IMG/VR virus record: IMGVR_UViG_3300033121_001702
Source of the DNA: a virus
Length of the DNA stretch: 21,507 bases
Direction: 5' to 3' (one strand)
Positions within the stretch are counted from its first letter, which is position 1; every line of letters begins with the position of its first letter. Under the pieces are notes generated by a model, which worked only from the letters and a program-made list of their open reading frames with translations, was not told the DNA's origin and ran no database searches. Both the position numbers and the translations under genes were made by a program. Of this stretch, positions 1 through 21,507 are shown one piece after another.

Positions 1-261
1 TTCTTGTTTTGGGAGAACTGTAACCAGAGTTTTACGCTTATTGTCATAAATAACTCTGTACCAGTTATTTTCATAGCTGATTTCCCACACCGTAAGTCTT
101 AAAGACTGTCTTTCTACGAATATGGCTTTTTGGCTCTGAATTTGAGATATGAAATCTCTTAAAAGATGCCTATTTACGGACAATCCAAATCTTTCAGAAA
201 ACCGTTTTTTTACGTGCATCCTTTCAGATTGTAATTTAGTCGGAGCTTTCTTCTTTTTCAT
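1..261 (-). CDS. hypothetical protein, N-terminal 87 codons only; the gene runs off the window start
   Basis: ATG at 261-259 (minus), open frame to position 1 with no stop (MKKKKAPTKLQSERMHVKKRFSERFGL...); sits downstream of tRNA-Tyr on the same strand. Confidence 0.45.
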   Translation of the reverse strand, partial: MKKKKAPTKLQSERMHVKKRFSERFGLSVNRHLLRDFISQIQSQKAIFVERQSLRLTVWEISYENNWYRVIYDNKRKTLVTVLPKQE

Positions 262-277
262 AGTATATGTGTTTTTG

Positions 278-361
278 TGAGAGAGGAGGGATTCGAACCC
301 CCACACCCAAATGGGAACGATTTTACAGACCGTTGTAGCTCACCGTCTCTACAGCTCTCCC
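278..361 (-). tRNA. tRNA-Tyr (anticodon GUA), class II with a long variable arm; CCA not encoded
   Basis: Minus-strand read GGGAGAG-CT-GTAG-AGACGGTGAG-CTAC-A-ACGGT-CTGTAAA-ATCGT-(14-nt variable arm tCCCatttGGGtgt)-GGGGG-TTCGAAT-CCCTC-CTCTCTC-A. The 7-bp acceptor stem has one GU; anticodon loop CUGUAAA is identical to E. coli tRNA-Tyr; position 8 is C rather than U. Confidence 0.75.
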
Positions 362-374
362 AACTTATACCATC

Positions 375-400
375 AAAAAAGGCCCACAATACTGTGAGCC
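375..400 (-). terminator. rho-independent terminator (minus strand) between promoter P1 and tRNA-Tyr
   Basis: On the minus strand GGCUCACAg-uauu-GUGGGCC forms an 8-bp stem with one GU, followed by UUUUUU; on the plus strand the same stem has a C-A mismatch and only a weak T-run, so it is optimised for minus-strand transcripts. Confidence 0.5.
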
Positions 401-505
401 TTTTAATATATAAAATCACAGCTTATTTTAACCAACACAAAATGCTACTGGGGCTTCCAGTAGTTCGGGATAGGCTTTATAGACTGCGAGATTGTTCATA
501 ACTAT

Positions 506-534
506 AATATACAAAATTACTCAGAATTTGTCAA
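506..534 (-). promoter_or_regulatory. sigma70-type promoter P1: TTGACA-17nt-TATATT
   Basis: Minus-strand read TTGACAaattctgagtaattttgTATATTatag; -35 at 529-534, -10 at 506-511, spacer exactly 17 nt; near-identical to P2 at 4110-4138. Confidence 0.6.
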
Positions 535-743
535 GCGGGTTCGTAAGTTTTTTTGAAAATTTCTGGTTTACAGAAATACGGCTCTCCCTCAACTCCAATA
601 ATAAGGTAATCTCCAGGATTTCCGGTCATTACTCCTTCCAGAGTTTCAACCTGACAGGTTTCGTCGATTATAGCTGCTTGAATTACGACAGGTTTTTTTC
701 GATAATTTTGAAATTCAAGACCGTGCATATCTGTTTTATTCAT
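531..743 (-). CDS. hypothetical protein (70 aa)
   Basis: ORF track; same strand and packing as neighbours; overlaps the thioredoxin stop by 8 nt. Confidence 0.4.
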
Positions 744-1011
744 TTTGTGAATGCTTTTCTATTAATGCAGACAAAGCTGCTTTTGAGTGAAATCCAATTA
801 GCTTTTCTATAACTTCGTTGTTTTCATTTAAAAAAACTAACGTGGGGATAGACGTTATCAAGTGTATTTTAACTTCTGGAGTATCTTCTTCTACATCAAT
901 TTTTTCAACTTTAATTCGTCCGTCAAATTCGGTTTCCAATTCTTCTAAAATTGGAGTTTGTCTTTTACAGGGGCCGCACCAGTCGGCATAAAAATCTAAA
1001 ATTTTAATCAT
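736..1011 (-). CDS. thioredoxin
   Basis: Canonical WCGPC active site ([22 protein letters not shown]) and thioredoxin-fold length (91 aa). Confidence 0.85.
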
Positions 1012-1119
1012 TGTTTTCCTTCTTTTTATAAAGAGTAAGTGCAGTGTGTTCTTGGTGGGTCCCGGGGGATTAATAACAGCATCTGCACTTACTCTACAAA
1101 TTCTTATTCCAGCAATTAA

Positions 1120-2043
1120 TTAACTTCGTTGTTCGCTGGAAGTTGAAAAACCAACAGTACCAGATTCGGTAGCTGATTTTTTACGTGTTTCAATATTCTT
1201 TAGCTTTTCGATAGTATCTCGATAAGAAAGACCCAAACATTTTACTGCAACTACTAGTTCGGCTAAGGATGCAAAAGACAACCCTTCGCTTTCCTTAACC
1301 CACATTTCGATCTCCTGATTTGTTGAAGTGGTATTCAACTTCTTCAAAAGAAATTGTCGTCTGATTTCGGTTTTTGGCATATCAATGCGAAGAACTGTGT
1401 CAAAACGTCGTGGTCGTGCTGAAATTCGTTTATCTAACTCTTCTGGATAATTGGTGGTAGCTATGTTGATAACATGATTAATTTGTGACTCGCCGTCTAA
1501 TAATCGAAGAAAAGCACTTTCTTCGTATATTTTAACCAAATTATCTAAATCTTCGAACACACAAACAACAGGTTTTGTAGGCTCAATAAATCTAAATTTT
1601 GTAAGACCTTGTTCTAAAAATTCAGGATGTCCTGCTAAAAAACAAACTCCGCCTTGTGAGATAACGTGCAAAATAACTTGATGAACAATTGAAGTTTTAC
1701 CAGAACCCTGAGGTCCATAAAGTAAAAATCCTCGTTTGTGCACAAATTTATATGATTCAAAAGCAGTTGCGGTTGCCCAGAATTTGTTTGTTTCATTCAT
1801 TATTCGTTCGGATAAGTCATCTTTAAAAACAAACAATTCATCTGTATTTAAAGGCTGTGGAATATAAACTGGTTCACCATCATATTTGTCGATTCGATAA
1901 GAACCTGGACCTAAAGCTTTGTATGTATGCCCAACGGGTGAATAACCACCTAGCTTACTTACATATTGTGTGTAAAAATTTTTCTTAGTTGAACTTGTTG
2001 CTGCGACAGTTGGAGTAATATCAAAGGGATCAATTTGTTGCAT
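1120..2043 (-). CDS. AAA-family ATPase (classic AAA clade)
   Basis: Walker A LLYGPQGSGKTS, Walker B VVCVFEDLD, second region of homology ATTNYPEELDKRISARPRRFD (cf. ATNRPDxLDPALxRPGRFD). Confidence 0.8.
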   Translation of the reverse strand: MQQIDPFDITPTVAATSSTKKNFYTQYVSKLGGYSPVGHTYKALGPGSYRIDKYDGEPVYIPQPLNTDELFVFKDDLSERIMNETNKFWATATAFESYKFVHKRGFLLYGPQGSGKTSIVHQVILHVISQGGVCFLAGHPEFLEQGLTKFRFIEPTKPVVCVFEDLDNLVKIYEESAFLRLLDGESQINHVINIATTNYPEELDKRISARPRRFDTVLRIDMPKTEIRRQFLLKKLNTTSTNQEIEMWVKESEGLSFASLAELVVAVKCLGLSYRDTIEKLKNIETRKKSATESGTVGFSTSSEQRS

Positions 2044-2072
2044 TGTTTTTGTTTTTGTTTTTAGTTAGTTAA

Positions 2073-2282
2073 TTAACCACCACCGTAACAATATCCAGCA
2101 GTAGGTTCGTAATAAACATTTGGAGTTTTATCAAACTCATCTGGACCATTTATGTCATAGCCCAGTTTTTCTCTTACTAGTCTACGAGCTTCATCTTCAG
2201 TATATGCCATTGCAAAAGCAATACCAGAAGAGTAATCTTGTAGAACATCTTCCCAAACAAATAATTTTAGTTCTTCAGGCAT
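2073..2282 (-). CDS. hypothetical protein (69 aa)
   Basis: ORF track; gene-dense same-strand context. Confidence 0.4.
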   Translation of the reverse strand: MPEELKLFVWEDVLQDYSSGIAFAMAYTEDEARRLVREKLGYDINGPDEFDKTPNVYYEPTAGYCYGGG

Positions 2283-2392
2283 AATATTTCTTTCCTAAAT
2301 CATCACTGTGAAAAATCACTGTATATCCTAGAATGGTAACACATGCTAACATTCCTAAGAACCCAATGGTCATTATTATTTCAAATATCATT

Positions 2393-2599
2393 TTATTCTT
2401 CTTCTAATTCCTTTAAAGCTTCATCAAGGGCTTCTTCCAACTTATCATCATAAAAATGAAACATATCTTGAGGGCCTAGTCCTTTTAGATTAGATAATAA
2501 TTGACACAATCTAATATCGTGTTGATGCATGTATAGCTTAGTTAATTTGTCTATAAGACGTTGCTTGTCTTCTTTGTTACGATAGTTTATATATTCCAT
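2393..2599 (-). CDS. hypothetical protein (68 aa), acidic C-terminus
   Basis: ORF track; overlaps the thyX-like stop by 13 nt. Confidence 0.4.
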   Translation of the reverse strand: MEYINYRNKEDKQRLIDKLTKLYMHQHDIRLCQLLSNLKGLGPQDMFHFYDDKLEEALDEALKELEEE

Positions 2600-3558
2600 T
2601 TATTTCTCTCAATCATTTTCTGTACCACTTTCGGTGCTACATTGGCATTGATAACTTCAGATAGCATTAAACGTGCAACTTCCTGTATTTCAGGTTGCGC
2701 ATCTGGCGCTAAACGCTCACGTAATATATTCTCGAACGCACGAAGATTAAGAACTAACTTCATGTGAGTAATGAACGCAGTTCCAAGTATTCCACGAATA
2801 AATTCACGGGCGCGTTTATATTCTGCTTGAGTAATACGTTTTTCTTCAACCCAAGTTTTTAGCTCAGTAAGTTTATCTTCATAAGCCTTGTATTGTGCTT
2901 CTAACATACTTGCATACCAACCTTTTGGATTAACTCTAGAGATACAGTTATTCAATGTTGGTTCGCGTCGAACATTAAGAATTTTTTCTACATCTTCTGG
3001 CATTTCCAAAAACCGATTAGGAATTGTTCTATAACGGCCAGATAATTCATTCTGTGTGATATTATCACGACCCATTGGTGCAAAATTTGCAGTAATTTCT
3101 AAGCCACCAGCGGTAAACATCGTTAAATTATCAAGCAGTCTTTCATACCCACATGCTATGTAACTCCATTCTAATTCTTGCGGAGTCATTTCAGATTGTT
3201 TTTTTCCACTCGGAACATGTTTTAACGATTCTAAGTATTTACGCTGATATTGCTTATATAAGCGATTAACGCTATCTTCATCATAAACATTTCGAATATC
3301 CTGATACTGTTGTGTCATTCGATATTTATCAAGTTGACGTTCGATATAAATCGGTATCTCAAGATAAAATTCTAACCAAGTTGATTCCAACGGTGTTCCA
3401 TGACCTTGACCAACGACTATGTTTATAACTTTATCAATCTGTTCTTCTGTCTTTGTTTCAAATTTGTCTCTATCGTATGTGCTGGTCCACGCGCTTTCAC
3501 AAACCCGTTGGTCACCAGGTCCCCAGTGAGACAATAATTTAACTTTTATTTCGCTCAT
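2587..3558 (-). CDS. thyX: flavin-dependent thymidylate synthase ThyX-like protein, divergent
   Basis: Matches ThyX in three places: N-terminus (VKLLSHWGPGDQRVCESAWTS vs V-LL-h-p--------aaR-cy), GHGTPLESTWLEFYLEIPIYIERQ vs [24 protein letters not shown], and NELSGRY plus the C-terminal LNLRAFENILRERLAPDAQPEIQEVA block. The RHR of the RHRx7S motif reads KYR, and an insertion of about 85 aa separates it from NELSGRY. Confidence 0.6.
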   Translation of the reverse strand: MSEIKVKLLSHWGPGDQRVCESAWTSTYDRDKFETKTEEQIDKVINIVVGQGHGTPLESTWLEFYLEIPIYIERQLDKYRMTQQYQDIRNVYDEDSVNRLYKQYQRKYLESLKHVPSGKKQSEMTPQELEWSYIACGYERLLDNLTMFTAGGLEITANFAPMGRDNITQNELSGRYRTIPNRFLEMPEDVEKILNVRREPTLNNCISRVNPKGWYASMLEAQYKAYEDKLTELKTWVEEKRITQAEYKRAREFIRGILGTAFITHMKLVLNLRAFENILRERLAPDAQPEIQEVARLMLSEVINANVAPKVVQKMIERNKWNI

Positions 3559-4090
3559 TTTCTTCCATATCTTTTAATATTAATTTCATTTCATACAGAG
3601 TTGCATCATTTCGCAAAGCATTTGCTCTAAATGAAATAACTCTTACATTTCCTTTGATATATCCTTCAGAATTGTTAATTCTATCTAAAGTTGGTGATGT
3701 CATAATTGGACCATTTCCATTAAGATTTCGCTCTAATTTAATTCCAAGAATAGGACAATATTCAGGAATAGTTACATCTTCAATCGTTAGATTATATTCT
3801 AATCCTTTAGTTTTTGCACGATGACGTGCTTTAACTAGTAAACCCATTTCTGGATTGTCATGCCTCCATTTAGTTGCATAAGCTTTTCGTTCTTTAAATT
3901 TACGTTGTAAATAGTCTTTACTCCAAATACGTTTCTTTTCTTTTTGTTCTGGAGTTGAACGATACTTATTATGATATTCATTCAGACAATCTTTACATTG
4001 ATTGAGATAACCATCTTTGGATGCTGTTTTCTTTGAAAAACGTTCTATTGGTTTTTCTATCTGACATTTTTTACATATTTTAGTACTCAT
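3539..4090 (-). CDS. HNH homing endonuclease (free-standing)
   Basis: N-terminal CKKCqiekpierF...CKDC zinc motif typical of phage HNH endonucleases, and C-terminal LDRINNSEGYIKGNVRVISFRAN (HNH_3-like). SD GGAAAGGAG 8 nt before the ATG at 4090; overlaps the thyX-like start by 20 nt. Confidence 0.8.
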   Translation of the reverse strand: MSTKICKKCQIEKPIERFSKKTASKDGYLNQCKDCLNEYHNKYRSTPEQKEKKRIWSKDYLQRKFKERKAYATKWRHDNPEMGLLVKARHRAKTKGLEYNLTIEDVTIPEYCPILGIKLERNLNGNGPIMTSPTLDRINNSEGYIKGNVRVISFRANALRNDATLYEMKLILKDMEENERNKS

Positions 4091-4109
4091 AAGAAATCTC
4101 CTTTCCTAT

Positions 4110-4138
4110 AATATACTAAATTATGCAGAATTTGTCAA
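4110..4138 (-). promoter_or_regulatory. sigma70-type promoter P2 driving the HNH endonuclease gene
   Basis: Minus-strand read TTGACAaattctgcataatttagTATATTataggaaaggagatttcttATG; -35 at 4133-4138, -10 at 4110-4115, spacer 17 nt. Confidence 0.65.
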
Positions 4139-4161
4139 GTGTTTTTATAAAGAATATAGAT

Positions 4162-4190
4162 AAATAAAAAGAGCCGAAGCTCTTTCTTTA
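4162..4190. terminator. bidirectional rho-independent terminator
   Basis: AAGAGC-cgaa-GCTCTT hairpin flanked by A-run and T-run (aaaaAGAGCcgaaGCTCTttcttt); on the minus strand it follows the stop of the 4227..4529 gene. Confidence 0.5.
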
Positions 4191-4226
4191 TAACGTATCA
4201 GGAACAAAGTCCTCAGTTTATTTTTA

Positions 4227-4529
4227 CTAGTTTTCTTCTAAATATTTTTGCATATCCAAAAAGAAAACTTCTGCCCAAAGTTCGGTATGAAATTTTAACA
4301 TTTCTTCGTGACGCCTTCTTATTCGTAATTCAATCAAAGGCAGAAGGTCGTTTTGACCTTCTGATTCAGCATACGCATATAATCCAGCATCTGAGTCTTG
4401 TTTTTCGTACAAAACATTGTAACGTTCGAAATCTGGACCCAACTTTTCCAGAATTTCTGAATCCGTTAACGTTATACATTCATACGATTCGCCAAAAGGT
4501 TCCAGCTGATCCAAATCAAATTCACTCAT
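4227..4529 (-). CDS. hypothetical acidic protein (100 aa)
   Basis: ORF track; followed by the terminator at 4162-4190. Confidence 0.45.
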   Translation of the reverse strand: MSEFDLDQLEPFGESYECITLTDSEILEKLGPDFERYNVLYEKQDSDAGLYAYAESEGQNDLLPLIELRIRRRHEEMLKFHTELWAEVFFLDMQKYLEEN

Positions 4530-4580
4530 AACAATACCTTTGGTTGTTTACTTCTTATTCCACAAGAGAGTTAATTTTCA

Positions 4581-4784
4581 TTATTTAAATTTCTCCACGT
4601 CTTTTGCTATTTGATTTAGAATTACATCTAAATCTGTGTTTTGATAGAAAGGTGTTTCTACCGTTTCTTCGGGCTCTCTGTGCCATTCAGCATGAGCTTC
4701 GTATATGTTTTCGTGCGGCATAGTTATAACTAATACCATACCTTTTTGTGCGGTTAAAATTGTGTTAATTTGATTCATCGTCAT
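4581..4784 (-). CDS. hypothetical protein (67 aa)
   Basis: ORF track. Confidence 0.4.
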   Translation of the reverse strand: MTMNQINTILTAQKGMVLVITMPHENIYEAHAEWHREPEETVETPFYQNTDLDVILNQIAKDVEKFK

Positions 4785-4971
4785 ATTCTAATAAAATTTG
4801 TTCGGCTTCAAATTTGCCATATAAAGTTCTTAACTCTTCGATTAGAAAATTTAATCTTAATCTATCTTCATGGGATAAATTTGAAGGTATAGTTTCATTT
4901 TTTAATCCATTCCAATGATGTCTGAGCGCATGTCGAACTTCATTCCATTTTTCTGTAAAGTTGTTTGTCAT
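4765..4971 (-). CDS. hypothetical protein (68 aa)
   Basis: ORF track. Confidence 0.4.
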   Translation of the reverse strand: MTNNFTEKWNEVRHALRHHWNGLKNETIPSNLSHEDRLRLNFLIEELRTLYGKFEAEQILLEYDDESN

Positions 4972-5149
4972 TTTAAATCCTATAACTCATTTTAACATAT
5001 TCTTCTTCTGTAAATTTGAAATATCACAATCTTCGGTATGTGGAGCATTTTTGATTATTTCCCGAAGTTGAGCATTTTCTTCTTTGAGTTGTTTAACTTC
5101 TTCAGAATCGTCTACATCATCAAAATTCCATACATGTATGCTCATACTT

Positions 5150-5440
5150 TTATTGACCTTTTTTAACTCGAATAATTAACCAACTAAGTAAATTTATTTT
5201 ACCTTCACCAACTTGTTCTTGATAAGCAGCTTTTACAATATGGTATACTTTCGTAATCTCATCTTGCAATTCATCAGACATTTCTACTAAACTTTGAATA
5301 TGAAAATCCGCTTCAGCGACATCAAACTTTTCATCAGCAAACCACATACACCAAGCTCTATCATCCACAACACTGGTTACGGTCATTAGCGGTCCACCGC
5401 TTTTTAATTTTACAGTACTTCCAATTTTAATCATTTCCAA
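5150..5440 (-). CDS. hypothetical protein (96 aa), YodC/DUF2158-like small protein?
   Basis: ORF track; motif KLKSGGPLMTV, family assignment uncertain. Confidence 0.4.
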   Translation of the reverse strand: MEMIKIGSTVKLKSGGPLMTVTSVVDDRAWCMWFADEKFDVAEADFHIQSLVEMSDELQDEITKVYHIVKAAYQEQVGEGKINLLSWLIIRVKKGQ

Positions 5441-5660
5441 GTTTTCTCCCTAATTCACGCACTAACTTCATGATTTCTGCCAAACGCATATCGTTGGTTA
5501 ATTCATGATTATAATAAATATCTAACATATCTTCTTGAATCCCCTTGAATTCACTTAAGACACGAAGATGTTCTTCATTTGTGATTTGTTTCATTTTCAA
5601 TTCTTTCCAATATTTTGAGTTTTTCTTCATCGTTAAGCTTGGGCCATGCTGAAATCTCAT
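5427..5660 (-). CDS. hypothetical protein (77 aa)
   Basis: ORF track. Confidence 0.4.
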   Translation of the reverse strand: MRFQHGPSLTMKKNSKYWKELKMKQITNEEHLRVLSEFKGIQEDMLDIYYNHELTNDMRLAEIMKLVRELGRKLGND

Positions 5661-5740
5661 CGATAGTTCGTCTACACCCTAAACAGATATGATCATCGTC
5701 TAGGGTGCAGATTTTAATACATGGAGATTCAATCATTGAA

Positions 5741-6061
5741 TCACCAACTCACGTTTAATAAATAACGAGCTTCCGGAATCCATCCTTTAGCACACATGTC
5801 ATTTAAGATAATTTCAATCTCATCAATAGCATCGGATTTACCAGCGAAAACTTCTTCCATATCATAACCTTCATTATAACCATTTATATAATATGAATAA
5901 AGAGTATCGTTGTTAAATTCTCCGTGTAATAATACTTCAAAATTTTCTTCAAGTTCATATTTTTCAGTAATGAAACAGCCTAGGTCTGTATAATTAACTT
6001 CATACGCTTCGACTTCTTCAAATACATTTTCAAATTCAGAATAATCAATCTTTTTTCTCAT
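5741..6061 (-). CDS. hypothetical acidic protein (106 aa)
   Basis: The ORF-track entry 5741..6148 begins with GTG and overlaps the upstream gene by 104 nt; the internal ATG at 6061 has a strong SD (AAGGAGAGGG) and overlaps the upstream gene by only 17 nt. Confidence 0.5.
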   Translation of the reverse strand: MRKKIDYSEFENVFEEVEAYEVNYTDLGCFITEKYELEENFEVLLHGEFNNDTLYSYYINGYNEGYDMEEVFAGKSDAIDEIEIILNDMCAKGWIPEARYLLNVSW

Positions 6062-6428
6062 CCCTCTCCTTTTGACAGTCATCACAAACTGTTCTAACAT
6101 AATATTTGGTATAATTACGAGTTTTGCCCGGCTTTCCACAAATCTCACAAGTTTCCATAGATTCGGATTCGTATTTTGAAATGATATCTAATGATGCTCG
6201 TGTTTGTTCATTAGTATTTAAATAAAATCTTAATCCACCAAACTTTTCTTTGATTTGTACAACTTGCGCTGTTGGATCATTTGCTAGTACTTCAGCACAA
6301 CAACGATCAATTAAATCATACCAACCCTTTGCTACACTAATCCAATGTCCTTGGCAACGTGCGTAAATCTCGAATAAAGTTGGATATTTTTCTTGTAATG
6401 CTTTAAGCATGTTAAATTCTTCACTCAT
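6045..6428 (-). CDS. hypothetical zinc-ribbon protein
   Basis: C-terminal CEICGKPG...CDDC; start taken at ATG 6428 (SD GGAG 9 nt upstream) rather than the GTG at 6455. Confidence 0.45.
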   Translation of the reverse strand: MSEEFNMLKALQEKYPTLFEIYARCQGHWISVAKGWYDLIDRCCAEVLANDPTAQVVQIKEKFGGLRFYLNTNEQTRASLDIISKYESESMETCEICGKPGKTRNYTKYYVRTVCDDCQKERDEKKD

Positions 6429-6666
6429 CAAAAATCTCCAATTCACAGTTTTCACGAACTAGTTCTTCGAATAGTTCACCCAGTTTCCAAGTTTTTGTTT
6501 TTCTGTAGTATTTGAGTAAATTGCTTATTACCAATACTTCAGCACCTGTATCTTCTAAAATTTCAGATGCACTTTCGATTTTATTTCGGTTAGCATCTGA
6601 CGCTCTGTCGTATTTAACGACAACGTTCTCTTGTAATTTTTCACTAAATGCAATTAAGGTACTCAT
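6421..6666 (-). CDS. hypothetical protein (81 aa)
   Basis: ORF track. Confidence 0.4.
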   Translation of the reverse strand: MSTLIAFSEKLQENVVVKYDRASDANRNKIESASEILEDTGAEVLVISNLLKYYRKTKTWKLGELFEELVRENCELEIFDE

Positions 6667-6995
6667 TCTACTTCGACTTCTTGAATTATATAATCGCTGT
6701 CAATTGCATCCAATCGCAGCGCAGATTGTTCTTGTTGCTTATACCACTCTTCACCAGTTTGAATTAAACCGGTGCTATCTTCGTACCCTAAACACACGTA
6801 CCATAGTTTAGGATTTTTTGTTGATTGCTTAATGAAAACATCAATGATTTTATTATTAGGATCACTAACATGTTCACTTGTAGTTCCAATCAGTTTTACT
6901 GAAAGTTGTGCCTGGATTTTTGAGAAATCGTGAAATACCCAAATATCTCCTGTGCCCCAACAATTTTGTGCGTCTATGACAACGTACACTTTCAT
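6663..6995 (-). CDS. hypothetical protein (110 aa)
   Basis: ORF track; 4-nt overlap with the downstream gene. Confidence 0.45.
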   Translation of the reverse strand: MKVYVVIDAQNCWGTGDIWVFHDFSKIQAQLSVKLIGTTSEHVSDPNNKIIDVFIKQSTKNPKLWYVCLGYEDSTGLIQTGEEWYKQQEQSALRLDAIDSDYIIQEVEVE

Positions 6996-7270
6996 TATGG
7001 TATATCCTGCATTGTTATTGTTTCGCCTGTTGGCTCTAATCTGTATTCTCCAGCATCAATAAGAATAAAATTACGAATTGAATTACGGAAATTGTATTTT
7101 CTCATATTGGATAAATATCTTATTAAATCACCTTTATTTCGATACTTTACAATATCATGTCGTGATAACCATTGTTGTGTGTAAACGTTTATTAATTCTT
7201 CATATTTGACTTCAGCACAATAGTATCTATTCCAATTTTTTGAAGTTCCTGATAGTTTTGTATTTGCCAT
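6995..7270 (-). CDS. hypothetical basic protein
   Basis: The ORF-track entry 6995..7327 starts with TTG; the first ATG is at 7270 (MANTKLSG...). Confidence 0.4.
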   Translation of the reverse strand: MANTKLSGTSKNWNRYYCAEVKYEELINVYTQQWLSRHDIVKYRNKGDLIRYLSNMRKYNFRNSIRNFILIDAGEYRLEPTGETITMQDIP

Positions 7271-7446
7271 ATTAAAAAACCTTTTTGAATGCTTTATGGT
7301 TTGCAGAATTTTCATCTGGAATTGCAAATATTATATTACTTGATAGAGAATTTATAAAGTCTACCGCTTTTTTGTTTTTATTATTTATTTGTGTTATTTT
7401 CATATCTCGTGTGCGCGTTTAAATTTCTAATTTCTTTTTTAGAAAT

Positions 7447-7824
7447 TTAAGAATAATCGCCTGTCGCGTACCAACAGGGTTTTTTATATTTAAGACCAAT
7501 TTTTTTACAAAAATCTTCAATACGCTTATCCCATGCAGTTTCGTTTTTTATTTGATCAGCTGCCATTTTGTGTATATCTAATTTTTGATACATATCATAT
7601 TTATCATATGTCGCAGAAGGTATTCCAATAATATGATAAGTACCGTTATTACTATATTCTTGTAAATAACTATTTGTAACTATTTCTATATTAGATTTAT
7701 TTTTTACTTCTTCCCATACATCATCAATCTCTTCATCTAAATTAAATGCTTGCGCTGCTAATTCAATGACATTTTTTTCTGTATACATACCGTATACTAC
7801 GGCACAACTTGGCCAATTTCCCAT
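7447..7824 (-). CDS. hypothetical protein (125 aa)
   Basis: ORF track. Confidence 0.45.
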   Translation of the reverse strand: MGNWPSCAVVYGMYTEKNVIELAAQAFNLDEEIDDVWEEVKNKSNIEIVTNSYLQEYSNNGTYHIIGIPSATYDKYDMYQKLDIHKMAADQIKNETAWDKRIEDFCKKIGLKYKKPCWYATGDYS

Positions 7825-7826
7825 AT

Positions 7827-8102
7827 TTAATCCTCAGTTACTTTTTTTAAAATAGGATAATAACCTAATTCGAGTGAATTATAATTTAAATCGGATTGAA
7901 TAATAATTGGATTTTCCATAATAAAAGTACCAATCCAATGTGCTTCATCGACTTTTAGAATCTTATAATCCGTTATTCTATTATCTTTGATATTTGTTTT
8001 CTTTTTCATTTCAGACAAAACGAATTCACATGCATTTTGAAATTTTTCAAAATAGTGAATATCAGATTTATTGTCGAAAGGCATTGTTATATAAAATTCC
8101 AT
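7827..8102 (-). CDS. hypothetical protein
   Basis: ATG at 8102 overlaps the upstream TAA by 1 nt (TAATG), suggesting translational coupling; the ORF-track start at 8111 is also possible. Confidence 0.45.
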   Translation of the reverse strand: MEFYITMPFDNKSDIHYFEKFQNACEFVLSEMKKKTNIKDNRITDYKILKVDEAHWIGTFIMENPIIIQSDLNYNSLELGYYPILKKVTED

Positions 8103-15954: not shown

Positions 15955-16143
15955 TTATTGAAGTTTGTTACTTTTATCGGGCATCATTATAGCTCCGATA
16001 AACGAAAAAGGTCCAAATATTAGACCAATGAGTCCCCACTTGAGTGTATTTTGTCTACACAGTTTGGCAATCCTGATAACAGGTAACGCGCAAACTATCC
16101 AAAACACAATCAAGAAGAAGTTAGCAGATCCAAAAAGAATCAT
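15955..16143 (-). CDS. small membrane protein (62 aa)
   Basis: Two hydrophobic helices; ATG overlaps the upstream TGA as ATGA. Confidence 0.4.
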   Translation of the reverse strand: MILFGSANFFLIVFWIVCALPVIRIAKLCRQNTLKWGLIGLIFGPFSFIGAIMMPDKSNKLQ

Positions 16144-16277
16144 GATTCTTCCCAGGTTCTCCAGCCCATATATCCGCCGATGGCAAGTCCTAAAATTCCT
16201 AGAACAGGATGTCCTAGTATTAATAGAATCAATCCAGCGCCAAATATAATAACTGGAAGGTTAAATTGTGGTTTCAT
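16140..16277 (-). CDS. small membrane protein (45 aa, below the ORF-track cut-off)
   Basis: MKPQFNLPVIIFGAGLILLILGHPVLGILGLAIGGYMGWRTWEES; stop overlaps the next start as ATGA. Confidence 0.3.
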   Translation of the reverse strand: MKPQFNLPVIIFGAGLILLILGHPVLGILGLAIGGYMGWRTWEES

Positions 16278-16301
16278 ATTATTTCCTTGAAATTTATTGT
16301 G

Positions 16302-16342
16302 TGCCGCGAGAGGGATTCGAACCCTACACTGGAGGGATTTTA
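16302..16342 (-). tRNA. 3' portion of an interrupted tRNA gene (anticodon stem 3' strand, variable loop, T-arm, acceptor 3' strand)
   Basis: Minus-strand read (taaaa)-TCCCT-ccagtg-TAGGG-TTCGAAT-CCCTC-TCGCGGC-A; pairs with the 5' portion at 17115-17148 (see findings). Confidence 0.4.
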
Positions 16343-16377
16343 CGTACTACTATTAGATTTCCTAATCCTGTATTGAA

Positions 16378-17034
16378 CTATACAGTTGTAGTCTGGACTA
16401 TTTCTTCACCTTGAATATTCTTATTTTTAGGTGTTCCGTGCATAGTCTCTGAAGCTTCCTCTTTATTAAGAGGCTCGCCTGCTGGTTGTACAATATCACT
16501 TATTTTTATAACATTCGCACTCGTTGTTGCCAACCATGCTGTAGTTAAGTGATCTCTAAGTGTTTTCCAGCAATTCTCGGAAATACTACTGTTCTTTTTC
16601 AAGTACAGCGACCTGTGATGTTGTAAATAGCGATGTAAAGAATTATGAGCACTAGTTGCTAAAATCCATAAATTCTCAGATTGGTTGTTTTGTGGATTTT
16701 CATCTACATGGTGCACAACATGATATTTTGGAATAGCAATTCCCAGTGACTTAACATAAGAGCGACCTACGGTCATCCCAGTTTTATCTCTGGGAACTTT
16801 ATTATAATCTTCAACAACTTTATATCGACACCCAATGTGTGCAACTTGATTTTTTCTCCAAGCTTTCATTGGTTGTTTACATACCGCACACTCACTCAGA
16901 CAATAGTGGTTGCCATATTTTTTAGTCCGTTGACGATTATATTCTTTTGCACACTCTTTGCATCTTTTTCGTTCTACAACACCTACTTTTCCACAATCAA
17001 TACATTTCTTTTCGGATAAAGGTATTTTTGACAT
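16378..17034 (-). CDS. HNH endonuclease (free-standing, or encoded in an intron-like insertion)
   Basis: CIDCGKVG...CKEC zinc motif and HNH motif HHVDENPQNNQSENLWILATSAHNSLH; start at ATG 17034 with SD GGAG (the ORF-track start at 17100 lies upstream of the promoter -10 box). Confidence 0.75.
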   Translation of the reverse strand: MSKIPLSEKKCIDCGKVGVVERKRCKECAKEYNRQRTKKYGNHYCLSECAVCKQPMKAWRKNQVAHIGCRYKVVEDYNKVPRDKTGMTVGRSYVKSLGIAIPKYHVVHHVDENPQNNQSENLWILATSAHNSLHRYLQHHRSLYLKKNSSISENCWKTLRDHLTTAWLATTSANVIKISDIVQPAGEPLNKEEASETMHGTPKNKNIQGEEIVQTTTV

Positions 17035-17065
17035 TTTAGCTCCAATCTTGTTTTCGTATACATAC

Positions 17066-17094
17066 AATATACAAAATTGGAAGGTACTTGTCAA
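17066..17094 (-). promoter_or_regulatory. sigma70-type promoter P4 driving the second HNH gene
   Basis: Minus-strand read TTGACAagtaccttccaattttgTATATTgtatg; -35 at 17089-17094, -10 at 17066-17071, spacer 17. Confidence 0.6.
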
Positions 17095-17114
17095 GTTCAT
17101 TTGTGGAAATGTTT

Positions 17115-17148
17115 AGTCCCTTGTCTCTACCAGTTGGACTACCGCAGC
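17115..17148 (-). tRNA. 5' portion of an interrupted tRNA gene (acceptor 5' strand, D-arm, anticodon stem 5' strand)
   Basis: Minus-strand read GCTGCGG-TA-GTC-CAACTGGTAGA-GAC-A-AGGGA-CT; GCTGCGG pairs 7/7 (2 GU) with TCGCGGC at 16303-16309, and AGGGA pairs 5/5 with TCCCT at 16333-16337. Confidence 0.4.
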
Positions 17149-17216
17149 ATTCTATTGAGACAACAAGTTTGATAAAATCTTATACCACGTTTTGATTGAT
17201 TTGTCTCGCAAATCAA

Positions 17217-17615
17217 TTAATCAGAAAAAGGTATATGTTTGGTTTGTTGCTGTAATTCTTCGGAACGCGTTACCGAAACAATTGCAGCGTCTTGTATGTG
17301 AAACCATTGAGTCAAACCCTCCATGGCTATAGTTAAATTAAACTCTTTACAAGAATAAAGATCACATGAAAAATAACACAGCTCTGGCCACGTATGAATA
17401 GTCATATGACTTTCGGCCCAGATCGCAGTGCCTGTAACTCCCGATTGTTGGTCACCCACGCTCGGAAATCCGTATATTATCGGATTTTGCATTAACGTCA
17501 TTCCCAGTTGAGACGTTATTGTGCGCATCACATTGTCTATATAATTTGTATTGACAAGTAAGTGTACAAAGGCTGGGTCAACCTTACAGTCAAGAATTAA
17601 GTGCATGCCGTGCAA
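17217..17615 (-). CDS. speH: S-adenosylmethionine decarboxylase proenzyme, pyruvoyl-dependent (SpeH/class 1 AdoMetDC-like)
   Basis: HLILDCKVD...GFPSVGDQQSGVTGTAIWAESHMTIHTWPELCYFSCDLYSC aligns with Bacillus/archaeal SpeH ([31 protein letters not shown]), including the ES|H serine that is processed to pyruvoyl. Confidence 0.8.
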   Translation of the reverse strand: MHGMHLILDCKVDPAFVHLLVNTNYIDNVMRTITSQLGMTLMQNPIIYGFPSVGDQQSGVTGTAIWAESHMTIHTWPELCYFSCDLYSCKEFNLTIAMEGLTQWFHIQDAAIVSVTRSEELQQQTKHIPFSD

Positions 17616-17631
17616 CTTAACATAAATCTCC

Positions 17632-17877
17632 TTAAGTTAATAATATTTCATTAATTAATTCTGGTTCAGTAGAATCAATTACTTGAATTTTTTGAATAGC
17701 GCTGTAGTTTAAACCAAGAATTTGATGATAGTCGTTTCCTAATACTTCAGTCCATTGACGTTTTAGTAACGTATTATCAAGTTTTTGTCTTAATCTCCAC
17801 TTTGCTTCTTCTATTGTCATACTTTCCGGTTTTTCAGAAAGTTCGAGCTCGATGGTTAAATTTATCGTGGCTTTCAT
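17632..17877 (-). CDS. hypothetical protein (81 aa)
   Basis: ORF track; start uncertain (overlaps the upstream gene by 44 nt). Confidence 0.4.
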   Translation of the reverse strand: MKATINLTIELELSEKPESMTIEEAKWRLRQKLDNTLLKRQWTEVLGNDYHQILGLNYSAIQKIQVIDSTEPELINEILLT

Positions 17878-18199
17878 TTACAAACTCTGGTTTTATTAGA
17901 ACACCTTGTTTCAATCCTTCTTCAACTAATGCAGTTAGTGAAGGAACCAATACATTTAATTTTTCATTATCTTTTATTAATTTAATAAATGTAGTTAAAA
18001 TGTAATATTCGAATTCTGGCATATGAGATTCAACAAGTTTTTTAACTATAGCTCCATAAGGCATAGCTAAAAGTTCTTCTTCAGTGTATTGTTTTTTATC
18101 TGGATTTAAACATCCTATGATATCACCTGTCACATTTTTAATTGTAGTCGGTAGTTGTTCTGGACTTATTGATTTTTCCCAAGATGTTTTATGATTCAT
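17834..18199 (-). CDS. hypothetical protein (121 aa)
   Basis: ORF track. Confidence 0.45.
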   Translation of the reverse strand: MNHKTSWEKSISPEQLPTTIKNVTGDIIGCLNPDKKQYTEEELLAMPYGAIVKKLVESHMPEFEYYILTTFIKLIKDNEKLNVLVPSLTALVEEGLKQGVLIKPEFVNESHDKFNHRARTF

Positions 18200-18450
18200 T
18201 TTTTTTTGTGTGGAATTATACTATACACATGAACATACATAATACCAGATACCGACTGACTAAACGCATGTGGATCAAATTCCAACTCAGTTCTTACTAT
18301 AGTTAAATAGTAATCTGCATCATTTCCTTTGATCTTTAATTTTGTATTATCGGGTATCCAAGTGTCAATTGTCATTGCACGATAAACTGGTGGTAATACT
18401 TTATCCAGATCTTGAATTCTGGTATCATAAGGTTCTAAATAAAACCTCAT
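18196..18450 (-). CDS. hypothetical protein (85 aa)
   Basis: Start moved to ATG 18450, which overlaps the upstream TGA as ATGA; the ORF-track N-terminus (to 18579) overlaps the membrane ORF in another frame. Confidence 0.45.
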   Translation of the reverse strand: MRFYLEPYDTRIQDLDKVLPPVYRAMTIDTWIPDNTKLKIKGNDADYYLTIVRTELEFDPHAFSQSVSGIMYVHVYSIIPHKKK

Positions 18451-18635
18451 TTGAAAAATCCTGTAATAACAGGCCAAATATGTGAACGCCAATACCAACC
18501 AATAGCCATTGCACCAGGTATCATTATTAGTAGATTGACCATTAATGGCAACGAGAACAAGGTTGTAAGGTAGCCCCATGAATAGCTTGTAGCTAACATC
18601 ACGAGAGTTGAGATTATTTCATTCAATATCTTCAT
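18447..18635 (-). CDS. small membrane protein (62 aa, two TM helices)
   Basis: Hydrophobic sequence ISTLVMLATSYSWGYLTTLFSLPLMVNLLIMIPGAMAIGWYW. Confidence 0.4.
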   Translation of the reverse strand: MKILNEIISTLVMLATSYSWGYLTTLFSLPLMVNLLIMIPGAMAIGWYWRSHIWPVITGFFK

Positions 18636-18787
18636 TTGTTAATTTGTCCAATAGTTTATAAAACCATTTTTTGAATTGTTTACGTTCGGATTTATTTAGA
18701 TGTCGATCTTTTTTAAAGCACCCATCACCATTAAAATCCCAACGCATTCCTTTTGGTCTTCGTTTTGTTGATTTTTTCATATTGTTG

Positions 18788-18862
18788 TACCCCAAGAGGG
18801 ATTCGAACCCCCGACCTGCGGTTTAGAAAACCGATGCTCTAATTCCGCTGAGCTACTGGGGC
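18788..18862 (-). tRNA. tRNA-Arg (anticodon UCU)
   Basis: Minus-strand read GCCCCAG-TA-GCTC-AGCGGAATTA-GAGC-A-TCGGT-TTTCTAA-ACCGC-AGGTC-GGGGG-TTCGAAT-CCCTC-TTGGGGT-A; only a 27:43 mismatch; T4-like phages commonly carry tRNA-Arg(UCU). Confidence 0.8.
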
Positions 18863-19154
18863 AGTTGGTTATTTAATACGATAAAATTATTTCTTTTTTA
18901 TGCCCACATTTGTGACACATATGTTCTTCAATAATTTTACTTTTTATAGCTTTTACATTGATTGCAATAAAGCTATGTTTTTGACATTTTTGTTCTTTAA
19001 GGTACTGCTCTAAACTCTTGTACAAATCCGAAAATCTAGGCATTTTTATTTAATCCTCATCCAAATTTCCAAGTAATAAGCAAACACATCCGAATAAGAA
19101 ATGTCCGCTTAAAAAACACAGTATGGCTACAATATACCAAAGATTCATATTTTT

Positions 19155-19580
19155 TTACCACAAAAATCTAACGTTTGTATAAACGCTTAGAATGGGTTTG
19201 ATTGTTGGTTCTATTATTTGCTCAAATATGCCATAATCATTGGCCAGCCCCGCACCAACTTTACTTATCAAGTAAATTTTATCAGGGTTGGATTCGATTT
19301 CTTGAATAAGTTTATCTAATTCAACTTTAAATAACCACGCGTATTCCCATGGTTCATAACATGCGTCTTCATTATGTTTTGGTGTGCGTTTAGTGATAAA
19401 CCCATATGTATTTGGTAAATGTCGAAGTTTTGCCGCTCCACCGGTACCTTTATGCCACGTATTATCACCAAAAACAAAAATTTCGTTTGGATGTTCTAAA
19501 AGATATTCTTCAGTTATCTCGTTTTGTACTTCTAATTTATCTTTGAGTACAAGAATTTTATCAATATTTTCTGGATTCAT
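19155..19580 (-). CDS. conserved hypothetical protein (IFVFGDNtwhkGTGGAAKL motif)
   Basis: Gly-rich motif after a hydrophobic beta-strand suggests a Rossmann-like nucleotide or ligand-binding fold; family not confidently recognised; 4-nt overlap with the PTH2 gene. Confidence 0.45.
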   Translation of the reverse strand: MNPENIDKILVLKDKLEVQNEITEEYLLEHPNEIFVFGDNTWHKGTGGAAKLRHLPNTYGFITKRTPKHNEDACYEPWEYAWLFKVELDKLIQEIESNPDKIYLISKVGAGLANDYGIFEQIIEPTIKPILSVYTNVRFLW

Positions 19581-19957
19581 AATAATTTTAACTCTCCAGT
19601 TATTTCATCTATTACTTCGGACCAATCTGGTCCCAGTGCCATACATGTAATTGTTGGTACACCGTTAAATTCAGTATCCCCTGAATCTGTAATAATCTTG
19701 CAGGGTACGTGTGAAGCATAAGCTTCATGTGCAAGTGCTAAAAGTTCGCCTTCAGAATCTACTGAAACACAAACTTTTTTAAAACTGTAACCAGATTCCG
19801 GATCCATCCATAATCGCATGGGTTCCGAAATCTGATTGCGTCTTTGAGCATCTAAAATTAAACCAAGACATGCGTGTGCTCCTTGTGCCACCATTTTACC
19901 TTTGCGCATATTTAGATCTTTGCGCATTACGATGACTTGTTTTATATCTCTTTTCAT
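19577..19957 (-). CDS. pth2: peptidyl-tRNA hydrolase, PTH2 family
   Basis: KQVIVMRKDLNMRKGKMVAQGAHACLGL matches PTH2 [26 protein letters not shown]; the C-terminal GVPTITCMALGPDWSEVIDEITGELKLL matches [26 protein letters not shown]. Confidence 0.8.
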   Translation of the reverse strand: MKRDIKQVIVMRKDLNMRKGKMVAQGAHACLGLILDAQRRNQISEPMRLWMDPESGYSFKKVCVSVDSEGELLALAHEAYASHVPCKIITDSGDTEFNGVPTITCMALGPDWSEVIDEITGELKLL

Positions 19958-21168
19958 GTTCGTAAATGTGGAAACAAAATAACTTCTTTAATGCTATCAA
20001 TATCGAACATTGTCATAAATAATCTATCAATACCGATACCCATGCCACCGGCTGGAGGCATACCGTATTTTAAAGCTTGTAAGAAATCTTCGTCTAACGG
20101 ATAATCGGTATTAACTTGATTCATAAACATTCGACGTTGTTCTTCGTAGTCATTTTGTTCTGAATATATATTTGCTAATTCAACACCTTTCCAGTAAAAT
20201 TGTGCTTTTTCTGCTAATCCTTTAACTCCATGTTCTTTTGCTAAAGGAACTAATTCTCGTGGATAATTTACCACACTACATAAATCTTGTAATGTGGATT
20301 GAACGTGTTGTTTAAAATAATCATCTTTTTCAGCTAATGGAATTTCTTTAGGTACTAAGTTATTATATTGATGAATTTTGTGCATCATAACAGCTTTACC
20401 TAAAAATTTCTTTGAAAGATGTGAAATTAATTCTTGAAACAAAACACTCATTGTACAATAATCAGCATATGCTTGATAAATTTCAATCATTGTAAATTCA
20501 GGATTGTGTGTTTTGTCCATACCTTCGTTGCGGAAATTTTTACCAATTTCAAATATTTTTTCAAACCCGCCTACTAAGAGACGCTTTAAATACAACTCTG
20601 GAGCAATACGTAAATACATATCTTGATTAAGTGAGTTATATTTCGTAATAAATGGTTTAGCAGTTGCTCCGCCATATACTGGTTGTAAAATTGGTGTTTC
20701 AACTTCCGTAAAATAATGTGTTTCGGTCAAATATTTACGAATTTCGTAAATAAAATCACTACGCAATCTAAAGATTTTATAGACTTCTGGATTAATTTGA
20801 AGATCTATATATCTTTGACGATATCGAGTTTCTTTGTCTGTAATTTGAAAATATTCCGCATCTTCAGTAGATTTCGGAAAAGGCATTGAAATTACTGGAA
20901 CATGTTGAATTTTAAATTTCAATACACGTAGAGATGGTTCCCCTGTCTTTGTTACAAACTCTTCGGCTTCATGAACGGAAATCAAATCTCCAACTTTCAA
21001 ATTAAGAAACTCATCAAAATTTTCGGTAACATCTTTCTTTGCATAAAGCTGAATAGCTTCTCCGTATGACATGATATGCACAAAAGATGATTTTCCCATT
21101 ACACGGACTGATTTTACACGTCCGTTATAATTGTATACTTTAGTAATTGAAGACTCGTTGGTGTCCAC
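19954..21168 (-). CDS. lysS: lysyl-tRNA synthetase, class II (LysRS), with a shortened N-terminal anticodon-binding domain
   Basis: RYRQRYIDL signature; motif 2 NFRNEGM; motif 3 GGMGIGIDRL; the core GGATAKPFITKYNSLNQDMYLRIAPELYLKRLLVGGFEKIFEIGKNFRNEGMDKTHNPEFTMIEIYQAYADY is nearly identical to E. coli LysS; 404 aa vs about 505. Confidence 0.9.
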   Translation of the reverse strand: MDTNESSITKVYNYNGRVKSVRVMGKSSFVHIMSYGEAIQLYAKKDVTENFDEFLNLKVGDLISVHEAEEFVTKTGEPSLRVLKFKIQHVPVISMPFPKSTEDAEYFQITDKETRYRQRYIDLQINPEVYKIFRLRSDFIYEIRKYLTETHYFTEVETPILQPVYGGATAKPFITKYNSLNQDMYLRIAPELYLKRLLVGGFEKIFEIGKNFRNEGMDKTHNPEFTMIEIYQAYADYCTMSVLFQELISHLSKKFLGKAVMMHKIHQYNNLVPKEIPLAEKDDYFKQHVQSTLQDLCSVVNYPRELVPLAKEHGVKGLAEKAQFYWKGVELANIYSEQNDYEEQRRMFMNQVNTDYPLDEDFLQALKYGMPPAGGMGIGIDRLFMTMFDIDSIKEVILFPHLRT

Positions 21169-21388
21169 TTTGTTCCTCCCAAGTCATAGAAAGATTATAC
21201 ACTTCTGTGACTTTTTGCATATTTTTGTAATCATACTTTTTGGCAATTTCGTGAACATTTTCTTGTTCTGAAACATATACTGGGTAATCTTCCCAAGAAA
21301 AAGTATCTGTTACTACGATCATATGGGTTGCTTTGTTATAAATTCCAGCTTCAAACCAAAGTTTCAATGTATTTGGAATCGTTGCCAT
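21140..21388 (-). CDS. hypothetical protein (82 aa)
   Basis: ORF track; overlaps the lysS start by 29 nt. Confidence 0.4.
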   Translation of the reverse strand: MATIPNTLKLWFEAGIYNKATHMIVVTDTFSWEDYPVYVSEQENVHEIAKKYDYKNMQKVTEVYNLSMTWEEQSGHQRVFNY

Positions 21389-21507
21389 TAGTATTTGTCC
21401 TGATTTGTGTAAGTGAATGGTAAAATTTCTGCATGAGGTTTAAACTGTAATACAGATTTACAGGATGGGCAAGTGTGAGTACAAAATCCTTTTTCTTTTT
21501 CTTCTTC
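21389..21507 (-). CDS. hypothetical protein, C-terminal fragment only (the gene starts beyond the window end); contains CTHTCPSC
   Basis: Open minus-strand frame from the window end down to the TAA at 21391-21389. Confidence 0.4.

Follow-up and report, generated by a model that had tools for sequence, protein, structure and literature searches.

A divergent phage ThyX with an altered, split signature motif beside a putative PacI-like nuclease gene

The flavin-dependent thymidylate synthase ThyX is an antibacterial drug target, and its RHRX7S motif is treated as both defining and essential. Free-standing homing endonucleases are represented in phage T4 by mobE, which lies between nrdA and nrdB, and by the seg genes, with I-TevI in td as an intron-borne counterpart. 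RHRX7S, the ThyX signature (Myllykallio 2002, as used in PMC2826268), has also served as a sequence filter for phylogenies (PMC2826268). R78 and H79 are reported to interact with dUMP and, on the FAD side, with the phosphates, the ribityl and the isoalloxazine ring (PMC6514825, PMC3498832), the dUMP-contacting residues being R78, R80, S88 and R90 (PMC3498832), and the ThyX mechanism passes via an exocyclic methylene intermediate (PMC8989533). Inteins are known in the ThyX proteins of cluster C1 mycobacteriophages (PMC5050341), and a role as hydroxymethyluridylate synthase has been hypothesised for gp130, a Thy1-family protein of the hypermodified Bacillus phage SP-15 (PMC5977210). PacI-like His-Me finger nucleases, which form group 20, use Asp and Asn as metal ligands and an omega-loop Tyr that replaces the His (PMC5714182).

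Here we describe a locus in an uncultured large phage that carries a divergent thyX, with a PacI-like nuclease gene abutting the thyX start. The DNA analysed (IMG/VR record IMGVR_UViG_3300033121_001702; 21,507 nt, hereafter the window) is probably part of a much larger genome. The pairing of thyX and nuclease is an uncommon variation on known themes and not a new kind of system. We consider it probable, at roughly 60%, that the locus combines a functional, divergent ThyX that makes dTMP with an adjacent free-standing, selfish nuclease cassette of PacI type.

Identity, motif and distribution of the ThyX-like protein

The thyX-like coding sequence (2587..3558, minus strand) encodes a 323-aa protein that we place in a DKYR/beta-hairpin subfamily of ThyX on the basis of its Pfam match, predicted fold and N-terminus. 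Pfam PF02511 (Thy1) matched it in two stretches with 80.6 bits (cut-off 24.8), and its N-terminus, MSEIKVKLL, agrees with that of homologues. The AlphaFold2 (AF2) model, a monomer without ligands, has a pLDDT of 87.6; its top 50 fold matches in the PDB are all ThyX (probability 1.0, target-normalised TM-score about 0.6), and a search of viral folds in BFVD gave distant ThyX matches only, at 17% identity or less. The TIGR02170 equivalog model scored the protein at 74.5 bits, below its cut-off of 87.9. Six other members of the same KYR clade scored 41-72 bits, whereas a sister group with THR or SHR at the motif passes the cut-off (116-120 bits) and T. maritima ThyX reaches 227.

The RHRX7S signature is not present in the 323-aa protein, in which K78-Y79-R80 is followed by 92 residues and then S173. 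Ungapped alignment of the window protein (PIYIERQLDKYRM) with T. maritima ThyX (PIFVARQWFRHRI) shows that R78 is replaced by Lys and H79 by Tyr and that R80 is retained; the codons for K78-Y79-R80 lie at 3319..3327 (minus strand; translation checked). The serine half of the signature, NELSGRY (residues 170-176; 3031..3051, minus strand), is kept, S173, R175 and Y176 being equivalent to S88, R90 and Y91 of the T. maritima (Tm) enzyme. The distance from R80 to the serine is 93 positions, compared to 8 in the canonical enzyme, which leaves 85 extra residues. A reading of this DNA from its letters alone (the sequence-only reading) had described a ThyX with an altered and split motif and an insertion of about 85 aa, and both descriptions proved accurate.

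The altered motif is a property of the clade. Among 103 members, K78 is found in all, Y79 in 92 and R80 in 102, and S, R and Y of NELSGRY are each present in 103/103. S26, H53, P56, S173, R175, Y176, R251, R255, R282, Q288 and E290 are invariant, and E58, R74, Q75, R80 and N271 are near-invariant (98-102 members). These conserved positions include the equivalents of Tm H53, R80, S88, R90, Y91, R147 and R174. With respect to dUMP contacts, the equivalents R80 (102/103), S173, R175, R255 and R282 are held throughout the clade, and the R78 position is Lys in 103/103. The equivalent of Tm R165, the second FAD-phosphate Arg, is Asn in 75 of the 103, and in the window protein it is R273. The loss of both R78 and H79 could change the handling of cofactor or substrate.

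Compared to canonical ThyX (T. maritima TM0449, M. tuberculosis ThyX and PBCV-1 A674R), the window protein shares the fold and the Pfam family and retains the equivalents of Tm H53, R74, Q75, R80, N85, E86, S88, R90, Y91, R147, N163, R165 and R174. It differs in the change of RHR to KYR, in the 85 extra residues between R80 and the serine, in two substitutions (H59 to Ser and H178 to Asp) and in a 16-residue extra helical segment before the KRAREF helix.

Relatives of the clade were sought in several collections. A near-identity DNA search with positions 2000..4600 gave no match in 50,697 phage records, and tblastn against the same records with the window protein and clade member P0029 gave weak matches only, to canonical actinophage ThyX and one Vibrio phage; the clade is therefore unrepresented among deposited phages. 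A pattern scan built on the clade alignment found no relatives in 185,579 species-representative genomes, and literature searches on ThyX residue numbers, RHR-motif variants and ThyX in hypermodified phages turned up no description of a KYR or insertion clade. By these searches, the KYR/beta-hairpin clade is a divergent, phage-only ThyX subfamily that appears in uncultured large phages only.

Parallels exist in cultured Bacillus phages whose ThyX proteins carry K-Y-(R/V/L) variants and are annotated as thymidylate synthase. SP-15 gp9 and the Andromeda-like and 056SW001B-like proteins have Lys-Tyr at the first two motif positions, as does the window protein, and have insertions at the same point (45 residues in SP-15 gp9, 4-10 residues in the other two). 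They are 26-27% identical to the window protein but 39% identical to T. maritima ThyX, and so stand closer to the canonical enzyme. They pass TIGR02170, SP-15 gp9 with 120 bits, unlike the window protein, and the Bacillus-phage inserts share no homology with its QYQD...GR hairpin. R80, which the window protein keeps, is gone as well from the Andromeda-like proteins (KYV, KYL). Since K-Y variants occur in cultured Bacillus phages and the segment between RHR and the serine is a recurrent indel site among phage ThyX proteins, the motif change is less exceptional than it would otherwise seem. The sequence-only reading had allowed that RHR might be present after all, or that the insertion might fall in a known variable loop of ThyX. 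Aligned to the T. maritima enzyme, RHR is truly absent, but the second reservation finds some support in the recurrent indels at this site.

A two-layered insertion between the motif halves

The 85-residue insertion is predicted to consist of two layers, a 20-residue beta-hairpin and a 65-residue helical hairpin nested at its tip. The beta-hairpin is common to about 100 metagenomic phage proteins. Its first strand, TQQYQDI (residues 82-88; 3295..3315, minus strand; AF2 strand 82-90), contains two conserved glutamines, Q84 in 103/103 clade members and Q86 in 102/103. Its second strand and the adjoining G-R segment, ANFAPMGRDNI, occupy residues 157-167 (3058..3090, minus strand; AF2 strand 155-160). 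An Arg is found at position 164 in 89 of the 103 proteins, at position 160 in 14 and at both in 1, and none lacks it at both positions; from the alignment, this alternation appears to be a compensatory swap.

The nested layer (residues 89-156; 3091..3294, minus strand) is predicted as a helical hairpin with helices at 94-112 and 126-150, and is limited to the lineage of the window phage. An exhaustive HMMER search with these 68 residues alone against 1.84 billion representatives returned the query itself and one spurious match to a 15-residue repeat. The nested insertion is missing from the related contig L012, in whose thyX the first 88 codons differ from those of the window by few amino-acid changes (pN 0.04). 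The relatives P0004, P0005, P0038 and P0102 have unrelated inserts of 24 to 99 residues at this hairpin tip. BLASTP among the nested inserts of different lineages found nothing significant (E of at least 1.9), so the tip inserts are not callable as homologous. Because unrelated inserts of 24 to 99 residues are tolerated there, the hairpin tip is a natural permissive site.

Of the three readings that had been offered for the altered motif and insertion (loss of function, an accessory insertion domain and a new function), an accessory insertion fits best: the beta-hairpin is conserved, and the helical part that decorates its tip is specific to the lineage. The hairpin, with its two near-invariant Gln and obligatory Arg, may supply replacement active-site contacts or a lid, and the fast-evolving 65-residue helical hairpin on the solvent-exposed tip would be a tolerated surface decoration.

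An intein was considered for the nested segment and rejected. It has no Pfam intein match, no Cys or Ser at its start and no HN-Cys/Ser/Thr at its end, and it is predicted to be helical rather than to adopt a Hint fold. ThyX inteins resemble the window insertion in placing extra sequence at the active-site loop, but the window insertion is without splicing motifs and presumably stays in the mature protein. A related phage ThyX, L037, is split at the same point, between its (T)HR and serine segments, by an HNH-containing intein (THRIA|C...HN|SHNGMSGRY), and the same Pfam library matched both Intein_splicing and HNH in it.

Selection and the probable activity of the enzyme

Disturbance of both halves of the signature might indicate a decaying or catalytically dead relic, its activity lost through the altered motif and the 85 inserted residues. 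In line with decay, evolution of the nested insertion is nearly neutral, with dN/dS of 0.4-0.9 against L001 and L003 across segments that are essentially unalignable. The core of the gene, however, is under strong purifying selection: against L012, dN/dS is 0.04 over residues 1-88 and 0.15 overall. The fold is confidently predicted, and more than 100 diverged clade members have an intact ORF, invariant catalytic residues and the Arg swap described above. A dead gene is hardly credible on this evidence, and the loss of function once proposed for this protein is not borne out by the dN/dS values or by the remaining aligned active-site residues, which are invariant. Given the conserved active-site residues and dN/dS of 0.04-0.15, we therefore read the protein as a functional, divergent thymidylate synthase, and from its sequence the enzyme is most likely still active.

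Its genomic context was also considered. No ThyA-like ORF was found in the 21.5-kb window or in related loci with flanks of up to 10 kb per side, in a search with an approximate ThyA query. In clade relatives, thyX lies among genes for dUTPase, dNMP kinase and an NT5C-type deoxynucleotidase. As an active ThyX, the 323-aa protein would convert dUMP to dTMP, using methylene-tetrahydrofolate and reduced flavin. It retains the residues that align with binders of uracil, of the phosphate of dUMP and of the folate/flavin stack, and its flavin-phosphate-binding RHR is remodelled to K-Y-R.

A new function is another possibility raised by this remodelling. The KYR/beta-hairpin proteins might be flavin-dependent pyrimidine-modifying enzymes, or might have a changed nucleotide or cofactor preference, and feed DNA modification; one example would be a 5-hydroxymethyl-dUMP synthase, with water trapping the exocyclic methylene species that arises in the known ThyX mechanism (PMC8989533). 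The window protein falls below the TIGR02170 cut-off that the THR/SHR sister group passes, and the changes cluster in the loop that binds flavin and substrate, where new invariant residues have appeared. The deoxynucleotidase, dNMP kinase and dUTPase genes near clade members, together with a UDG-family gene, would suit a modification pathway. The precedent of SP-15 gp130, also a divergent phage Thy1-family protein with a proposed non-thymidylate product, is itself a hypothesis only (PMC5977210), and gp130 scores 26.7 bits on TIGR02170 and has lost most of the motif residues. In the window protein these are retained, and the equivalents of the uracil- and phosphate-binding residues (S173, R175, Y176, R255 and R282) are invariant in its clade. 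The window and the flanks yielded no hypermodification gene, be it for a glycosyltransferase, a 5-hmdU kinase or another enzyme, no second thymidylate synthase was found nearby, and the K-Y variants occur in ordinary Bacillus siphophages. We regard a new function as distinctly unlikely.

Thymidylate synthesis by a divergent ThyX remains our preferred account of the gene, and the clade has a bearing on ThyX under either account. It is a large, well-conserved natural clade in which two of the three motif residues are replaced and the motif is split by a structured insertion with invariant residues of its own. An active clade would reveal which of the contacts to flavin and dUMP an enzyme can do without and by what routes they can be replaced, and a clade that does not make thymidylate would be the first ThyX-derived phage enzyme with a new product.

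The adjacent nuclease gene and its mobility

The second gene (3539..4090, minus strand) encodes a 183-aa protein and is a putative free-standing, PacI-like His-Me finger endonuclease gene. The end of its ORF overlaps the first thyX codons by 20 nt (3539..3558, minus strand), exactly as the sequence-only reading had it, and the nuclease ORFs of two other phage contigs, L024 and L036, overlap the thyX start in a similar way. An AAGGAG Shine-Dalgarno sequence lies 8 nt 5' of its ATG. The promoter previously assigned to the gene was also recovered as a sigma-70-type match, TTGACA-17-TATATT, at 4138..4110 (minus strand), with 11 of 12 positions matched. Promoter-like matches as a class are not enriched (24 observed, 29 expected); this one and an extended, near-identical copy at 534..506 (minus strand) are the top two in the first 7 kb, and the promoter block is kept in L001. 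Just before the promoter, an intrinsic-terminator-like stem-loop with a T-run (4166..4187, minus strand) marks the end of the upstream unit. No group I intron or other RNA was matched by Rfam in 2587..4138. The GC content of the nuclease gene is 0.295, compared to 0.366 for thyX.

No nuclease family, including Pfam HNH, was matched by Pfam or NCBIfam in the 183-aa protein or in any of its 39 homologues, so its placement required a fold search. The protein has the expected features of a beta-beta-alpha-metal fold, and PacI was the sole PDB match of the nuclease profile, at a marginal E-value of 0.007. Its catalytic core, DRINNSEGYIKGNVRVISFRAN (D136, R137, Y144, N148 and N157; 3620..3685, minus strand), aligns to PacI VDRSDSFEGYSPQNARLACFICN, in which the pattern is VDR..EGY..N..CN. 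D136, N148 and N157 are invariant among the 39 homologues, and G143 and Y144 are present in at least 90%. The general-base His is absent, its position reading D136-R137 with Arg at the His site. An N-terminal CxxC...CxxC zinc-ribbon-like motif (C6, C9, C32 and C35; 3986..4075, minus strand) aligns to PacI CPRC...CKGC.

By this alignment, with its marginal E-value, the protein has the features of PacI-like group 20, and its metal ligands would be Asp and Asn, a Tyr standing in for the general-base His. The earlier label of HNH endonuclease needs one correction: a His-Me finger nuclease is predicted, but of the PacI-like Tyr type and not a canonical HNH, given the Arg for His and the missing Pfam HNH match. 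PacI itself (PDB 3LDY, 3M7K) is about 18% identical. It is a bacterial restriction enzyme, whereas the window nuclease is phage-encoded beside thyX; the window nuclease lacks the second Cys4 site that PacI has (ISFRAN in place of ACFICN), and it has a long helical hairpin inserted at residues 47-95.

The distribution of the gene suggests mobility. The window, L004 and L005 carry it and L012, L003 and L001 do not, L012 being the only close nuclease-free allele available. In L024 and L036, distant homologues occupy the position immediately 5' of thyX. A nuclease-centred tract has 0 mismatches to L004 in 1160 nt, whereas stretches of 938 nt and 800 nt elsewhere have 27 and 5, and is flanked on both sides by patches that are unalignable with L004; this identity reads as recent exchange. 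A recombination patch (2406..2980, minus strand) relative to L004, an otherwise near-identical contig, covers the 3' half of thyX and a small ORF (2393..2599). Identity there drops from 96-100% to 79% or alignment fails, and the sequence is more similar to P0003/L012. Mosaicism is common in phages without any homing.

The gene is thus sporadically present at a fixed site beside a conserved gene, as homing endonuclease genes are, and is probably mobile; its recurrence upstream of thyX fits a free-standing homing endonuclease. The claim that a free-standing, probably mobile endonuclease sits beside a nucleotide-metabolism gene is upheld by its own promoter, low GC, sporadic presence and recurrence in L024 and L036. 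As with T4 mobE and seg, the locus has a small nuclease gene that carries its own promoter, lies between conserved genes, occurs sporadically among relatives and adjoins a mosaic gene. Unlike mobE, seg and I-TevI, the window nuclease is predicted to be PacI-like, not classical HNH or GIY-YIG. An HNH gene is also annotated under a thyX match in Escherichia phage vB-EcoP-XT18. A selfish cassette with its own promoter may have inserted immediately 5' of thyX, reading 20 nt into it. Such a cassette would spread between related phages when its nuclease cuts nuclease-free genomes near thyX, and recombinational repair that copies cassette and flanks would explain the mosaic thyX.

The 183-aa protein might instead degrade host DNA, act as a restriction nuclease against competitors, or bind DNA without catalysis. 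A function as viral restriction enzymes has been suggested, speculatively, for PacI homologues of viruses (PMC5714182), the canonical catalytic His is absent, one PHROG match is to a family annotated as Srd anti-sigma factor, and most nuclease homologues are found among small early genes away from thyX. These roles seem unlikely for a gene that is sporadic among near-identical genomes, is low in GC, lies in a perfectly identical tract between divergent patches and has independently occupied the position upstream of thyX in L024 and L036.

Among the few alleles available, the window, L004 and L005 have both the nuclease and the nested insertion and L012 has neither, and the tract identical with L004 spans the two. 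The nested 65 residues may be the footprint of a selfish element, either a degenerate mini-intein or an immunity patch that disrupts the nuclease target in thyX, with nuclease and insertion travelling together; this would be an in-frame equivalent, at the level of protein, of the collaborative homing in which an ORF-less intron relies on a free-standing endonuclease. The mycobacteriophage inteins (PMC5050341) and the true HNH-containing intein at the same point in L037 would be precedents. The insertion itself is predicted helical and has no intein hallmarks, L003 and L001 have other tip inserts but no adjacent nuclease, and four alleles are far too few for a correlation; such a footprint is very improbable. 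We also consider it improbable that the clade, through its remodelled loop, has redirected the chemistry of the methylene intermediate or cofactor (e.g., as a 5-hydroxymethyl-dUMP synthase) or, as a separate speculation, that the tip insertion shields the allele from the nuclease.

A selfish nuclease cassette beside a working thyX, the reading that we favour, would extend the poorly sampled, His-less PacI-like branch of His-Me finger nucleases into tailed phages and into a homing-type setting. The recurrence of the nuclease beside thyX and the intein in the same loop of a relative make the thyX locus useful for studies of selfish-nuclease convergence.

The ThyX-like protein and its two-layered insertion

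The 323-aa product of the thyX-like ORF (2587..3558, minus strand) matches Pfam Thy1 (80.6 bits against a cut-off of 24.8) and PHROG 85, each in two separated stretches, and all of the best PDB matches of its AlphaFold2 (AF2) model, built from 114 sequences with a mean pLDDT of 87.6, were ThyX structures. In the ungapped alignment PIYIERQLDKYRM / PIFVARQWFRHRI, K78-Y79-R80 fall on R78-H79-R80 of T. maritima ThyX, and NELSGRY (residues 170-176) aligns to T. maritima N85-Y91. R80 is 93 positions from the motif serine, compared to 8 in the canonical enzyme. The sequence-only reading, aligned by eye, was thus right that RHR has become KYR, and the insertion measures 85 residues in the T. maritima alignment.

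Among 5.8 billion proteins we found 125 relatives, all metagenomic and none more than 82% identical, which were sorted into two groups by motif scanning and alignment. The insertion at the motif-serine segment is present in 103 sequences of the 114-sequence alignment; this large clade (the KYR clade) has the consensus D-K-[Y]-R-M-T-x-Q-Y-Q-D ... G-R-x-x-I-T-Q-N-E-L-S-G-R-Y and a typical motif-to-serine spacing of 28, i.e., a 20-residue insertion. The smaller sister group (n = 11) carries (T/S)-H-R with the canonical spacing of 8. RHRX7S, which has been used to define ThyX (PMC2826268), is not found in the KYR clade, and neither the window protein (74.5 bits) nor six other clade members (41-72 bits) reached the TIGR02170 equivalog cut-off of 87.9 bits; the sister group scored 116-120 bits and T. 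maritima ThyX 227.

The AF2 model presents the 20 clade-wide residues as a beta-hairpin (strands 82-90 and 155-160) and the window protein's extra 65 residues (89-156) as a pair of long helices (94-112 and 126-150) at the tip of that hairpin. When this nested part was searched exhaustively against 1.84 billion representatives, it matched nothing but the protein itself, and the thyX of a related contig, L012, cleanly lacks it at the DNA level while differing from window thyX by few amino acids over the first 88 codons (pN 0.04). The nested insertion is therefore lineage-specific, and the window lineage adds an orphan helical decoration to the subfamily hairpin. Other clade members have tip inserts of 50 residues (P0004), about 24 (P0038, P0090, P0091 and P0102) or 99 with a Cys-rich stretch (P0005), and these show no significant similarity to one another. 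The Cys/His-rich stretch of the P0005 insert (L001:8001-9050), NCTCDDD...GYCSVHG, might bind metal. Since the nested part is confined to one lineage and unrelated inserts occupy the same tip, the tip is a permissive site that evolves fast, and the nested 65 residues evolve almost freely, in contrast to the rest of the protein.

The KYR clade was absent from 50,697 deposited phage genomes, save for one weak Vibrio phage match, and was not found in 185,579 species-representative genomes; its members come from IMG/VR and from contigs of 130-180 kb. On two phage contigs of 156-172 kb (L006 and L007), GGDEF-domain proteins and a NUDIX-PI3/PI4-kinase fusion lie near the clade's thyX. The change to KY is not unique to this clade. 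Bacillus phage SP-15 gp9, like the window protein, has KYR and an insertion at the same point (45 residues in gp9); it passes TIGR02170 at 120 bits. In Andromeda-like and 056SW001B-like Bacillus phages the motif is KYV or KYL and the segment is longer by 4 to 10 residues. Every one of these proteins is annotated as thymidylate synthase. The actinophage 'ThyX-like' proteins are canonical. In one IMG/VR contig (L037:8948-10762), a sister-group (THR) ThyX is interrupted exactly between THRIA and SHNGMSGRY by an intein of ~375 residues with an HNH domain and HTH (Pfam Intein_splicing, 49.6 bits; HNH, 34.3 bits), and mycobacteriophages also have ThyX inteins (PMC5050341). Together, the Bacillus phage insertions and the inteins indicate that the motif-to-serine segment is a recurrent insertion site in phage ThyX. 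It had been allowed that the RHR residues might be present after all, or that the insertion might be a known ThyX variable loop; KYR is real, and the second possibility is partly borne out. The gene thus belongs to a large phage ThyX subfamily, undescribed in the literature as far as we found, whose signature is remodelled and whose hairpin insertion is conserved. Part of the main value of these findings is that an enzyme targeted by drugs varies naturally at a motif held to be essential.

Constraint on the remodelled active site

Across the 103 clade members, S26, H53, P56, S173, R175, Y176, R251, R255, R282, Q288 and E290 are invariant, and E58, R74, Q75, R80 and N271 are kept in 98-102. Among these residues are the equivalents of T. 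maritima H53, R80, S88, R90, Y91, R147 and R174; the direct dUMP contacts are R78, R80, S88 and R90 (PMC3498832), and RHR binds the FAD phosphates, the ribityl and, via its first Arg, the isoalloxazine ring (PMC6514825). Against the L012 gene, dN/dS of thyX was 0.04 over residues 1-88 and 0.15 overall. The motif and insertion are themselves constrained, with K78 and Q84 present in 103/103 and Q86 in 102/103. The loss of function that had been considered for this gene was not borne out: conservation of the catalytic residues, selection and the constraint on the insertion argue against a dead gene and speak for an active site that has been rebuilt yet would remain functional.

A hairpin Arg lies at position 164 in 89 sequences and at 160 in 14, residue 164 of the latter being Gly, Cys or Ala; both positions are Arg in a single sequence, and no sequence of the 103 lacks Arg at both. 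The compensatory swap is an argument that function requires an Arg side chain contributed by the hairpin, and such an Arg may compensate for the remodelled RHR. The equivalent of T. maritima R165, the second flavin-phosphate Arg, is Asn in 75/103 members, where it co-varies with a new Arg at the T. maritima H59 position; the window protein retains the ancestral pair, R273 with S59.

Taken at face value, the sub-threshold equivalog score and the remodelled loop, along with NT5C, dNMP kinase, dUTPase and UDG-family genes near relatives, would fit a protein that does something other than make dTMP. An exocyclic methylene intermediate does occur in the ThyX mechanism (PMC8989533), and SP-15, a phage with hypermodified thymine, encodes gp130, hypothesised by its describers to be a hydroxymethyluridylate synthase (PMC5977210). 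That protein, the second Thy1 protein of SP-15, is far more divergent and is without most of the aligned uracil- and phosphate-binding residues, which the window protein keeps. Hypermodification genes were not seen in the window, and a search for a ThyA-like gene, covering flanks of at most 10 kb on each side, found none in the window or any locus. We therefore consider another product improbable; the ThyX-like protein is most probably an active thymidylate synthase.

A PacI-like nuclease gene overlapping the thyX start

Every gene in this part of the window is on the minus strand, and the ORF for a 183-aa protein (3539..4090) overlaps the thyX-like ORF by 20 nt. It is preceded by a terminator (stem-loop and T-run, 4187..4166), a promoter TTGACA-17-TATATT (4138..4110; 11/12 positions) and the ribosome-binding site AAGGAG, so the overlap and the separate nuclease promoter were correctly described at the outset. 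Taken as a class, promoter-like sites show no enrichment in the region (24 observed vs 29 expected). The site at 4138..4110 and an extended near-identical copy at 534..506 are the top two of the first 7 kb. The extended block common to both copies (506..534 and 4110..4138, minus strand) reads TTGACAAATTCTG..TAATTT.GTATATTATAG; conservation of the 31-nt block in L001, a related contig, points to a family of phage promoters. No Rfam family matched within 2587..4138.

The 183-aa protein matches PHROGs annotated endonuclease and endonuclease VII, but neither it nor any of 39 homologues matches a Pfam or NCBIfam nuclease model. In the homologue alignment C112, D136, I138, N148 and N157 are invariant and G143 and Y144 nearly so, within the core pattern LDRI..GY..GNV..IS..AN, and Arg or Lys occupies the position of the general-base His in HNH enzymes. 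In the AF2 model (pLDDT 96), C6, C9, C32 and C35 belong to a zinc-ribbon-like beta unit at the N-terminus; a long helical hairpin comes next, and the C-terminus forms a beta-beta-alpha unit. PacI was the sole match of the family profile in the whole PDB (E 0.007), in an alignment covering both CxxC pairs and VDRSDSFEGYSPQNARLACFICN. The His-less group 20 of His-Me finger nucleases, which is predominantly viral, has PacI as its type member; its enzymes use an omega-loop Tyr instead of His and bind the metal through Asp and Asn (PMC5714182, PMC4081073). D136, Y144 and N157 fit this pattern. The original 'HNH' label therefore holds at the level of the fold and not in detail; this is a predicted PacI-like free-standing nuclease.

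The GC content of the nuclease gene is 0.295, compared to 0.366 for thyX and 0.356 for the window. The gene is present in the window, L004 (near-identical to the window) and L005, with the protein 100% identical in the latter two, and is missing from L012, L003 and L001, whose thyX belongs to the same subclade; similarity between L012 and the window sets in shortly before the thyX start codon, at about the ribosome-binding site of thyX. Window and L004 have 0 mismatches in the 1160 nt (3400..4559) centred on the nuclease gene, compared to 27 in 938 nt and 5 in 800 nt elsewhere, and are otherwise 92-99% identical (3, 0.6 and 8.4 mismatches per 100 nt in three flanking stretches). On either side of the identical tract, 4600..5150 (unalignable) and 2406..2980 (the divergent thyX 3' half) are unalignable or ~79% identical. 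Small ORFs at 4581..5145 and 2393..2599 are replaced in L004 by different genes. Window thyX resembles L004 in its 5' half and is nearer L012 in its 3' half, and is therefore chimeric.

Two unrelated IMG/VR contigs have distant nuclease-family ORFs (L024:9381-10001 and L036:9475-10017; YNG[IL]DRIN..GY..N..CC.ICN) immediately upstream of sister-group thyX, with their 3' ends running a few to 26 nt into that gene, like the nuclease ORF of the window; other homologues occur in unrelated early-gene contexts. The low GC, patchy presence, identical tract and recurrence beside thyX uphold the proposal of a free-standing endonuclease set against a nucleotide-metabolism gene, and give good circumstantial evidence of mobility. 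The nuclease fits what one would expect a free-standing homing endonuclease to show; cleavage, target and conversion are inferred. The rest of the main value lies in the thyX locus, which, with the intein counted in, attracts several kinds of selfish nuclease. The L003 upstream ORF ends NESNKS, resembling the nuclease end NERNKS, because both ORFs cross the conserved first thyX codons in another frame.

ORF-less introns protect alleles from a nuclease in 'collaborative homing'. The window, L004 and L005 have the nuclease together with the nested insertion, L012 has neither, and in a relative the same codons are targeted by an intein, so the in-frame insertion could protect its allele from the neighbouring nuclease. 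However, L003 and L001 have other inserts without the nuclease, and a co-occurrence across only four alleles proves nothing; we regard such protection as very unlikely.

Genome setting

A second endonuclease ORF (16378..17100, minus strand; Pfam HNH_3, PHROG HNH) is overlapped at its 3' end by a group I intron match (16373..16638, minus strand; Rfam, 51.1 bits, gathering score 50) and probably encodes an intron-associated homing endonuclease. Five scattered tRNAs, all on the minus strand, are Tyr-GTA, Met-CAT, Glu-TTC, Phe-GAA and Arg-TCT (277..361, 9711..9782, 9873..9948, 14866..14941 and 18787..18862). A class II aminoacyl-tRNA synthetase (19954..21168, minus strand; tRNA-synt_2, E 1e-75, with an OB anticodon-binding domain) is directly adjoined by a PTH2 peptidyl-tRNA hydrolase gene (19577..19957, minus strand). 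The minus strand also encodes an S-adenosylmethionine (AdoMet) decarboxylase homologue (17217..17615), a DenV-like pyrimidine-dimer DNA glycosylase (8102..8623) and an 879-aa protein with Major Vault Protein shoulder and Vault_3 repeat domains (12271..14910) that has no PHROG match; after the latter come TerC (11451..12158) and a TerF-like vWA protein (10732..11430). Downstream of thyX, an AAA ATPase (1120..2043, minus strand) has its best deposited-phage matches, at 31-33% identity, in the uncultured 460-595 kb phages LR756508, LR756511 and LR756500, and the contig probably represents one part of a very large phage genome.

Follow-up and report, generated by a model that had tools for sequence, protein, structure and literature searches.

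A putative mobile group I intron with an HNH endonuclease gene in the anticodon loop of a phage tRNA(UAA) gene

The window analysed here (the whole stretch of 21,507 nucleotides, IMG/VR virus record IMGVR_UViG_3300033121_001702) very probably contains a tRNA(UAA) gene of a phage, interpreted as tRNA-Leu, which a mobile group I intron has entered between U33 and U34. The gene occupies positions 16302-17148 of the minus strand and is split by an insert of 772 nt, in which a reading frame for an HNH homing endonuclease overlaps the ribozyme. About 17 relatives of this locus were found.

The split tRNA gene

The insert interrupted the anticodon loop at the junction CU/UAAAA (33/34) and separated two exons:

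17115..17148 (minus strand): tRNA(UAA) 5' exon, GCTGCGGTAGTCCAACTGGTAGAGACAAGGGACT; contains acceptor 5' strand, D arm, anticodon stem 5' strand, C32 and U33 (evidence: sequence, ARAGORN on spliced and raw DNA, covariation with the 3' exon)
16302..16342 (minus strand): tRNA(UAA) 3' exon, TAAAATCCCTCCAGTGTAGGGTTCGAATCCCTCTCGCGGCA; contains U34 A35 A36, anticodon stem 3' strand, a 6-nt variable region, T arm, acceptor 3' strand and A73 (evidence: sequence, ARAGORN on the spliced sequence, homologue exon alignment)

Both pieces (17148-17115 and 16342-16302) and the 772-nt length of the insert had been given in a preliminary description, whose sequence statements matched the window. Spliced in silico, the exons formed a 75-nt cloverleaf called tRNA-Leu(taa) by ARAGORN, with acceptor stem 7/7 (two G.U) and anticodon stem 5/5, as had been claimed, together with a D stem of 3 bp and a T stem of 4/5. 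When introns were allowed, ARAGORN reported c[16301,17148] i(35,772) on the raw window, which is exactly the junction previously put forward, giving anticodon UAA (Leu) as proposed; this splice point was likewise supported by all homologues. The default run missed the split gene. No tRNA of any kind was reported by ARAGORN in 40 dinucleotide-shuffled windows (about 860 kb), and no CCA was encoded at the end of the 3' exon (16302..16342).

Some tRNA details required amendment, namely a U49.C65 mismatch (alternatively a bulged U) in the T stem and a variable region of 6 nt, versus 12-17 nt in the other 13 intron-bearing members. The long class II variable arm, a feature of bacterial-type tRNA-Leu, was absent; anticodon UAA and discriminator A73 were present, the latter in 14/14 members. 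The window tRNA belongs to a short, class-I-like group of phage tRNA(UAA) annotated as tRNA-Leu. It would read both UUA and UUG, the commonest Leu codons of this phage (64% of the total). Acceptor-stem sequences varied in nearly all members, yet they were fully paired (7/7) in 11 of the 14, and the exon halves of the anticodon stem also covaried among homologues. This covariation of both stems on either side of the intron implies that the exons are joined, and by this comparison the two exons coevolve.

Core and fold of the intron

A complete and comparatively validated fold identifies the insert as a canonical group I intron, composed of the following elements:

16343..17114 (minus strand): group I intron, 772 nt (ARAGORN; Rfam RF00028; covariation in 15 homologues)
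16588..16609 (minus strand): P2 hairpin, 9 bp, GAAA tetraloop (both partners change in 8/9 pairs; 97.8% of cells paired)
16434..16582 (minus strand): P3 (16582-16578 with 16438-16434), enclosing P4-P6a and the P7 5' strand (Rfam alignment; covariation)
16572-16567/16485-16480 (minus strand): P4 (Rfam alignment; covariation analysis)
16553-16547/16501-16495 (minus strand): P5a (covaries, as does P5)
16539-16517 (minus strand): P5b, GNRA loop (covaries)
16478-16454 (minus strand): P6/P6a (P6 covaries)
16447-16442 and 16401-16396 (minus strand): P7 5' and 3' strands (comparative helices; Rfam alignment)
16396..16432 (minus strand): P8 (16432-16408), J8/7 and the P7 3' strand (comparative helices; Rfam alignment)
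16392-16388 with 16350-16346 (minus strand): P9.0 (covaries)
16385-16368 (minus strand): P9, holding the ORF stop codon (hairpin read per member from the alignment)
16366-16352 (minus strand): P9a, GAAA-type loop (covaries)

The intron is preceded by U33 (17115) and ends in omega-G (16343). The U at -1 and the 3'-terminal G, already recognized as group I features in the preliminary description, were encountered in all members. The Rfam scan suggested there returned model RF00028 with 51.1 bits, barely over threshold (GA 50), whereas introns of homologues scored 51-72 bits. The match placed the core at 16373-16638, where it overlaps the HNH ORF. The earlier objection that the non-coding sequence was too short for such a core was not upheld, but its proviso (unless core and ORF overlap) proved right, the fold being confirmed comparatively.

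Across 15 sequences, 95.8% of cells were paired for the 66 pairs of P2-P9a, a value that dropped to 31-46% when partners were slid by 1-3 columns. Compensatory changes on both sides were recorded for 42/66 pairs (15 homologues), and the covariation score reached 0.478, versus 0.05-0.09; none of 500 shuffles attained the observed pairing or covariation values. P9 was left out of this formal count because its columns align poorly. P3 was 100% paired, with compensatory changes in 4/5 pairs, and P7, which forms a pseudoknot with it, holds the G-binding site. The window copy displayed two mismatches in 63 pairs (A.A in P2 and C.A in P5; family range 0-3) and had lost none of the near-invariant core nucleotides. 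The extended P5a/P5b arm was present, and P7.1/7.2 were absent in most members. By blastn, positions 16438-16580 resembled phage introns from Staphylococcus, Streptococcus, Bacillus and Vibrio, with stretches of some 100-140 nt showing about 71-75% nucleotide similarity.

Guide sequence and P1

A candidate internal guide sequence was found next to the core:

16610..16613 (minus strand): internal guide sequence GGUC, directly 5' of P2 (invariant in 16/16 members)

P1 would be formed by pairing of GGUC with exon G30-A31-C32-U33 (17118-17115), leaving a G.U at the splice site. The exon GACU was invariant among homologues, and GGUC holds the sole GGU upstream of P2 in L033, an allele devoid of the ORF. 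The exon side of P1 comprises 4 bp, with no extension in the window copy, and its two invariant strands can give no covariation signal; the codons that GGUC belongs to (Arg/Trp-Ser) also constrain it. The candidate guide is located about 500 nt downstream of the 5' splice site, and therefore the promoter and the first 140 codons would lie inside the P1 loop. A loop of about 500 nt and translation through the core could each hinder folding. A local P1 between AAGUACCUU (about 17090-17082) and exon AAGGGACU was rejected, as it displayed an A-U at the splice site and an internal mismatch and was not conserved in homologues.

In the alignment, inspected by eye, no complementarity of UAAAAU to the bases 5' of GGUC was seen in any member that could have formed P10. 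Several introns can do without this helix, and in tRNA introns the exons can be brought into register by the anticodon stem. Splicing of the Anabaena tRNA-Leu intron is described as requiring anticodon-stem exon pairing (Zaug et al. 1993, cited in PMC3984707); by analogy, such pairing may explain the absence of P10 here.

The HNH reading frame and its overlap with the ribozyme

The HNH gene announced in the preliminary description was retrieved within the insert:

16378..17034 (minus strand): HNH homing-endonuclease ORF, 218 aa, stop TAG at 16380-16378 (Pfam; PHROG; homologues; AlphaFold)

Residues 101-132 matched Pfam HNH_3 (PF13392) with 26.5 bits (cut-off 24.8), and PHROG HNH families matched down to E 9.6e-9, with generic HNH profiles ending at residues 141-153. 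The protein had 31 homologues (41-72% identity). Invariant His/Asn/Cys columns were observed, among which H109, N117, N121, H130 and H134 were conserved throughout 27 sequences. Fold searches with this protein gave no informative result. The AlphaFold model had an overall pLDDT of 81 and was confident to about residue 185.

Codons 1-140 would belong to the P1 loop and codons 141-218 overlap the guide sequence and P2-P9. In all 16 members the frame remained open for 57-87 codons past the guide sequence, the earliest stop being located after the end of P6, and stop positions spread over 30 codons. P6-loop insertions of 9, 21, 24 and 27 nt preserved the frame, and two 22-nt insertions coincided with the end of the ORF. 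In the AlphaFold prediction, residues 141-185 formed two helices packed on the HNH core (pLDDT 87-97) and residues 186-218 were disordered (pLDDT 35-51). The former, encoded by the guide sequence and P2-P5, would thus be a folded part of the enzyme, and the latter a disordered tail, variable in length, that results from read-through. The high confidence at 141-185 may in part stem from sequence conservation imposed by the RNA. Codon-position variability was flat in the overlap (0.18/0.20/0.22, versus 0.43/0.33/0.52 upstream) and therefore did not demonstrate protein-level selection there.

An accidental overlap, in which the intron splices but the functional endonuclease ends near residue 140 and the rest is read-through conserved for the sake of the RNA, appears rather unlikely, although several of these observations speak for it: the flat variability, the scattered stops, the end of the generic profiles, the disordered tail and the fact that the frame of the ORF-less L033 is still open for 87 codons purely through sequence conservation. 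It is opposed by the lack of any stop before the end of P6, by the in-frame P6-loop insertions and by the two well-modelled helices. Moreover, in enzymes of the I-HmuI type the HNH motif normally needs an additional DNA-binding module for site specificity.

Promoter and ribosome-binding site

Three further sites were recorded upstream of the HNH start codon:

17066..17094 (minus strand): sigma-70-type promoter-like site TTGACA-17 nt-TATATT, within the proposed P1 loop (11/12, the highest-scoring site of 15900-17700)
17040..17051 (minus strand): Shine-Dalgarno region ACAAGAUUGGAG (sequence; folding)
17071..17082 (minus strand): putative anti-Shine-Dalgarno strand UUCCAAUUUUGU, within the promoter spacer (predicted 12-bp helix with 17051-17040)

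The first of these, already noticed in the preliminary description, is a probable promoter from its sequence; its -35 hexamer begins 20 nt after the 5' exon and not 15 nt as previously stated. Sites of at least 10/12 occurred at the matching position in L006, L007, L008 and L014, 18-23 nt past the 5' splice site.

The anti-Shine-Dalgarno strand is present only in read-through pre-tRNA transcripts. Folding predictions gave the Shine-Dalgarno region a probability of being unpaired of 0.03 in the long RNA and 0.24 in promoter-initiated RNA; this predicted sequestration was strong in the window copy only and weaker in homologues. According to this model, the ribosome-binding site (RBS) and start codon of read-through RNA would pair with promoter spacer and -35 sequences. 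Such masking would shield the ribozyme from ribosomes in transcripts that have to splice, and the endonuclease would come mainly from transcripts begun at the intron's own promoter.

Relatives, alleles and distribution

All eight loci reached through HNH homologues and all ten true matches of the core DNA motif were tRNA-Leu(UAA/CAA) genes interrupted at the same junction. Intron-bearing relatives occurred on phage-like contigs of 23-277 kb, several of which are IMG/VR viral contigs. In the core-motif scan many chance AT-rich matches had to be set aside, and 12/12 genome hits and most metagenome hits were discarded on inspection; ARAGORN calls of 'tRNA-Gly(ccc)' for L037, L038 and L045 were miscalls of the same tRNA-Leu. 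A word search with the D arm delivered four tRNA-like loci that were unrelated and not homologues. No match among 50,697 GenBank phage records was obtained by megablast, whether with the locus or with the entire window as query, nor did a search for related loci in IMG/VR with the HNH and AdoMet-decarboxylase proteins yield one.

The uninterrupted target sequence was found on at least 120 viral contigs, and 110 of the 115 testable cases were tRNA-Leu(taa). Close uninterrupted homologues of the short tRNA of the window were L187 and L140 (IMG/VR), and further ones were present in 82 GenBank phage records. The comparison with related genomes foreseen in the preliminary description, which might have exposed the two pieces as unrelated, had thus the opposite outcome. 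Besides L033, a 480-nt remnant (L020) was recorded, so that intron-bearing, ORF-less, truncated and intron-less alleles coexist at one site, as expected from homing. L006, the closest syntenic relative, displayed an aberrant sequence after the 3'-terminal G that would give an aberrant anticodon loop. Related contigs also bear group I introns in tRNA-Gln, which is well supported, and in tRNA-Arg, which is weakly supported.

Nature of the replicon and proposed mechanism

By its gene content the host replicon is a very large bacteriophage. The window displayed six co-directional tRNAs, an aaRS, ThyX and a DenV-like gene, its large ORF matched the huge-phage genomes LR756500/501/503 only, and ribosomal or other cellular core genes were absent from it. 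Viral contigs of IMG/VR, the largest of 266 kb, account for five of the family members. The contig of the window was also present in SRR32380191. A bacterial contig (e.g. from Patescibacteria), in which case the element would be one more bacterial tRNA group I intron of an already catalogued type, is improbable against these features. It would account for the 'Patescibacteria group bacterium' label that homologue cluster P0023 bears at NCBI, metagenome bins can mix phage and host contigs, and an HNH-bearing intron is described for a Bacteroidota tRNA-Leu(UAA) (Nakagawa et al. 2026, PMC13011429). Yet the protein labelled 'Patescibacteria' comes from a contig of 221 kb that figures in IMG/VR as a virus as well, and the 12 core-motif matches in 185,579 species-representative genomes comprised no intron.

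In the proposed mechanism, the pre-tRNA would be transcribed through the intron and exon G30-U33 would pair with GGUC (16613-16610) across the P1 loop of about 500 nt. Guanosine would attack after U33 and omega-G (16343) would then direct exon ligation, exon pairing in the anticodon stem probably taking the place of P10, with GGGACU/UAAAAUCCC as expected junction and the 75-nt tRNA reading UUA/UUG as product. In co-infecting phages the HNH enzyme would nick or cut tRNA-Leu(UAA) genes that lack the intron, near AAGGGACT/TAAAATCCCT, and repair of the cut allele would copy the intron in.

Two other explanations were weighed against this mechanism; the preliminary description had mentioned an inactivated tRNA and a new tRNA intron. 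A tRNA gene killed by insertion of a homing-endonuclease cassette, with ribozyme-like sequence that no longer splices in this copy, also seems improbable. What could be taken as decay is the missing long variable arm (present in 13/13 other members), the U49.C65 mismatch, the two mismatched ribozyme pairs (P2 A.A and P5 C.A), the marginal Rfam score and the aberrant junction of the close relative L006. But a short variable loop is normal in the widespread class of uninterrupted phage tRNA-Leu(UAA), two mismatches fall within the family's range and the near-invariant core nucleotides are all kept. The ribozyme, with its U at -1, omega-G and guide sequence, and both the acceptor (7/7) and anticodon (5/5) stems are intact, the exons covary, and the tRNA reads the commonest Leu codons of the phage. 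Still less credible, to the point of being negligible, is a new type of tRNA intron or a protein-spliced one (bulge-helix-bulge type) that merely contains an endonuclease gene. Only its anticodon-loop position and the seeming shortage of non-coding RNA suggested it, and it is refuted by the full group I core, the significant Rfam match and the strong covariation; the U at -1 and 3' G of all members and the insertion site (33/34, versus 37/38 for protein-spliced introns) likewise argue against it.

Significance

All parts of this element are of known kinds. New are a phage tRNA as host gene, the insertion of a tRNA-Leu intron at 33/34 and how far ORF and ribozyme overlap. More tentatively, no such family of mobile group I introns may have been described from phage tRNA genes before, and its ribozyme and endonuclease may be truly dual-coded, with the guide sequence and P2-P5 encoding a functionally required, folded C-terminal module. 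If dual coding is true, translation and splicing of one transcript would be mutually exclusive, and the internal promoter, by masking the RBS in read-through RNA, would sort the transcripts into precursors of the tRNA and mRNAs of the endonuclease. The family offers a compact natural case of one sequence acting as ribozyme, probable guide and protein-coding region, with a promoter that seemingly doubles as translational mask, which makes it a convenient system for asking how the demands of RNA structure and of protein are met together.

According to PMC3984707, bacterial group I introns favour tRNA and rRNA genes, but all phage ones then known interrupted protein-coding genes although phages have many tRNA genes, which is a puzzle. 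The present locus and its relatives appear, from their sequences, to be phage tRNA genes invaded by introns with an active-looking endonuclease gene; tRNA introns with such a gene are given as rare even in bacteria (12/333, PMC13011429). The introns in tRNA-Gln and tRNA-Arg on related contigs suggest that such elements have been overlooked in the tRNA arrays of large phages. A tRNA search fails to detect these genes unless introns are allowed, and tRNA repertoires of large phages are therefore under-counted; likewise, 'hypothetical HNH' ORFs between tRNA fragments are mis-annotated. As its presumed 18-bp tRNA target is highly conserved and occurs on so many viral contigs, the endonuclease may mediate marker exclusion between co-infecting phages.

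Comparison with known systems

The classical tRNA-Leu(UAA) intron of cyanobacteria and plastids is also a group I intron of the anticodon loop with U at -1, a 3' G and exons that pair in the anticodon stem. Yet it is inserted at CUU/AAAA (34/35) instead of CU/UAAAA (33/34), belongs to IC3, is about 250 nt long without ORF and is vertically inherited in cyanobacteria and plastids, whereas the window intron comprises 772 nt with a 218-codon endonuclease ORF and an extended P5a/P5b and occurs in phage genomes. No similarity between both cores was detectable in the searches made. The Synechocystis tRNA-fMet intron (I-Ssp6803I) differs by its tRNA, by a PD-(D/E)XK instead of an HNH enzyme and by its location on a bacterial chromosome.

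Closer in composition are the bacterial introns reported by Nakagawa et al. (2026, PMC13011429), where any endonuclease gene is recorded for 12/333 tRNA introns and HNH genes for tRNA-Asn (35/36) of Patescibacteria and one Bacteroidota tRNA-Leu(UAA). They share the combination of a group I intron and an HNH gene in a tRNA anticodon loop, but the tRNA-Asn HNH genes belong to PF01844 and occur in bacterial genomes, in contrast to PF13392 (HNH_3), phage genomes and site 33/34 for the window family. The Bacteroidota case could be a member of the same family, possibly in a prophage.

Phage introns known to 2014 were, by the account in PMC3984707, all located in protein-coding genes despite the many phage tRNA genes. 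The introns of I-HmuI/II (SPO1/SP82), I-TwoI (Twort), I-PfoP3I and I-TevIII are, like the present one, phage group I introns with an HNH homing endonuclease, often a nicking enzyme, inserted in a conserved and useful gene. They interrupt protein-coding genes, with the ORF looped out of P6, P8 or P9, whereas the window family interrupts tRNA-Leu and its ORF begins within the proposed P1 loop and extends over the whole core. In T4 td, an internal promoter and an RBS hairpin reportedly separate splicing RNA from endonuclease mRNA. T4 td/I-TevI and the window intron share an intron-internal promoter and a hairpin, both predicted in the latter, the hairpin hiding the RBS only in read-through transcripts; but the td promoter is a late one, whereas that of the window is sigma-70-like and its anti-RBS strand is composed of its own spacer and -35 hexamer.

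An interrupted tRNA-Leu gene

The preliminary description had a tRNA gene split in its anticodon loop by an insertion carrying an HNH endonuclease gene and its own promoter. As a whole it was confirmed by sequence, ARAGORN, Pfam and a promoter search.

Features of the interrupted locus
17148-17115, minus strand: 5' piece of the tRNA(UAA) gene, GCTGCGGTAGTCCAACTGGTAGAGACAAGGGACT
17094-17066, minus strand: promoter-like TTGACA-17-TATATT, the best such site in the region
17034-16378, minus strand: HNH ORF, 218 aa, Pfam HNH_3 above cut-off
16342-16302, minus strand: 3' piece of the tRNA(UAA) gene, TAAAATCCCTCCAGTGTAGGGTTCGAATCCCTCTCGCGGCA

Joined in silico, the two pieces, 772 nt apart in the window, formed a 75-nt cloverleaf identified by ARAGORN as tRNA-Leu(taa). 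The complementarities first read by eye were upheld on this spliced sequence (acceptor stem 7/7 with two G.U, anticodon stem 5/5), together with a D stem of 3 bp and a T stem of 4/5. ARAGORN in default mode missed the split gene and called five other tRNAs; with introns allowed, the raw window yielded c[16301,17148] (taa) i(35,772), i.e. the very junction that had been guessed, and 40 dinucleotide-shuffled windows gave zero calls.

Among 14 members of the intron family, nearly all acceptor stem sequences differed, yet 7/7 pairing was kept in 11. The anticodon stem covaried (GGG/CCC, CGG/CCG, UGG/CCA, AAG/CUU, AGG/CCU) and A73 was invariant. In both stems the two strands come from different exons, about 800 nt apart, and their coevolution implies that the exons are joined, as in a working tRNA.

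The long variable arm of class II is a feature of bacterial tRNA-Leu. The window tRNA was alone among the members in displaying a 6-nt variable region, which does not reflect decay since uninterrupted tRNAs with the same short loop exist. The comparison with related genomes proposed in the preliminary description recovered such homologues, which match the window tRNA in D arm, in anticodon arm and in their short loop, on two IMG/VR contigs (L187 and L140), and the same type in 82 GenBank phage records, where it is annotated as tRNA-Leu. More generally, a widespread class of phage tRNAs of about 73-77 nt (anticodon UAA, 5-nt variable loop, A73, annotated tRNA-Leu) was seen on contigs L077, L140, L156, L187 and L191 and in GenBank phage hits H16-H30, including Pseudomonas, Bacillus, Lactobacillus, cyanophage and E. 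coli/Salmonella phage genomes. UUA and UUG made up 64% of the Leu codons in the window.

Ribozyme core

The scan of the insert with intron models gave a match to the Rfam group I intron model at 16373-16638 (minus strand; 51.1 bits, gathering score 50), within the 3' third of the HNH ORF. It had been doubted that enough non-coding sequence was left for a group I core, unless this core overlapped the ORF; the overlap was indeed found and the objection therefore falls. By blastn, 16438-16580 resembled introns known from Staphylococcus, Streptococcus, Bacillus and Vibrio phages.

Two alignments, one of the 3' 430 nt and one of 15 sequences, displayed an invariant GGUC directly followed by P2 (a hairpin of 9 bp closed by a GAAA loop), then P3, P4, P5, P5a, P5b (GNRA loop), P6/P6a, P7, P3', P8 and P7', and finally P9.0, P9, P9a (GAAA loop) and a terminal G. 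The structure was written on the 15-sequence alignment and pairs were counted. Standard pairs occupied 95.8% of cells (31-46% when partners were slid by 1-3 columns), 42 of 66 pairs had changed on both sides (4-11 when slid) and the covariation score was 0.478 (0.05-0.09 when slid); none of 500 shuffles attained any observed value. Compensatory changes were most abundant in P2, P3, P5, P5b, P6, P9.0 and P9a. The window copy displayed two mismatched pairs, A.A in P2 and C.A in P5 (family range 0-3), and had lost none of the near-invariant core bases. By comparative criteria, its ribozyme is intact.

Proposed guide sequence and P1

GGUC (window 16613-16610), which adjoins P2 as expected of a guide sequence, was invariant in 16/16 members and complements the invariant exon residues G30-A31-C32-U33, with a G.U at the splice site. 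In the ORF-less intron of contig L033 it contains the sole GGU upstream of P2. Anticodon stem positions 27-29 varied and G30-A31 never did, which fits an additional constraint acting on the latter two residues. We thus infer that GGUC is the guide sequence; both strands of P1 being invariant, covariation cannot test this helix, and GGUC is also under coding constraint. P1 would have 4 bp and a loop of about 500 nt. A local P1 next to the 5' splice site was considered and rejected, its pairing being poor and not conserved.

No P10 was found in intron members. In the Anabaena tRNA-Leu intron, splicing needs anticodon-stem pairing of the exons (Zaug 1993, as cited in PMC3984707), and by analogy such pairing likely substitutes for P10 here. 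A second GGTCGCT 7-mer, with the same letters as the guide sequence and the start of P2, occurred within the HNH ORF (16768-16762, minus strand, codons V-G-R-S); it is probably coincidental, and could compete for the 5' exon.

An ORF overlapping the ribozyme

In 16/16 members the same frame remained open for 57-87 codons beyond the guide sequence, and none of them ended upstream of P6. The position of the stop varied: directly past P6, within P8, at P7' or within P9, the last being the case for the TAG of the window ORF. P6-loop insertions of 9, 21, 24 and 27 nt preserved the frame and those of 22 nt terminated the ORF. Upstream of the guide sequence, mean pairwise differences at codon positions 1/2/3 were 0.43/0.33/0.52, a typical coding pattern; in the overlap (guide sequence plus 56 codons) they were 0.18/0.20/0.22, RNA constraint being dominant.

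For residues 141-185, whose codons span the guide sequence and P2-P5b, AlphaFold predicted two helices and a short strand (pLDDT 87-97); residues 186-218 were predicted to be disordered. Since generic HNH profiles end at residues 141-153, the 141-185 module is specific to the intron family. Despite the RNA constraint, the open frame, the insertions, the model and the profile ends give moderate evidence for a useful translation product of the overlap. Fold searches with the HNH protein gave no informative neighbour.

Candidate promoter and expression

The proposed promoter of the insert was retained as the best site in the region, its -35 box starting 20 nt, not 15, past the exon. This site lies inside the P1 loop, and four other members (L006, L007, L008 and L014) displayed sites of at least 10/12 at the same offset, 18-23 nt past the 5' splice site. 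Two pairings were predicted for read-through RNA: one of 12 bp between the promoter spacer UUCCAAUUUUGU (17082-17071) and the Shine-Dalgarno (SD) region (17051-17040), and one between the -35 hexamer and UGUCAA, which overlaps the start codon (17033-17028). The predicted probability of the SD being unpaired was 0.03 in read-through RNA versus 0.24 in promoter-started RNA; homologues showed predicted masking in the same direction with a smaller effect. We hypothesize from these models that the SD is masked in read-through RNA only, resembling the control of T4 td/I-TevI.

Distribution and mobility

No close relative of the window was found among 50,697 GenBank phage records. Its genes, almost all of which share a strand, encode a class II aaRS, ThyX, a DenV-like glycosylase, TerC, an AdoMet decarboxylase and six tRNAs, a set that fits a very large phage. 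An 879-aa ORF (12271-14910, minus strand) had its only phage matches in the huge-phage genomes LR756500/501/503 (41-42% identity). Two domains known from the eukaryotic major vault protein, MVP_shoulder (2.8e-19) and Vault_3, were also recognised in this ORF by Pfam. As the listed TTG overlaps tRNA-Phe (14866-14941), translation probably begins at a later codon. The aaRS (19954-21168, minus strand; Asp/Lys/Asn type, Pfam tRNA-synt_2, 1e-75) and the S-adenosylmethionine decarboxylase (17217-17615, minus strand) flank the tRNA cluster. Contig L006, syntenic with the window and with the decarboxylase gene directly upstream, carries both of these genes, along with one for a PTH2 peptidyl-tRNA hydrolase.

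The HNH protein had 31 homologues (41-72% identity), and the DNA of eight of them placed all eight inside a split tRNA-Leu, mostly UAA, CAA in contig L011. Scanning IMG/VR, metagenomes and species-representative genomes with the conserved 22-nt core motif uncovered ten further true members (IMG/VR and metagenomes), all followed by a 3' exon TAAAATC...; in the species-representative set (185,579 genomes of bacteria and archaea), the motif was hit 12 times, in no case within an intron. Member contigs ranged from 23 to 277 kb, several being IMG/VR viral genomes.

The uninterrupted 18-bp target AAGGGACTTAAAATCCCT occurred in at least 120 viral contigs and, among the matches listed, was tRNA-Leu(taa) in 110 of the 115 target-bearing contigs checked. 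Variant alleles included an ORF-less intron of about 415 nt (L033) and a 480-nt remnant (L020). The window and L006 have endonucleases 72% identical and common synteny, with very different exons. Together, these features are the footprint expected of homing followed by endonuclease gene decay.

At 2987-3841 of L006, the junction reads GGGACTC...AGG/AAAATCTCC, without U34. Splicing past U33 would give an aberrant anticodon loop, and splicing past C would make it a C(-1) intron, resembling the type that Williams 2020 calls 'Leu.3Cg'; the copy could also be defective or the assembly erroneous. The tRNA-Leu of L033 may be chimeric, because its acceptor strands do not pair.

Other interrupted tRNA-like loci

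Contig L011, a 45-kb phage contig, contained a second interrupted tRNA about 400 nt upstream of its intron-bearing tRNA-Leu(CAA): a tRNA-Gln(CUG) holding a group I intron of 235 nt that has no ORF (1691-2002, plus strand; Rfam 87.6 bits, E 3.5e-21). In L009 (889-1765, plus strand), ARAGORN reported a tRNA-Arg(UCU) interrupted by 803 nt. This insert displayed group I-like P7/J8-7/P9.0 motifs and the end ...GTAGTACG, reached only 19.6 Rfam bits (E 0.019) and carries, in opposite orientation, a 199-aa HNH_2-like ORF (921-1520); it is perhaps an intron that has degenerated or is of an unusual form. Adjoining the ORF-less intron of L033, ARAGORN placed a tRNA-Arg(tct) interrupted by 239 nt (reverse-complement 4934-5247, stored about 483-796), in which no Rfam group I match occurred at E <= 0.001. 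Finally, the exact D-arm word GGTAGTCCAACTGGTAGAGAC was present in four IMG/VR contigs (L002 27-47, L003 5143-5163, L004 2057-2077, L005 2381-2401); in each, non-tRNA sequence of about 100 nt separates it from the T-arm-like GGTTCGAATCC / GGGTTCAAATCCCG. ARAGORN found no tRNA at these loci, which may represent tmRNA-like elements or tRNA-like ones interrupted in another way.

Comparison with known introns

The element is real and, judging from sequence comparisons, almost certainly functional. It combines parts that are all known, namely an HNH homing endonuclease and a group I ribozyme hosted by a tRNA gene. The catalogues of tRNA group I introns by Williams 2020 and Nakagawa et al. 2026 (PMC13011429) cover bacterial genomes only. 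Endonuclease genes are rare there (12/333), HNH being recorded in Patescibacteria tRNA-Asn introns and in a single Bacteroidota tRNA-Leu(UAA) (Nakagawa et al. 2026, PMC13011429). In our full-text literature search, phage tRNA genes were nowhere described as carrying a group I intron, an absence that is not proof. The location in phage tRNA genes, the P1-loop ORF overlapping the whole core and the internal promoter appear unreported, as does the tRNA-Leu insertion site, which is 33/34 in this family, in contrast to 34/35 in the classical tRNA-Leu intron (Williams 2020; Nakagawa et al. 2026, PMC13011429).

Follow-up and report, generated by a model that had tools for sequence, protein, structure and literature searches.

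Judged from its sequence, the lysyl-tRNA synthetase (LysRS) encoded in the window, i. e. the whole stretch of 21,507 nucleotides of viral DNA that was analysed here, belongs to a rare family of compact LysRS proteins that has to date been encountered only on phage-like DNA. The enzyme is shortened yet apparently working. We think it probable that the window represents part of a large bacteriophage genome with many tRNA genes, in which LysRS serves as a streamlined class IIb enzyme in a translation-support and tRNA-island region. So far, synthetase genes of phages have mostly appeared in the literature as tallies from huge-phage surveys, and our literature search returned nothing useful on a described phage LysRS. 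A preliminary description of this DNA had regarded phage-encoded aminoacyl-tRNA synthetases as rare, and for phage LysRS genes the database counts indeed show that they are very rare: The clade of the window LysRS comprises only three clusters among 5.8 billion proteins, and a single 50%-identity cluster among 1.84 billion.

Results

Organization of the LysRS locus

All genes of the LysRS region are located on the minus strand, at the positions that the preliminary description had assigned to them. In the direction of transcription, the features are:

21140 to 21388, minus strand: 82-aa ORF directly upstream of LysRS, overlapping the LysRS start by 29 nt
19954 to 21168, minus strand: LysRS, compact class IIb, 404 aa (ORF list, Pfam, alignment and model)
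19577 to 19957, minus strand: PTH2-type peptidyl-tRNA hydrolase, 126 aa; its start overlaps the LysRS stop (ATGA)
19155 to 19580, minus strand: DUF7831 protein, 141 aa, predicted macrodomain-like; its start overlaps the PTH2 stop (ATGA)
19050 to 19148, minus strand: putative 32-aa hydrophobic ORF MNLWYIVAILCFLSGHFLFGCVCLLLGNLDED, recognised by reading the sequence only and below the threshold of the ORF list
18873 to 19043, minus strand: 56-aa ORF with two Cys pairs (CxxC motifs), from the ORF list
18787 to 18862, minus strand: tRNA-Arg, anticodon UCU (ARAGORN; Rfam RF00005, 61.3 bits)

The genes for LysRS, PTH2 and the DUF7831 protein form a single tightly packed operon upstream of the tRNA-Arg gene. 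All three reading frames are present where they had been claimed (ORF list; Pfam tRNA-synt_2 1e-75, PTH2 1.7e-31, DUF7831 3.8e-15), the 4-nt overlaps that had been noted consist of ATGA at both junctions, and the LysRS frame opens with a GTG codon that has a GGAGG Shine-Dalgarno sequence 6 nt ahead of it. The tRNA-Arg(UCU) gene had been placed right after the third gene; it is indeed present downstream, but not directly, as the putative 32-aa ORF and the 56-aa ORF intervene. The sole match of the latter was a faint PHROG (E 0.006). The family search with the 82-aa ORF upstream of LysRS gave no match. We considered this ORF as a split-off N-terminus of LysRS and rejected the idea: in addition to the missing family match, the ORF is unlike the N-terminal helices of LysRS in the alignment, and the related synthetases start at the same point. 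An 84-aa ORF between PTH2 and LysRS in the related locus L002 is unrelated to it. A scan of positions 18500-21507 for promoters and terminators resulted in counts no higher than in shuffled sequence, and the extent of the transcription unit could therefore not be defined.

The order LysRS-PTH2-DUF7831 is not conserved among three relatives, the neighbours of LysRS differ in each of them, and PTH2 was not found in the part of L017 that was seen (18.4 kb). The changing gene order and the missing PTH2 in this part of L017 indicate that the three genes are not a fixed module. Despite the rearrangements, two of the three lineages have kept PTH2 at a distance of no more than about 300 bp from LysRS.

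The window contains five tRNA genes. Those for tRNA-Tyr, tRNA-Glu, tRNA-Phe and tRNA-Arg had been recognised before and were all recovered by ARAGORN, which also detected a tRNA with a CAT anticodon (Met) that had been missed. The tRNA-Arg folds into a cloverleaf, has no encoded CCA end, and carries A20 and C35, as read from the sequence, which we take to be the Arg identity elements of this tRNA. Orthologs are present downstream of LysRS in L001 and L002. The UCU anticodon decodes AGA/AGG, and AGA accounts for 20-26% of the Arg codons in the window. Lysine makes up 7.9% of residues, with AAA as 79% of the Lys codons. Mischarging of the neighbouring tRNA-Arg(UCU) by LysRS was considered and rejected, since the residues that read U35 are unchanged in the enzyme and the tRNA has the Arg identity elements.

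Architecture of the window LysRS

LysRS is composed of an OB anticodon-binding fold (approximately residues 14-89) and a catalytic core with motifs 1-3 (residues 111-402), joined by a linker that carries a family-specific insertion of 7 aa (residues 97-103). The class II core is clearly recognised (Pfam PF00152, 255 bits versus a cutoff of 25), and the best match in the PDB is the LysRS of T. thermophilus (1.7e-93). The Pfam match for the OB fold is slightly under the cutoff (24.7 versus 27); the AlphaFold2 model (pLDDT 85.7; TM 0.86 to the LysRS-tRNA complex 9slz) has a beta-barrel at residues 14-89.

An estimate by eye had put the core at about 75% identity to E. coli LysS. The measured identity is 39% overall, and it is unevenly distributed: The OB domain reaches 32%, the catalytic domain 55% in its N-terminal and 36% in its C-terminal half, and the best stretch of 91 residues 66%. 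The N-terminal anticodon-binding domain had also been thought to be shorter by about 100 aa. There is no such truncation, as the OB fold is complete. What is missing are the helices before the OB fold (E. coli LysS residues 7-62, 56 aa) and 41 residues of the LysRS-specific insertion that separates motifs 2 and 3 (residues 320-360); neither segment has a counterpart in the window LysRS. Together with E. coli residues 445-451 and a few single residues, and offset by the 7-aa linker insertion, these segments account for the deficit of 101 aa. They also correspond to the scores of the protein under the curated NCBIfam cutoffs (380.2 versus 427.6 for TIGR00499, and 412.6 versus 468 for PRK00484).

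Active-site residues and selection

The alignment with LysU revealed that 14 out of 15 active-site residues are kept in the window LysRS (G216, E240, R262, E264, H270, N271, F274, E278, Y280, E421, N424, Y426, E428 and R480 in LysU numbering). Thus, the protein is no obvious pseudo-enzyme, which had been named as the outcome that would speak against a functional synthetase. The sole exception is Glu414, which is replaced by Gln323. The Gln is present at this site in all three members of the window clade and in one of 117 bacterial LysRS, a protein of ordinary length; Glu is found in the 17 clade-B proteins and in 55 of the 56 sampled bacterial LysRS. We found nothing useful in the literature on Glu414 of LysU itself. 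In human LysRS, the corresponding E487 and E494 are Mg2+ ligands, and E487 is one of two residues needed for adenylate formation (PMC11878792). The second ligand (E. coli E421, human E494) is kept in the window clade. With the exchange in the Mg2+ site, the activity of LysRS could be reduced or altered.

The residues that contact the tRNA are all in place. The six anticodon-reading residues checked, R22, K26, F29, Q40, T73 and E77, are the counterparts of R136, K141, F144, Q155, T191 and E195 of the human enzyme, and the motif-2 residues matching human E325, G326, D328 and H331, which touch the CCA end, are all kept as well (PMC11878792). Compared to an independent second sample, the LysRS gene has seven nucleotide differences, all of them synonymous and at third positions, and no nonsynonymous ones. 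This comparison indicates that the gene is under purifying selection.

A proposed family of compact LysRS proteins

The compact family, which we propose here, is divided into three subclades with common indels and comprises about 21 protein clusters. Besides the three clusters of the window clade, 17 clusters group around the LysRS of the huge phage LR756504.1, and one more is represented by P0438. The hallmarks are the lack of the pre-OB helices, a linker insertion of 6-7 aa, and 24-36 residues that replace at least 62 residues between motifs 2 and 3. The window LysRS, P0438 and 19 further compact sequences display all three hallmarks, which are seen in none of 56 bacterial LysRS. A simple NJ tree unites the compact subclades, with 63% bootstrap support.

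In the other subclades, tRNA-Lys(CUU/UUU) genes are located directly upstream of LysRS in five out of five loci (L011, L012, L014, L015, L016), and they include class-II-like species with a long variable arm. In these subclades, the compact LysRS and the tRNA-Lys genes of the phage itself make up a cassette. This adjacency is missing in the window clade (window, L001/L017, L002, L003): No tRNA-Lys gene was detected in the 21.5-kb window (ARAGORN), in the extra 1 kb of L003, or in the 18.4 kb of L017.

PTH2 and the DUF7831 protein

The second gene of the operon had been described as a peptidyl-tRNA hydrolase of the archaeal/eukaryotic type. This holds, and the PTH2 family has already been described in jumbo phages (PMC7824862). 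The protein has a Pfam score well above the cutoff (PF01981, 109.3 bits versus 23); with the NCBIfam models it exceeds the cutoff for TIGR00283 (98.7 versus 82 bits) and is under that for PRK04322 (108.9 versus 126). The alignment with archaeal Pth2 structures extends over the whole protein, and Lys21, Asp91 and Thr95 match K18, D86 and T90 of S. solfataricus Pth2, which are presumably the catalytic residues. The protein has many phage homologs; it is 77% identical to its ortholog in L002 and 54% identical to other phage PTH2 proteins.

The product of the third gene, DUF7831, had been listed as a Gly-motif protein without assigned function in a translation module. Rather than being a translation factor, it has a predicted macrodomain-like fold, and based on this model it likely binds or hydrolyses ADP-ribose. 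In the structure comparison, the model was closest to the antitoxin macrodomains DarG and DarTG, and to TARG1; the Pfam macro families gave no match at E <= 0.01. In other phages, DUF7831 is encoded among unrelated accessory genes. Large phages have previously been found to encode both PTH2 and macrodomains, and the PTH2, tRNA and macrodomain genes of the window are each ordinary for such phages.

Discussion

The compact LysRS described here extends the translation gene sets that are already known from very large phages. In the preferred reading, i. e. a working LysRS in a translation-support region, we infer its enzymatic activity, its tRNA substrate and its benefit to the phage as follows: The OB fold would read U35/U36 of tRNA-Lys via Arg22, Phe29, Gln40, Thr73 and Glu77, and the class II core would form lysyl-adenylate and pass it to A76. 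PTH2, co-translated with LysRS, may free tRNAs from dropped-off peptidyl-tRNA, the macrodomain protein may remove or hydrolyse ADP-ribose adducts or derivatives, and the nearby tRNA-Arg(UCU) would supply AGA decoding. The combined effect would be that charged tRNA is kept available for the AT-rich, Lys-rich phage proteome late in infection.

The closest competitor of this reading is a counter-defence operon, in which PTH2 would deacylate tRNAs blocked by host toxins, the macrodomain would strip ADP-ribose that has been attached to RNA or DNA by ADP-ribosyltransferases of the host, and the divergent LysRS would replace a host LysRS that is targeted or shut off. Toxins of a suitable kind exist: GNAT toxins make N-acetyl-aminoacyl-tRNA, and kinase toxins act on LysRS. 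The tight coupling of the genes, the retained proximity of PTH2 to LysRS in two of three lineages and the resemblance of the DUF7831 protein to DarG, DarTG and TARG1 fit this idea, as does the known occurrence of orphan antitoxin mimics of the DarG-like or NADAR type in phages. Moreover, a survey of jumbo phages interprets PTH2 as a ribosome-rescue factor that is used after tRNA attack (PMC7824862). We nevertheless regard a counter-defence operon as unlikely: PADLOC returned a match for none of the three proteins, PTH2 is absent near LysRS in L017 and DUF7831 is located elsewhere in most phages, and Pfam and PHROG scans of about 25 window ORFs detected none of the RNA-repair domains Pnk, Rnl, KptA and 2H. 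It had been suggested that the genes might protect against anticodon nucleases of the PrrC/RloC type. Nothing points to such a role, since there are no RNA-repair genes among these ORFs and no tRNA-Lys gene in the window, and since a synthetase cannot mend a cleaved tRNA.

It is tempting to speculate that the compact LysRS marks a lysine-decoding system that belongs to the phage and is insulated from the host. The enzyme would travel with tRNA-Lys genes of the phage in most lineages, whereas the lineage of the window, with Gln at the Mg2+ site and the coupling to PTH2 and a macrodomain, would have recruited it into an operon that restores usable tRNA after an attack of the host on tRNA or the translation machinery. 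We judge this slightly less likely still than a counter-defence operon as such.

Less likely again, and doubtful in our view, is that the LysRS of the window clade (clade A) has left canonical tRNA charging to act as an Ap4A-type synthase, a lysine ligase for another acceptor, a tRNA-binding regulator, or a supplier of Lys-tRNA for a non-ribosomal reaction. This was suggested by the Glu-to-Gln exchange at the Mg2+ site, with Gln323 fixed throughout the clade, in combination with the missing insertion, and it is in line with the loss of the tRNA-Lys adjacency. There are also precedents, as LysRS paralogs with other functions are known (EpmA/PoxA, LysX) and the phage Mom protein uses Gly-tRNA for DNA modification (PMC13219725). 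However, the anticodon-reading and CCA-binding residues are all kept, and this is not expected if tRNA were no longer a substrate of the enzyme. The lysine- and ATP-binding residues are also all kept, barring Glu414, and at this very site Gln occurs in an ordinary-length bacterial LysRS. As a matter of general chemistry, the Gln side chain can still coordinate Mg2+ via its carbonyl oxygen. Finally, the neighbouring genes that were scanned gave no candidate for a partner enzyme with aminoacyl-tRNA as its substrate.

The preference for a phage over a host origin, on which the preliminary description depended, is supported. The window encodes about 30 short ORFs on one strand that are densely packed and mostly without family match, interspersed with the five scattered tRNAs, and it has HNH/homing endonucleases, an endonuclease VII-like protein, a group I intron, a DenV-like glycosylase, ThyX and speD. 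The closest relatives of its AAA ATPase, PTH2 and LysRS are encoded in huge-phage genomes. A search for near-identical DNA among 50,697 phage records gave no match to the region, and three IMG/VR scans with the three clade-A proteins revealed no relative, barring one weak partial match at 31% identity. The lack of a virion structural gene in the window, the outcome of the IMG/VR scans and the presence of typically cellular families (LysRS, TerC, vWA) might suggest host DNA or a mis-binned bacterial contig, but this is very improbable, given that no close LysRS homolog is found in a cellular genome among the 5.8 billion proteins, that the nearest relatives are in huge phages, and that phage-typical features are so many.

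Our work defines a phage-specific reduced LysRS architecture by common indels. As a natural minimal LysRS of about 360-400 aa, it informs what the N-terminal helices and the insertion between motifs 2 and 3 contribute, and the compact LysRS/tRNA pair may serve engineering. The linkage to tRNA-Lys in the sister clades makes host-independent lysine decoding by phages directly testable, and the window clade provides a contrast case with its changed Mg2+ ligand, no neighbouring tRNA-Lys, and the coupling to PTH2 and the macrodomain.

Comparison with known systems

Among the closest known counterparts of the window LysRS are the enzyme of LR756504.1 (636 kb; data set of Al-Shayeb et al. 2020), its 16 metagenomic relatives and P0438, which have the same three indel features. 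These proteins have 357-402 aa and are encoded on phage-like contigs with many tRNA genes; their identity to the window LysRS is only about 39%, and they keep the Mg2+-binding Glu. At every locus examined, two to three phage tRNA-Lys genes directly precede the synthetase gene, which in some cases has other synthetase genes in its vicinity. Unlike in the window, there is no adjacent PTH2.

With E. coli LysS/LysU and T. thermophilus LysRS, the window enzyme has in common the OB fold and the class II core with motifs 1-3, and the residues for binding of lysine and ATP (barring Glu414), for anticodon reading and for contact to the CCA end are alike. Compared to the bacterial class IIb LysRS, to which it is 39-44% identical (44% for the best one), it is 80-100 aa shorter, has seven additional linker residues and carries Gln instead of one Mg2+-binding Glu. 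The EF-P-lysylating paralog EpmA/PoxA (GenX) has a related class IIb core, but the window LysRS scores only 177 bits versus a cutoff of 286.9 for this family. EpmA has no OB anticodon-binding domain, whereas the window LysRS possesses this domain with all anticodon-reading residues checked in place, and this rules out that it is an EpmA. Giant viruses of eukaryotes, such as Yasminevirus, also encode a LysRS, but the Yasminevirus enzyme has 595 aa and is 31% identical, and the window, in contrast to that setting, has phage genes and bacterial-type ribosome-binding sites.

Phage T4 answers PrrC by repair of tRNA-Lys with the polynucleotide kinase/phosphatase Pnk and an RNA ligase. No such domains were detected in the approximately 25 window ORFs scanned, and the window has no tRNA-Lys gene that could provide a nuclease-resistant tRNA. 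The resemblance of the DUF7831 protein to macrodomains (the DarG antitoxin, viral macro domains, Poa1p and TARG1) comes with a sequence identity of only 11-15%. Finally, the PTH2 proteins of phages of Mycobacterium, Sinorhizobium, Ralstonia, Xanthomonas and Agrobacterium (Myrna gp36, phiM12, RsoM2USA, XacN1 and Atu_ph07) show 37-54% identity to their window counterpart across the entire length, and they too are encoded by large, tRNA-rich phages; however, the translational coupling of PTH2 to a synthetase gene distinguishes the window from all other loci examined.

Organization of the module

The LysRS encoded in this module is probably a functional, streamlined enzyme. Its gene would belong to a region of a large phage for translation support and accessory functions, where a hydrolase that recycles tRNAs and a putative ADP-ribose-processing enzyme are expressed together with it. 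In the module part of the window, the minus strand carries all coding:

19954..21168, minus strand: LysRS ORF, 404 aa (ORF list)
19577..19957, minus strand: PTH2 ORF, 126 aa (ORF list)
19155..19580, minus strand: DUF7831 ORF, 141 aa (ORF list)
19050..19148, minus strand: possible 32-aa hydrophobic ORF between the DUF7831 gene and the 56-aa ORF (read from the sequence)
18873..19043, minus strand: 56-aa ORF after the DUF7831 gene (ORF list)
18787..18862, minus strand: tRNA-Arg(TCT) (ARAGORN, Rfam)

The GTG start codon of LysRS at 21168 has GGAGG six bases ahead, and ATGA stop/start overlaps are present at both the LysRS-PTH2 and the PTH2-DUF7831 junctions; thus, the three genes are translationally coupled. 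Pfam assigned tRNA-synt_2 to residues 111-402 of LysRS (1e-75), with a sub-threshold OB domain at residues 16-87, PTH2 to the 126-aa protein (1.7e-31) and DUF7831 to the 141-aa protein (3.8e-15). The ORF list, Pfam and the sequence bear out the preliminary description, which had LysRS and PTH2 in a row with 4-nt overlaps; its order of LysRS, PTH2, a third gene and tRNA-Arg stands as well, except that the 56-aa ORF and the possible 32-aa ORF precede the tRNA. Outside the module, ARAGORN detected tRNA-Tyr, Met(CAT), Glu and Phe, and all five tRNAs were upheld by Rfam. The Tyr, Glu, Phe and Arg tRNAs named at first sight are therefore all present. The additional CAT tRNA (Met, or possibly lysidine-modified Ile2; 9711-9782, minus strand) adjoins tRNA-Glu and was missing from that list.

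The gene order around LysRS is not fixed among related loci: in L002 it is PTH2, an 84-aa ORF, LysRS, an 86-aa ORF and tRNA-Arg, and in L001/L017 it is tRNA-Asp, LysRS, a 70-aa ORF, tRNA-Ile and then tRNA-Arg, speD and DUF7831; PTH2 does not occur in the 18.4 kb covered at this locus. In all three relatives, tRNA-Arg(UCU) follows LysRS at a distance of 0.3-1.6 kb, for which common descent of a tRNA-rich region is the simplest explanation. Among the Arg codons, 20-26% are AGA; lysine accounts for 7.9% of the residues, and AAA for 79% of the Lys codons.

A compact LysRS with a largely conserved active site

Close relatives of this LysRS are rare: a search of 5.8 billion proteins gave three close clusters, the window LysRS itself, P0002 (65%, 404 aa) and P0003 (62%, 393 aa), and the remaining matches were all full-length bacterial LysRS (460-516 aa, 40-44% identity). 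When 1.84 billion cluster representatives were searched by HMM without filters, the window clade was one cluster at 819 bits, and the next match scored 399 bits. Identity to E. coli LysS had been put at about 75%; the alignment gives 39% overall, with 32% in the OB fold, 55% and 36% in the first and second halves of the catalytic domain, and 66% at most over the best 91 residues. The preliminary description had also proposed an anticodon-binding domain shortened by about 100 aa. There is indeed a deficit of 101 residues relative to E. coli LysS which includes the N-terminal helices, but it lies outside the anticodon-binding OB fold: the LysS residues 7-62 (helices before the OB fold), 320-360 (part of the motif 2-3 insertion) and 445-451 are without counterpart, and seven residues have been gained in the linker that joins the OB fold to the catalytic domain. 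ORFs in the list open at the earliest start codon following a stop; since an upstream extension is impossible and the relatives start at the same point, the short N-terminus is real. Due to the missing segments, the protein falls below the curated NCBIfam thresholds for "lysine--tRNA ligase". In the AlphaFold2 model (pLDDT 85.7, pTM 0.85), the OB barrel and the class II core are complete, and the closest structure is the T. thermophilus LysRS-tRNA-Lys complex 9slz (TM 0.86).

The search for missing catalytic residues, which according to the preliminary description would refute a working LysRS, revealed 14 conserved positions and a single change. The residues of the LysU active site, in a numbering in which every residue letter agreed with E. 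coli LysS at an offset of +1, are kept at G216, E240, R262, E264, H270, N271, F274, E278, Y280, E421, N424, F/Y426, E428 and R480. The sole change, Glu414 to Gln323, is shared by all three members of the window clade, and Gln occurs at this position in only one of 117 bacterial sequences. In human LysRS, the equivalent E487, jointly with E494, coordinates the two Mg2+ ions required for adenylate formation (PMC11878792). Residues for tRNA recognition in the human enzyme (PMC11878792) are all present in the window LysRS: the anticodon readers R136, K141, F144, Q155, T191 and E195 correspond to R22, K26, F29, Q40, T73 and E77, the motif-2 residues E325, G326, D328 and H331 that hold C74/C75 to E215, G216, D218 and H221, and the linker residues K223, E224 and R228 on the acceptor arm to K112, E113 and R117. 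Moreover, the LysRS gene in L003, an independent assembly from a second sample, shows seven differences, all at third codon positions and synonymous (a chance of roughly 0.25^7 under neutrality), indicating that the gene is under purifying selection.

A proposed family of compact LysRS on phage-like DNA

The best match in a real phage was the 378-aa LysRS of the 636-kb genome LR756504.1. A search with this protein yielded 17 clusters with lengths of 357-390 aa before the matches fell off to standard bacterial LysRS, and a search of cluster representatives added P0438 (402 aa). In all these compact LysRS, the helices that precede the OB fold are missing, the linker is lengthened by 6-7 aa in the identical place with a similar pattern (hydrophobic-Pro ... 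Asp/Glu-Asp/Glu), and there are 24-36 residues between motifs 2 and 3 as compared to at least 62 in the bacterial enzymes; none of these features was seen in any of 56 sampled bacterial LysRS. In a neighbour-joining tree, the window and LR756504 clades group together with only 63% bootstrap support, and each clade alone has 100%. Other reduced LysRS exist, e.g. forms of 445-475 aa that retain the N-terminal helices, and it is therefore conceivable that the compact form arose by convergent reduction.

At all five loci examined from the other subclades (L011, L012, L014, L015, L016), two to three tRNA-Lys genes (CUU, UUU) are located immediately upstream of LysRS, and L011 has a fourth downstream. 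This adjacency is good contextual evidence that the compact family acts on tRNA-Lys. The window clade is the exception: there is no tRNA-Lys gene in the window, the extra 1 kb of L003, L002 or the 18.4 kb of L017.

Long tRNAs of 89-90 nt with Lys anticodons (UUU or CUU) adjoin the sister-clade genes, beside ordinary tRNA-Lys genes of 72-76 nt; they have a stem-loop variable arm and a class-II-like body:

L011:5809-5897
L012:6799-6888
L014:7817-7906
L015:7610-7699
L015:7890-7979

Sister-clade contigs encode more synthetases near the compact LysRS (L012:9639-10229, L015:12898-13530, L014:9381-11588), namely short HisRS-like proteins (196-210 aa) and a 735-aa class I synthetase; thus, other phage synthetases may be reduced as well.

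The coupled PTH2 and DUF7831 proteins

The assignment to the PTH2 family is confirmed by Pfam and by full-length alignment with archaeal Pth2 structures. Lys21, Asp91 and Thr95 match the catalytic residues K18, D86 and T90 of S. solfataricus Pth2. PTH2 proteins from Mycobacterium phage Myrna, the Sinorhizobium phiM12 group, RsoM2USA, XacN1, Atu_ph07 and several huge phages share 37-54% identity with it. Phage PTH2 is known from a jumbo-phage survey that proposes a role in ribosome rescue (PMC7824862).

At least 191 homologs of DUF7831 are encoded on phage-like contigs, the largest of them 288 kb long, and in two other phages it follows DUF4326 by one gene. A review ties DUF4326 to ADP-ribose processing and also states that 56% of jumbo phages carry a macro domain. 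These links suggest that DUF7831 is not, strictly speaking, a translation factor. In other large phage contigs, at L008/L009:5270-6378 and L006:1915-6372, it is found one gene after DUF4326 or within a few kb of a gene for pyruvoyl arginine decarboxylase. It recurs near polyamine enzymes (speD in the window, L001, L002 and L018), and in L001 speD is directly ahead of it and overlaps.

Alternative functions

Three observations leave room for other functions: the Gln at the Mg2+ site, the lack of adjacent tRNA-Lys genes, and the coupling of LysRS to PTH2 and a putative macrodomain protein (DUF7831). They would fit a counter-defence operon, which we regard as possible but unlikely, and also a LysRS with changed activity, which seems less likely still. 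A response to PrrC-type nucleases, as initially suggested, finds no support since a synthetase cannot repair cleaved tRNA, and neither RNA-repair genes, among the roughly 25 window ORFs scanned, nor a tRNA-Lys gene were found in the window.

Probable phage origin of the window

The window is one entire JGI contig of 21,507 bp (row P0121) with about 30 ORFs densely packed on a single strand, most of them without family matches; Shine-Dalgarno-like motifs precede 12 of 30 starts (background, 9.6%). The genes include those for ThyX-like, endonuclease VII/HNH, DenV-like pyrimidine-dimer glycosylase, SpeD, TerC and vWA proteins and an AAA ATPase, and an HNH gene adjoins a group I intron. For the AAA ATPase and PTH2, the closest matches are in 460-600-kb "uncultured phage" genomes (LR756500, LR756508, LR756511). 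The case for phage origin is strong; since the window contains no virion gene, we infer it from these features. A cellular origin of the genes is very unlikely.

Several of these genes deserve mention. The 307-aa AAA ATPase (1120-2043, minus strand) is 31-33% identical to its best phage matches, which come from three huge phage genomes, and it also matches the PADLOC models IetA and TRIP13. The 323-aa ThyX-like ORF, within 2587-4090 (minus strand), has two separate Pfam matches, the stronger of which (residues 169-303) spans only profile positions 82-186 of 191, and is overlapped by a 183-aa endonuclease VII/HNH-like ORF; a mobile endonuclease may have disrupted this gene as well. The DenV-like (T4) glycosylase and S-adenosylmethionine decarboxylase (speD) genes lie at 8102-8623 and 17217-17615 (minus strand), and the latter is about 30-35% identical to cyanophage speD. 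An HNH endonuclease ORF of 240 aa (16378-17100, minus strand) lies just downstream of speD, and the group I intron (16373-16638; 51.1 bits in Rfam, gathering score 50) overlaps its 3' end; the speD-then-HNH order recurs in L002, and the HNH gene is absent in L001. The region 10732-14910 (minus strand) has a GC content of 0.40-0.45 as compared to about 0.33 in the rest of the window. Besides the vWA protein and the membrane protein TerC, it contains an 879-aa ORF with shoulder and repeat domains of the major vault protein (PF11978, 2.8e-19). Since the start listed for this ORF overlaps tRNA-Phe, translation probably begins further downstream.

Comparison with known synthetases

Synthetases in huge phages have already been published. 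Neither a phage LysRS nor a compact LysRS architecture is described in the searchable papers, and the only viral LysRS in BFVD is a 595-aa giant-virus enzyme.
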